Source of the DNA: Heptranchias perlo
Lineage: Eukaryota
Direction: 5' to 3'
Length of the DNA stretch: 64,000 bases
Assembly: GCF_035084215.1 (NCBI RefSeq)
Contig: NC_090347.1
Span: 25,668,001 to 25,732,000 of the forward strand
Under the pieces are notes generated by a model. It did not search any database and was not told where the DNA came from. It was given only the letters and a program-made list of their open reading frames with translations. Numbering within the stretch: position 1 is the first letter of the stretch; every line of letters begins with the position of its first letter. The translations under genes and the position numbers were made by a program. Below, piece by piece: positions 1 through 64,000 of this stretch.

Positions 1-904
1 TTCTCAACCTCAATTCTGGACTTCCCATTGTCCAGCTTCTAGGGAGATGCTTTATTTGCCATCTGGAGTGTCTCAGAAATTTGAATTTTGTGTTGCTCAA
101 GATGAAAGCTGTTGGTGTTCGGGAATAGAACGTCATTCAATTTTCTGCATGCAATGTCAGAGTTGGCACTCCCTCATCAGATACAGAAGAGATTTGTTCC
201 AAGGCAACATGCTCTCTGCTCCACCTCAGTAAAATATCGTAACTTAAACCTCAGGAGTTCATTCCTTATAATACCGGCTGATAGCCATGTTTCCCACAGC
301 AGCTAATCTTATAGCTCACTTAAAAAATAACAGCAAATGCTAATTTAAAGAGAGTCTATCTTATGACAATTATGAGCTGCTGCCAATCTATAAACTAGCA
401 ACTTGAATTTACCTCAGGATCTCCCTATCTTGAATTAGCCACTCAAGATGTACCTGTCTACAGGCCTTGAAGGGACAGGCAATGTTAAAGAAAGCTCCTC
501 CTTATGCGTTAAATGGAATAATGCTCCTGTCCTTATAAAACTCTGCCTTACTGAAAGCAATGTCATGTGGGAATCCAACAGTACAGTTCAGGATCATAGG
601 TCAACAATCTCACTGGTACAATCTAATTCTGATGCTTCCCTTCATGCTTCACCGAGATTTTCAGCCTATCATCCCAGCCCAGTTGTGGAATTATTTTCTA
701 CACCATGCCCAAGTATGCTTTATTTTTCTACTGGTGAAGCTGACCATCTGGCGTGAGTTCTTGAGTCAGAATCACTTGTAGTGACATTTCCAATAACTAA
801 CCGCAGGCCATATATTTTATCCTCTGTGTGAAACCAGCCAGTGGTACAACTAAATCATGGAAAAACTTGCATTTCAATCAGAAGTAATTAAAACCAAAAC
901 TTAC

Positions 905-1159
905 TTGCATATTTACATGTAATTTCAATGCATACAGAGCAATTATATTTTACGGAACACCATTCTCCAACTACTGGAATGTAACCAGTAATGTTGTACA
1001 GGTTATCTTCTGTATGCGTTATGGTAGAATTAGCAGTCAGGTCGGTTCCATTTTCATTCTGCCAGCGAAGATGTGCGAGCGGATATCCAAGTGCAGCACA
1101 AACAAGAACTTTTTCTCCACCTTGGTCCTTTTCGGTTATTTGTGGCACAGTATATGGAG
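905..1159 (-). CDS. B7-family-like Ig superfamily gene, IgC-like domain exon
   Basis: Acceptor TTTTCAG (AG at 1161-1160), donor GTAAG at 904, 255 nt, phase 1/1. Reads (A)PYTVP..VLVCAALGYPLAHLRWQNENGTDL..LYNITG..YNCSV, matching the B7-type C-x3-GYP-x5-W..Y-x-C pattern. Confidence 0.88.
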
Positions 1160-1917
1160 CTGAAAAGCATGTTTTACAAGTTTCATCTTGTGACCGAAAA
1201 TCGAGTGAGTGCAGCTGAATCAAATTTGACAAACACCGATCCTTACAGTAGCATCACAAACACTATTTTCCCAATGTTTTTATTCGGACTGCTTGCCATT
1301 ACTCACTGCATCATTCAAGTCTGAAGTTTTATTATTTGTCCAAATGAACCAAAAGAGCACTGCCAACTAAAAACAGCACTGTGCGATTTTAGATGATTTA
1401 TTTCAATTACTTTTCCGCCTCTCTACTAAAAGCAGTGACTAATGCTAGAGCATGGTGATATGTATGCCAACAGCCCTCCATTACCTCAGCCCAGCCATTC
1501 TTCATGTGTGAATCCCGAAAGTAAGTGGTGGTAGGAGCTTCAACCACAGGGACCTTAAAGCCAAGCTCAATCTTGCCTTCATCCAATGTCCACACACGCA
1601 CACTTCCAGAATGCATCATTAGACAGCAATCAGGAATAGGAACTCCAGCTGATTGTACCCTGGGGACATTACAGCCAACTCTAGAAGTGCATGGTTACCT
1701 ACGATGTATCTTCACAAGTACTTAACTTCCCCCATATGTCCCAATGCCCCTAGGGACTTAGGACTGTACTGGTCCAGAAAGGACCATGATTACAAATAGC
1801 ACCTTTACTGATGTGATTATATTACAAACTCTTTAGTTTTCATCTTAAATGTCTGATCTGAAATATTGCTATCTCTTGCATTCTTCTGTTGAAAGAAAAT
1901 AGACTTTCTTTACGTAC

Positions 1918-2247
1918 CTTTAATCAGAAGCTCTACATCCGCTAAATCATAGCCACTTGACTGACAATCTAAGAAAATCTGATATTTCCCTTCGTCTGAA
2001 ATTTCCGTCTTCTCAATTATCAGCGATGCATATTCAAAACCTAAATGACATATTCTTTGTTTCTGAGCATTTCTTTTGTTATCTGATGTACATGAAATGT
2101 TGTTCCAGTCAGTAGAATGCACTGGCATGTAACGCCAGGTAATATTACATTCCTTCTTGTTTCGTGATTTGTACTCACAGGACAAGACAGTGCGCTGGTC
2201 ATGTATTCCTGTGACTGGACTCTCACACTGAATAGATGTAAATTTTT
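1918..2247 (-). CDS. B7-family-like Ig superfamily gene, IgV-like domain exon
   Basis: Acceptor TTTATTTCAG (AG at 2249-2248), donor GTACGT at 1917, 330 nt, phase 1/1, open. Reads ..TVLSCEY..NITW..YASLIIEKTEISDEGKYQI..VELLIK and splices in frame to APYT of the next exon. Confidence 0.88.
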
Positions 2248-2343
2248 CTGAAATAAATATGACGATCAGTCAACACTTACACTTCATGGTAAAGAAGCAC
2301 ATAACAGAAATTCTGTATACAGCAGAAACTATGTGATACTCAC

Positions 2344-2410
2344 CGGCTGCAATGTTGAAGAAGAAAAACACAATAAAACAAAGAATTTTTGGAAAATAAG
2401 AAGTGGCCAT
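2344..2410 (-). CDS. B7-family-like gene, signal peptide exon (coding part; exon begins at 2434)
   Basis: ATG at 2410 (AGGATGG), MATSYFPKILCFIVFFFFNIAA + 1 nt, donor GTGAGT at 2343. Upstream acceptor GTTTTAAATAG (AG at 2436-2435) implies an upstream non-coding exon. Confidence 0.85.
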
Positions 2411-2644
2411 CCTTTTTTTCTGGACTTAAAGAACCTATTTAAAACATTAGAACAATACAGCTAACATTATTGGAGAATAATCCGTTTTGGAGACAGTTTG
2501 TTTTTGACCCTTTATGTACTCAAATGCTATATTTATACTGCGTAAGCATTATACATTATTTGAGACTGGGAGCTACATTACGGGTTCAAGACAGGCAATA
2601 TGGTGCCTGTCCTGAAGTGTAATTCTGCTGCTCAGAAAAGAGCT

Positions 2645-2881
2645 CTGTGTATACATACTTATGCTGTGGTCTGCATGTACATACCTGCTTACACTGTAGT
2701 CTGTGTATGCATACTTACACTATGATCTGCACATGCATACTTACACTGTGATCTGCACAAACATGCTTACACTATGGACTGCGCATGCATACTTACACAG
2801 TGGTATGCACATACATGCTTATGCTGTGGTCTGCACATACATGCTTACGCTATGACCTGCAAATACATACTTATGGTGTGG
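2645..2881. repeat. 26-bp minisatellite, left (more diverged) part
   Basis: About 9 degenerate copies of CACTGTGGTCTGCACATACATGCTTA. Confidence 0.9.
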
Positions 2882-3642
2882 TGTAAGGAAATATAGTTTT
2901 CACACAAATGTATGAGGAATTCAAAGGGTTAGACTTAACGGGGTTATGGGTGAGAAACAACAGGAACCAGCCTTAGTGCAATAATACTCGTGGTTAAAAA
3001 CACACAACCATGCTACCTGAGGCAAAAACAGTGAAACAAAGGATGGGCCTGTATGTCCGAACATGTCGCTAAGCAACTACATTCCAGAATCAAGGAAGAA
3101 TGATTGATGGGCCCCTAAAAGTGCTGAAAAGGGAACCATCTATAAGTGGCTTAAGTTTGCAGCAGTAAAAAGGGGGGCTAGGGGTTAACTCAGTTTATAA
3201 GTAGCCAGCCCCTACTCAGACTCAGGGTAGAGGACAGAAAAAGAAAGTACCAGGCAGGTAAACAAGAACAAGAGTACATGAAGGAATGGGGAATGAGTTT
3301 GCAGCTTCTACCCAAAGGACACCAGGGTAACATAATTCTCAACCGTGCTTTGTAAACTACTGCTTAAATATTGTAATGTATTGATTCTTGCTTGTGCTAA
3401 ATAAAGTCATATGGCTATTAACCATTATGGTGTCAGTCTCGAACATTGAACGGAGAGTCAAAATTGACTACAAATTGGCGAGAGCCAGCCAAGAGACTGA
3501 CACAACAGCCATTGGCATATTTGGTGTAAGCGAGATCCGAGGACTGACGTGGACTGATATCACCTAGTCAGTTAAGGATGGGAACCTTCAGGGAGTGTAG
3601 GGCATTGCGACCTGCCAGAACAGAGGGTCAAAATTGACTACA
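2882..3642 (+). mobile_element. Internally deleted LTR retroelement: 5' LTR 2882-3472, PBS, short internal piece, last ~16 nt of 3' LTR
   Basis: TG..CA ends, TATAA motifs and AATAAA (~3400) inside the LTR, terminal GTCAAAATTGACTACA at both 3457-3472 and 3627-3642, 4-bp TSD GTGG (2878-2881, 3643-3646). Confidence 0.85.
3476..3495 (+). promoter_or_regulatory. Primer binding site, tRNA-Arg(ACG) type
   Basis: TGGCGAGAGCCAGCCAAGAG versus the complement of the tRNA-Arg(ACG) 3' end, TGGCGAGCCAGCCAGGAG (2-nt insertion, 1 mismatch), 3 nt after the LTR end. Confidence 0.75.
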
Positions 3643-3841
3643 GTGGTCTGCACATACATGCTTACACTGTGGTCTGCACATACATGCTTACATTGTGGTC
3701 TGCACATATATGCTTACACTGTGGTCTGCACATACATGCTTACACTGTGGTCTGCACATACATGCTTACACTGTGGTCTGCACATACATGCTTACACTGT
3801 GGTCTGCACATACATGCTTACACTGTGGTCTGCACATACAT
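3643..3841. repeat. 26-bp minisatellite, right (homogeneous) part
   Basis: About 7.5 near-perfect copies of the same 26-mer; explains the periodic ORFs 3634..3975 and 3669..3914. Confidence 0.95.
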
Positions 3842-3844
3842 CTG

Positions 3845-4008
3845 TAGATACGGAGGTAGTGCCAGACGACTGGAGAATTGCAAATGTTACTCCCTTGTTC
3901 AAAAAAGGGTGTAAGGATAAACCCAACAACTATAGGCCAGTCAGTTTAACCCCTCAGTGGTGGGGAAACTTTTAGAAAAGATAATCCAGGACAGAATTAA
4001 CAGTCTGA
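3845..4008 (+). mobile_element. CR1 LINE ORF2 fragment
   Basis: VVPDDWRIANVTPLFKKG..NYRPVSLT motif. Confidence 0.85.
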
Positions 4009-4174
4009 CTAAGACCAGCCTGTCAATCAGCCGGTCAGTCCGACCGGAAACCGACAAAAAAAGACGTCCTTACATCAAAATCATAACGACGCCCAGGAAA
4101 CCCGCACTAATGGGGTTCCCAACCTCAACTTGACCACCCCCCATTCCTGGCTCCATTTTAAAATTGAGCCCTTT

Positions 4175-4250
4175 GAGTCTTCCTCACTGCTTACTTTCCC
4201 ACCCAGCTTTGTATGGTCAGTGAACTTGGATACATTACACTCGGTCCCGT
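4175..4250 (-). mobile_element. CR1 LINE RT fragment
   Basis: GTECNVSKFTDHTKLGGKVSSEED, a decayed SKFADDTKLGG motif. Confidence 0.75.
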
Positions 4251-4477
4251 CAGGAAATCCACCTGCTCCAATACCAGAAATTACCCCCAATATCATGGAG
4301 ACCCAAAATGTCAGGGCCTTCTTCACATGTCTCCAAGGAAGGAAAAAATTAAAAGCTTTGCCGAACATTTTTTATGATGACAGTGACCCTTTAAATTGTA
4401 AAACGCACAATGCTGAATATTAAATAATCAGATGAAAACACTCATTGAAGAAAGGTAAGACACTGACCTCCACTTAC

Positions 4478-4600
4478 TGCTCTACCTGAGCCTGAAGTCT
4501 GGTGAGGATTTCCTTTAATACAGAAATATACCCGGACACAAGTGTTTGAAAAGCAACCGGTGCATTCACAGACCACGATCCGACGTGAGAGGAAGGAAAA
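4478..4600 (-). other. Candidate non-coding first exon of the B7-like gene
   Basis: Strong donor GCA|GTAAGTG at 4477 in unique sequence about 2 kb upstream of the signal peptide exon, which requires an upstream donor. The 5' end is a guess. Confidence 0.3.
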
Positions 4601-6014
4601 GCGGAATAAGCAGGTTTAAAGAACTTAAAGACATATCGCAAACTTTTTTAGAAGAACTCCTGAAACAACGAATTACCAGAATCTCCCGCAAGCCGCCACT
4701 TTTCAACAGGTTTCCGCACACATCAAACTCACTGGCTCATTTGTGAACAAAACATTAACCATATAAACGTTTCGGTTGTTCAGACTGGTCCAAATCCACT
4801 GTGAACCACCCGAACATCCATTAGAGATCATTTCACCTTATTATGTTATTTTGTCCGCTGTCGAAATTTTGCCACCAGCGAAATAAAGACGGATATATCC
4901 AAACGGCAACAGAAACAGATTCTGAGCAAATATCTATGTTCCTTGTGGCAGCGGCTATTTCTGCTGATGTGTCAATCTCCTTTAAGGACATCCATTCTGA
5001 CTGATTTTATTTTACTCTCACATTAAAACCAATGTGGGGAGAAAAAATTAGAATGCTTCACTCCTTTGTGACACTCCTTTCACCAAACCTGTCCAAGACT
5101 CCACTCTTGCCAAACCTGTTGAAGTTACTATTAACTGAGTTTCTGTTTCATTCCAGAGCAACCTCAGCAGATCACAATTGTTGTGCCGAGTACTAGGACT
5201 GATTACATTTAAGCTGTCACATGTCAAAAACAAATAAATGCGCACATTATGGCCTCACAAATCCATGGTCAGTCCAGAGACCACCCACCATGAGTCCAGC
5301 AGGGGTCCTGCTGAACAGGGTCCAAATTTGGCAGGGACCCAGATATGCCAAACTCCAGGCTTGAGTTGCATTTTTCAGGCTAGCCTTGAACAAGGCTTTC
5401 TTTAATGTCTTTATTTAATATCCAATAACTCACCACAAAATCATTTGTCCAGGAAATTCCTTGGAAGGGTCCAGAGACATTCCTCACCAGAAGTGGGACA
5501 GAATCCCATTGGAATTCCTGCTTTGTGACAGTCTTTGTCTGCTGTCTTTTTTAATGTTGCTTGACCCCTACAGGGTCATCATTGTAAGTGGGGTGTGGCC
5601 CGGGACGGATCGTTCTTTTCCTGAGGTTGCGCACGGGTGCACTGGATCACTTGGGCGCAGCAAATATCGGAGAACTGGAGGGGTCAGTGTGTACACCTGT
5701 AAACGACCCGGCAGGTAGTCCTTCATTCATTTCAATGGAAGGAAGATCGGGTGGGTTTCTCTACAGGTGTGTGCTATGACCTGTCTGATTGTCAGATATC
5801 TGAGTGCTCAGTGGGATCAGTGCAACTGTGCACAGGCCCAGGAAAATCTCCTCGAAGCCAGATTGGGGGAGGGGGGCAGAATTCTTAACGCGGCCCCCAT
5901 CTGACAGAAGGGGCCACCATTGGGACCATGATCTGCTACTTTTGAGGGAGGATGCGGAGCCCCCGGGGCACGTGGACATGGACTACTTCATTATCTGAGC
6001 AATTATGAATGGAG

Positions 6015-6150
6015 CTGACCACTGTGCAGTCATTAGCGGACAGCCCCACTTCTGATCTGAGGATGGAGGGAAGATCATTGATAAAGCAACTGAAGATGAT
6101 TGGGTCTGGGACACTGCCCTGCGGAACTCTTGGGGCTGAGATGATTGGCC
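6015..6150 (-). mobile_element. Jockey-group (CR1/Crack-like) LINE RT fragment
   Basis: Reverse strand reads PQGSVPDPIIFSCFINDLP, same family as 43627-45218. Confidence 0.65.
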
Positions 6151-6364
6151 TTGGGATGTTTTCCTTACGTTAAAGGTTGTAAAGAAATGCTAATTGTTAT
6201 TGTATACAATGCCCTGAATGAAGAAGGAAAATAGCAGAGAAGAAACTATTTGAATAACCAATTTTGTAGTACTTGCTGCTTAATGAATGGAAGAAAAGTT
6301 ACGGAATTTGCTTCCTCTGTTTTTCACTCGTTACTCGTTCCTCATAGGTATGTTTTGGTACCTA

Positions 6365-6722
6365 CATTCAGGCTTGGGTTGATAAGTGGCAAGTAACATT
6401 CACACTACACGAGTGCCAGGCAAAGATCATCTCCAACAATCGCCGAGTCCTCCACTATCAACATTGACCAGAATCGCAACAGAACCAGCTACACAAATCC
6501 CATGCTACTAGCAGCTGGGTATTCTGCGGTAAGTGATTCACCTTCTGACTCCCCAAAGCCTCTCCTCCACCTACAAGGCACAAATCAGGTTTGTGATGGA
6601 ATACTCTTCACTTGTCTGGAAGTGTGCAACTTCAGCAACATTCAAGAAGCTCGGCACCATCCAGGACAAAGCAATCCGCTTGATCGACACTTTACCCGTT
6701 AGCCTAAGCATCCACCCCCTCC
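6365..6722 (+). mobile_element. Jockey-group (CR1/Crack-like) LINE fragment
   Basis: LLTPQSLSSTYKAQIRFVMEYSSLVW..IQDKAIRLI, homologous to ORF 44465..45172. Confidence 0.8.
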
Positions 6723-6790
6723 AAGGGAAGGGGAGAATTCCAACCATGGGACCCAACAGTCAAAAGCTCTTCCACTGAGCGAACAGCACC

Positions 6791-7047
6791 AGGTGGGAGG
6801 TTGAATGTTCTTGACTGCTGAAGTGTTCCCCGACTGGGAGGGAACCCTCCTGTCTGGCGATTGTTGTGCGGTGTCCGTTCACCCGTTGTCACAGTGTCTG
6901 CATGGTCTCGCTAATGTATCATGCTCCGGGGCATCCTTTCCTGCAACGTATGAGGTAGACAACGTTGGTTGAGTCACAGGAGTCTCAGCCAACGTTGTCT
7001 ACCTCATATGTTGCAGGAACCGCACAACAATCGCTAGACAGGAGGGT
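6791..7047. mobile_element. Penelope-like element, 5' part: inverted GIY-YIG fragment (minus, 6791-6983) plus start of the sense copy
   Basis: Minus strand reads SCDSTNVVYLIRCRKGCPGA*YISET..QRVNGHR..PVGEHFS (GIY-YIG/Uri domain). 6984-7047 repeats part of it on the plus strand. Confidence 0.85.
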
Positions 7048-10000
7048 TCATAAGAACATAAGAAAATAAGAAATAGGAGCAGGAGTAGGCCAATCGGCCC
7101 CTCGAGCCTGCTCCGCCATTCAATAAGATCATGGCTGATCTGATCCTAACCTCAAATCTAAATTCATGTCCAATTTCCTGCCCGCTCCCCGTAACCCCTA
7201 ATTCATTAAATAAATTTAAAACAGAAATAGACAGTTTCTATTTCTGTTTTAAATTTATTTAATGATGTAGCTTCCACAGCTTCCTTGGGCAGCAAATTCC
7301 ACAGACCTACTACCCGCTGAGTGAAGAAGTTACTCCTCATCTCAGTTTTGAAAGAGCAGCCCCTTATTCTAAGATTATGCCCCCTCGTTCTAGTTTCACC
7401 CATCCTTGGGAACATCCTTACCGCATCCACCCGATCAAGCCCCTTCACAATCTTATATGTTTCAATAAGATCGCCTCTCATTCTTCTGAACTCCAATGAG
7501 TAGAGTCCCAATCTACTCAACCTCTCCTCATATGTCCACCCCCTCATCCCCGGGATTAACCGAGTGAACCTTCTTTGTACTGTCTCGAGAGCAAGTATGT
7601 CTTTTCTTAATTATGGAGACCAAAACTGTATGTAGTATTCCAGGTGCGGTCTCACCAATACCTTATATAACTGCAGCAATACCTCCCTGTTTTTATATTC
7701 TATCCCCCTAGCAATAAAAGCCAACATTCCGTTGGCCTTCTTGATCACCTGCTGCACCTGCATACTAACTTTTTGATTTTCTTGCACTAGGACCCCCAGA
7801 TCCCTTTGTACTGCAGTACTTTCCAGTTTCTCGCCATTAAGATAATAACATGCTCTCCGATTTTTCCTGCCAAAGTGCATAACCTCACATTTTCCAATAT
7901 TGTATTGCATCTGCCAAATCTCCGTCCACTCACCCAGCCTGTCTATATCCCCTTGTAGGTTTTTTATGTCCTCCTCACTCTCTACCTTCCCTCCCATCTT
8001 TGTTTCATCTGCAAACTTTGATATGTTACACTCGGTCCCCTCCTCCAAATCGTTAATATAGATTGTAAAGAGTTGGGGACCCAGCACCGACCCCTGCGGA
8101 ACACTACTGGCTACTGGTTGCCAGTCCAAGAATGAACCATTTATCCCAACTCTCTGCTTCCTGTTAGATAACCAATCCCCCAATCCAGTGATTCTTAATC
8201 TTGAGCAATAATCTTTTATGTGGCACCTTGTCGAATGCCTTCTGGAAGTCTAAATACACTACGTCCACTGGTTCCCCTTTATCCACCCTGTACGTTATGT
8301 CCTCAAAGAACTCAAGCAAATTTGTCAGACATGACTTCCCCTTCATAAAGCCATGCTGACTTTGTCCTATTAAATTATGTTTATCCAAATGTTCCGCTAC
8401 TGTCTCCTTAATAATAGACTCCAAAATTTTACCCATCACAGATGTTAGGCTGACTGGTCTATAATTTCCAGCCTTCTGCCTACTACCCTTTTTAAATAAG
8501 GGTATCACATTAACAGTTTTCCAATCTGCCGGGACCTTTGCCGAGTCCAGAGAATTTTGGAAAATTATTACCAAAGCATCCACAATCCCTACTGCCACTT
8601 CCCTCAAGACCCTAGGATGTAAGCCATCAGGTCCAGGGGATTTATCCGCCTTGAGTCCCATTAATTTACTGAGTACCAATTCCTTAGTGATTTTAATCGT
8701 ATTTAGCTCCTCCCCGCTAGAGCCCCCTTTTTGTCCAGTAGTGGGATATTCTTAGTGTCCTCTACCGTAAAGACTGAAACAAAATATTTGTTCAGCATTT
8801 TTGCCATCTCCATGTTTCCCACCATTAATTTCCCGGTCTCATCCTCTCAGGGACCTACGTTTGCCTTAGCTACCCTTTTTCTTTTTATATAACTGTAGAA
8901 ACTCTTGCTATCTGTTTTTATATTTTTTGCTAATTTATTTTCATAATCTATCTTCCCTTTCTTAATCAATCCTTTAGTTACTTTTTGCTGTCTTTTGAAG
9001 ACTTCCCAATCTTCTATCCTCCCACTAAGTTTGGCTACCTTATATGTCCTTGTTTTTAGTTGGATACTATCCTTAATTTCTTTACTTAGCCATGGATGGC
9101 TGTCATTTCTTTCACACCCTTTTTTCCTCAGTGGAATATATTTTTTTGAAAGTTGTAAAATAACTCCTTAAATGAACACCACTGCTCATGTACCGTCTTA
9201 CCCTTTAATCTATTTTCCCAGTCCACTTTAATCAATTCCGCTCTCATACCATCATAGTCTCCTTTATTCAAGCTCAGTACGCTTGTTTGAGAACCAACCT
9301 TCTCACCCTCTAATTGGATATGGAGTGTAACCATGTTATGGTCACTCATTCCAAGGGGATCCTTAACTAGGACATTATTAATTAATCCTGGCTCATGACA
9401 CAGGACCAGGTCCAAGGTTGCTTGCCCCCTTGTAGGATCAGTTACATCCCTAATACACTCAATAAACTCTTCCTCAAGGCTGCCCTGCCCAATTTGATTT
9501 GTCCAGTTAATATGATAGTTAAAATCCCCCATAATTATAACTGTTCCCTTATTACATGCCCCAACTATTTCCTGATTAAAACTTCTTCCAGCAGTGTTGC
9601 AACTATTGGGAGGCCTATATACTACGCCCACTGGTGTTTTTTTCCCCTTATTATTCCTTATCTCTACCCAAACTGTTTCATTGTCCTGATCCTTTGTCCC
9701 AATATAATTTCTCTGTATTACAGTGATTCCTTCCTTTATTAACATAGCCACCCCACCTCCCCTTCCTCCCTGCCTGTCCTTCCTGATTGTTAAATACCCT
9801 GGTATATTTAATTCCCAGTAATTGTCACCCTGCAGCCATGTTTCTGTAATGGCCACAAGATCATACCCATACGTAGTTATTTGTGCCGTTAACTCGTCCA
9901 TTTTGTTATGAATGCTACGTGCATTCAGATAAAGAACTTTCAAATATGTTTTGTGACATTTAGTTCCTGCTTTTTCCTTTTTTAACACTTTACCTTTTAC

Positions 10001-11166
10001 TCCATACCTTCTGTCCCTTCCTGACACGCTTTCCTCTGTCTCCCTGCTCAGGTTCCCAACCCCCTGCCACAGCTTTGATGCTGGGTTAATCGCCTTACGC
10101 CTTCTAGTTTTTATTTTATCTGTCGTGCCTAAAGTACACTTTCTTTCCGCTGCTATATGCTTTTCCCTTTCACTTGTTCTTGAACAACTGTTTGTACTAT
10201 TTGTATTGTAGATTTCCCCTGGGTCTTCCCCTCTCTTGCTGCTCTCAACTTTATTCCCTTCTGACTCCCCGCTCAGGTTCCCATCCCCCTGCCACTCTAG
10301 TTTAAACCTTCCCCAACAGCACTAGCAAACACCCCCGCGAGGACATTGGTCCCGGTCCTGCTCGGGTGTAACCCGTCACGCTTGTACAGGTCCCACCTTC
10401 CCCAGAACCGGTCCCGATGTCCCAGGAATCTAAATCCCTCCCTCCTACACCATCCCTGCAGCCACGCATTCATCCTGTCTATTCTCCTGTTCCTATGCTC
10501 ACTGGCACGTGGCACCGGTAGTAATCCTGAGATCACTACCTTTGAAGTCCTGCTTTTTAATTTATCTCCTAACTCCTTAAATTCACCTTGCAGGACCTCA
10601 TCCCTTTTTTTACCTATGTCGTTGGTACCAATATGGACCACAACTACTGGCTGTTCACCCTCCCCCTCCAGAATGCCCTGCAGCCGCTCTGTGACATCCT
10701 TGACCCGAGCACCAGGGAGGCAACATATCATCCTGGAGTCACGTTTGCGGCCGCAGAAACGCCTATCTGTTCCCCTTACAATTGAATCCCCTATCACTAT
10801 AGCCCTGCCAATCTTCTTCCTCCCCTCCTGTGCAGCAGAGCCACCCGTGGTGCCCCGAACCTGGTTTTTGCTGCTTTCCTCTGATAAGCCATCTCCCCCA
10901 ACAGTATCTAAAGCAGAATATCTGTTTGAGAGGGAGATGGCCCCAGCGGACTCCTGCTCTACCTACCTAGTCCTTTTACTCTGCCTGGCGGTCACCCATT
11001 TCCTTTCTGCCTGCGTAATCTTTACCTGCGGTGTGACCACCTCATTGAACGTGCTATCCATGATAGTCTCAGCATCGCGGATGCTCCACAGTGAATCCAC
11101 CTGCAGCTCCAGCTCCGAAAGACGGTTAGCCAGTAGCTGCAGCTGGACACACTTCCTGCACACATG
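7048..11166 (-). mobile_element. Near full-length CR1 LINE (ORF1 zinc finger/coiled coil + SGNH esterase; ORF2 APE endonuclease + RT), disrupted
   Basis: ORF1 pieces 10963-11166 (CRKC) and 10297-10797 (GDSIVR, HIGTND, DGLH). APE 9128-10027 (YLNARS, ITETW, MGDFN, SDH). RT 7206-8679 (PQGSVLGP, KFADET). (TTCTTATG)n tail at ~7048. Confidence 0.97.
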
Positions 11167-11731
11167 GTCGGGGAACACTTCAGCAGTCAAGGACATTCAG
11201 CCTCCGATCTTCGGGTAAGCGTTCTCCAAGGCGGCCTTCAAGACACACGACAACGCAAAATCATCGAGCAGAAATTGATAGCCAAGTTCCGCACCCATGA
11301 GGATGGCCTCAACCGGGATCTTGGGTTCATGTCACGCTACATGTAACCCCACCAGAGAAAAAAAAGTTATCTGTTTTTATTACAACTGACCATTCTCTCT
11401 CTCTCTCTGCCTTTTGGGTGTTTGTGTCTCTCTCTCTCTGTCTTTGTAATCTGACCACTTGTGTATTCAGTGGTCTTAGGTGTAATGTTCCCCTGTCTGA
11501 ACACCATCCATGCAGAGGTGTGATAACGGGCAGTTGGAAAGATTATCTGTAATCACCAGGTATTGTTCTGTGACTATATATGCGGTGCTTTTATGGAAAC
11601 CTTCACACACCTGACGAAGGAGGAAAGCTCCGAAAGCTTGTGATTTTCAAATGGAACTGTTGGACTATAACCTGGTGTTGTAAGATTCCTTACATTTGTC
11701 CACCCCAGTCCATCACCGGCATTTCCACATC
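11167..11731 (+). mobile_element. Penelope-like element, 3' part (GIY-YIG C-terminus and 3' region)
   Basis: VGEHFSSQGH..EQKLIAKFRTHEDGLNRD* continues the sequence broken at 7047. Ends in the same CCATCACCGGCAT..CCACA tail as the palindromic mini-elements. Confidence 0.9.
11607..11643 (+). ncRNA. Minimal type I hammerhead-ribozyme-like motif
   Basis: cac-CTGACGA-a-GGAG(gaaag)CTCC-GAAA-gc-TT-gtg: conserved core boxes, stem II, short stem I and palindromic AAGCTT in place of stem III. Confidence 0.65.
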
Positions 11732-12702
11732 GTGGTAAATAAAGGGACTTGTCAAGGCACAATTGTGTCGTGCTTACCACCAATGAAGTTGCTTATCTGT
11801 TTGGAGCCCTTCCTGATTTCAACATTTTTATGCAACAAAGTTTCATAGACATCAAAAACACATTTCCATTAAATCTGCTTATTTTGAGAAACTGATATTT
11901 AACAATAGTTAAGACATAAAAATGAAAATTGACAGCTGCAAATCCCAAATGAAGAGAAGAATGTAACATTGGATGCTAAGATGAAAACCAGACTTGTGTA
12001 TGGTTAAGGACATTGGACACAGAAAAGTGCTTCCATGATGGAGGCTCAAATGAAGTGATTTCCAAAACAGATTTACAGAAATATGTAAAACAACATTTTG
12101 CATCTTGTGTGAGATAAAACCCTTCCCCTTGTAAACCTTTTAATAAACATCAAACATTCTTGGTAAAAATATAAATGAGATGATGTATAGCAAGCTACAG
12201 TGATCCTTACAAGAATACACCATTCAATGAATCCAATATTTACTTTCATAATTTAAAATGTTGAGATAACACAGCTGTGTTTCCAAATATACTTAGAAAG
12301 TCCCTTTGGAATAAATAGTTGTCAGGAATTATTGACACAGCAAAAGCCGCTGACAGGGTTCACATACACATAGATTATTACCTCTGTACTTTGTCCTGTT
12401 TTTGAAATTTCACCTGTCGGAGTAACTTGAAATTGCTTTATTAGTTATCACTATGACACGTAATACTGGTAACTAGAATGACAGGGCCACATGGTGAAAT
12501 GGATTCTCCAGTCAAAGGAACTGAAAATCTAATTGAGCACACTGTCCTATTTATGAAATAAACACAATATTTCATAACAATGTATGTATATTTTCTAAAT
12601 GGGTTTAGTTCAATTATTGCAGTTGTAAGCATAACAGAATCTGGCCAAGAGCTGTAGCCTCCTGTGATATTTGTGTTCCAGAAGTGGAATATTCAGGGGG
12701 AT

Positions 12703-12808
12703 ATTAAAGATCCCTGGCATTATTAAGAGTTCTCCCAGTACCCTCGCTAAAATTCATCCCTCAACCAACACCACCGCTACCGATTAACTAGTTATTCATC
12801 TCATTGTT
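12703..12808 (+). mobile_element. Deu-domain SINE fragment
   Basis: TAAAGATCCCTGGCA..TCTCCCAGT..TCAACCAACAC similar to the core of the SINE at 53488-53927. Confidence 0.55.
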
Positions 12809-12994
12809 AATCGCTCAAACCCAGACTTTTGATCGGATCAAAGTAACCCTGAGCTCGCTGGCTTGACACAATATTATACCTCCAATAAACTGAGGGCCAC
12901 TCCGGACAAGACACCGGTCCATGCATTCAATGTTAAGAATAGAGAAGCCAAACGGGAATTATGTATTGTTACAGGAAAAGACTTGATCATTGTT

Positions 12995-13200
12995 TCAACA
13001 CTGTCTGACTTGGTGTGACACTGGATCGCACTTTTAATTACAATTAACGTATCATGAAGACCAAGGCAAAAGTTGGAGCTAGGAATAACATCCTACAAAA
13101 TCTGGCGAACTCAAAGTGCAGCACTGATCCAAACACCATCTGCGGGAAGCTGATGGAATACTCCTCTCTGCTTCTGCCTCTGAGTGGAAGCAGCCAATGA
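12995..13200 (+). mobile_element. Vingi/Ingi-like LINE RT C-terminal fragment
   Basis: LGVTLDRTFNY..MKTKAKVGARNNILQNLANSK, resembling the YLGVTLDR..RNNIL.KLA.S.WG motif. Confidence 0.65.
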
Positions 13201-14786
13201 AGCACACATTCAAGCTTCTCCACTGGTACTGTTTATGAGCAATCAGTGGTAGAATGGACCTCATAGTATTAGAAAGTTAAATCTCTGGGAGAGTCAATCG
13301 AATATCTTCCGAGATGTTGCCCTGTATACTTTGCAAACCAGTTGACATTGACCTTTCCTGACAGTCCCCAAGGCCTGCAGTCCTCATTCGGAGCCTGCGC
13401 ATTGAGTTGACTGACATGCTTGGATCTCTCGTGAAGCAAGGGAAGGTTTGTAGCTGCCACTTTCTCCACCTCTTCATGTACTGTTAAATGCCAGATGTTG
13501 TAGCCTGGTATTCCCTGGCATTGTGTGCTGTCTTATCCTGCAGGAAGGATGCATGGTGTTAACTGGGGTTGCTGCAGTCTCTAGGTCCTGCTGTCACAAT
13601 CAGTCAGGTTTCATGGATTTGTGGTAACAGGCAGATGTAAGGGAACAACAACTTAGGCTGTTAAAACTTCAGTGTGTTAGCATTTATCACAGGATATGAG
13701 ACACTTAACATGGTGCTACCAAGTAACATGGTGCTACCACAAGGCACCATGATAAGGAATATGGTGCCTTGTGACACCCTAAAGGGCTTTGATTGACTAT
13801 TCTTCTTGGGATTACCCAACCGCTTCTCTATAATTCAGCTATCATCAGTTATCCTGTTATTCATCTAAAAACACTCTTACTTTTGCTGAATTGGGAAGGT
13901 CAGTGACCTTCTGACACTTCAAGGGAATTATGGAGGTCCCATACACAGCCACAGCCACCTCCTTTTACCTGGAACCATCTGTCTGCATGTCATTGCTTCT
14001 TCCCTGGTATTTGAACTACTGCATCCCTCCCTTCTCTATTTTGGGCAAGCAGCACTTCCACATTGGCCTCTGAAAAGTTAAATGCTTGTCTATTTTCGTC
14101 TTTGGCACCAGTCATTTCAGTCCCTCTGTCAAGAGCCTGCGCACCTCTTTATAACTGCATGGAGTATTAAATATGGATGTTGTACCATTCCTTCCCCCCA
14201 CCCCTGCCCGTCCTGAATTTTCTGGGCTCCCCCAGTGAATCTGGTCCCCTGCTGGTGGGTAGGCCTCCTGCCATTGTCCCAAAAACATTGAGCCAGAACT
14301 CGCTCAGAGCAGCGTGGCAACGTTCGCAGCAGTTCCTGCGAATTAAATGTACAAATGTCCTCACTGCGGGCTCCATGGAGTAGACTTGTGTGATTTGTAA
14401 GTTTTCAAAAAATGCGCGACATCAACTCAGCCTCCGAACAGCGCGGGTTGATTCTCACGGGAAGTGTTTTGTGAGAATAGAAGACTCGCCCATAAAATCT
14501 GTCAGGATGAGAAGCCATGCCCACAAGCAGGCAAGCAAAGTTCATTCATTTAAAGTTATATTCTGCAAGTCATTGTAAATAAAAAATTTAATTTTTTTAA
14601 TAAAAAGCCAAAGAAGTAATTTAATTAAATTAGAGAGACGGAAGTGAAAAGTAAAAAAAAGTTTAACTTTGTTTTTAATTTTTAATAAAATTTTTAATGA
14701 CCCAAAAATATTACAATAAGGAGTAATATGAGATGCCACATTTTTAAAATTTAAATTTTAGTTGTTCGGCAATCATTAAGAGTGAT

Positions 14787-14933
14787 TAATCACTCCTAAT
14801 GATTGCCGAACAATCATTAATCACTCCTTATGATTGCCGAACAATCATTAATCACTCCTAATGATTGCCGAACAATCATTAATCACTCCTAATGATTGCC
14901 GAACAATCATTAATCACTCCTAATGATTGCCGA
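14787..14933. repeat. 31-bp tandem repeat (4.7 copies), inverted relative to the adjacent sequence
   Basis: Unit TAATCACTCCTAATGATTGCCGAACAATCAT; it is largely the reverse complement of 14762-14788. Confidence 0.95.
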
Positions 14934-16687
14934 GTGATTATTTACGCGCTTTTCAAAAGTAGTGGTATTATTCAAAGTACCTTTTGGTAGCGTAAGTAAT
15001 TACATTCCACTTGGGCAGATGGACAAGTTTACGATGTTTCAGTGATTTCAATGATTATGCGTGCAACTCCCCTTTAATTCGCAGCTGTCAAATCGTCGGC
15101 AAACCAACAGGAGCAGGTTCATGATTTCCGGGTTTTAGTGCGCATGTGCAAATGCGTGAACTTACTCCTTCAGTTCGCCAGCGGAGACAGAGGATGCCAT
15201 TGAGGAACGGCGTTGACAGGTGAGTAATTTCTGCCCCATTATTTAAATTAGCTGACCCTGGATTTCTGAGAGGATCAGCTTCCTCTGATTTCAGCGGCCA
15301 CAAGTTCCAATCTGCCTCACTTACGCCAATGAAAAAAGGACCCGTGAATTTTAAGGAAAACTTTTCTGTCCTGGCAACATGATGAACAGACAGTTGGTCC
15401 ATCACAGCATCAAGCACATTGCTAATAAAAACCAAACTTTCCTCAGTGTACTTGAATCATCTTTCAGCATGTGGCTCATAGCCTAGCAACTCACATACAC
15501 ATATTCTTTTTGAAAGTTATTCCCATGGGACTTGATTCCTGATGTGATGGAACAGGGCCAGCAGCTAAATTGGGCTTCTGCTGAATATCAGTTCACCCTT
15601 CTCGGCCTAACCGTTGCTCATTCTGGACAGATGCTTGTTTCAATTAGGCTTTGATGTAAGATGCTTTGATTCAAGGGCCCAGCTTTCTCTTGCATTGCCT
15701 TTGGCGTCTGGCAGCAAACTCTTCTTGTGAAATGCTGTCTCTTGTGAGAGTATGATCTGTGGCAGTGAAGAGGCAGCCTTTTAGTCAGAGCGGAGACCTC
15801 TTCTTCCATTCCTTATAGTCTTTCTGTTGAGAGAACAGATCAAACATTGTTAGTGTTGAGATTAGATTAGGTAAAATTCAGCAAGACAGCCAACAAATAG
15901 AAAATGGAAATATGAGTTGAAAAATTCTCAACGGGATGGAGTCTGTAACTGACTGCCTAAAGAATACACAGCGATGGAAATGAGATGCAAGTGGGTGTCA
16001 AGTGGTTCTGCACACAGATTTTTTTCAAAACTGCTGGGGACAGATCAGATCAGTGCTATTGCTTCCTGAGCTGCAGAGTAGGAGCCTTTCATCTTAAAGT
16101 GGCAGACTGGAATTGTCAAGAAAGGACTTTATCTTTGGCTTTTTGCATTAAAATCGTTTTGCTGCTTCAGTACTTGCTCCTGAATGATGCTAGTCTCCTA
16201 CAATTAGTGACTGAGGCTGTATTCAGGACAGTGCCACATCCCCTCCCCCACCTTATGCAATTGGCTGTTTGGAAGGAGAACCAACCACAAGTCCCCTTGA
16301 CAGTTACTGAAGAAGTTCCTGGTTGTCACTTGCAACCGCATCCCTGCAACAAAGCAAAAATCCTCCCTCCCACGGCCCATACAATGACTCCATCCCATCT
16401 TGAATAAAATGAGAAGCCTTAAAACACACCCAGGACCCTTCTATTGCTGCCTCCTTAATTTTCATATCTGGACTTCGATTCCCAGTTCCTCCACACTCCA
16501 ACTGTGCTGATATCACAATGATAGATTACCAACATCCTTCTTTGCTTGAATTTCTATGATTCCATGATACCAAAATCTGAAACCAAATTTGCTGCTATAT
16601 ATTATACTGTCATCTTACACACGATGCTTAGGTTTGGGCCAAACAACAGATTATAGTATCATACCAGCTACAGATGTAAGATTGAGG

Positions 16688-16826
16688 TGTCAACTTTGGC
16701 TCAGTGGTAACATTTTTGCCACTGAATCAGAAGGCCATGGGTTCAAGCCCCACTTCTCCAGAGACTTGACACATAATCAAGGCTGACATTTCAGTGCACT
16801 ACTGAGGGAGTAATGCACTGTTGGAT
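16688..16826 (+). mobile_element. tRNA-derived SINE 5' part (SacSINE1/Deu-type)
   Basis: A box TGGCTCAGTGG, B box GGTTCAAGCCC, then GGCTGACA..CAGTGCA..TGAGGGAG..TGCACTG as at 53560-53600. Confidence 0.8.
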
Positions 16827-17787
16827 GTTTCCCATGACTTATGTTATCTGCATGCTATCAGGATCACTCACCAGAAATCCAACAGACAGTTGCCTTTCTT
16901 GCCTTCCCATGAGGCACTGGGCCCTGAAGCAATCAAGCATTACATTTCCTGACTTAGTCCCTAAACCACTTGGGCATTCCCAATCTGGTTAGTTGGTTAG
17001 TTGAAATCCCCCTCCCCCACAACAATAAACCTTCCTGTTTTCGTGTGTCCTCACTCGTCAAAGACTCGGCAGTTCTCCTTGTTCTAATTCGATGATTTGT
17101 GGCAAACCCCTATTTGCATTAGAAACATCCAGCCAGAGCAATTGGCAGTAGCTGAGTTTTTTTCTTTCCTGACATAAAAAGCCCGTCTCTTCTTTTCTGT
17201 TGTATTCTTTTTGAACATTCAAAGCCTTCTATTTTGTATTCACCTCCAGCATCGAGGGAAGGCACATTTTTTGTTATTCTTATTACATCACAGCTCCTTA
17301 CTGCGACAACAGATTCAAGTACAACCATTTTTAGTACAAATGCTTCTAGCCTTCATCTACATGCACCTTTTAAGATTCATTTTTTTTTTCTTGGGTTCCA
17401 CTTCAACAGAAAAGTACGTCAATTTCACAACTTCTCTGTTAACCAAATTCATGTGATAGTCATAGGTCTGTGGTGGCAGAGGCTGCTGTTGCTGACCCCA
17501 TATTTTATTTCACATATCTCAGTTTCTTCTTTTATTTGGTCTGGCATAGTCAGATTTGAACTTTGGCCTTTCGAGAAAAGTGCTTTGAAATTTGCTTCTC
17601 ATTCAATGAAGAAAGTTTCTTTTTAATTTGCCAGAAACTGCAGCTTCAATTTAACTGGACGAAATTAATCCTCCAAAAAAGATTAAAGTACATTCTTAAC
17701 ATAGGCAAAGAGCTGGTCAGCGATTTGAGGAACAAATGAAATGGCCAGTGAGCATTGACAAAGCAGAGAAAGAACTAAATGAAACTA

Positions 17788-18320
17788 TTGTAAGGGATCT
17801 TACAACACCAGGTTATAGTCCAACAGTTTTATTTGAAAATCACAAGCTTTCGGAGGCTTTCTCCTTCGTCAGGTGAGTGTGGGATTCCATGGAAGGTACC
17901 GCATATATAGTCAGAGAACAATACCTGGTGATTACAGACAATCTTTTTGGGAAAGGAGGATTGCAAATAACTGCAAATTGTCTTGGAGGACTGCGGCAGA
18001 GTACAGAGCCCCCAAGTTGTCAAAGGTTGAAATGAAAGTGCTACTGGCCCAAATAAGGCAGAGTACGAGGGCCCAGTTTGGGACTGAACAGAGAATGCCG
18101 TTAAAAGGTCACTACCCAGAAACAAATGTAAGGAATCTTACAACACCAGGTTATAGTCCAACAGTTTTATTTGAAAATCACAAGCTTTCGGAGGCTTTCT
18201 CCTTCGTCAGGAGAAAGCCTCCGAAAGCTTGTGATTTTCAAATAAAACTGTTGGACTATAACCTGGTGTTGTAAGATTCCTTACATTTGTCCACTCCAGT
18301 CCATCACCGGCATCTCCACA
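17788..18320. mobile_element. Composite Penelope-derived insertion: inverted 3' fragment, foreign ~175-bp segment, palindromic mini-element
   Basis: Flanked by 12-bp direct repeat TAAATGAAACTA (17776-17787, 18321-18332). Palindrome 18122-18290 plus tail. Hammerhead-like motif on minus strand at 17840-17876. Confidence 0.85.
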
Positions 18321-18419
18321 TAAATGAAACTAGAAATGGAAGGATATAACCTGTAGTCTGCAGGGTGCATTGGCTTTCTTGCAGCTGCTAATACAATTAA
18401 ATATACACCAGATGACACA

Positions 18420-19720
18420 TACAAACATGACAGGAAAAGATCCACTGTCCCATACAGTCGGAATACAGACATTCCTGACCCACCCAGAGCTATGTAATCA
18501 CCTGGGAGAGGGGAAATAACAGATTAAAAACCCAGGCCAATTAAAGAAAAATATCTGGAAAATTCCTCATCAACCCCTTTAGGCAATCAAAACTCGAGTG
18601 GGAGATTATATTGACTTGGATTTAAATAACAAGGTACCTGCCTCTTGTTTGAAATGATCTCTGCCCCAGTCAGAAACAGGTCCAGCTCTCTCTTGATGGA
18701 ATTCAGGAAATCAGCGTTCACCACATGAGCCAAAAACCTGTTCCACAGGTTCACTATTCCATGGGAAAAGAACCACCTAACATCCAACCTAGTTCTGTCC
18801 TTACATAACTTGTTCTCCCTAACCTATCCAGAAATAATTGGTCCACATAAACACAATCTCATCTCTTCACTATTTTATAAACCTCAGTCAAATTGCCCGA
18901 GTCTATGCTTTTCTAAAATATACAAACGCAGCTCTTTGAGCCTATCTGGGTAATTAAGGTGTTTTAAATTGATAATTAATCTTGTGGCCCTCCTCCTCCT
19001 AAGCCTCAATATCCACCACCATGTGAGACTAAAGCTGGACACAGTATTATAACTGAGGCCTAACCAAGTTCTTGTACAAAAACAAAATGGTATGCTTTGT
19101 TTTGTAATGAATTGTCCTGTGAATATAACCTAGAACTCTGTTCACAGCATTGGTCATGAACCTTTAGAGACTGATGCACGACAACACCCAGATTTTTCAC
19201 TACTGGCTTCATTCTTGTTTTCTGTAAGGCGTATGTATATTTAGCATTAGACCTGCCCATGTGCATAACGCTACACTTTTCTAAGTTAAACATAATTTGC
19301 CCATAAACATAGGCCCATTTCCCCAACACATCAAGATCTGCTTAGAGTAGTTGTGATGTGGAGATGCCGGTGATGGACTGGGGTGGACAAATGTAAGGAA
19401 TCTTACAACACCAGGTTATAGTCCAACAGTTTTATTTGAAAATCACAAGCTTTCGGAGGCTTCCTCACCTGACGAAGGAGGAAGCCTCCGAAAGCTTGTG
19501 ATTTTCAAATAAAACTGTTGGACTATAACCTGGTGTTGTAAGATTCCTTAGAGTAGTTGAACATCGTCTACAGTCCTAACACTCACATGTATCTTGGTGT
19601 CATCTGCAAACTTGCAGATTACCTTGGTCATTAGCGAATATAGTAAATAGCAAAGGTTCTAATACTGATCCCTGTGGGATACCAATGGTAACTGGTCTAC
19701 AAGCAGATTCAATAACCATC
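18420..19720 (-). mobile_element. Old decayed CR1 LINE 3' part (interrupted at 19354-19546)
   Basis: ORFs 18587..18787 (FFSHGIVNLWN) and 19060..19329 (FNLEKCSVMHMG); KFADDTK and PQGSVL motifs near 19590-19680. Confidence 0.8.
19354..19546. mobile_element. Palindromic Penelope-derived mini-element with hammerhead-like motif
   Basis: Inverted arms 19394-19466 and 19478-19550, 40-nt unpaired tail, 13-bp TSD CTTAGAGTAGTTG (19341-19353, 19547-19559). Motif tcac-CTGACGA-a-GGAG..CTCC-GAAA-gc-TT-gtga at 19465-19501. Confidence 0.9.
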
Positions 19721-22287
19721 TTAATAATACCCTAGTTACAGGCCTAGCTCCCTTACATGTGCAGATTTTAATTAGCACAGTTTGTCTCTTCTGTCCAATG
19801 ATGTGGTGACTGGAGCCAGTTGTCACTTTCAGGTTAGCTCCCTTATTTCAGCTATGATGCTATCTTTCTGCTGCTGCGCTGCTCCATATTCTTACTGGCC
19901 TCAGATATAGGGCTGATCTTAATGTAGCACCAGGCTTCTCTGTGATTCCTTTGCCCTCTTGGCACTGCTCTTTGACTGTACTCTCTGGTACTATAGGAAG
20001 TACTCAGTGTATTCTATCCTTCAGCCGAAATGTCAATTCAGGGATGCTTTTATGTTTCAAATTGCTCCTGATGTTATCACACAATATGTTCAGATACAGA
20101 TGCCCCTATGGCCCATTTGATCTTTCCCTTCCACAATATTCATCCTACCTTCTTCATCTTACAGCATCCTCTTGTTTCTTAGATGAGTCCAGTGTCATAG
20201 AAATGGGAAGCACCATTACACTACAGTTTTCCAGAAGATCAGTTACACAGGCAGGATAACATTCCTTCCATACTCGATTGCACGTTTCTTTTATATGTTT
20301 GGTAGAAAAATAATTGGGCATCGACTGGTATTGTTGGTTTGTTCTGACTTGATGTACTACACAAATTATTTATTTCCAATGTTTGTTCAAATTGAGGAAA
20401 AAAACATTTTGTTACCTTTGGCTATTTTGATCCTGTTTACAAAGAAAAGTAATTTACCAGGCTCATCTAAACAGTTTGAATGAAATCTGCATGTCCATTT
20501 AGTTCCCATGTACAAAGCAACACCCTTTCTCACACAATATTTCTCTTTCACTTTTCACAGTCTATCCAGCTGTGGCATTTGAGAATGTTTTCTGTTGCAG
20601 CTATGGAGGAAATCCTATCCCAGTGTCCACTGCAATAGTGAAAAGTCTCTGGTAGAACTTTTACGCCTTTAGTTTTAAACAAAGACCTTCACTACCACAA
20701 TGGATGCCAGAATAGCACCACCGATGTAGCATTCTCTGTTGAGAAGTGCTGGGAATTGCTGTTACTGTTTATATTAGGGTTGCCAACTCTCCTTGGATGT
20801 ATTCCTGGAGGTGTGGTCATGTTACAGGTGGTTATGTGACATCTGATCATGTGATATCTGATCACATGACACTTGTCTTCCATTTGCAAATGTTATTGTG
20901 AAGGTTGGCTCCCCTGTAGTTGAGTGTCTTTCCTCATGGTTTTGTGCCTGCAGTTGTCGTGCGAGAAGTTCTGATAACCAGAAGGCTGCCTGCAAGTAGA
21001 CAAAGAAAGTGCACAGGCATGAAGCTCAAAAGTAATGATATCCTGGGAAAGAATTAGAGTGGGAGACTCAGAGACAACGCTTTCTTTCAGCACAGAGGGG
21101 GATGCAAGTAGAATGAAGAGTATGTGGGTATATATGGAATTCAGAAGGAACAAGAAAGCTGACATGACCATTACAGTATTGATGTAATCGGCAGACACGA
21201 AATGTTGTAATGGAGAATGAGTGGTCAGAGGTGTGATGGAGATTGAGTGGGTTCAAGTCTGGGAGTGTGTCAAAGTTGTTGGCATTGGTAGAGCCAAGAC
21301 TGTTGAGGAGAAAAGAATTGTTAGGTATGCCATTAAGAGGTTATGTCGTTGGGCAAGGAAGGTGTTGGAGATAATGTCACTCCCTGGTTTTCAGTCAGAG
21401 AGAAATTTTGATCATGTTTTGACATTGGGTAGTGTTTCTTCCCATATCCAACTGAACTCCCTCCCTGTCACTGAAGCTAAAAATAGCAAGGCTGCGATGC
21501 CCACAATGCCCCATACTGCTGAAACCACTTTAGTCTGGGAGCAGCTGAACCAAGATGGGAAGGAGCCGGGAAAGAAAAAACTGTGACGTTCCAGATACAA
21601 CAATGGCGGTCATCAGGCGATCATGCAAATGTTTCTCCCAGGTTGCTCACAGCAATGCCTGGGGGATCAATCCTCAATTCCGGAAGAGTTGATGGTCTTA
21701 GTTTGAATATATGCAAAATTGGGATTCTGAGGTAGAAGATTGCTATCTCATGTAAGATTCCTATCTGAAGGCAGCTCAGTAAAAAACTTCCTTTTTGTAG
21801 TTTCCTTCTGCTGTGGTGGTTATTATGGTTTAGTACTAATCCTACACGTGGAAGTAACTCAAACAGTCAAAGGACTCACCAGGACTGAAGGGGAATATGT
21901 CTGAGTTGTTATCCAAGTAAACAATTTGTAATTTGTGGAATTGTTCTTTCTGCTTGTATTGTGTTCATTCAGTACAACAAATTCTCAGCACAAACCTTCT
22001 GGTAACCTTTTCAAGGCGTATCGGTAAAAGTACGAAGTCGAGCACATGTCAAAGAAAGAAAACTAAATGCAGACCAGTGTGTGAATAAAGCCTATTGCAA
22101 AGTTCACAGTATCCTTGTGTGGGGCTTCTTTGTTGAGAGAGATTTATTGTTGTTGACTGAGCCATTGATCATTCAAATTACTCCTTGCTCTGTTTTGTTT
22201 CATGAATATGCATTCATTTAATCAAATGTAAACACGATTGGAACCCTCACAGTTTCTTCATTATATACATAGCATTGAGTTACACTG

Positions 22288-23825
22288 GGGGTAATTTCAA
22301 CCCTCAAGAACGGGTGTTTTGGGGGCCAGTGGGCAGGGAAAATAGGAAGTTTTCAGAGCGGGATCGCATCCCGGCTCCAATGTTCCCACATCCAGGTTTG
22401 ACCCGGGCGTGTTAGGATGCATGCGCGCAACAGACAATGGAAAGTCCCACCCCCACTTAAAGCTGGCCGGCCGATACTTAAGGGCCAATTTAGGTAGTTC
22501 AGACACTTAAGGGGGATTAAATTTATGTGGATTCTACAACAGAATCAAATTTAACTTATACTGAACCTGTCTCCTGTGGTTTCTGAAACATGCCATAGAA
22601 ACGGAGGCGAGTTGCAGCCGAAGCTCATTTGGACCTTCAAAGCAATGATTGACACATCTGAATAAAAGGTGAGATTTTGCAGCTTGGCACTTCATTTTCT
22701 CAGACAAAACTTTGACTGGGAGTTCTTTGTGTTTGGACTGAGATTTCTTTGTTGAGACCAAGAATTCTTGTGTTCAGACAAATTTTCCTACATTTTGGAC
22801 CCCCTCAAACTGACAAGATCAGGATGGGGGTGGGGGGGTGCGGAGGCACATCACCATCTGCAGCAGGCACGTTGCGCAGTTCTGGGATTTGCAGGTGCAC
22901 AAGACAGAGGTACAAGGACCTGGAGAAGAGCAGAGAGGGAACCAACGGAGGGGCCAAGGTCGCAGGAGGCACTACCCACATGAGAGGGTGTACAGGCTGA
23001 GGCTGAGCTTTCTGGACCTCCCTGAGGAGCAGTGCCTACGCAGGCTCAGATTGAGTCGGCAGGTGGTCGCAGAAATCTGCATGCTCCTTCGTGCAGAGCT
23101 GTTCCCGGCTGGGCCTGATGGCCATGCATTGCCCGTCGCAGTTAAAGAAATAACTGCCCTCAATTTCTTTGCCTCCAGATCCTTCCAGGGTGCCACGAGT
23201 GACATCTCCATGGTCTCTCAGTCATCTGAACATAAATGTATACAACAGGTCATGGATGGCTTGTTTGCCAGGGCATTGGACTACGTCAACTTCCCCCGCG
23301 ATGACATCAGCTAGGCTGAGAGGGCAGTGGGTTTCAAGTCTCTGGCTGGCTTTCTCCGGATGCAGGGCGCAATTGATTGTACAAAAGTAGCAATATGAGG
23401 ACCTCCACATGAGCCAGGACTGTTCTTCAACTGAAAGTGATATCACTCCATCACTGCACAGCTGTTTTGCGAGCACCAGAGGAGGTTTCTGCAGGTGTGT
23501 GCCAAATTCCCTGGCAGATGCCATGATTCCTTCATTTTGCACAAATCCAACATCCCAGACCTCTCCACGCACAAGACGGACTTAAGGGCTGGCTCCTTGG
23601 AGACGTGGCTCATGACACCTGTGAGAAACCCCATCAACGAGGCACAGCAGTGGTACAACCAGAGTCACAGAACCACCAGGTCTGTCATTGAATAAGCCAT
23701 ATGAATGCTGAAGATGCGCTTCAGGTGCCTGGATAAATCTGGGGGAACTCTTCAGTACTCGCCAGCGAGGGTGTGCAGATGCATACACCCATTGGGCAAA
23801 TGCCCAATGGGTGGCATCACGTCTT
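22288..23825 (+). mobile_element. PIF/Harbinger transposon, left end and decayed HARBI1-like transposase, right side lost
   Basis: End GGGGTAATTTCAACCCTCAAGAACGGGTG matches the end of the element at 50988. ORF pieces RLRLSR..LPVAVK..ALNFFAS, IDCT, FPGRCHDS, WLMTP, R..IE, LKMRFRCLD. Confidence 0.9.
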
Positions 23826-24617
23826 GGCATTCATGATTGGAAATGAACCAGAACAGATAAGAGAAGTAAGCATAGGGGAACATCTAGGAAATAGTGATCA
23901 TAACGTAAAAAGGTTCAAAATAATGATTGAGAAAGACATCAGTAAGACAAAGACCAAAGTAATAGATTGGAAAAAATCTAATTTTGAGGGGATGAGAATG
24001 GAACTAGGACAGGCAAACTGGAAAAAAAGTTTTGACAGACAAAGAAATAGAACAGCAGTGGATAATATTTAAAATGGTGATCAATAGAGTTCAGGAGAAA
24101 TATATTCCTCTAAAAAGCAAGAACAAACTAGCCAACAATGAAACACCATGGATAAATAATGAGATAAGGTTAAAATTGTAATGAAAGGAAAAGGCATATT
24201 CTAAGTACATAGACAATAAAGGAAAGGATAACAAAAGGGAATACGAAGAGGTTTGGAAAGAACTCGAAAAAACAATTAAGAAAGCAAAGAGGAACTACGA
24301 GATTAAATTATCAAGGAATATAAAAAGAAATAGTAAAGTATTCTACAGACACATGCTTAACAAAAAAAAAATTAGAATAGGAATCGGGCCACTAAGGGAT
24401 GCACAGGTAACGACAGCGAAGTGGCAGAAATTTTGAACAGTTACTTTGCCTCCGTATTTACCAGGGAGATTAACAAGGCAGGCAGGACATTAGAAGTCAA
24501 AAAATATATTAAAACATTTAAGATGGAAAGGGGCAGATAATTGATAAACTAATCAAACTAAGGGAGGATTGCATCCACAAATATTAAAAGAAGTTAGGGA
24601 GGAGATAGCAGAGGCAC

Positions 24618-24750
24618 ACATCATATATATAATCATACATATATATGGTATATATCATATATTACACATGTATATATAATATATATCATATATATGTAAT
24701 ATGATATATACATTTGTAATATGTATATATCATATTACATATATATGATA
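24618..24750. repeat. AT-rich low-complexity insert containing a 29-bp perfect inverted repeat
   Basis: Arms 24684-24712 and 24722-24750 are reverse complements. Confidence 0.85.
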
Positions 24751-25665
24751 ATTCACTAGAAAAGGGAATAGTGCCAGAGGACTGGCAGACAGCTAATGTT
24801 ATTCCTATATTTAAAAAGGGAGATAGAACAATGCAGGGAACTATAGGCCAGTTCGCTTAACATCGGTGGTAGGAAAGATAATGGAATCTTTACTCAAAGA
24901 TGTAATAGAAAGACATCTAGAGAATGAAAATATAATAAAGAATAGTCAGCATGGATTTCAGAAGGGAAAGTCATGCTTGACCAACCTTTTTGAATTCTTT
25001 GAAGAAGTAGCAGAAAGAGTAGACAAGGGTAGAGTAGTAGATGTTATATATTTGGATTTTCAAAAGGCCTTCGATAAGGTACCACACTGTAGACTCATGA
25101 CTAAGGTTAGAGCATGTGGAGTTAGGGGACAGGTAGCAGAATGAATAGCAAGCCGGCGACAAAACAGAAAACAGAGAGCAGGGGTTAATGGTAGCTACTC
25201 AGAATGGCAAAGGGTGGGAAGTGGTTGGGGTTGGGACCACTGTTGTTCACAATTTACACTTACAATTTGGATTTGGGAATCTGAAGCACAATTTTAAAAT
25301 TTGCACACAGCACCAAATTGGGGAGTATAGTTAATACAAAGGAAGAATGCAGCAAAATGCAAGAGGACATGAATAAACTTGCAGAATGGGAATGTAATTG
25401 GCAAATGAATTTCAATATGGATAAGTGTGAGGTGGTGCATTTTGGTAGGAAAAATAAGGAGGCCACATTATGCTTGGATAATAAGAGTCTAAACAGGATA
25501 GAGGAGCAAAGGGATCTAGGGGTACAGATACACAAATCATTAAAAGTAGCAACGCAAGTTAATAAGGCCATAAAAAAGGCAAATCCAGCTCTAGGGTTCA
25601 TTTCTAGAGGGATAGAATTGAAAAGCAAAGAAGTTATGTTAAACTTGTATAGAACCTTGGTTAAA

Positions 25666-25950
25666 GGTTGAGGAGAAACTTCTTCACTCAGAGGGTAGTA
25701 GGTCTGTGGAATTTGCTGCCCAAGGAAGCTGTGGAAGCTACATCATTAAATAAATTTAAAACAGAAATAGACAGTTTCCTAGAAGTAAAGGGAATTAGGG
25801 GTTACGGGGAGCGGGCAGGAAATTGGACATGAATTTAGATTTGAGGTTAGGATCAGATCAGCCATGATCTTATTGAATGGCGGAGCAGGCTCGAGGGGCA
25901 GATTGGCCTACTCCTGCTCCTATTTCTTATGTTCTTATGTTCTAATGTTC
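25666..25950 (+). mobile_element. Young 5'-truncated CR1 3' end nested in the older CR1
   Basis: Nearly identical to 63080-63354, (TTCTTATG)n tail, TSD TTAAA (25661-25665, 25951-25955). Confidence 0.92.
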
Positions 25951-26520
25951 TTAAACCACACTTGGAGTATTCTACACAGTTCTAGTCTCCATGTTATAGA
26001 AAGTATGTAGAGGCATTGGAGAGGGTGAAAAAAAGGTTCAGAAGAATGAAACCAGAACTATGAGGATATTCTTATCAGGAAAGAGTGAACAAGCTGTGGC
26101 TCTTTTTCACTAGAAAAGAGAAGGCTGAGGGGTGACCTGATAGAGGTCTTTACGATAATGAAAGGGTTTGATAGGGTAGACGTAGAGAAATTGTTTCCAC
26201 CTGTGAGGGAGTCCAAACCTATAGGTCATAAATATAAAATTGTCCCTAATAAATCCAATAGGGAATTCAGGAGAAACTTCTTTACCCAAAGAATGGTAAG
26301 AATTTGGAATGTGCTACCACAAGGAGTAGTTGAGGCAAATAGCAGAGATGCATTTCAAGGGAAGCTAGATAAGCACTTGAGGGAGAAAGGAATAGAAGGG
26401 TATCCAGATAGGGTTAGATCAAGCAGTGGGGAGGAAGCTTGTGTGGAACAGGATGTTTGTTTTTTGTTCATCCTGTTTAATCTATCTGCTTTCCATAAAG
26501 AGCATGGAAATGCCACATTT

Positions 26521-26855
26521 GGTCCCCAGTCTATGTTGAGTCAGCTGATCTCAGGCAATATGGCAATAGGAGCACAGTAATTGGCCTAAGCGCCCCTGGG
26601 TTAGGATGGAAAAATTAAGTTGAGGTTCCCGTTGCTAACTGCTATCTAGCAGCCGCCATTAGAACTGCATATGTGTGGTTGTCAGCTATGGACAGCATCA
26701 GGCTCAGCTACGATGCCACGAACAGTTGGATGGCCAGCCAACATTCACTGAAAAGAATCATACATGAATGATGAATATTGGACAAGGTACTGGAGACCAA
26801 CCAATACCCATGGAACCATAACCATGCAAGAAGTCATCTTCAGGAGAGAGGAGAA
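26521..26855 (+). mobile_element. AmnSINE2-like ancient SINE
   Basis: GTCTATGTTGAGTCAGCTGATCTCAG..AATTGGCCTAAGCGCCCCTGGGTTAGG..GGTTCCCG..GCTATCTAG resembles the AmnSINE2 consensus as I recall it; not aligned. Confidence 0.6.
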
Positions 26856-27289
26856 AATAGACAGAAAAAAATGTGAGGATAAAAGGGTCTCCTGTAGCAT
26901 GATGATAAGTGGACTATTAAATTTGGATAAGGTCCTGCTTATCTTCAATGGAGAGTTAAACCCATCAATATTCCAGGATGACATAACCATCAAAGTTCCA
27001 ATCGTCCTAACAGATAGTAGCTTCAAAACAACGGAACTGATGAACATTTTATTCAGTATTGTCATTGCAATCTCAGTGTTGTCAAACTTTCCTCAGCATT
27101 CACTAATAGCACAGTGTAATTATTTTTCCTTAACTTAAAAGAAGCTATTACAAAGTTAGCTGAACCATATATTTTTGCACTGTTATCTGTTGCTATTCCT
27201 TTCCTGGCAGTACTTACTCATCCTCAATTTCCAAAATATTCATCCCCCCTTTTCCTACTCTGGAGTTTACTAAATGAGTCACACAGAAT

Positions 27290-27840
27290 TATAGACATTT
27301 TACAAAGAAGGAGGCCACTTGGCCCATCAGACAGGTGCTAACTCTTCAAATGGAGCTGTCTGCTCTGGTCCCATTTCCTTGTCCCTTTCCCATATTCTTT
27401 CTTTTCAATATACTTATCCAATTCCCTTACAATTGATAGTATAGTCTCTGTCTCAAAAATCATTTGTGGTAAAGCGTTCCATGTTCTAATAACCTTTCTG
27501 AATTTTATTTTCTATTTTTCCCTTCATTTTTCTAACAATAATCTTGAGCCTATTCCATCTTGTTACCAAATCACCAATCAGTTGTTCACTATTTAGTCTT
27601 TAAAATCTTTCACAATTTTGAAAACCTATAGTGATTGCCCTTTTAACTAGTCACAGTGAAAAAAGCTCCAATTTTTCAAGCCTTTCTTCATATTCCTGGT
27701 ACCATTCCAGTGAATCTTTGTCATACCCTTTCCATTGCTTTAAAATCCTTCCGATAATGGAAAGCCCATGGATACTCCCAACTGTAGCTTAACCAATGTC
27801 TTGTAAAAATTTAATATCAGATCCTTGCTTTTATATTCAT
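27290..27840 (-). mobile_element. Decayed CR1 (HER1-like) 3' end
   Basis: AGAAGGAGGCCA..GGCCCATC tail and decayed ORF2 end similar to 58565-59260. Confidence 0.65.
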
Positions 27841-29278
27841 TGAGCAAGTACTCAACATTAATACAGACATATCAAGTTTTCCTTTACAATTTCACTGTTC
27901 CACTCGTCTTCAACCGAAACCAAGCTCTAACAAAGTTTTCAAAAGCCTTGTAACATGGATGTTTTTCCTACTGCACTCCATTTATCTTATTATTAACGAT
28001 TAAACCATAATAGCCTTAAAGGGGGAAAGTCCATCAGGATTAATGAATGACGATTAATATTTACAAACTTTTGTGGAATAGGCATATATGGTATAAGGTA
28101 TTTTTGAAGTAGAGTTTGATACTATCTACAACTTAGTCACAAATCTTATGCATTTGGTTAGTAATGAAACTACTGTGCTTTCTCATACTATCGAAATTAC
28201 TATTACTTTTAGAGGACTTTCAGAATGATGTGGCAGAATTATTTTGGCATAAAGTCTTCTATGTTGAGTAATTGCACAGCCTGCTAACAACAATCTCATC
28301 CTGTCAAAACATAAATCAATCTCACAATGGGGGAGAAATTCAACTTCTGACTGTCCCTTGTGCACCTGCAATATAGCCGCTCGCCCTCCGAATTTCGTGT
28401 TCTGATCAGTCACGCCCGATCTGGACTGGAAGTGCGCCAGGCAGTATATTGGCTTGGGTGACTTTTAGTCGTCCAGGGCACCTGCCTGACACAGGCATTC
28501 AGCTCCTTAAGAGTTTGACTCAGGGTCCTACGCCAGTTGTAGAACCCCGAATGCAAAATTCAGCTACGAATGGGTGGAGCTTGCACGGCTGCAGGCTGCT
28601 CAAAAAAAAAGCCCAAGATATTTACAGTTTTTCTTTGTGTAGGCCCAGGAAAAGCAGGGCTGGTTTCCCTAGGCCTGCAAAACAAACTCCGGCCTGCTGC
28701 CGGGTGTTTCGTGCCACTCCCAGAATCATCTTGCCCGCAAGACCTGACCTGCCAGCCAGCTCCATGTGAGATTTGGCAGATTTCTTGCCCTTCCCGAATG
28801 GTGAGCTGCAGCGGGGCACCTGATTTGGTAGAAACATGCTGTGTGAGTGTATCCGACAACTTGCATCAACATAATTGTTTCTAAAAAATTCACTTTCAGA
28901 TGATCTCGGTATGCTTACATTTTTTAAAAAGCTATTTTAGAGGTGAAGCTTGTTATTAGGTTTCTTATCTCACCTCAAAACTAAAGATCGCTTTAGTTCT
29001 CAGCTGTCTGAAGGTTATTTGACCATCAAGGTGAGTACTGATCTGAAAGATAAGGCTCAGAAGAAAAACAAGACAATCTCATCTGAAACATCTTATCAGG
29101 ACGGCATTTTCCTCTTGTTTTTCTTTCCCACATTTCTACTTGCAGAAAACGTGTTTAAACTTGAGCAAGTCCTTCATTTTTAAGTCTTAAAACTTTTTTG
29201 GCATCCATCCAATCAAAGATTACTCTTGATAGCAAAGCCAAGACAGATAAGTTATCCAAGACATCAGCTAGACAACAT

Positions 29279-29640
29279 GGGCATGATTTTAACTTGGAGC
29301 CAGGGACTCAGTGGGTGGGTGGATTTGCGTGGGTGGGGAACCCAAAAGTCAAGTGTGCACGTTTAAATCTGGAATCGCAACTCAATTGCAGGCAATTTTC
29401 TTTGCTGCCGGGTTTCGTGTCTCCAAACCGCGCAGCGGTCTTGCGCACCCGAATGACACAATTTAAAGCCCACTATTTAAAGGACCAGTCCAAGAATGGA
29501 TTTTGAAGAAGAAATAGAGTCCAGGAAAGCAAAGGCCGCCCCTAGATTTAATGATACCTCCCTGGATGTACTGCTGGCTGCAGTGAGAACCAGAAGGAAG
29601 GTAATTTTCCAATGGATGGCAGGAAGAAACCTGGCTCTGT
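29279..29640 (+). mobile_element. Harbinger end fragment with start of Myb/SANT-like gene
   Basis: TIR-like GGGCATGATTTTAAC, TATTTAAAGG box, then ..KAKAAPRFNDTSLDVLLAAVRTRRKVIF, homologous to ORF 41722. Confidence 0.75.
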
Positions 29641-29952
29641 AATGTCAGCAAACAAATCTTAGTCTAAACACAAAGAACACCCAGCCAAAGGTACCCAGCT
29701 GCAATACCTCAACTGAGGAAACTGCTTTGAAGCCATAAGTTAATGAAAGAATTCCATGACACAGTCCCATCAGGACTTGGTAAGGACTTATTCCCAATAT
29801 TAGCACATGGTGAACATGCTTGTTGAACCTTTTTGTGTAGAAACAGTTGTGCATTCCTCGACTTAGAAGCTATTTGATTTTTATGTCCAATGATCAAGGT
29901 ATGTTTTAAATACTTACAGTAACAGAAAATCAGCACTATAGAAATCATAGAA

Positions 29953-30848
29953 TCATTTCTCACTTGTTTTATCAAACTGACATCTATCATAAGGCCCCTT
30001 TTTCTGCTTCATCTTACTCTCTATCTCTTTCATCATCCAGGGAGCTCTGGCTTTGATTGCCCTACCTTTTCCCCTCGTGGGAATGTATCTAGACTGTATC
30101 CAACCCATCTCCTCTTTAAAGGCCGCCCATTGTTCGATTACAGTTTTGCCTGCCAATCTTTGATTCCAATTTACCCGGGCCAGATCTGTTCTCAACCCAC
30201 TGGTATTGGCCCTCCTCCAATTAAGTATATTTACTCTAGATTGCTCCTTGTACTTTTCCATAGCTAATCTAAATCTTATGATACTATGATCACTGTTCCC
30301 TAAATATTCCCCGACTGACACTTGCTCCACTTGACCCACCTTATTCCCCAGAACCAGATCCAGCAATGTCTCCTTCCCCACTGGGCTGGAAATGTACTGA
30401 TCAAGAAAGTTCTCCTGAACACAATTCAGAAATTCTTCCTCCTCTCTGCCCTTTACACTATTACTATCCCAGTCTATATTAGGATAATTGAAGTTCCCCA
30501 TCATCACTACTCTACGGCTCTTGCACCTCTCTGTAATTTCCCTGCAAATTTGCTCCTCTATATCCTTCCCACTAGTTGGTGGCCTATAGAGTACACCCAG
30601 CAGTGTAATGAAACCTCGATTGTTTCTCAACTCTAACCAAATAGATTCCGTTCTTGACCCCTCCAGGACATCCTCTCTCTCCAACACTGCAATATTCTTC
30701 TTAGTCAATACTATCCCCCTCCTTTCTTTCCTTCCCTATCTTTCCTGAACACCTTGTATCCAGCAATATTTAGCCAATCCTGCCCTTTTTTGAGCCAGGT
30801 CTCCGTTATCGCCATGACAAATATTCCCACATGGCTATTTGCATCTGC
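29953..30848 (-). mobile_element. CR1 LINE APE endonuclease fragment
   Basis: ORF 29953..30708: ESIWLEL, YRPP, MGNFNYP, LDLVL, GNSDH. Confidence 0.9.
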
Positions 30849-30849
30849 A

Positions 30850-31097
30850 GTGGCGGCGGGAGGAAAGAGCAAAAGGGAAGGTCTGTGATAGGATGGAGGG
30901 CAGGAGTGATTAAGTGATAAAAAGGATGATAGTGCAAGGCAAAAGGAGGGTGGTAATGGAACAATAAAAAAACAAAAGATGGGTCCACAGGAGATGTAAA
31001 TGGCAATAGCAGAACCATTACCAGCACTTGCTATCTGAGGAAATGGGAACGGTGTTTATGATGTAAAGTTGTTGAACTCAATGTTGAGTTTGGAAGA
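30850..31097 (-). mobile_element. Penelope-like 3' fragment (second family)
   Basis: Minus strand reads ..KLNIEFNNFTS, like the GLN-type end of GIY-YIG ORFs, followed by a pyrimidine-rich 3' region. Confidence 0.55.
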
Positions 31098-31489
31098 TTA
31101 TCTGTCTCCACTTCAGAGTGGAATACTGGACCCAGAAATGGATGAGACATGTCACTGGGAATCGAAATAGGTAATTGCATTCTGATTAGTTATCTTGAAG
31201 AATGATTTCCTGTTCATTATGTGTCGTTAAATCAGAAATATTTATGAAGAAAGAATTTACGATTTTGTGACACATAGTAACATATGAAAAGTTTAATGAA
31301 AGTATAAGACCATTGGTCCATCGAGCCCACCTACCCGCAATACTCCCTTGGTGCATTTCTAATCACCCTGAAACCCATTTTTTGACAAGAATCTGTCTAA
31401 TTCCTTCTTGAAACCCATTAAGGTTTCTTGTTCCACAACCCATGCCACTAATTTGTTCCACATACTTCCCAACCTTTTAATAAAAAAAT

Positions 31490-32920
31490 TCCTGCAGATT
31501 GGAGGGTGGCAAATGTAACCCCACTATTTAAAAGGAGTGAGAGAGAAAACAGGGAACTACAGACCAGTTATCCTAACATCAGTAGCAGGGAAAATGCGAG
31601 AGTCTATTATAAAGGATGTGATAACAGGACACTTAGAAAATATCAATGGGATTAGACAAAGTCAACATGGATTTATGAAAGGGAAATCGTGTTTGACAAA
31701 CCTACTGGAGTTTTTTGAGGATGTAACTGGTAGAATAGATAAGGGAGAACTAGTGGATGTGGTGTATTTGGATTTTCAGAAGGCCTTTGATGAGGTCCCA
31801 CATAAGAGGTTAGTGTGCAAAATTAAAGCACATGGGATTGGCGGTAATATACTGGCATGGAATGAAAATTGGTTAACAGGCAGGAAACAGAGAGTAGGAA
31901 TAAATGGGTCTTTTTCAGGGTGGCAGGCAGTGACTAGTGGGGTACCGCAGGGATCAGTGCTTGGGCCCCAGCTATTCACAATATATATGAATGATTTGGA
32001 TGAGGGAACCAAATGTAATATTTCCAAATTTGCTGATGACACAAAACTGGGTGGATTCGTGAGTTGTGAGGAGAATGCAAAGAGGCTTCAAGGCAATTTA
32101 GACAAGTTGAGTGAGTGGGTAAATACATGGCAGATGCAGTATATCATGGATAAATGTGAAGTTATCCACTTCGGAAGGAAGAACAGAAAGGCAGAGTATT
32201 ATTTAAATGGTGATAGATTAGGAAATGTTGATGTACAAAGGGACCTGGGTGTCCTTGTACACCAGTCACTGAAAGCAAACATGCAGGTGCAGCAAGCAGT
32301 TAGGAAGGCAAATGGTATGTTGGCCTTCATTGCAAGAGGATTTGCGTACAGGAGCAAGGATGTCTTACTGCAGTTATAGAGGGCCTTGGTGAGGCCACAC
32401 CTGGATTATTGTGTGCAGTTTTGGTCTCCTTACGGAAGAAAGAATATACATGCCATAGAGGGAGTGCAGCGAAGGTTCACCAAACTGATTCCTGGGATGG
32501 CAGGACTGTCATATGAGGAGAGATTGGGTCGATTAGTGCTGTATTCACTCGAGTTTAGAAAAATGAGAGGGGATCTCATTGAAACATATAAAATTCTGAC
32601 AGGGCTAGACAGACTGGATGCAGGAAGGATGTTTCCCCTGGCTGAGGGGTCCAGAATGAGGGGTCACAGTCTCAGGATACGGGGTAGGACATTTAGGACT
32701 GAGATCAGAGGGTGGTGAACCTGTGGAATTCTCTACTACAGAAGGCTGTGGAGGCCAAGTCACTGAATAGATTTCTAGACACAGAAGGCATCAAAGGGTA
32801 TGGGGAGAGAGCGGGAATATGGTATTGAGATAGAGGATCAGCCATGATCATATTGAATGGCGGAGCAGACTTGAAGGGCTGAATGGTCAACTCCTGCTCC
32901 TATTTTCTATGTTTCTATGT
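31490..32920 (+). mobile_element. 5'-truncated CR1 LINE (RT to tail)
   Basis: ORFs 31537..32379 and 32386..32718 with PQGSVLGP and KFADD; (TTTCTATG)n tail. Confidence 0.95.
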
Positions 32921-34189
32921 CGTGAAAGGCTTTTAAAAATGCAAGTCTTTCTCTTTTACTTTCAATGATACTTTCAGTGCTTGGGCAACTATTTTATCTT
33001 TCTGACTCAGCATATTTAATAATATACCCTTCATTTTATGATTTATTTTCTATTTTCAGCATCAATATTCCTTTCATAATTTTTTATCATTGAATTATTG
33101 ATTTGATTTCTGTTAAACATTTGTGTACTGCTTCTTTTATAATAGTTCCAATATGGGAAAAATATTGGAACTATTTTTTTATTTGAACTATGTTTTTCCC
33201 ACCACAGACAGGCTTTCACAGGGTCAAACTCCAGCCTTTTCTGAAAATCAGCTATTTTCTCAACAATTTCTGTCCGGGTTTCTTTTCCCCCCTTTAACTG
33301 TCAATTCCTTCAGAACCTTTGGAATATGTTCCATCTGGCCCGAATTTATTATGAACATTCAATCTTCCCATTTTAAATGACTACTTTAAACTTCCATTAG
33401 CTTAAATGCATCCTTGACAACATTAACCTTTCAATCACCATAAAGGGAATGCTACTCATTTTTCTTATCATGAGAGTTGTGGTGCAAAAAAAATTAACAA
33501 TTCTGCCATATTGTTTTCCTCAAGTCATTAACACACCTTTATTATCTTGACTATCTGTACACTCATAGACAATGGACTGAGAATCCAGGCTAAATGAACC
33601 CCCCTTTTTATGCATCTGTACAAATACAATTACAAAATGTGTATTATTTTGTTCTACAGATCGAGCAACTTTTGTGACGTTTGCATACAGAAATAGTGGC
33701 TGTATATCCTGCAAAGTCCTGACTGCACTCCAACTGCCAAAGTTACATTACTTAATCAAATAGCTCCATTGACGTTCCCACGGTATGAGCTGAGACAGTA
33801 ACTACATGCCAAATCACTCTTTTAACCATTCCAGATGAATTCAGACTTAATGTCATGCAGACCCAGTGAACAAAAATAAATTACTTTAGGAATTCACATA
33901 CATTTTGCACTGCCAAGAATTCTCACTAATTTACTTGATCTAATGGATGTGAATATTCTAGAATGCTGCAAACCTTTCTCTGTTTCTAAAGACAATTGAG
34001 CAAAAGGTAAATTTCGCTTTACAATCCACAATATTAACTCTATGACCAGCTGCATTCCAGGACATTTCAGGATTCCAGCATAATTATTGATCAGATAGTA
34101 TTTATACACCCACATGAATACTTATCCCCATTATTTGCAATCCATCGCCAAACCAAACATATCTTCAATTCTGTTTTCAAGGAAGGAAT

Positions 34190-34625
34190 CCACATATTAA
34201 TTGGCTTTGAAGGGGATTTATTCCACAAAACTACTCTTCTGTGTAAAAACAAGTTCTTCTAATTTCTTCTCTTGTATGCAGCAAGCCAAATTTTTGCTCA
34301 GGTGTCCAAGTTCTCCGATTAAAGTTCCAGTTCAGTAGTCTGGTTATATCCATATTATGCTTGCCTTTCAGTATTTTCAAGATTTGTTTCCTCTTCCTTT
34401 TCAGTCTTATTTTATCCTTTAAGGAGTTCAGTTCTCTCACTCTACTCTCGTAACCTGTCTCATCGAATAGAATAACTTGAGAATAAAGTTCTCTAAACTT
34501 CACTCAATATATCAATGGCCTTTTCAAGGTAGGATAGTCAAAATTACACACAATAGTCCAAATATAGTGTTGTGAATGAGTTATACAGAGTTAAGATAAC
34601 ATAGTTGTCACCTTATAAACTTCTC
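34190..34625 (-). mobile_element. Highly decayed CR1 3' fragment
   Basis: GYESRVRELNSL..LKILKG..IRRTCFYT resembles YEERL..L..RRNFFT. Confidence 0.5.
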
Positions 34626-35209
34626 AACTTATCTCAAAATAAAATCAAATAGTTGACTGACAGCAGCTTAGTAAGATCAGTGATAATTACAATTAAATTA
34701 TCTCATTTTTTCCTTCCAGGCAGTTATTATCCATCTATTGTCTACTCTTTGTCCATTTATCGTTAACTCTGCTTTCTGTTGATAGTTCAGTGTTTATTCC
34801 AGCAAGTGCTTTCTTATTCATTCCAAATTAGAAGCTTCAGATGTGGAACTTTGTAATGCCTTTAATAATCTGAGTATCCTACATCCGAAGACAACACCTG
34901 TCCACAAATATAGTTTCATCCAAGAGATCCAATGGATTCATGCAACTTGACTTATTACTTCTGAAGCCATAGCTGATTATTCCAACAGCGTCTACACTTT
35001 GGAGGGGGCATGGGGTGGGGGGGTTGGTGGGAATAGCATTTCCACCCTGTTTTCCCAATCTCCTGCTGTAACATTTGAGCAAGATCAGTGGAAACTCTGG
35101 GGAAATGGTATAAATGGGGATTCCGCTGATCATCAACTGATGTTACAGCAGAACCCTGTGGACCTTCTAAAAGCAGGTCTTTAGATGAATGCAGGCTATG
35201 GCATGTAAA

Positions 35210-35440
35210 ATCATTGAATCATAGAATCATGGAATGATTTAGCATAGAAGGAGGCCATTCAGTCCATCATACCTGTGCTGGCTCTTTGATGGAACTATTC
35301 AATTAGTCCCGCTCATTCCTCAAACCCCTGTAAAGATTTTTCCCTTCAAGTATTTATCCAATTCCCTTTTAAAAGTTACTATTGGATTCTGCTTCCACCA
35401 CTCTTGAAGACAGTGCATTCCAGATCACAACAACTCGATG
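35210..35440 (-). mobile_element. CR1 (HER1-like) 3' tail
   Basis: (AATCATAG)n tail followed by AGAAGGAGGCCATTCAGTCC. Confidence 0.75.
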
Positions 35441-35764
35441 TGCAAAATTAAATTAATTGGTCTATTTTTTACTGATTCATGCCTCAATCGTTCCTTGAAC
35501 ATCAGAGGCTCGAAATTAGCAGGGCGGCGGGTTCTCAGCGGGGGGTCGACTTGGCGCGTGGGTAACACGCCCAGTGAAATCAGTGTGCTCCGCACGGAAT
35601 CGCAGGCTAATTGGAGCCACTTACCCGTGCTTCCGGGTTTCCCGCTGGAATGCTGTGCGGCGGGCGAACTGCGCATACGCAGAAAGGTCTGTCAGCTGGA
35701 GGAGGCCTATTTAAAGGGGCAGTCCACCAATGCTCCTCCTGCAGCAAACAACCAATGCTGAACC

Positions 35765-37618
35765 ATGGAGCAGGCCAGAGGGAAGGCTGCCCCAAGATTT
35801 TCGGACTCCTCGCTCCAGCTGCTGCTGGATGGGGTGAGGAGGAGGAGGGAAATCTTTTTCTCGTCTGATGGGAGGAAGTGCCCTCCCTCCACCACGAAGA
35901 AGGCCTGGCTGGAGGTGCCGAGGAAGTCACCAGCTGCAGCAATGTGCCACGAACCTGGGTCCAGTGCAGGGAGAGATTTAATGACCTAACCAGGTCAGGC
36001 AAAGTGAGTATACTTACGCATTCTCGCACACTCCATCTTCCACATCACCTCCACCACCACACAACTCCTTCTGCACTGCCACCACAACGCTCTCGCATCA
36101 CTCCTCACATCCACTCTACCATCATCCTCACCTTGCCTGCACGTACTCACTGCCCCTTTCCCCATTCGAATACTACCACGCAACCCAATCATCATACAAT
36201 ATCATGGCTATGTTGCACACGCACCCTCCCATGCATCTCCCTCATGCTCAACCCCACGCACACCAATGCATGCAGCGGCTCACCATGCAACCATCACTCA
36301 GTCACGCCTCTGTGTTTTGCCTTGATAGAAGAGATGCCAGAACGCCCGGGAGAGGGCACGGACCGGAGGGGGCCCGCCACACCAGGTGGCACTAACAGAC
36401 GCAGAGCAGCAGGCATTGGAGATCAGCCGCACGCTGGAGTGCCTGTCCGTGGCGGATGCCGAGGCTGGGATTCCACAAGCGGCCGGTGACAGAAAGCTAA
36501 CACTCAGCACTCATGATAGCGAATGCTCTTAGCATCACTTGGCATCTACAGCACCTCAACATCTGTCCACATGGCTAATATTGCTTTGTGTTCTCTTGCA
36601 GGGCCATCTGCAAGCGCCGTGACTGTGGAGGGCGATTCCTCAGAGGACCTGCCGGCCTCTGAGGGTCCATCGTCACATCTGAGCTATGCATCCACCAGTG
36701 CAGATACATACACCTCGGTGGGTCCCCATCCTCACTTAGTTGGGCTTGCACATGGTGAGTCACCACGCACATGTGAGCACGAGCAGACCCTGGTGGCAGG
36801 GGCAGCTGTGGAGAGTCCACGTTGGTGGGAGCACTCTTCTCCAGGCTCTGCTCAGCTGGACCCAGATGCTGAACCCTGGGGGCCAGCCATGAAAAGGAGA
36901 GTCGTCGAGGGGCAGCAGCTAATTGCCGAGGCGCTGGAACAGGTGCCACGCGCACTCTCCACAATTGCGCAGAGAATGGAGGAGTCTAACTCCTGCATGA
37001 GGGGAATGGTGGCACAGGTACAGGAGGGTATCTCTGAGATAGTGTCGCAGGGATGTGAAGGCATCTCTGAGATAGTGTCGCGGGTAGGTGTGGGAATGTC
37101 TGCAATGGAGGAAAGGCTAGCCTCCCTTGAGCGTCAAGCACGGCTCAACAATGAGTCCATTCAGGCCCTGACAACAGCCGTTCGGATTCAGGGTGAGCAA
37201 CATTCTGCCACCTTGAACAGGCTGACAGATACTTTACAAGTGGCCTTCCAAGGCCTCACACAAGTCCTCCAAACTGCTGTCCAGCAGGGTGGAAGGAGTG
37301 ATGTGGGCCTGGGCCACGAGAGGGATGATGGTGAAAGGGGACGCCACTCAAAGCGCTCCCATGTCTCACCCATTGCCCCCCTCTCAACCAGTACCCGCAA
37401 TGCTGCCCCCTCTCCAGGTGGTCGAGTCTGCCCCTGCACAGGTGCAGGTGGAGCAGTCTTTGGAGGGGCCCTCACGGGCACCCAAACCCAGAGGGCGTCG
37501 GCCCAAAGCATCTCATCGGTCAGGGCATGGACAAGAGCAACCTGCCACGACCTCTGCTGAAGCCACAGGGGTAGCACCACGTAGGGGTTCCCGGAAACGC
37601 AAGGTGAAGGTTTTGTGA
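35765..37618 (+). pseudogene. Harbinger Myb/SANT-like (NAIF1/MSANTD-type) gene, 3 exons: 35765-36003, 36329-36485, 36602-37618
   Basis: KAAPRFS..LLLDGV..KKAWLEV..QCRERFNDL, GT-AG introns with compatible phases, exon 2 RERARTGGGPP, coiled-coil exon 3, basic C-terminus RKRK. Frameshifts near 35920 and 37340. TATTTAAA box at ~35708. Confidence 0.85.
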
Positions 37619-37812
37619 GCACAAAGGAAATGCACAAGGGTGTCTGACAATTTGCCATATGTTTTACTTATATTTGTTTTATTTCACATGCACAATAAAT
37701 CTTATTATTATCACCACTACTGCCATGTCTTGCCCATTCTTGACTGGCTTGTGGAATAGGTCCCTTTCATGGGGTTCACCATGAACATGCACACTTGATG
37801 CCACCCATTGTG

Positions 37813-38286
37813 TCACTGCAGAGTGGGTGTAGGTGTATTTGCAGGGCTCTTTTGTGCAGACGACTGAGAGATGTCGGTGATGTGCCCGATGGCACACTGG
37901 AAGGATGCGGAGGAGAAGTTGAGGGCAGTGGTGACTTTGACAGCGACAGGTAAGAAGATGGTGCTCGGGCCAGCCGGGAGCAGCTTGGCATGAAGGAGGC
38001 TGCAGATGTCCACGACTACATGTCGAGTGAATCTGAGCCTCCGTGTGCGCTGCTGCTCAGAGAGGTCCAGGAAGCTGAGCCTCGGTCTGTGGACCCTGTG
38101 GCGAGGGTAGTGCCCTCTGCGACGCATCTCTCTCTGCGGTTGCCCCCCGTCCTGCTGTGCTGGTGGATGTGTCACAGCACTGTGTTGTGGAGCTCCCCAT
38201 GTCAGAGGTGGACGTTGTGGCCAGCAAGGCTGGTGATGCTGTTCGCCCTCCGAGGAGGTCATGGCTGCAGTTACGGCGGCCCCCAT
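37813..38286 (-). pseudogene. N-terminal remnant of HARBI1-like transposase (DDE domain deleted)
   Basis: MGAAV..LSFLDLSEQQ..RLRFTR..LPVAVKVTTALNF..DISQSS, then joins 3' sequence. Confidence 0.85.
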
Positions 38287-38406
38287 CCGGAAGTCTGAGG
38301 GTGTCCGCAAGGTAGGTACATGTCTCTGGACCCCGGGGTAAGTGTGCAAGTTTATGAATTTTATTGTTAGGAGGAGGGTGGTGGAGGCCAAACTATGTCC
38401 AAAGTG

Positions 38407-38622
38407 TAAACAATTTTACAACACCAAGTTATAGTCCAGCAATTTTATTTTAAATTCACAAGCTTTCGGAGGCTTCCCCCTTCCTCAGGTTCACATCGTT
38501 CACCTGAGGAAGGGGGAAGCCTCCGAAAGCTTGTGAATTTAAAATAAAATTGCTGGACTATAACTTGGTGTTGTAAAATTGTTTACAATTGTCAACCCCA
38601 GTCCATCACCGGCATCTCCACA
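38407..38622. mobile_element. Palindromic Penelope-derived mini-element with hammerhead-like motifs on both strands
   Basis: 13-bp TSD TATGTCCAAAGTG (38394-38406, 38623-38635); empty site visible in the sister Harbinger at ~43088-43100. Motif ttcac-CTGAGGA-a-GGGG..CTCC-GAAA-gc-TT-gtgaa at 38499-38537, with an inverted copy at 38455-38490. Confidence 0.92.
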
Positions 38623-39113
38623 TATGTCCAAAGTGACAGAGTGGCCTCCTGCAATGAGTGAGGGTCTCCCCACCTCCAACCTATCAAATGGACCTTTGCA
38701 GCTGCCACAGACTGATGGCTGCAACACGTCCATTTGAACTGGGAGTGTTTCCCCCAGTATGGGAAACAGTCTCAGTTCATTTCAAAATTCTACCCCTCCG
38801 AAATTATCAGGTCAATCAGGTCTGTAAACGACATGAAGTACCTGTTTAAGTACTTTAAGTGGCACCCCGCTGGCTTTAATTGCCGGCGGGAGTCCCACAT
38901 GCGGGGGCTGCGCGCGCACGTCAGCGCGTCTGTGGGGAACCCGGAAGTGGGCGGGTTGGAGCTGGGCTCCCGACCCGCCCCGGGAATCCCGGATTTTCGC
39001 AACCCCCTCCGGCCACGAACGCACCCAATCGTGGGTGTGAAAATCGAGCCCCAGATGTATTTAACCTTATATAATGGAGGAAAAAATTAGAAACTGACTA
39101 ATCAGTCATTATG

Positions 39114-39292
39114 AGGGTAATTATAGCCGAACTATAATTACCTGCAGGATCGGGTGGAACGTGGGTTTTACACCCCGCCCAATATTACTCTCCATTGACT
39201 TCACTGGAGAGTAAAATCGGGCGAAGTTTAAAACCAGTGTTGCACCCGATCTCGACAGTTTCCTGACAGGCAGGTTAGGTTAAAATTGCCCC
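39114..39292. mobile_element. MITE-like palindromic element, Harbinger-type ends
   Basis: AGGGTAATTATAGCC / GGTTAAAATTGCCCC ends; internal inverted repeat TTACTCTCCA..TGGAGAGTAA. Confidence 0.6.
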
Positions 39293-39389
39293 CTATAATT
39301 AAAAAAAAACGAGGAAAAGCTTCCGTGGCTTTCTCATGATCTACTGTCGTAACTTCGGCAGAAGATCAGCGGAACCCCTGAAGACATTA

Positions 39390-40056
39390 GGGGGAATTTT
39401 AACCCCAAAGAACAGGTGGGTTCGGGATGGGTGGGAAGTTAAAATAAGACAATTTTGCAGCGCGACCGCGACCTGGCTCCAATGCACCCATTTCCGGGCT
39501 TAACGGAGGCGGGTCGATAATTAGTGAGGCAGGTGGGTACTCAGCACAGCAATTAACCTCATTATCACATGTTAATTAGGTGATTTTTTAATTTAATTTA
39601 AAAGACGGTCAAATTTAACATTTCCAGCAAGGATTTCCCAGACTGCGGGAATCATGAAGGAGGCACGAAGGGGTGCGAGGCCTTTATTGCACTGCTTGTG
39701 GGTCAGGAGGAGCAGGAGTGCTTCCCCGTGGCTCACCAAGCTTACCTTTTAAAAACCCCACAATCGGCAGACCCTCCGCACCCACAATGTCCGATGCACC
39801 CCAACTCCCCAGCGGTCATCCCCCCATACAATCCCGAAGACTCTGATCCCTCCATGGCTGCGTTCTCGCCCGACTGGCAGCCAGCCTATCAATCTGGCCA
39901 GCTATTAGGTACGAAACCTGTTGAAAAAATTTTGAAGACGTTCCACCGTCAAAATCATAACAACTTGCGGGAAACCCTTACTTCCGGGTTTCCCTTCTGA
40001 AAATCCTGCTCCCCCCACCCCAGCTCTCTTCCCAGCTCCAAGTTAACACCCAGGCC
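39390..40056. mobile_element. Non-coding Harbinger derivative
   Basis: Left end GGGGAATTTTAACCCCAAAGAACAGGTGGG matches the ends at 22288 and 50988; right end is degenerate. Confidence 0.55.
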
Positions 40057-40159
40057 TTGGGGTGAAAGGTTATTTACTGCATTTCTCTAAGGGTTCTGCT
40101 GATCGAGTGAACTGCGGAAATTCCAGGCGATAGCAAGAAAGCCTACAAAGATGTCCATA

Positions 40160-40740
40160 GGTTCCCAGTAATGAATAGATTCCAGGCATTATCCAACACA
40201 GGTATCAAGGTGTTGTAAGAAAAGGCAGCTCGAAAGCCAAAGGCGACAGCTTGGACAAAAGTGCAATCTGTAGGTCACAGAGAAAACAGATAGCTGTGTG
40301 TTCTGGATAGAGCTGTTTACGTGGAGTGAGAGCAGTATACATTGAAGAAAGGTTAGAAGGCATACTGAAGGAGTCATTACCAGGTCCTGTGGTGGTGATT
40401 CTTGTCGGGGTAAACAACATGAAGAGAAACAAAATAGGGGCCTTAAAAGGCACATACACAAGATTGTCTCAAAACTCAAATATCGGGGATATAAAGTTGT
40501 TTTCTTTGGTACACGCCCAGGGCTTGGGGAAGGACAGGAGTTCATGAATAAAATTACGGATGTGAATGAATGGCTGGCAACCTGATGTCAAAATAACAGT
40601 GCTACTTCTCATAAATGACTGGGAACATTATCAAAATAAAACGGACTAGTACGGAAAAGATGAGCTGCGTCTCAATCAAATAGGAACAAAGAGACTTGAG
40701 TGGAACATTAAGGCAGCAATTGAAAATCAACTAAACCAGA
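40160..40740 (+). pseudogene. Decayed CR1 ORF1 SGNH esterase remnant
   Basis: NRFQALS, ..ERLEGIL..VVVILVGVNN.., VNEWL, DELRLNQIG parallel the esterase at 10297-10797. Confidence 0.65.
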
Positions 40741-40921
40741 TAGATGGGGAGGGGGGGAGTAGAGCAAAGAGGTAACTGGACTCCAGACAGAACAGCTCAT
40801 AGGGTAGAAGGTAACCAACAGGTGGGCATGGATAGAGTAATCCCAAAAGACATACATATACAGGGTGACACTGAGGAACACAAAAGGCAGCAAATCTTCA
40901 TTAAGGGGCTTATATAACCAC

Positions 40922-41165
40922 AGCAACTTGCATTTAGGCAGTGCCTTTAATGTAGAAAAATATCCTAAAGCTTCACAAAGACATACCAAAAAAGGAGATA
41001 CCAGGAGGGATCAAAAGCTCAATGTAAGAGGTGGGTTCGAAAGAGGGCTTTAAAAGAAAGGTGCTGAGGTGGAGGGTTTAGGCAGGTAATTTTGGAGCAA
41101 GGGGCCTAAGTGGCTAAAGGCACAGCTGCCAATGGTGGGGCGAAGGAGGGTGCGGACGCACAAGA
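40922..41165 (-). mobile_element. L2 LINE 3' end
   Basis: AACTTGCATT..GTGCCTTTAATGTAGAAAA tail and GGAGGGTTTAGG..GGGCCTAAGTGGCT as in 52056-52330. Confidence 0.7.
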
Positions 41166-41169
41166 TAAA

Positions 41170-41480
41170 CTGAGCTTCAAACTCCATTTCCCATCCATTA
41201 CCAAAACTATCTATTTTCCCCTCTGAATCATTTCCTATTCCTCTTCGACTCTAATCACCAATGCTGAAACTCTCATCCACATCTTTGCCATACACAGGCT
41301 CAAAGTTTCCATTGCTGCCTCTGTTGGCCTCCTGAATTCCATCTGACACAAACTATCACCCACATCTCCTCTTTTCTGGTTCTGGTCCCCTGTCTGTGTC
41401 TCCTTCCTCCATTCCATTATTGGTGGCAGAACCCTCAGCTTTTATGGCCATAAACTGTCAAATTCTGTTTCAAAAACTTT
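41170..41480 (+). mobile_element. L2 LINE 3' fragment (continues at 43516-43626 and 45219-45297)
   Basis: GAGCTTC..CCATTACCAAA..GCTGAAACTCTCATCCAC..GGTGGCAGA..CAGC, typical of L2 ORF2 ends; split by two later insertions. Confidence 0.6.
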
Positions 41481-43515
41481 GGGCTCGATATTAGGAGGGC
41501 AGCGGGTTCGCGGCGGGGGGTCTATTGGGCGCGTGGGTAATGCGCCCGCGCTCGATCGCAGGGTGATTGGATCCACTTACCTTGTCTTCCAGGTTCCCCG
41601 CTGCTGAGCTGCGCGGCGGGCGGACTGCGCATGCGCAGTAAGGTCTGTCAGCTGGAGGAGCTCTATTTAAAGGGGCAGTCCTCCACTGACTGATGCTGCA
41701 AGAAATAGGAAAAATTACAGCATGGAGCAGCCCAGGGGGAAGGCTGCTCCCAGGTTTAATGATGCCTCACTCCAGCTCTTAATGGATGGGGTGAGGAGGA
41801 GGGGGAGGACAGAGATCTTCCCCCTGGCAGGCGGGAGGAAGCAACCTGCCTCTGCCACCAAGAAGACCTGGCTCAAGGTGGCAGAGGAGGTCACCTGCAC
41901 CACCAACATATCGCCCACCTGCATACAGTGCAGGAGGCGCTGCAATGACCTAAGTAGTTCAGCCAAAGTGAGTACACTTACTCATTCCCCTACACTCCGT
42001 CTGCCACATCACCGCCCCCACCCCACATCTCCTTCTACACTGCCAACACTACTCTGTCACATCACTCCTCACACCCACTCAAACCTCATCCTCATCTTAC
42101 CTGCACTTACTCACCTCACCAGTACTCATCCCGCCACTACCACTCAACCCAATCCTCATACAATCTCATGGCTCGATCTCATACTCACCCTCTCATGCAT
42201 CTCTTTCACGGTCAGCCTCACTCAACCTGCCACTACCTGTGCTGCAGCCACAGGGCATGCATCACATATGTGCAGTAGGAAGCGTAAGGCAAACGTGTTG
42301 TGAGCATGAAGGGGATGCCCAAGGGTGTTTGAGGGTTTGTCATGGTTTTTACTTATATTTAATTTCTGACCAACTCACATTACATATTATATTGGCACCA
42401 CTACTGCCACGTCTTTGCGAATCTTGTCTGGTTTGTGCAATAATGCCCTTTCCTGAGGATCACAATGAAGACCCACACCTGATGCCACCCATTGTGTCAC
42501 TGCAGAGTGGGTGTAGGTGTATTTGCAGGGCTCTTTTGTGCAGACGACTGAGAGATGTCGGTGATGTCCCCGGTGGCACCCTGGGAGGATGCGGAGGAGA
42601 GGTTGTTGAGGGTAGTGGTGACTTTGACAGTGACAGGTAAGAAGATGGTGCTCGGGCCAGCCGGGAGCAGCTCGGCACGAAGGAGGCTGCAGATGTCCAC
42701 GACTACATGTCGAGTGACTCTGAGCCTCCATGTGCGCTGCTGCTCAGAGAGGTCCAGGAAGCTGAGCCTTGGTCTGTGGACCCTGTGGCGAGGGTAGTGC
42801 CCTCTGCGACGCATCTCTCCCTGCCTTTGCTCTCCCTCCTGCTGTACAGGTGGATGTGTCACAGCACTGTGTTGTGGAGCTCCACGTGTCAGAGGTGGAC
42901 AGCGTGGCCGGCGAGGCTGGTGATGCTGTTCGCTCTCCGAGGAGGTCATGACTGCAGCTACGGCGGCCCCCATCCGGAAGATGTACATCTGAGGGGGTCC
43001 GTAAGGTAGGTACATGTCTCTGGTCCCCGGGGTATGTGTGCAAGTTTGTGAATTTTATTGTTAGGAGGAGGGTGGTGGAGGCCAAACTTTGTCCAAAGTG
43101 ACAGAGTGGCCTCCTGCAATGAGTGAGGGTCTCCCCCCCCCCAACCTGTCAAATGGATCTTTGCAGCTGCCACAGGCTGATGGCTGCAACATGTCCATTT
43201 CAACAGGGAGTGTTTCCCCCAGTACGGGAAACAGTCCCAGTTGTTTGTAAAATCCCACCCCTCCTGAAATATTCCCTTAATCAGGTCTGTTAACGACCTG
43301 AAATATCAGAGTAAATACTGTCAAGTGGCACCCCGCCAGCTTTAATTGCCTGCGGGAGTCCCACATGCGGGGGCTGCGTGCGCATGTCAGCGCATCTGTG
43401 GGGAACCTGGAAGTGGGCGGGTTGGAGCCGGGCTCCCGACCCGCTCCGGGATTCGCCGATTTTTGGAGCCCCCCCGCCAGGAATGCACCCGATAGCGGGT
43501 GCTAATATCGAGCCC
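41481..43515. mobile_element. Shorter non-autonomous Harbinger (Myb exon 1 +, transposase N-terminus -)
   Basis: Perfect 14-bp TIR GGGCTCGATATTAG. ORF 41722 (Myb/SANT exon 1 reading into the intron at ~41968) and ORF 42497..43015. TSD imperfect (TTT/CTT). Confidence 0.93.
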
Positions 43516-43626
43516 CTTGTGTCTCACCACATATCTCCCTACATTCAGCAACTTACTCAAAACCTATCTCTTTGACCAAAACTTAAATCAACCCCCAACC
43601 CTTCTCCTAACTCTTGCTCAGTGCTC

Positions 43627-45218
43627 AGTGATATCAAGAAATGGCTACGTGCACTGGATACAGCAAAGGCTACGGGCCCCGACAACATCCCGGCTGAAGT
43701 GCTGAAGACTTGTGCTCCAGAACTAGCCACACCTCTAGCCAAACTGTTCCAGTACAGCTACAACACTGGCAATTATCCGACAATGTGGAAAATTGCCCAG
43801 GTATGTCTTGTCCACAAAAAGCAGGACAAATCCAATCCAGCTAATTATCGCCCCATCAGTCTACTCTCAATCATCAGCAAAGTGATGGAAGGTGTCGTCG
43901 ACAGTGCGATCAAGCAGCTCTTACTCACCAATAACCTGCTCACCGATCCTCAGCTTGGGTTCCGCCAGGACCACTCGGCTCCAGACCTTATTACAGCCTT
44001 GGTCCAAACATGGACAAAAGAGCTGAATTCCAGAGGTGAGGTGAGATTGACTGCCCTTGACATCAAGGCAGCATTTGACCGAGTGCGGCACCAAGGAGCC
44101 CGAGTAAAATTGAAGTAATTGGGAATCAGGGGGAAAACTCTCCAGTGGCTGGAGTCATACCTAGCACAACGGAAGATGGTAGTGGTTGTTGGAGGCCAGT
44201 CATCTCAACCCCAGGGCATTGCTGCAGGAGTTCCTGATGGGCACTGGCCGAGGCCCAACCATCTTCAGCTGCTTCATCAATGACCTTCCCTCCATCATAA
44301 GGTCAGAAATGGGGATGTTCGCTGATGATTGCACATTGTTCAGTTACATTCGCAACCCCTCAGATAATGAAGCAGTCCGTGCCCGCATGCAGCAAGACCT
44401 GGACAACATCCAGGCTTGGGCTGATAAATGACAAGTAACATTTGTGCCAGACAAGTGCTAGGCAATGATCATCTCCAACAAGAGAGAGTCTAACCACTTC
44501 CCTTTGACATTCAACGGCATTACCATCTCTGAATCCCCCACCATCAACATCCTGGGGGTCACCATTGACCAGATACTTAACTGCACCAGCCACATAAATA
44601 CTGTGGCTACAAGAGCAGGTCAGAGGCTGGGTATTCTGCAGCGAGTGACTCATCTCTTGATTCCCCAAAGCCTTTCCACCATCTACAAGGCACAAGTCAG
44701 GAGTGTGATGGAATACTCTCCACTTGCCTGGATGAGTGCAGCTCCAACAACACTCAAGAAGCTTGACACCATTCAGGACAAAGCAGCCCGCTTGATTGGC
44801 ATCCCATCCACCACCCTAAACATTCACTCCCTTCACCACCGGCGCACTGTGGCTGCAGTGTGCACCATCCACAGGATACACTGCAGCAACTCGCCAAGGC
44901 TTCTTCAACAGCACCTCCCAAACCCGCGACCTCTACCACCTAGAAGGACAAGGGCAGCAGGCACATGGGAACAACACCACCTGCACATTCCCCTCCAAGT
45001 CACACACCATCCCGAATTGGAAATATATCGCCATTCCTTCATCGTCGCAGGGTCAAAATCCTGGAACTCCCCCTTAACAGCACTGTGGGAGAACCTTCAC
45101 CAAACATACTGCAGCGGTTCAAAAAGGCGGCTCACCACCACCTTCTCAAGGGCAATTAGGAATGGGCAATAAATGCTGGCGTGCCAGAGACGCCCGCATC
45201 CCATGAACGAATAAAAAA
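43627..45218 (+). mobile_element. Jockey-group (CR1/Crack-like) LINE, RT to 3' end
   Basis: KATGPDNIP, NYRPISLL, QLGFR, LDIKAAFD, INDLP, MFADD, MEYSPLAW. Tail GGGCAATAAATGCTGGC..CATCCCATGAACGAATAAAAA differs from the vertebrate-type CR1. Confidence 0.9.
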
Positions 45219-45312
45219 TTTCCCTCATCTTTTGCAAAAGGTCTTTTGACACCTTGCTGCAGTAAAGACACTTTTTAACTGCAATTTATAATTGTTTGCT
45301 GTACCAATATTA

Positions 45313-46566
45313 CATAACATAAGAACATAAGAAATAGGAGCAGGAGTAGGCCAATCGGCCCCTCGAGCCTGCTCCGCCATTCAATAAGATCATGGCTGAT
45401 CTGATCCTAACCTCAAATCTAAATTCATATCCAATTTCCTGCCCGCTCCCCGTAACCCCTAATTCCCTTTACTTCTAGGAAACTGTCTATTTCTGTTTTA
45501 AATTCATTTAATGATGTGGCTTCCACAGCTTCCTGGGGCAGCAAATTCCACAGACCTACTACCCTCTGAGTGAAGAAGTTTCTCCTCATCTCACTTTTGA
45601 AAGAGCAGCCCCTTATTCTAAGATTATGCCCCCTAGTTCTAGTTTCACCCATCCTTGGGAACATCCTTACCGCATCCACCCGATCAAGCCCCTTCACAAT
45701 CTTATATGTTTCAATAAGATCGCCTCTCATTCTTCTGAACTCCAATGAGTAGAGTCCCAATCTACTCAACCTCTCCTCATATGTCCGCCCCCTCATGCCC
45801 GGGATTAACCGAGTGAACCTTCTTTGTACTGCCTCGAGAGCAAGTATGTCTTTTCTTAAGTATGGAGACCAAAACTGTATGCAGTATTCCAGGTGCGGTC
45901 TCACCAATACATTATATAACTGCAGCAATACTTCCCTGTTTTTATATTCTATCCCCCGAACAATAAAAGCCAACATTCCGTTGGCCTTCTTGATCACCTG
46001 CTGCACCTGCATACTAACCTTTTGATTTTCTTGCACTGGGACCCCCAGATCCCTTTGTACTGCAGTACTTTCCAGTTTCTCGCCATTAAGATAATAACTT
46101 GCCCTCTGATTTTTCCTGCCAAAGTGCATAACCTCACATTTTCCAATATTGTATTGCATCTGCCAAATCTCCACCCACTCACCCAGCCTGTCTATATCCC
46201 CTTGTAGGTTTTTTATGTCCTTCTCACTCTCTACTTTCCCTCCCATCTTTGCATCATCTGCAAACTTTGATATGTTACACTCGGTCCCCTCCTCCAAATC
46301 GTTAATATAGAGTGTAAAGAGTTGGGGACCCAGCACCGACCCCTGCGGAACACCACTGGCTACTGGTTGCCAGTCCGAGAATGAACCATTTATCCCAACT
46401 CTCTGCTTCCTGTTAGATAACCAATCCTCCACCCATGCCAGAATATTACCCCCAATCCAGTGATTCTTTATCTTGAGCAATAATCTTTTACGTGGCACCT
46501 TGTCGAATGCCTTCTGGAAGTCTAAATACACTACGTCCACTGGTTCCCCTTTATCCACCCTGTACG
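45313..46566 (-). mobile_element. Young 5'-truncated CR1 LINE
   Basis: Open RT C-terminal half (ORF 45425..46711); near identical to copies at 7048 and 61842; (TTCTTATG)n tail. Confidence 0.97.
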
Positions 46567-46714
46567 TAATGTTATGTTGTTTCCAGCAACCCTGAATTAT
46601 CCACCAATTCACCTGGCACCCCAAACCTGAGATGCAGCAGTTTTCTACATGAGGATAGTTTATCTGCAGTTTGGATGAAATACTGTGGAATTCACTTGCT
46701 TGTAATAACAAAAC

Positions 46715-46782
46715 TTAGGAATGGGAAATCAATGCTGGCCTTGCCAGCGACGCCCACATCCCATTCACAAATTTAAAAAAAA
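46715..46782 (+). mobile_element. Isolated 3' tail of the Crack-like LINE
   Basis: TTAGGAATGGG..AATGCTGGCCTTGCCAGCGACGCCCACATCCCAT + A-rich tail, as at 45157-45218 and 61761-61827. Confidence 0.8.
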
Positions 46783-47137
46783 CTTAAAAAAAGAGTTCAA
46801 AGGTGGATTATGTGAGCTCAACAGGCAAATGTATTGTTTGCTTCTTTTACTTCTTTCACTTTTAGTCATCTGGCTATCTGATCCTTGGGAATAAATTTTA
46901 ACATATTGACCCCTCCGGCTCTCAGCGGGGAGGGTCAATATGCACGTGGGAAACCTCGAAAAAATTTTGTGCGTTTTCTTGAGCGATCGCGACTCAATTT
47001 TAATGTGACTTACGGGTTTCGCGTCTCCGAGCTGCGCAGCAGGCGTACTGCGCACGCTAATGACATGCTGGGACCTGGATTATTTAAAGGGCCATTGCAA
47101 CCATGGATTTTGAGGGAGAAAGGAGAAATCAGCAAAT

Positions 47138-48955
47138 ATGGAGCAGCAGAAGACGAGGCCAGCACCCCAGTTCATGTGACTCTTCACTGGAGTTGCTGTT
47201 AGCCAGTGTGAGGAGCAGGAGGCAAACATTCTACCTGGCGGACAAGAGGAAGCACCCTGCCTCTGCCACCAAGAAGGCCTGGCTTGAGGTGGCAGAGGAG
47301 GTGATCAGCAGGAGCACCATCTCAAGGACTTAGATGCAGCGCAGAAAGCGCTTCAATGATCTAATCAGGTTCGGAAACATGAGTACAGTTACTGATTCAC
47401 CTGCATTACCCCCCCTCACACACAGCCCTACGATGCCTACTCCATCACTTCTCTCCTCACACTCACTTAAGGCTCAGTGTCAGGTTACCTTCACTTTCTG
47501 TGCACTTCCTCACCTCCCCATTTGTGCACCCACCTCTACCACTCACCCAACCCTGATGTAATGTGATCAATGTGTCTGATAGTCGCCCTCTGATGCATGT
47601 TTTTCATTGTCAGCCTGACCCAGACCAATGTATCCATCGGGTGTCCCCATCACCCTCACTCACTCACACGTCTGTTCTTTCTCCACTAGTAGGGGAGGAG
47701 AGTGCAAAATGCAAGGGAAAGGAATCGGTCTGGAGGGGGGCCACCACAAATAGTGGCCCTTACAGAGGCAGAGGAGGAGGCCTTAGACTTCAGCCAGACG
47801 CTGGAGTGCCTGGCTGTTGGAGATGCCGAGATTGGCACCCCGCAAACGCCTGGTAACAGAACTTTAACATCCCTCACACACAACATGAATTGATGTTATC
47901 AATGATTGACCTGTTGCACACCTCAGTATGCTAATCGCAACATCACTTCTGCGATGATTGTTAATATTGCTGTATATTCTCTTCCAGGGCCTTCAAAGAT
48001 TGATGAAGCAGCAGACGACCTGGACAAGGGTGATTCCTCAGAGGAGCTCCAAGCCTCTAAGGAAGCACCGTCACATCATTGCGAGCCATGCATCAGCACA
48101 GATACTCACACCTCGGTGGGTCCTGTTGGACAATTAATTGGGTTGCCATCTGGTGAATCACCACTTACAAGTGCAGACACTGGTGGTAGGAGCAGCTATG
48201 GAGAATCTGAGTTGGTGGTCGCACTCCTTTCCAAGCTCCGCTCAGCTGGGTGCAGATGCTGAACCCCGGGGGCCATACTTGAGAAGGAAAATGATCGAGG
48301 TAGAGATGCAATTTGCAATGTACTGGAAGAGATGCCACACTCACTCCCCACAACAGCGGAGAGGATGGAGGAGTCCACCTCCAGCATTAGCGGAATGGTG
48401 GTGCAGGTAAGTGCAGGAGTGTCTGCGATGGAGAGAAGGCTAGCCTCCATTGAGCTTCAAGCACGGCTCAAAAATGAGTCCATTCAGGCCCTGACAACTG
48501 CCGTGCGGACTCAGGGTGACCAACATCCTGCCGCCTTAAACAGGCAGATAAATACTTTAGCATTGGCCTTACAAGGCTTTACAGATGACCTCCAAGCTGT
48601 TGTCCAGCAGAGTGGTAGGAATGAAGAGGCTCTGGCCCAGGAGAGGGATGATGGCGAAAATGGTTCTGGAAGCGGGGTCTCCACTCAAAGCGCTCCCATG
48701 TTTCACCCATTGCCCCACCCTCAACTGGTACCCAGAATGCGGCCTCCTCTCCCGATGGCCGAGTATGCCCCTGCACAGGTGCAGGTGGAGCAATCTTTGG
48801 CGGGGTCCTCGCAGGCTCCAAAACACAGAGGGCGTAGGCCAAGAGCATCTCAGTGATCAGGGCAGGGACCTGAGAAACCTGCCACTACCTCTGCTGATAG
48901 TACAAGGGATGCCCCCCGTAGAAGTAATAGGAAGAGAAAGACAAAGATTTTGTGA
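47138..48955 (+). pseudogene. Harbinger Myb/SANT-like gene, 3 exons (approx. 47138-47378, 47693-47852, 47988-48955)
   Basis: Colinear with the gene at 35765-37618 (KKAWLEVAEEV, RKRFNDL, RERNRSGGGPP, RLKNESIQALTTAVR). Has stops, frameshifts and a GT>AT first donor. Confidence 0.82.
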
Positions 48956-49150
48956 TCACCAAGGGTATGCACAAGGTTGTCAGACTAAATGTCATGTTTT
49001 TCATTTCTCTTTGTTTTTACATTCACAATAAATGTCATACTTGTCACCACCACTGCCATATCTTGTCCATTCTTGAGTCTCTTTCTTGAAAGTACACTTG
49101 TATGTGCCTCATCATGAACAGCAAGACTTGATGCCACCCATTGGGCGCGT

Positions 49151-50480
49151 TTACAATGGGTGTACGTGTGGTTTAGGACTGTTTTGTGCAAACGGAGGGG
49201 GAGGCGTGGGGGCTGGTGTTGGTGGTGGTGGACGTTCCAGTGGTCTTAATAGCTCACTATCTTCACTTTGCGGATCTCCTTTTGAGAATCTATCAAATAT
49301 GAGTGACTTCCTGGCATCACGAGCAACCAGGTGTGTTGCTGCTCTGCCGATGGGTTGCCCATTGTCCTCCTGCTCGTCCTCCTCCTCCTTTACTTCAATC
49401 CTGATGGCAGATGTGGGTGCTTTATGAGCGCAAGTGAGCTCCTCTACCTGTAACACTGTAATGTTGTGCAGGACGCAACACACGACTATTATTCTGCACA
49501 CCCTCGCCGGTGAGTACTGAAGGGAGCCTCCAGTTCGATCCAGACACCTGAAACGCATCTTCAGGATTCCAATGGCTTGTTCAATGACAGACCTGGTGGT
49601 GATGTGACTGTCATTGTACTGCTGCTGTGCCTCATTGATGGGGTTTCTCATAGGTGTCATGAGCCATGTCTGCAGGGGGTATCCCCTGTCTCCAAGGAGC
49701 CAGCCCTTAAGTCTGTCTTGTGCGTGGAAGAGGGCTGGGATGTTGGACTTGCGCAAAGTGAAGGAATCATGGCAGCTGCTAGGGAATTTGGCACACATCT
49801 GCAGAAACCACCTCCGGTGGTCACAATCCAGCTGCGCATTGATGAAGTGATATCCTTTTTGGTTGATGAACATGTATCATGTGGAGGTGCTCGGATAGCT
49901 ACGCATGTGCAATCAATTTCGCCCTGCACCTGTGGGAAGTCAGCCAGAGAGTGGGACCCCACTGCTCTCAGTCTGGCTGATGTCATTGCAGGGGATGTTG
50001 ACATAGTCAACAAGCCAACCCTGGCAAACAAGCCAACCGTGACCTGTCAAATAAACTTATGTGCAGACGACTGAGAGATCCTGGTGATGTCACCTGTGGC
50101 ATTCCAGAAGGATCCAGAGGTGAAAAAATTGAGGTTAGTGGTGACCTTATCTGTGATGGGCAATGCGTGGCCACCAGGCCCAGCTGGGAGCAGCTCTGCA
50201 TGAAGAAGCGTGCAGATGTCTACAACCACCTGGCGACTCAATCTGAGTCTTCACAGGCACTGCTCCTCAGAGAGGTCCAGGAAGCTCAGCCTCTGTCTGT
50301 AGACCCTCTCACGTGGGTAGTGCCTCCTGCGAAGTCGGCCCCTCCGTTGGTCCCCTCTCTGTTCTTCTGCAGGTCCTTGTGGCGCACCTCTATCTTGTGG
50401 ATTTGCAACTTCCAGAACTGCACGCCTTGCTTGCAGGATGTACTGTAGAATAAATCCATTGCGCCCCCCTATCCTGATGG
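49151..50480 (-). pseudogene. HARBI1-like DDE transposase
   Basis: IDCTCVAI, NQKGYH.IN.Q, FPSSCHDS, WLLGDRGYP, WLMTP, TRSVIEQAIGILKMRFRCLD, CCVLHN; frameshifted. Confidence 0.92.
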
Positions 50481-52055
50481 TGTCAGTCCAAAATGTAGGT
50501 AAATATGTGTGAACACAAGAATTCTGAGTGTGAACCAAGAAATCTCAGACTAAACACAAAGAACTCCCAGCCAAAGGTTTGTCTGAGAGAACTGATTGCC
50601 CTGCTGCAAAAACTCACCTTTTCTTCACACGTGTCAATCACTGATTTAAAGGTCCAATGGGCGCCGGCTGCAACTCGCCTCCGTTTCCATGGCGTCTTTC
50701 AGAGGCCACGGGAGACATGTTCAGAAGCAGTTAAAATGGCTTGTGTAGTTCAAACTACAAAAATTTACTATCTTTAAGTACCTCACTTGGCCCTTTAAAT
50801 ATCATCCCGCCAACTTTAAATGCCGGCGAGACTTCCGGATCTCAGGAGCGCCTGCGCACCCAGACGCGTCTGGGTCAAACCCGGAAGTCAGCGCGTTGGA
50901 GCCGGGATGCGGTCCCACTCCCAAAACGGAGAAATTTCACTGCCCACCTGCCCCCAACCCACCCGTTCTTCAGGGTTAAAATCTTCCCATTGATATCAGG
51001 CTGTTGATTAACCTGTTTTATAATGGCCTGTCTTAATGTTCAAGATGAGAAAGCACTTAACCTCTCTCACAAACATACATCCTGAAGTAAAACCTGATCC
51101 ACAAGCTTAGCTGGATGATCGGGGAAAGTCCAGAAAAATAAAGCTTCTTTTTATATCGTGCCAAAGAATATTGAACTTCTTTGATCCATGGTGATATAAA
51201 CTCTTCGATCCAAATGGACTAAAATTCCAAAACATGGAAAGTCCCAGTGGTTTTCTTGAGTCAGTACTGAAAGATAAATAAATGGCTTTGGAAATTTTAG
51301 CAAGTGGGAAGTTCAGTGTTGGAAAAGAAACCTTTTCACATGATGTTTCTTTCTCATGGTCACTGTGGACTTTTTTTTGCCTATTTTAACTTCAATAAGC
51401 AAGAATGACATTAGCTTCTCTGCATAATATTCCTAACTATCTAGAGCTTTAGTGAAATGCTGACATTATTTCAGCATTTAACTTCCTTTTGGCATGTGTC
51501 CACAAATTCACATTTTGTACAGTTAACCAGAGGGCTTTATTACCCTGGGGCGGCACTGGTTAATTTATGCACATAAAATTACTTTTGTGCACCACTTGAA
51601 CAATCGTTGGCCTGTTTAGTTTAAACAGCTTAACAACTGCATTAAAATAGCGTACAAAGGAACTTTAGACAAAAGCATTATCCATTGCACTACCAGAGGA
51701 AATGAAACCTTCAAGGAGTAAAACATGATTATTATGTGCTAAGCCTGACTAAAATAAACCAATCAGTGTTTTTATGCATAAAATAGCAATGTTTGTGATA
51801 GAAGTTACAATTCAAGTTGGATTAAACAGAATCTTTTAGCTGTGTTATTTAGTGTTATATTTGTTTATTCATTTCTGCAGCAACTGCCTTACAGCAGCAA
51901 CGGAAGGTGGGGAGGGCAGGAAGGATGAAGCATGACCACTTTAGGAGAATTTATTGGCAGAAATCAAAGCTCTAACTTCAGGTTTCCAGGCAACAGATCA
52001 CTTTGGAAGTAACTGGGCAATGACCCAGCTGAAAAATGCTGTTTACTTATCAAGC

Positions 52056-52690
52056 GACAAGTTGCATTAATACAGTGTCTTTAACGTAGAAAAATAATCC
52101 CAAGGCCCTTCACAGAGACAAAATCAAAAAAAAATCGCTGAGCCAAAAAAGGAGATAGGAGCGTTCAAGAACCCGGTCAAAGGTGTGTGTTTTAAGCACG
52201 GTCTTAAAAGATGAAAGAGAAGTGGAGAGGCGGAGGGGTTTTGGGAGGGAATTCCAGAGCAGGGGGCCTAAGTGGCTGAAGGCACAGTTGCCAATGGTGG
52301 GGTGAGGGGAGAAGAGAATGCCAAGAGACTGAGTTAAAGGAACGGAGAGCTTGGGAGGAGTGCCGTGCGGCTGGAGGAGGTTACAGAGATTGGTAGAGGC
52401 AAAGCCATGAAAGGATTTAAACAAGAGGATCTGAATTTAAATTGGAGGCACTGAGGACCAGGAGCCACCGTAGGTCAGTAAAGACAAGAGTGATGAGTGA
52501 GTGGCACTTGGTGGAGAAAAGGACGTGGGCAGCCGGATTTTGAAAGGGGGAGGAGGAGGGGAGCATTGGAATAGTCAAGTCTGAAGGTGACAAAGGCAAG
52601 TATGATGGTTTCAGCAGAAGATAGTCGAGGAAGGGGTGGAGGTGGTTGATGTTATGAAGCATCTCCATCCCCATAGCATGAGGAGGATGC
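52056..52690 (-). mobile_element. L2 LINE 3' part
   Basis: Minus ORFs: QNPAAHVL..ITLVFTDLRWL, FKSFHG..NLL, G..AFSHLGPLLWNSLP..SFKTVLKTH. Confidence 0.85.
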
Positions 52691-53487
52691 ATAGGAAAGG
52701 GAGGATGGAGAACAGGAGGGCCAGCAGCCAGAGGAAGGACACGATTTATAACCCAATGCTTTCAATGAATAAAAGTTGACACTCCAAATGAAGTCACTTA
52801 ACACCTACCTGTTCTCTCTCCACACACCCTCACAAAGTCCCTCATTGTCAAGGACTTTTTCCAATTTCCTTCATTTTCTCTGCCATCATCCAACTCCCAA
52901 AAGTTGCAAATATTCACAGAATTTATCTCATAACTCCAAGTGGTCAAGTGTGTTTTTTTAACCCTGTGTGTACCCATTGTGCTAACTACTTACCTGCTCG
53001 AGGTCCGAATCTGCTATTTCTGTGAAATTCTCCCTAAGTGAAACAAAGTTGACCAGTTTCCCCTGAAGCCTTAGAGACTTGAGGTGACTCCTGTCTGAGG
53101 GAAGCAGCTGTCTCAGAGATACCAGTTTCCTGCAGCCTTTCTCTTGCAGTGTCAATGGAGCCAGACCCATGTCTGAAGCTCCCTCACATGCACATATTGG
53201 AGGGGGCTTAAAGGATGCAGGATCATTGCCACTCTCCAGAGAAACGCTGAAATCTGTGACCACTCTATGCAGCCCTTCGATGCCGGACACAGTCTCAGTT
53301 TTCCTGTTCAAAGCATTTATTTAAGCAATGGTAGTTGTCACTCCAGACAATCATCACTGTTCTTAGTACCTTCTCCAGAGGCCACATTACTGCAGAAATC
53401 TGCGGGACTATCACTCTCTCCAGAGTGTTCTGCATGTCATGGGAAACTTCCTACAATGTGTTGCAGATGCAGATAGTAGATTCGTCC

Positions 53488-53927
53488 ACTTCTCTCACCT
53501 CTGAGTGAGAAGGTTGTGGGTTCAAATCCCATTCCAAGGACTTGAGCCCAAAATCGAGGCTGACATTCCAGTGCAGTGCTGAGGGAGTACTGCACTGTCG
53601 GAGGTGTCGTCTTTCGGATGCGACGTTAAACCAAGGCCCCATCTGCCCGGTCGGGTGGACGTAAAAGATCCCGTGGCACTATTCGAAGAAAAGCAGGGGA
53701 CTTCTCCCCAGTGTCCCTCAATCAACACTTAAAAACAGATTATCTGGTCATTATAACGTCGCTCTTTGTGGGACCTCATTGTGCGCAAATTGGCTGCCGC
53801 GTTTTCTACATTACAACAGTGACTGCACCTCAAAAAAAAAGTACTTCATTGGCTGTAAACTGTTTTGGGGTGTGCTGAGGTCGTGAAAGGCGCTATATAA
53901 ATGCAAGTCCTTCTTTCTTTTTTCTTT
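53488..53927 (+). mobile_element. Deu-domain tRNA SINE (SacSINE1-like) with L2-type tail
   Basis: B box GGTTCAAATCCC, Deu-type core (CTTTCGGATG..CGTTAAACC..GGACGTAAAAGATCCC..GTGCGCAAATTGGCTGCCGCG), tail GTGAAAGGCGCTATATAAATGCAAG. Confidence 0.88.
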
Positions 53928-54048
53928 ATATCATCTCAGCCATATGCATAGAAATCATCTCCACTGCATGCGCATAATATCGATGTCCCTGTCCCTAATC
54001 ATAGTTCCATTGAAGATTGAGCCCCTGAGATCTGGGTCCTTATTCTCC

Positions 54049-55105
54049 TCAGCTGAGAGTGGTCATTTCTCCACTCTCCATGGAGGAACGGCACTCTCCC
54101 TCACTAATGCTTAATGCTTCATGCAGTGAAAATCCTTCTGACTCATTAAGTATTTCCTCCTGAGTGGGTGTCTCTATGCTGATGCTTGTAAAGGTAAAAT
54201 TCTGTGAAGAAGTTGGTGATAAAATGACAGGATTTGCAGATATGAAAGTGGCAGTGGCTGTATCTCTGGATGTGCCAGGGTGGTCATCGGGTTGGATGGC
54301 TGCTTCCTGCATGGCACCCTCTATGAGGTAAGCATGAACTACCGATGCACACAGTGACATTTTCCCTTGGAGAAAATAGGAGTGCAAGAGCATTGCAATA
54401 CTTTCAGAAAGCACATGAAGATGGCACTATTTATGTGCCTTGGCCTGCCTTTACGACCTTCTACTGCCACCTTGCCCCTAACCTTGCTGTTTCCCACAGC
54501 TTCTCCTGTTTGCCTGCCTATTATTTGCAGAGCTTACTCTTCATGCAGACTCAAGGTTTTCAATCTTAATGTTCCTCCCCGCAGTTGCAATTTACCAGTG
54601 GTTTCATGCCACCTTTCCCTTCAAGAGGAGAGAAGACATTATTTAAGGAATGTGAATGGTATGGAGACCTGTTTGTTTTTCCGGTATGAGTGCATAAATC
54701 TAATGATGACAAGAAATTCAGGTGCATTGTCCCTTTAAATCAAGTATCCTTGAAGACTAGTGGAAGCCCTTGTGGCAGGCTCTGTGAGCTGACAGAATGG
54801 TTGTGAGTTCAGATGGTGCTTGAGTGTTCACAGAGATGGCTTTTTGGAAAAATCAGTTTCGTTGATATGCAGATGATGACAGAGAAGCAGTATGAGAGGT
54901 AAGGAGGTGAGTAAAGCTTCTATTGGTGGATTGGCAACATTGCCTTGACTTCCTTGGCCACTCTTGAGAGGTCACTGAACCTTTCCCGACTGTGCGATAG
55001 TTTGAGCTGCTGAAGGTTTGCACTGACAGTTTCTTTAACTTCCCTCCATACTGCCTGAACCACCTTCTTGCCCTCAGTGCCCAACAGTTGATCCCACCAA
55101 GAAGT
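54049..55105 (-). pseudogene. Very old decayed Harbinger Myb/SANT-like gene
   Basis: Minus strand ~55100-54950 reads QLLG..AVWREVKETVSA..RERFSDLSRVAK; ~54620-54490 reads RGG..LSLHEE*ALQIIG..EAVG; S/T-rich third exon 54049-54370. Confidence 0.5.
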
Positions 55106-55124
55106 ATTCCCAGTCTTAATAAAA

Positions 55125-56300
55125 GGCTTTCATTTGTACTATTACTACATTTTGAAAGGAAAAACAAGGAATGGAAGTATAAATTCAATGGAAAGACACT
55201 GGATAAAGCCATTAAAAAATCCAATTGCATTTTTGATAAAAAAGGGCTATAGAGGAAGAGGTAATTATACATTTGTATAAGGCAATGATTAAGCCAGGTA
55301 GAGTATTGTTTGTGGTTTTAAACACACTGTTATAGAAAGGACAGAAAAGCAAAAGAGAGTGCATAGTCGAAATTCATCACGATGATAGCAGGGATGAGAA
55401 AATATGTATTGTGTATAGTTCTCAATATAATAAAAAGGACATGGAGGCATTGGAGAGGATGCAAAAAAGATTCACAAGGATGATACCAGAACTGAGGGGA
55501 TATCCTTATCAGGAAAGGCTGAACAGGCTGCGATTCTTTTCTCTAGAAAAGAGAAGGCTGAGGGGTAACCTGTTAGAGGTCTTTAAGATAATGATAGGGT
55601 TTGATACGGCAGACGTAGAGAAAATGTTTCCACACGTGGGGGAATCCAAAATTATCGGTCGTAAATATAAAATAGTCGCTAATAAATCCAATAGGGAATT
55701 CAGGAGAACCCTCTTTATCCAAAGAGTCGTAAAAATGTGGAATGCGCTACCACAAGGAGTAACTGAGGCAAATAGCATAGATGCTGGATAAGTACATGAA
55801 GAAGAAAGGAATAGAAGGGTACCCTGATAGCATTAGATGAAGTAGGGAGGGAAGAGGCTCGTAAAGAGCATAAACTAGTTGGGCCGAATGGCCTGTTTTT
55901 CTTTTGTAGTTTCGATGTAACTCAATGTTTATGAGATACTGGGACAAATTCTCCTGGAGCAGAGAGGTTAAGAAGAGATTTAGTCGAGGTTTTTAAAAAA
56001 AATTATGAAGGGTTTCATTGGGTGAATCTGGAAAAAGCCATTTTCTCTTTTTGAGCAAGAGGACATCAATTTAAAATTGTCACTAAAAGATTGAGGAGAG
56101 GGGTTTGGAAAAATATCTTCATGCAGAAAGTTTGACCACAGGGAGTAGTTGAGACCTAAACCATTGCATCTTTTTAAGAGAAGACCAGATGAACATTTGA
56201 AACAGAGAAAGACGCAGGGCGATGGGAGGAGAGCAACAAAGTGAAATTGGTTTCAATTAGCAACAACAAAGAATCGGCACAGACACAATGGGGTGAACTC
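55125..56300 (+). mobile_element. Nested CR1 3' fragments (younger copy ~55410-55920 inside an older one)
   Basis: ORF 55411..55791 (ALERMQKRFTRMIPEL..RRLRGNL..VVKMWNALP); decayed equivalents on both sides. Confidence 0.8.
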
Positions 56301-58564
56301 CCTTTGTTCCAGTAAAAATTTTAAGAAGAATATGCCAAATTCCTAACATCTTCTGCTCTGACTTGCATAGGGGACTTTGTACCTGATGTACAGGCAAAGA
56401 CTGTAACATAAACATGGGGGTTGTTATCAAATTTTTATATTGCTTTGCAGGTGCACTATCAGCTTAATCTTTGCTATCTTATTAAAGGGGCATTAGCATC
56501 CTGAAAATGTATTTAGAATCATAGAATGATAAAGCACAGAAGGAGGCCATTCGGCCCATCATGCCTGTGCCTTGGCAAAACTGTTTCTGTTTGGAAGTAA
56601 TAGGAGCCAGACGATTGGTATCATTTTCATGACTACAATACTGAGTGCTAATGATTCAATCATGTATTTCAGTATCAATTATGTCTTTGTGTTTGTATAG
56701 GTAAAGCAGTGGAAACAAAAAGTTTGCCAAAGATTTTCATGAAAATGATGCCCCTTTAAGTGTTACGCTAAGGTCTATAAAAAAGCTGCAGAGTATTGTT
56801 TCAACCTTTCACCAGTATCAGAAAATGTTCCTGCTGTTTAAATGATCAATGTTTCAGCAATCTTGTACTTTCCACTCCTTTCCCTTTGTTGAAATTGCCT
56901 GTGTAAGCAAAGGTAATAAATGGACTTGACGTGGTATGACCTTATCTCTTGTGGAGTACTGAACTCACAGTAATGTTTCTAACATACGATAAAATAATTA
57001 TTGTGAATATTTTGGAAATTGCGAGATCAGCTTGATGACAATGATTACTGACAAGTCCAAAGAATCCTTTGTGCCCACTGTACAGATCAGCTTATAAAAT
57101 TGTACTATTTGATAAAGCAGGCTTTGGACATTCAGGTCCCGAATTTCCTTGTATAAGTTCAGCACAACAACGGTGTACATATGGCGTAATGCTGATTTTC
57201 AGTGCAGAAGATTGAGGAAACTTGCCCGTGAATTCTGCCAGTTTTTCACCACGCGCGAGTTTCTTTGATCTTTTATGACGGTTTAGCAAAGCACTGCTGA
57301 AAACCTCTGCCGCTTATTAACACAGCTCCGCTCATGCAAAAGAACAGAGGATGCAAGATTCTTGCTTATAAACCATTCTGAACGGGTTGTAAATTTCAGC
57401 CCAAAATTTTAGGCGCAGCAAGACCCAAAGTCTTATTTCTGATGTTTTATGGGAATTTTTAAAATTTCTCCTCACTGAGACCTGCATTGTATTTGTTTGT
57501 ATTTTTTGAATGGATTTTTATGGCACTTATGTTAAAAATTGAAAAGCTTCCACGATTGCATTAAACATGCTGTGCCCAATGTGCATAAATGGTGGTTTGA
57601 TGATTTGAAACTTTAATTTTCATACATGAAGAGGGACTTAAAGAAGGAATATGGCATACGTTCCATGTTTTCCTTGGGCCTCAATTGTTAACACTGATTT
57701 CCGCTTGCTTTTGCCGATTTTTACATTCGGGTGTATGCTAATGAGATTGGCAGGAAATTTCGGCATAAGTCGCCATTGGCAAGATCGGCATAACAACTGG
57801 TGTAATTGAGGAAATTCTAGGCTTCAGTGTCCAAAAATCTAATAGATGCCTTTTGGTACCAAGAGTTTTTTAGGGAATATTTCTTTATATACACCAATCA
57901 GAGTCATGTGAAACAAAAAAGCAAGAAAAAAAACCAGAAGTAATTGAAACATGCCTGCTTAAAATAGTATTATCCCAAACAGTCAGAGGAAGGATTCCTG
58001 TAAGTGATGCTTTCTGTTTCGATTCTGCCAGTTCCCCATTGGAACTATGCTGGCCTTTTAGACTAGGGCAAGGTGCTCTTTCACGTATGCAGTCCTACGC
58101 AAATTGGATGTGAAAGTATTTTCATAAAATTATTGTTCTTTCCATCGGGATCATGCTTGCCTGCTGCCTGCCCATATTTCGTGGGCACGAAAGGAAAGTC
58201 CAGCTATAAATGAGCTCTTCAAGGGACAGAGGCTTTACTTGTACTTATTTTCGTTTTTTTTTCTCTTCCTTTTGATCAGAACATGTAGCAAATGTTTTAA
58301 ATTAATAGAAAAGCAAATGAATATTGTCTCCAAAATCACTGGAAAGCATTTACAAAAATTCAGAACAGGAAGATTGTAAAGACAAAGGGGCCTGGATACT
58401 GACAAATTTTCACCGCAGCTTAGTCAGTGATAGGCTGAACAGGGCAACCTTCTTTGTGCCCTCCTAACACAGCACTTTGCGAGCCATCAAATGATGGTTG
58501 TCACTTGCCCGGAGCTTCCATTTCCTGCTCCTCACCGCCCTAGCTCTGAACCAGTATCTAGTAT

Positions 58565-59260
58565 TATAGTATCATAGTAGGTACAGTACAAGAGGAGGCC
58601 ATTCAGACCATTGTGCCTGTGTCGGCTCTTTGAAAGAGCTATCCAATTAGTCCCACTCCCCTGCTCTTTCCCCATAGTCCTGTAAAATTTTTCCCTTCAA
58701 TTATTTATCCAATTCGCTTTTGAAAGTTATTATTGAATCTGCTTCCACCACCCTTTCAGGCAGTGCATTCCAGATCATAACAACTCACTGTGTAAAAAAA
58801 TGTTTCGTCGTGCCGCCTCTGGTTCTTTTGCCAATCACCTTAAATCTGTGTCCTTTGGTTACCGACTCTTCTGCCACTGGAAACAGTTTCTTCTCAAATA
58901 CTCTATCAAAACCGTTCATGCTTTTGAACAGCTCTATCAAATCTCTTCACTATTCTAAGGAGAACAACTCCAGCTTCTCCAGTCTCTCCACATAACTGAA
59001 GTCCCTCATCCCTGATACTATTCTAGTAAATCTCTTCTGCACCCTCTCTAAGGCCTTGACATCCTTCCTAAAGTGTACCCAGAATTGAATAGCGTACTCT
59101 AGCTGAGGCATAACCAATGTTTTATAAAGGTTGAGCATAACTTCCTTGCTTTTGTACTCTATGCCTCTTAATAAAGCCCAGGATCCCATATGCTTTTTTA
59201 AAAGCCTTCTCAACTTGTCCTGCCACCTTCAAAGATTTGTGTATACACACCCCCAGGTTT
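58565..59260 (-). mobile_element. CR1 (HER1-like) 3' part
   Basis: ORF 58950..59213 (RGIEYKSKEVMLNLYKTLV..RFTR); GGAGGCCATTC tail. Confidence 0.85.
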
Positions 59261-59289
59261 CTCTCCTATTTCCCCTCATACCGTCTCTG

Positions 59290-60330
59290 AGCTCATCTTG
59301 TCCGTGAGAGCAACGTTCCTTTGACCCCATTCTCACCAAACTACTGACCACCCAACTTCACTCCCTGATCCCCTTGCCAGTTCACATTGTAAATGGCTGC
59401 CTCCCCTCAGGTGCTGCTATTCCCCTCCCTTTCTAAACCACTGTCATCAAACCCCTCCTCATAAAAAACACCCTGAATCCCTCTGTCCTTGCAAATTACT
59501 GCCTCATCTGCAATTTCTCTTTCTTCTCCAATGTTCTTGAACATGTTCTCACTTCCCAAATTCATGCCCTTCTTTTCCACGACTTCCTGTTTGAATCTCA
59601 CCAAATACATTCTTGTTCCTGCTTTTGCACCGAGATGACCCAAACTAAAGTCACAAATCACATCCTTTATGACTGTGACCATGGTGCATTATTCCTCCTC
59701 GTCCTCTTCGAGCTCTCTGCATCCTTTGACACAGCCATCCACACTATGTTCCTCCAATGCATCAGCTCTGTTGTCCAGCTCAGTGGGATTACCCTTGCTT
59801 GGTGCCACTCTGACCTGTCCAATCGTAACCAGAGCATTTCTAGCAATGGCTTCTCTTCCGGCCCTGTACTGTTACTTAGCTCCTCCTCTTCCTCATCTAT
59901 ATGGCTCCTCCTTGGCAACATCATCTGCAGACATCGGATCAGCTTCCATATAATGGCTTCTAGCTCGACCCCGTCACCACCTCCTCCACTGCCTCAATGT
60001 TGCCTGACTGCTTGACTGAAAACCAGTCTTGCACGAGCCACGATTTGCTCCAGTTAAACAAGGGATGCTCGAAGCCATCATCTTCGGCCCCCACCAAAAA
60101 CTCTGCACTCTTTCTATTGATTCCAACCCCTCATCAGTCATTGTCTTAGGCTGAACCAGGCTGTCCGCAACCTTGATGTCCTATTCAACCATGAGCTGAG
60201 CTTCCAACGCCATATCCTCTCTATCACAAATACCATCTGCTTCCACCTCTAACTTTGTACGTCTCCATCGCTACCTTGGCCAATCTGCTGCTGAAATCCA
60301 CATCAACCCTTTGTCACCTCCAGACTCGAC
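59290..60330 (+). mobile_element. Decayed L2 LINE RT region
   Basis: IKPLLIKNTLNPSVLANY, TKVTNHIL..D..LLVLFELSASFDT..H, VRNLDVLF motifs. Confidence 0.8.
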
Positions 60331-60802
60331 TAGAGAGTCATTTGGTTACGAGGACAGGAAGTCATACATCACTGCGCAGTGTTATGGATCCTCTAGATAT
60401 CTCTAAAATGTACAGACTGTTCAGCAAGCTCTCAAAATGACTGCATAAACAGCTGATGCTGGGCTACAAAATTACACTTGTAAGCAGGCTCTGTGAGGCC
60501 TGAATTCCTGAAGGACCCCTTGAGCTGGCCCACTGGCCAGCAGGTTATGGCTCCTTCAGGTTCACTGGTGCTTGCTTCTCCTCACATGTGCTTTCTGCTT
60601 CGTCAAGCACTTCCTCCTACGACTGACCTTGCCCGAGTGGACGCTTCTGGGGTGGTGTTTGTCATTGTAGGGGTGGATGTTGCTGGGTGCTGTGCTCAGG
60701 TGAGGCTGGACATTGGACTCTCCCAAATCCTACTCTTGGCCACCAGTTGGAGCAGAAGAACAACACATTTTAGAATGCTGGCAATGAAGCATGCCTGGAA
60801 AC

Positions 60803-61125
60803 AAAGAACTTGCATTTATATAGCACCTTTCATGACCTCAGGACGTCCCAAAGCGCTTTACAACTAATTAAGTACTTTTTTCAAAGTGTAGTCACTGTTG
60901 TAATATTTGAAACATGGCAGTCAATTTACGCATAGCAAGATCCCACAAACAACACTGAAATAATTTACCAAATCATCTGTTTTAGGTGTTGGTTGCGGAA
61001 TAAATGTTGGAAAGGACACCAAGAGACACAAAGGACACCAAGAGAACTGTCCTGCTCTGAATCGTGCCATGGGATCTTTTATGTCATCTTGAGAGGGCAG
61101 ATAGGGCCTTGATCTAACATCTCAA
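60803..61125 (-). mobile_element. Deu-domain SINE (SacSINE1-like), 3' part
   Basis: Reverse complement similar to 53620-53915 (ACTTGCATTTATATAGCACCTTTCA..GTGCCATGGGATCTTTTA). Confidence 0.82.
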
Positions 61126-61357
61126 CACATGGCAAAATTTTAGTGTGTCTGTATGTGAGACACCATATGTGAGTCTGAACATGTAGCATGTAAGCATTTT
61201 CTACTGGCAAACTTTCCAAAATGGATCCAGCCACACCCGACTATCTGGCACACCACAATTTTCCAGGGCAGTTTTGGCCCAGCAAGAATTTCAAAGGGTG
61301 TGATTATTATCGTAAGCACTTGCTTCCAGTCAAACAACGCCAAAGTATATTTGTTTT

Positions 61358-61827
61358 ACAAGAAGCTCGACAACATCCAGGACAAAGCAGCCCGCTTGAT
61401 TGGCACCCCATCCACCACCCTAAACATTCACTCCCTTCACCACCGGCGCACTGTGGCTGCAGTGTGTACCATCCACAGGATGCACTGCAGCAACTCGCCA
61501 AGGCTTCTTCGACAGCACCTCCCAAACCTGCGACCTCTACCACCTAGAAGGACAAGAGCAGCAGACACATGGGAACAACACCACCTGCACATTCCCCTCC
61601 AAGTCACACACCATCCCGACTTGGAACTATATCGCCGTTCCTTCATCGTCGCTGAGTCAAAATCCTGGAACTCCCTTCCTAACAGCACTGTGGGAGAACC
61701 ATCACCACACAGACTGCAGCGGTTCAAGAAGGCGGCTCACCACCACCTTCTCAAGGGCAATTAGGGATGGGCAATAAATGCCGGCCTTGCCAGCGACGCC
61801 CACATCCCATGAACGAATAAAAAAAAA
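61358..61827 (+). mobile_element. Crack-like LINE 3' fragment
   Basis: Near identical to 44755-45218; poly(A)-like end. Confidence 0.9.
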
Positions 61828-61841
61828 CTGGCTGACCTACA

Positions 61842-63354
61842 ATATTCCAAAATTCTCTGGACTCGACAAAGGTCCTGGCAGATTGGAAAACTGCTAATGT
61901 AACACCCTTATTTAAAAAGGGTAGTAGGCAGAAGGCTGGAAATTATAGACCAGTCAGTCTAACATCTGTGGTGGGTAAAATTTTGGAGTCTATTATTAAG
62001 GAGACAGTAGCGGAACATTTGGATAAACATAATTTAATAGGACAAAGTCAGCATGGCTTTACGATGGGGAAGTCATGTCTGACAAATCTGCTTGAGTTCT
62101 TTGAGGACATAACGTACAGGGTGGATAAAGGGGAACCAGTGGACGTAGTGTATTTAGACTTCCAGAAGGCATTCGACAAGGTGCCACATAAAAGATTATT
62201 GCTCAAGATAAAGAATCACTGGATTGGGGGTAATATTCTGGCATGGGTGGAGGATTGGTTATCTAACAGGAAGCAGAGAGTTGGGATAAATGGTTCATTC
62301 TCGGACTGGCAACCAGTAGCCACAGGGGTCGGTGCTGGGTCCCCAACTCTTTACAATCTATATTAACGATTTGGAGGAGGGGACCGAGTGTAACATATCA
62401 AAGTTTGCAGATGATACAAAGATGGGAGGGAACGTAGAGAGTGAGGAGGACATTAAAAACCTACAGGGGGATATAGACAGGCTGGGTGAGTGGGCGGAGA
62501 TTTGGCAGATGCAATACAATATTGGAAAATGTGAGGTTATGCACTTTGGCAGGAATAATCAGAGAGCAAGTTATTATCTTAATGGCAAGAAACTGGAAAG
62601 TACTGCAGTACAAAGGGATCTGGGGGTCCTAGTGCAAGAAAATCAAAAGGTTAGTATGCAGGTGCAGCAGGTGATCAAGAAGGCCAACAGAATTTTGGCT
62701 TTTATTGCTAGGGGGATAGAATATAAAAACAGGGAGGTATTGCTGCAGTTATATAAGGTATTGGTGAGACCGCACCTGGAATACTGCATACAGTTTTGGT
62801 CTCCATACTTAAGAAACGACATACTTGCTCTCGAGGCAGTACAAAGAAGGTTCACTCGGTTAATCCCGGGGATGAGGGGCTGGACATATGAGGAGAGGTT
62901 GAGTAGATTGGGACTCTACTCATTGGAGTTCAGAAGAATGAGAGGCGATCTTATTGAAACATATAAGATTGTGAAGGGGCTTGATCGGGTGGATGCGGTA
63001 AGGATGTTCCCAAGGATGGGTGAAACTAGAACGAGGGGGCATAATCTTAGAATAAGGGGCTGCTCTTTCAAAACTGAGATGAGGAGAAACTTCTTCACTC
63101 AGAGGGTAGTAGGTCTGTGGAATTTGCTGCCCCAGGAAGCTGTGGAAGCTACATCATTAAATAAATTTAAAACAGAAATAGACAGTTTCCTAGAAGTAAA
63201 GGGAATTAGGGGTTACGGGGAGCGGGCAGGAAATTGGACATGAATTTAGATTTGAGGTTAGGATCAGATCAGCCATGATCTTATTGAATGGCGGAGCAGG
63301 CTCGAGGGGCCGATTGGCCTACTCCAGCTCCTATTTCTTATGTTCTTATGTTCA
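61842..63354 (+). mobile_element. Young 5'-truncated CR1 LINE
   Basis: ORFs 61968..62366 and 62332..63243 (RT); (TTCTTATG)n tail; candidate TSD TACA (61838-61841, 63355-63358). Confidence 0.97.
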
Positions 63355-63362
63355 TACAGAAA

Positions 63363-63380
63363 TGGCGAGTCAGGCAGGAG
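63363..63380 (+). promoter_or_regulatory. Primer binding site, tRNA-Arg type
   Basis: TGGCGAGTCAGGCAGGAG, 16/18 match to TGGCGAGCCAGCCAGGAG, 4 nt after ..TACA. Confidence 0.75.
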
Positions 63381-63433
63381 GTCAGGCGAAAGTGTGTAAC
63401 AAGGCAGACAGTGGTGCGGAGGAGGAATCTGCA

Positions 63434-64000
63434 ATGGAGGAAAGGTTGTCCACCTATGTGTGCGGCAAGGTAAATATCGCGAAAAAACGGGTGGGCGATA
63501 TGTTAAAGGCCGAGCGTCCCATAGATGCAGCCATCCAGTGGACAGCATGTAAACAGTGTAAGAAGGGTATCGAGAAGGCGGTCTGGCTCTTGTGTTTTAA
63601 AAAGCAGGTCCTAGTACTGGACCGTGCTGTAGCAGCGCAAGCAGCCAAGATTAAGCGGTTGACCCGAGAGTTGCAGGAAAAGACAGCAGCGGAAGGGGTA
63701 GCGGCGCTCCAGGCAATAAGCCAAGAAAAGGCGCAGATGGCAAGGGACCACCAGGCAAAGGTAGAGCGCTTGGAATACCAGATCGCTGAGCTCAAAAGTA
63801 GCGCTAGAGGTAGAATGGAACACCTGGAATACCAGGTCAGAGAGGCGAGAGGCAGAGAGGTTAGATTAATGGATAAGATCCACAGCCTCACGCAAGAACT
63901 AAAAGAGCAGGAGGAGAAAGTAGGCGAGGTAAAGGCAGCAAATAAGCTGGCCTGCGCCCAGAGGTTTGAAGACGCAGATCACGGCCCCTGCAGGCAAGAA
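63434..64000 (+). CDS. Gag-like ORF of an LTR retroelement (5' part, runs off window)
   Basis: 189 open codons from ATG 63434: MEERLSTYV..WTACKQCKK..VWLLCF, long coiled coil, ..DHGPCRQE. Starts ~53 nt after the PBS. Missing from the supplied ORF track because there is no stop codon in the window. Confidence 0.75.
   Translation, partial: MEERLSTYVCGKVNIAKKRVGDMLKAERPIDAAIQWTACKQCKKGIEKAVWLLCFKKQVLVLDRAVAAQAAKIKRLTRELQEKTAAEGVAALQAISQEKAQMARDHQAKVERLEYQIAELKSSARGRMEHLEYQVREARGREVRLMDKIHSLTQELKEQEEKVGEVKAANKLACAQRFEDADHGPCRQE

Follow-up and report, generated by a model that had tools for sequence, protein, structure and literature searches.

Capture of host DNA between Penelope repeats within one target site duplication (TSD) is a known phenomenon, published for rotifers, and element-driven shuffling of host DNA is already in print (PMC3846280). 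In Adineta vaga, two direct pLTRs enclose a 4-kb intron-bearing NRPS gene, with a TSD of 8 bp and an empty allele that was verified; solo pLTRs with TSDs were also seen to flank captured non-coding sequences (Arkhipova et al., 2013; PMC3846280); the pLTR capture in this species is reviewed in PMC6431247. For the Poseidon/Penelope element PAc of Anolis carolinensis, the purified protein is reported to cut both strands of the target in vitro and to extend them, with reverse transcription beginning at two sites on the RNA, one on either side of a tail of 30-40 nt (Frangieh et al., 2024; PMC11167929). PMC8557442 describes truncated, inverted copies of Penelope-like elements (PLEs) and tails confined to one side. 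Our literature search, in which few subscription papers and no supplements were covered, listed no paper on such capture in vertebrates or by palindromic mini-elements, and none on flank transduction by Penelope mini-elements of vertebrates.

Here we describe a composite insertion at positions 17776-18332 of a 64,000-nt stretch of genomic DNA (the window). Like the capture by EN+ Penelope elements in A. vaga, it holds foreign DNA between pLTRs in one TSD, consists otherwise of pLTR sequence only and would have been mobilised in trans; unlike the rotifer case, it carries 175 bp of non-genic DNA, two inverted arms, a 12-bp TSD and a putative donor (PMC3846280). With PAc it appears to share two start sites flanking the tail, cutting and extension of both strands, AT-rich targets and a pLTR hammerhead, whereas the PAc work was carried out in vitro with one RNA and, in the sections of that article available to us, describes neither flank transduction nor two-template insertion; PAc also primes without homology, while here the target and several junctions have 1-7 nt in common (PMC11167929). 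The general PLE architecture is seen in the inverted arms, the tail at one end and the minimal hammerhead of type I, which has one extra base between positions 9 and 10.1, but here there is no ORF and the unit is ~0.2 kb of terminal sequence (Craig et al.).

Structure and Penelope-like identity of the insertion

The original prediction placed an inverted Penelope piece, a foreign segment of ~175 bp and a palindromic mini-element within one 12-bp TSD, and the coordinates and the exact repeat bear this out. The 12-mer TAAATGAAACTA occurs on the plus strand at 17776-17787 and 18321-18332, with no third site in the window on either strand; the first T of the right copy is common with the end of the tail. 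Across the whole window, four exact 12-mer matches (two distinct repeats) occur at 500-600 bp spacing among ~6.4 million position pairs, the TAAATGAAACTA pair being one of them. With only two distinct repeats in so many pairs, matching 12-mers exactly at both element ends are not a product of chance. We found no separate TSD flanking the mini-element or the left arm by itself; the longest common word is 5 nt.

The left arm (arm A; 17788-17946, minus strand) is an inverted, tail-less Penelope-like terminal piece of 159 nt, whose outer end is the tail-less start site and whose sense end is CCTTACA, as in other tail-less arms. Over 158 nt (17789-17946), it is 89.9% identical to the reverse of 11538-11694. 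Its boundary with the cargo stands at the predicted coordinates with one correction: TTT at 17944-17946 (plus strand) is common to arm A, for which the family match runs through 17946, and to a second context of the cargo, a 3015-nt contig that matches from 17944. Past this TTT, the family sequence continues with other letters. The cargo itself (17947-18121, plus strand; 175 bp) is probably the 5' flank of a donor mini-element and is identical on the 3015-nt contig. Nothing else in the window corresponds to it (best blastn E 0.39), which rules out local templating from within the window.

The palindromic mini-element begins with arm B (18122-18211, minus strand), an inverted tail-less arm in which the hammerhead core is present with 3/4 helix I pairs and which starts ~5 nt past the usual tail-less end. 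Arm B is joined at AGG (18209-18211) to the sense arm C (18209-18321, plus strand), which ends in a 36-nt tail at 18286-18321. The two arms are 100% complementary over 82 nt each (18122-18203 and 18209-18290), and arms A and B are alike at 86/88 positions. Judging from these 86/88 positions and the 12/12 match of the TSD, the insertion looks young. Together, these observations support one TSD-bracketed composite insertion with foreign DNA.

The repeat is Penelope-like by its non-coding sequence marks, namely a hammerhead, a one-sided tail, inverted arms and a TSD. A minimal-hammerhead descriptor matched the window at six places with an intact helix II, every one of them inside these repeats, and three of the six, including that in arm A, have the full 4-bp helix I; 50 shuffled windows yielded 0 full matches. 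The arm A motif (17840-17876, minus strand) comprises the core, a 4-bp helix II, a 4-bp helix I and a palindromic helix III. These features agree with the hammerheads described in PMC4209133. An Rfam search of the window gave no hammerhead, and its 26 matches below the gathering score are hairpin look-alikes of miRNA models. Inverted arms with a TSD, a PLE feature, are present in the composite (TSD 12 bp) and in the copies at 19341-19559 and 38394-38635 (13 bp each), and in each of these three TSD-bracketed copies a 36-nt tail is found on one arm and none on the other. The ends of the four tail-less arms fall in a stretch of about 7 nt around CCTTACA, and the four tailed arms all stop at CTCCACAT(C); these positions match the two reverse transcription start sites on either side of the tail in the PAc study (PMC11167929). 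A PLE reverse transcriptase and GIY-YIG endonuclease ORF was not recognised when the 60 window ORFs of at least 120 aa were read by eye; the pieces consist of terminal sequence alone.

The family is very abundant, with a summed contig depth of ~1e5 times that of the flanks and four sites in 64 kb, and cargo is found in one of the three TSD-bracketed window copies, which are too few for a rate. The cargo-less palindromic mini-elements at 19341-19559 and 38394-38635 share 4 and ~2 nt, respectively, with the target at their tail-less ends and have arm-to-arm joins at or near the hammerhead; the latter copy belongs to a different subfamily. A single sense Penelope-like piece with a tail lies at 11522-11731, for which no inverted partner or TSD was found.

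The window holds animal DNA rich in repeats, among them remnants of LINE and Harbinger type, and these repeats resemble cartilaginous fish repeats. Exons of a B7/butyrophilin-type immunoglobulin-domain gene lie on the minus strand at 888-1253 and ~1970-2040 (C2-set_3, E 5.8e-05, below the cut-off), and this gene may contain the insertion or lie close to it. At 2624-2946, 3571-3893 and 14747-14942 there are tandem arrays whose units measure 26 nt and 31 nt, the 31-nt unit being partly palindromic. The left flank has a short open frame (17700-17787) that extends up to the TSD, has no Pfam match and is probably due to chance.

A second context of the cargo in sequencing runs

Nine sequencing runs share words with 17000-19200, four of them at 0.90 or more, all from one sample. 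We compared four of the nine over 17300-18900: X1 and X3, which are DNA of the window's organism; X7, from organism B; and X9, guessed to be RNA. X1 and X3 are not independent, since they represent one sample that is probably the window's own source. Contigs from these two runs cover the left flank, TSD and beginning of arm A (17300-17818) and the end of the tail, right TSD copy and right flank (18299-18684) with 0 differences, at depths of 19.5 and 18.3 in X1 and 12.1 and 13.8 in X3.

In both DNA runs, letters 1-202 of the 3015-nt contig equal 17944-18145 with 0 differences, covering the TTT, the cargo and the first 24 nt of arm B; for the other ~2.8 kb of the contig, no listed piece falls on 17300-18900. 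As the contig ends 24 nt inside arm B, the cargo and a Penelope start are adjacent on it, and the check that a Penelope end lies beside the donor is positive at the contig level. The cargo and mini-element are thus most likely together in the second context and joined here to the left arm via TTT microhomology. Contigs are paths in an assembly graph, not molecules, and may join two loci via the common 202 nt.

The depth of the 3015-nt contig is 7.71 in X1 and 6.04 in X3, where the flanks average 18.6 and 13.3 (ratios of 0.41 and 0.45), although contig depth is not a copy number and other contigs range from 4.4 to 14.7 in X1. Expected depths in X1/X3 are 19.7/14.0 for a two-copy donor, 10.4/7.4 for a one-copy donor and 9.8/7.0 for the other haplotype of this site. 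The observed ratios imply that the donor is single-copy in this individual or that depth is uneven, and the contig could also come from a longer cargo on the other haplotype. Given the uneven depths, a single-copy donor is likely, not certain.

Among the pieces listed for X1 and X3, no contig spans the junction of arm A and cargo, and among the joints listed for this one sample there is no empty-site joint or empty allele. X7 has no coverage of the unique flank and no depth on the cargo, and X9, one of four guessed RNA runs, has no depth on the cargo. An X9 contig of depth 552 placed at 17946/18245 runs from an antisense arm through 23 other letters into a sense arm, and is apparently another composite mini-element. 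The T at 18295 is a rare tail variant, ~99% of the depth reading C there. The extra depth on the cargo fits one further contig at 18008-18061/2, with depths of 18.0 and 13.5; this fit is non-unique (4 and 6 solutions, one shared), and the fitted contig (~18008-18062) would comprise just the Myb-like codons described below at flank-like depth. Metagenome scans with a cargo 21-mer and a Penelope 27-mer gave 0 and 0 matches.

Myb/SANT likeness of the cargo

Capture of a Myb/SANT-like coding fragment was the main point of the original prediction, and this was not borne out: the cargo has no in-frame ATG and no relative in Pfam, PDB or sequence databases. The peptide does read in the plus frame as predicted, and its 24 codons at 18005-18076 weakly resemble residues 1-24 of four window Myb-like starts, of the kind found in the PIF/Harbinger Myb/SANT-like protein (PF13873). 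This part of the claim stands in weakened form, as the likeness is at the protein level only, with no DNA likeness, and covers only the first third of the domain. A complete three-helix domain in an open gene is absent, with ~45 codons followed by Penelope sequence and no ATG before the motif within the cargo.

An ungapped profile built from three window Myb-like starts placed the cargo codons 5th of 45,393 six-frame windows; the four higher ranks went to its three training peptides and to another true copy. When the cargo was shuffled 300 times, one shuffle reached a score this high. The top 15 listed by an HMM built on these three peptides do not include the cargo codons. With tblastn, two Myb-like starts were among the three best non-self matches of the cargo (E 0.29 and 0.55). 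Pfam returned 0 families, PF13873 (Myb_DNA-bind_5) included, for three versions of the cargo peptide, and four of five scans of window Myb-like peptides were also blank, the fifth being below the cut-off (E 0.042), which makes Pfam a weak test here. A PDB search with the cargo peptide gave 0 matches; one protein-database search gave three candidates, none scoring, another gave none, and an atlas returned nothing usable. The single phmmer match among 1.84 billion representatives (P0001) is a low-complexity tandem-repeat translation and was rejected as chance. As a protein search with a window Myb-like peptide also returned nothing, the blank searches with the cargo peptide say little.

Elsewhere in the window, Myb-like starts from decayed Harbinger-type elements lie on the plus strand at 29514, 35765, 41722 and 47138, and a Harbinger-type DDE_Tnp_4 transposase piece lies on the minus strand at 49151-49876 (E 4.3e-30). 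A further decayed Myb-like start (14017-14148, minus strand; profile rank 7) is also the best weak DNA match to the cargo. The Myb-like segment is probably a decayed remnant of another family that happened to flank the donor and travelled as a passenger, and the Myb likeness is incidental to the insertion. Since the cargo makes no evident gene, the locus is probably without function.

Formation of the insertion and its implications

Our best reading, to which we assign a probability of roughly 0.55, is that reverse transcription from the right target end followed a read-through RNA of a donor mini-element into the 5' flank of that mini-element, and that the left end was primed on a second Penelope RNA. 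The insertion would be non-autonomous, made in trans by the RT-endonuclease of the Penelope family, which may have cut the target with a 12-nt stagger and primed reverse transcription from both ends. A donor locus in which the 175-bp segment precedes the palindromic mini-element would have given the read-through RNA; copying from the right end would then have started at the tail site and proceeded through arm C and arm B into 175 nt of donor 5' flank (5' transduction). At the left end, synthesis may have begun on another and longer Penelope RNA, at its tail-less site, and 159 nt including the hammerhead were then copied; a longer RNA is invoked here because, upstream of the hammerhead, arm A extends into family sequence missing from the inner mini-element. 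The cDNAs from the two ends would have been joined at TTT, arms B and C having met earlier at AGG. We infer an RNA intermediate and take the 3015-nt contig to represent a separate, complete donor locus that includes arm C and the tail. The orientation fits transduction, with the tailed arm as the 3' end of a plus-sense RNA and the cargo as its 5' flank, and both other TSD-bracketed copies in the window have the same layout of one tail-less and one tailed end.

In L1 twin priming, two-ended priming produces an inversion joined by microhomology, and in 5' transduction by L1 and SVA an upstream flank is carried over from a read-through transcript. On our reading, the composite would be like these in its two-ended priming, its microhomology-joined inversion and its upstream flank carried along, and unlike them in having no poly(A), internal priming at two fixed sites and two ends that seem to use different RNAs.

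The half-depth of the 3015-nt contig in X1 and X3, near the expected 9.8 and 7.0, would also suit an insertion whose other haplotype retains a cargo of at least 3 kb, most of which was lost from the window's haplotype by deletion at TTT. The full depth of both insertion ends and the lack of an empty allele among the joints listed agree with this, and microhomology-mediated deletions in Penelope copies are described in PMC3846280. Even so, we regard it as unlikely, as it requires a 3-kb cargo with no near-identical source in the genome despite the young-looking insertion, and its expected depth differs little from that of a single-copy donor; the first event would in any case still be Penelope-mediated capture, of a larger piece. 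Palindromes are fragile, and a palindrome of TSD, arm A and arm C could have formed first, with a central break then repaired at the DNA level from the donor via arm C, so that arm B and the 175 bp were copied and rejoined at TTT. Such repair predicts the same structure and the same donor contig, and simple antisense-sense joins are the usual form: of the 15 joints listed (with 197 further ones), 11 run from arm A to arm C positions, and two of the three TSD-bracketed window copies have a simple join. It is improbable in our estimation, given that it takes two events and that no cargo-less allele appears among those listed.

The original prediction allowed for one event by either template jumps or transduction, and of these transduction fits and jumps onto a separate Myb RNA fit less well. 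Jumps from Penelope RNA to an unrelated Myb-like RNA and back, with a cargo source that has no adjacent Penelope and a contig path that mixes two loci, could account for the start of arm B ~5 nt past the usual tail-less end as jump microhomology. Contig building may prune short graph branches into repeats or short paths beside very deep repeats. Yet the contig ends inside arm B in both DNA runs, no alternative continuation at 18121-18128 appears among the loose ends and pieces listed, and the cargo and mini-element start already stand together behind other upstream DNA; we therefore prefer transduction and give such jumps little credence. The same pruning would be expected to remove a short path at the junction of arm A and cargo, the sole join without a listed contig across it, at which an assembly or read chimera might have altered what is truly a simple mini-element. 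With only 3 nt common at this junction, which is too little for an overlap error, and with the remaining three junctions covered by contigs at 0 differences, a chimera is very unlikely. So abundant a family could also have placed two independent insertions on either side of native DNA, the repeated 12-mer then being coincidental; the rarity of such repeats (two distinct ones in ~6.4 million pairs), the lack of a TSD around either piece and the presence of the cargo in another context make this highly improbable.

Under the preferred reading of read-through transduction with two-ended priming, a composite with ends from different templates and a traceable cargo source would serve as a natural test case, predicting two-RNA priming and flank carry-over by mini-elements. 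The completion of PLE insertion and the formation of inverted repeats are described as unresolved in PMC11167929 and PMC8557442. We tentatively raise the broader, and at present doubtful, possibility that the palindromic mini-elements of 0.2 kb, very numerous in this genome, are competent donors, such that any transcript running through one in the direction of its tailed arm could be inserted in trans with its upstream flank, each Penelope insertion arising from two reverse transcription-primed target ends that use the two start sites on separate RNAs. If true, this would amount to 5' transduction on a genome-wide scale in a vertebrate, and would show in nature how PLE inverted structures form. 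Much host DNA would be moved by a family of this abundance even if flanks were carried over at a low rate.

Follow-up and report, generated by a model that had tools for sequence, protein, structure and literature searches.

The window (the whole 64,000-nucleotide stretch of DNA that was analysed) is repeat-rich and contains three perfect hairpins, here called A, B and C, whose arms lie at 18122–18203/18209–18290 (A, 82 bp), 19394–19466/19478–19550 (B, 73 bp) and 38405–38490/38502–38587 (C, 86 bp). The arms of all three are free of mismatches, and the loops (5, 11 and 11 nt, respectively) differ in sequence. Hairpins with arms of at least 25 bp occur five times in the window and in none of 20 shuffles. 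The remaining two (7203–7265 and 24684–24750, with arms of 29 and 30 bp) are AT-rich and unrelated to Penelope, and the one at 7203–7265 sits at the truncated edge of a LINE copy. By BLAST and profile search, we found eight pLTR copies in the window, namely a solo copy (D) and seven arms across three insertions. Their features are as follows, with pLTR positions counted from the C of the hammerhead CUGA, which is set to 0:

11167–11731 (+): reference copy D, a 5′-truncated Penelope without an inverted arm; C-terminal end of the ORF at 11167–11346, TATA at 11575–81, hammerhead CUGA at 11611 with predicted cut at 11639/40, stem-loop at 11679–94, tail at 11695–11731
17776–17787 (+): left TSD of compound insertion A, 12 bp
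17789–17946 (−): outer tail-less inverted pLTR of A, −74 to +83; TATA box at 17903–17909, initiator-like motif at 17876–82, hammerhead intact
17947–18121 (no strand): spacer of A, 175 bp, non-Penelope
18122–18211 (−): inner tail-less arm of A, −1 to +88
18209–18321 (+): tailed arm of A, +7 to +119, with a 3-nt overlap at 18209–11
18321–18332 (+): right TSD of compound A, 12 bp
19341–19353 (+): left TSD of B, 13 bp
19354–19466 (−): tailed arm of B, spanning the pLTR from +9, which is within hammerhead stem II, as far as the tail end; tail at about 19355–19391, stem-loop at 19392–19407
19464–19550 (+): tail-less arm of B, −5 to +81; intact minimal hammerhead, C of CUGA at 19469, predicted cut at 19497/19498; 3-nt overlap with the other arm at the centre (19464–66), final 4 nt common to the TSD
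19547–19559 (+): right TSD of B, 13 bp
38394–38406 (+): left TSD of C, 13 bp, the target being another repeat
38405–38490 (−): tail-less arm of C, −2 to +83, of a different subfamily (9–11 differences per 72 nt from the arms of A and B)
38490–38623 (+): tailed arm of C, −14 to +119; initiator-like motif at 38491–97, hammerhead C of CUGA at 38504, 1-nt overlap at the centre
38623–38635 (+): right TSD of C, 13 bp
43088–43100 (+): empty paralogous site of C, one target copy, 12/13 identical, no deletion

Elsewhere in the window, two open frames at 888–1253 and 1910–2269 (−) resemble immunoglobulin-domain exons of a host gene, and tandem arrays at 14747–14942 and 2624–3893 have units of 31 nt and 26 nt, the 31-nt unit being partly palindromic. 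A repeat whose frames are Myb/SANT-like and DDE-like, and which we take to be Harbinger-like, has copies at 35744–38400, 41671–43300, 48000–50450 and 22300–23800, and C is inserted in one of them.

B and C are each flanked by 13-bp TSDs (19341–53/19547–59 and 38394–406/38623–35), and that of C is backed by the empty paralog with its single target copy; in a chance control, a direct repeat of at least 12 nt was found in 2 of 2,000 random pad pairs. TSD and element overlap by 0–4 nt at the 3′ ends. For the A hairpin (18122–18320) no TSD of its own was found. It is the right-hand part of a 545-bp compound insertion, in which a 12-bp TSD (17776–87/18321–32) brackets the outer inverted pLTR (158 bp), the 175-bp spacer and the hairpin. 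An earlier note on this DNA had described all three insertions as a Penelope end joined only to its own inverted copy and each flanked by its own 12–13-bp TSD; both statements hold for B and C and fail for A, since its TSD encloses the outer arm and the spacer as well. The spacer, which has no other copy within the window and no Pfam match, was probably captured via a template jump. In one frame it weakly resembles the Myb/SANT-like peptides of other repeats in the window, at a level that is not significant (E 0.6–0.9).

All three hairpins are ends of a Penelope-like element (PLE), putatively of Neptune type; the CX2-5CxxC linker between RT and endonuclease, visible by eye in the relatives P0002 and P0018 (the window is without this part of the protein), marks the Neptune and Nematis clades alike. 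The Penelope origin given in the earlier note is borne out, as the hairpins share their pLTR with copy D, whose ORF end (59 codons) is 95% identical (56/59 amino acids) to the C-terminus of the shark protein P0002 (Pfam RVT_1) and 85% identical to P0005 (Pfam GIY-YIG); the ORF fragment of copy D alone gave no significant Pfam match. The named protein matches all come from sharks, which by homology is also the origin of the window. The characters of an EN+ PLE were thus found, namely a pLTR joined to an RT/GIY-YIG-related ORF end, a hammerhead motif in the pLTR, and an inverted tail-less copy with tail and TSD. No TSD was found for copy D (best 7 nt, off the boundary). It lies next to a CR1-like ORF1 region, with a short stretch common to both at the junction, and this together with the lack of a TSD suggests a target-site deletion. 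The family is abundant, with 12,866 contig pieces from one DNA run matching 301 bases, and a second organism also has it; exact-pattern scans of metagenome, genome and viral contigs gave no further loci. The endonuclease C-terminus of Penelope also occurs inside the shark host gene models P0004, P0014, P0020, P0026, P0028 and P0029 (XRCC5, PPP1R12A-like, FAM210B, septin 5a, follistatin-related 5 and FAM204A isoforms), by exonisation or annotation error.

The tailed arms end at +119 to +121, and the tail-less arms at +81, +83, +83 and +88, where a stem-loop of 6 bp (+68 to +83) has its 3′ foot. All four inverted arms lack the terminal tail, just as the earlier note had said, and the stretch missing from their ends is 32, 37, 37 and 39 nt long. 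The anole PLE has two RT start sites, one on either side of the tail and one of them at a stem-loop, as reported in the accessible text of PMC11167929, and the two sets of ends seen here match them. In DNA contigs, 113 low-agreement loose ends pile up at the tail end (11731), and four of the nine non-deletion joints listed leave at the stem-loop foot (11690–96). One pair of the stem-loop is compensatory, being altered on both sides in subfamily C (1/6 pairs in four sequences, which is thin evidence), and neither the stem-loop nor the hammerhead folds significantly better than shuffled sequence (z 0.09 to −1.7).

A further possible 6-bp pairing, of the tail (11706–11711 region) with a segment 5′ of the stem-loop (11659–11664), encloses the proximal start site; in alignment A4 (columns 59–64 with 105–110) it is invariant in 4/4 tailed copies and shows no covariation. 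Contig joints on 11660–11694 make up a 35-nt head-to-tail repeat that ends at the stem-loop foot in contigs of both organisms, and this could be a minisatellite that arose from the pLTR or the outcome of re-initiation several times over. A U3-dependent structural switch was also considered, and folding of copy D gave it no support.

At the other side of the arms, the 5′ ends (tailed/tail-less) are +7/−1 in A, +9/−5 in B and −14/−2 in C, with the longer arms ending at −1, −5 and −14, which places all three head-to-head junctions in the interval −14 to +9 relative to the C of CUGA. The probability of such a 24-nt cluster by chance is 0.005–0.08 for 600–150 possible positions, for a sample of three junctions picked by eye as hairpins. 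The outer arm of A extends to −74 and copy D to −444. A fold-back that is always at the hammerhead, with a different junction each time, as the earlier note had it, therefore describes all three hairpin centres and three of the four inverted arms, and the outer arm of A is the exception.

Arms overlap at the centres by 3, 3 and 1 nt of microhomology in A, B and C. Over 72 nt, the arms within a hairpin have no differences, while those of different hairpins have 1–10 (one between A and B, 9–10 between C and the others); A and B are thus nearly the same in sequence, yet their centres and tail-less ends differ. Identical arms within a unit together with differing centres indicate that each unit came from one source sequence and that its centre was made anew, which upholds the earlier proposal of fresh formation at each insertion by the Penelope RT/endonuclease. 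We consider it highly probable that the hairpins are truncated PLE insertions, freshly made. The longer arm at the centre is the tail-less one in A and B and the tailed one in C. For A and B, a lone tail-primed cDNA folding back is therefore insufficient, and another antisense strand must have taken part; C is compatible with both routes, self-fold-back or a second strand, and its loop is the natural upstream sequence of its subfamily according to the contig loose-end consensus.

The centres fall at a predicted transcription start rather than at the ribozyme cut site. A TATA box is present at −36/−37 in both copies that reach that far, and an initiator-like motif has its A at −8 in the outer arm of A (29 nt past the TATA) and at −11 in C, that is, in two of the three copies reaching it; copy D does not match the strict initiator pattern. 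TATA-plus-initiator pairs occur six times in 128,000 window positions. Base 11579 is A in about two thirds of the depth in DNA run X2 (117,128/175,001), giving TATAAA, and in 20–23% in X8 and X6. As for other PLEs, the texts available to us report a putative TATA box and initiator-like motif, 20 bp apart, in the pLTR of a rotifer (PMC3846280), transcription starts within the pLTR in Penelope and Chlamys (PMC8557442), and a TATA-less internal promoter in Drosophila Penelope (PMC2377424).

Contig loose ends, joints and depth agree weakly with run-off at this start site. The biggest 5′ loose-end pile among those listed is at 11608 (−3; 103 contigs), two of the nine non-deletion joints listed end at −5 or −8 and none at the cut, and summed depth in run X2 is 1.35–1.46 million at −73 to −52 versus 2.3–4.5 million at +4 to +91, summed depth not being copy number. 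All three signals are confounded by private changes of copy D (11607 and nearby) and by subfamilies with different upstream sequence, and seven of these nine joints resume at 11655–62, right after private bases of D, and are not placeable. Contigs of four runs matched to copy D gave one opposite-strand joint among those listed. The depth also drops at 11516 and 11582–11603, but these are places where D and other subfamilies diverge, and the drops were not accepted as signs of truncation.

The ~200-base palindromes are therefore read as the shortest insertions of a known Penelope-type element, probably minimal ones that were dead on arrival, and to the whole explanation of how they formed (double-nick priming, run-off and microhomology joining) we give a probability of about 0.6. 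The GIY-YIG endonuclease would nick both strands 12–13 nt apart, the spacing of the observed TSDs, and both 3′ ends would prime RT on pLTR RNA, with one start at the tail end (+119/+120) and the other at the stem-loop foot (+81 to +88); the end positions are those observed here, and the two start sites and the extension of both strands come from in vitro work on a related PLE. In that work on the anole element, both target strands are cut and extended and the protein needs ORF sequence past the tail (PMC11167929, as far as its accessible text goes). An mRNA offers such sequence at its 5′ pLTR, so RT may often start there. The template would accordingly be the 5′ pLTR of uncleaved, ordinary Penelope RNA that starts about 8–11 nt before CUGA, in which case RT would run off after 85–130 nt, as in a target-primed 'strong-stop' cDNA. 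The cDNA ends would then join by the 1–3 nt of microhomology seen at the centres, through annealing or the fold-back of one cDNA, with repair filling in the rest. The hammerhead would mark the junction only because it is located at the 5′ end of the RNA.

Run-off at the transcription start, taken by itself, has roughly even odds. Several observations count against it: the arm of C ends 2–3 nt upstream of its predicted initiator A, A and B end 3–7 nt short of −8, the longer-arm ends are scattered from −14 to −1, the start is placed by motifs alone, and the Drosophila Penelope promoter is TATA-less. The outer arm of A, reaching −74, also passes the predicted start, and it would thus have come from another template (a 3′ pLTR or read-through RNA). 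More broadly, and with a little less than even odds, we propose that PLEs replicate via a target-primed 'strong-stop' step, in which an RT-endonuclease acting as a dimer uses both nicks as primers on the 5′ pLTR and the cDNAs run off at the start by the hammerhead edge, and then either jump to another RNA (tandems, pLTRs, captured spacers) or meet their partner (hairpins). The accessible texts of PMC3846280 and PMC8557442 state as open how PLE inverted repeats are made and whether they arise from a sense or an antisense template; if the strong-stop reading is true, the 'antisense template' proposed for PLE palindromes would be such cDNA, and the very large number of fossil copies in shark genomes would place the transcription start and both RT start sites to the single base.

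Of the other explanations, a structural stop with self-priming survives best, though we regard it as unlikely. RT would pause in the folded hammerhead, and the stem I/II inverted repeats would give fold-back microhomology without any RNA 5′ end, which includes the antisense self-priming proposed by Arkhipova together with junction palindromes (PMC3846280, accessible text). The centres of A and B can indeed be folded on the antisense strand into a stem of 3 bp that closes a loop of 5 or 11 nt, and their shorter arms begin at stem II (+7, +9). However, the 3′ side of the structure (+33, +20) is the one that RT meets first, and the longer arms carry on beyond the 5′ side before they end; the motif also folds weakly. 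Fold-back of a tail-less cDNA also gives no tail, and so a second priming would still be required in A and B.

The earlier note had instead seen a separate, ribozyme-linked, non-coding system of the retrozyme kind, templated by a short ribozyme-defined RNA (self-cleaved, possibly circular or hairpin), which now appears improbable. The descriptor of a type I minimal hammerhead has five matches in the window, all in pLTR copies, and five of the eight copies are thus predicted to be intact; Rfam gave no hammerhead match at E up to 1. The position of all three junctions in or beside the motif fits a ribozyme, as does the apparent PLE derivation of animal retrozymes (10.64898/2026.07.22.740005, accessible text). 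By the minimal-hammerhead scheme of PMC4209133, the predicted cut falls after GAAAGCUU, between +28 and +29. All six hairpin arms keep 20–43 nt of sequence 5′ of this cut (at least 17 nt if overlaps are discounted) and span the folded motif wholly or for the most part, which means that at this point the template was uncleaved and not the 3′ cleavage product, and none of the 11 contig joints listed resumes at the predicted cut (11640). Published work points the same way: in the accessible text of PMC11167929, hammerhead mutants of the anole PLE insert normally in vitro, uncleaved RNA is used and RNA-seq read ends at the cut site were not found, and in that of PMC8557442, Naiad PLEs have the inverted copy and tail without a canonical hammerhead. 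The units are also head-to-head, whereas retrozymes are tandem monomers. What remains of the proposal is that the template has its 5′ end near the hammerhead; a special short RNA is unnecessary, since the TATA box and initiator-like motif put an ordinary start in the junction zone.

On the opposite strand, the antisense of hammerhead stem I plus CUGA reads CAG/GTGAGT (17869–17877, +), which we take to be a consensus splice donor, and inverted copies in introns could provide cryptic splice donors.

That the hairpins re-amplify as whole units, in the manner of a non-autonomous PLE family or of a DNA-transposon MITE, is just as improbable as a ribozyme-defined system. The MITE-like look and the great abundance of the family would suit it, but the near-identical A and B have different centres and different tail-less ends, the tail is on one side, homology is to a PLE end, and the TATA box is absent from all three hairpins. 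We also looked for the identical centres and short fixed TSDs of a MITE and found that the three centres all differ and that the TSDs are 12–13 bp long and of unrelated sequence; the hairpins are not MITEs, in line with the earlier note. A collapse after insertion, in which microhomology deletion removed the middle of longer inverted-pLTR insertions and gene conversion kept the arms alike, is slightly less probable still. Compound A demonstrates that a longer form exists, the centres have 1–3 nt of microhomology, and microhomology deletions in PLEs have been reported (PMC3846280, accessible text), but three independent deletions would need endpoints in the same 24 nt, and the insertions look young because their TSDs are perfect. 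Perfect palindromes are sometimes artefactual, but an assembly or library fold-back artefact is negligible here given the TSDs at the unit flanks, the empty paralog of C and an asymmetry that tracks Penelope landmarks.

Long hairpins of this kind can mislead annotation. Rfam miRNA precursor matches (best 55.9 bits versus a gathering threshold of 83) were rejected, as they reflect generic long hairpins, and annotators should be warned that such palindromes are neither MITEs nor miRNA genes. When transcribed, long perfect hairpins could feed small-RNA silencing or A-to-I editing.

Most of the anatomy is already known from canonical EN+ PLEs, which carry an inverted truncated pLTR copy head-to-head and an optional 30–40-bp tail (Arkhipova et al. 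2013, PMC3846280; Craig et al. 2021, PMC8557442). In the accessible parts of these sources, such elements have, like the hairpins, a tail at one end, a TSD of about 10 bp, a junction palindrome and unrelated DNA captured between pLTRs, and the 'undescribed system' of the earlier note is to that extent already published. Here, by comparison, both halves are only 85–130 nt long and meet in one 24-nt zone, and no ORF is left. Our literature search found no account of pLTR-only hairpins or of a link to the start site, although older subscription papers and figure supplements may hold one.

A close biochemical parallel is Poseidon of Anolis carolinensis in vitro (Frangieh et al. 2024, PMC11167929), which has two tail-bracketing RT starts, one at a stem-loop, as here, and in which, as in our proposal, both strands are cut and extended on uncleaved RNA by a predicted dimer; it belongs to another clade, and the accessible text treats neither inverted copies nor the in vivo ends of the cDNA. 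Animal non-LTR retrozymes (Cervera and de la Peña 2020, PMC7229834; Li et al. 2026, 10.64898/2026.07.22.740005) are likewise small, non-coding and PLE-related with a type I hammerhead, according to the accessible texts. Retrozymes form head-to-tail tandem units bounded by hammerheads, with circular RNA (PMC7229834, accessible text), whereas the units here are head-to-head and their ends are unrelated to the cut.

MITEs of DNA transposons share the size and palindromic look of the hairpins, but have symmetric TIRs, a short superfamily-specific TSD and a shared interior, in contrast to the one-sided tail, long variable TSD, variable centre and retroelement homology found here. In L1 twin priming, a second nick primes the inverted segment, and the inversions copy non-overlapping parts of one RNA, whereas both arms here copy the same part. 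Retroviral minus-strand strong-stop DNA is a short, tRNA-primed cDNA that runs off the RNA 5′ end, whereas the primer proposed here is the target DNA. Against this background, what remains of use is a rule, open to testing, on the place at which the two halves join. The junctions of such stubs bear on the copying mode of a poorly understood class of elements and on the role of its hammerhead, and the junctions of one shark assembly combined with 5′-end RNA data could separate run-off, structural pausing and ribozyme cleavage.
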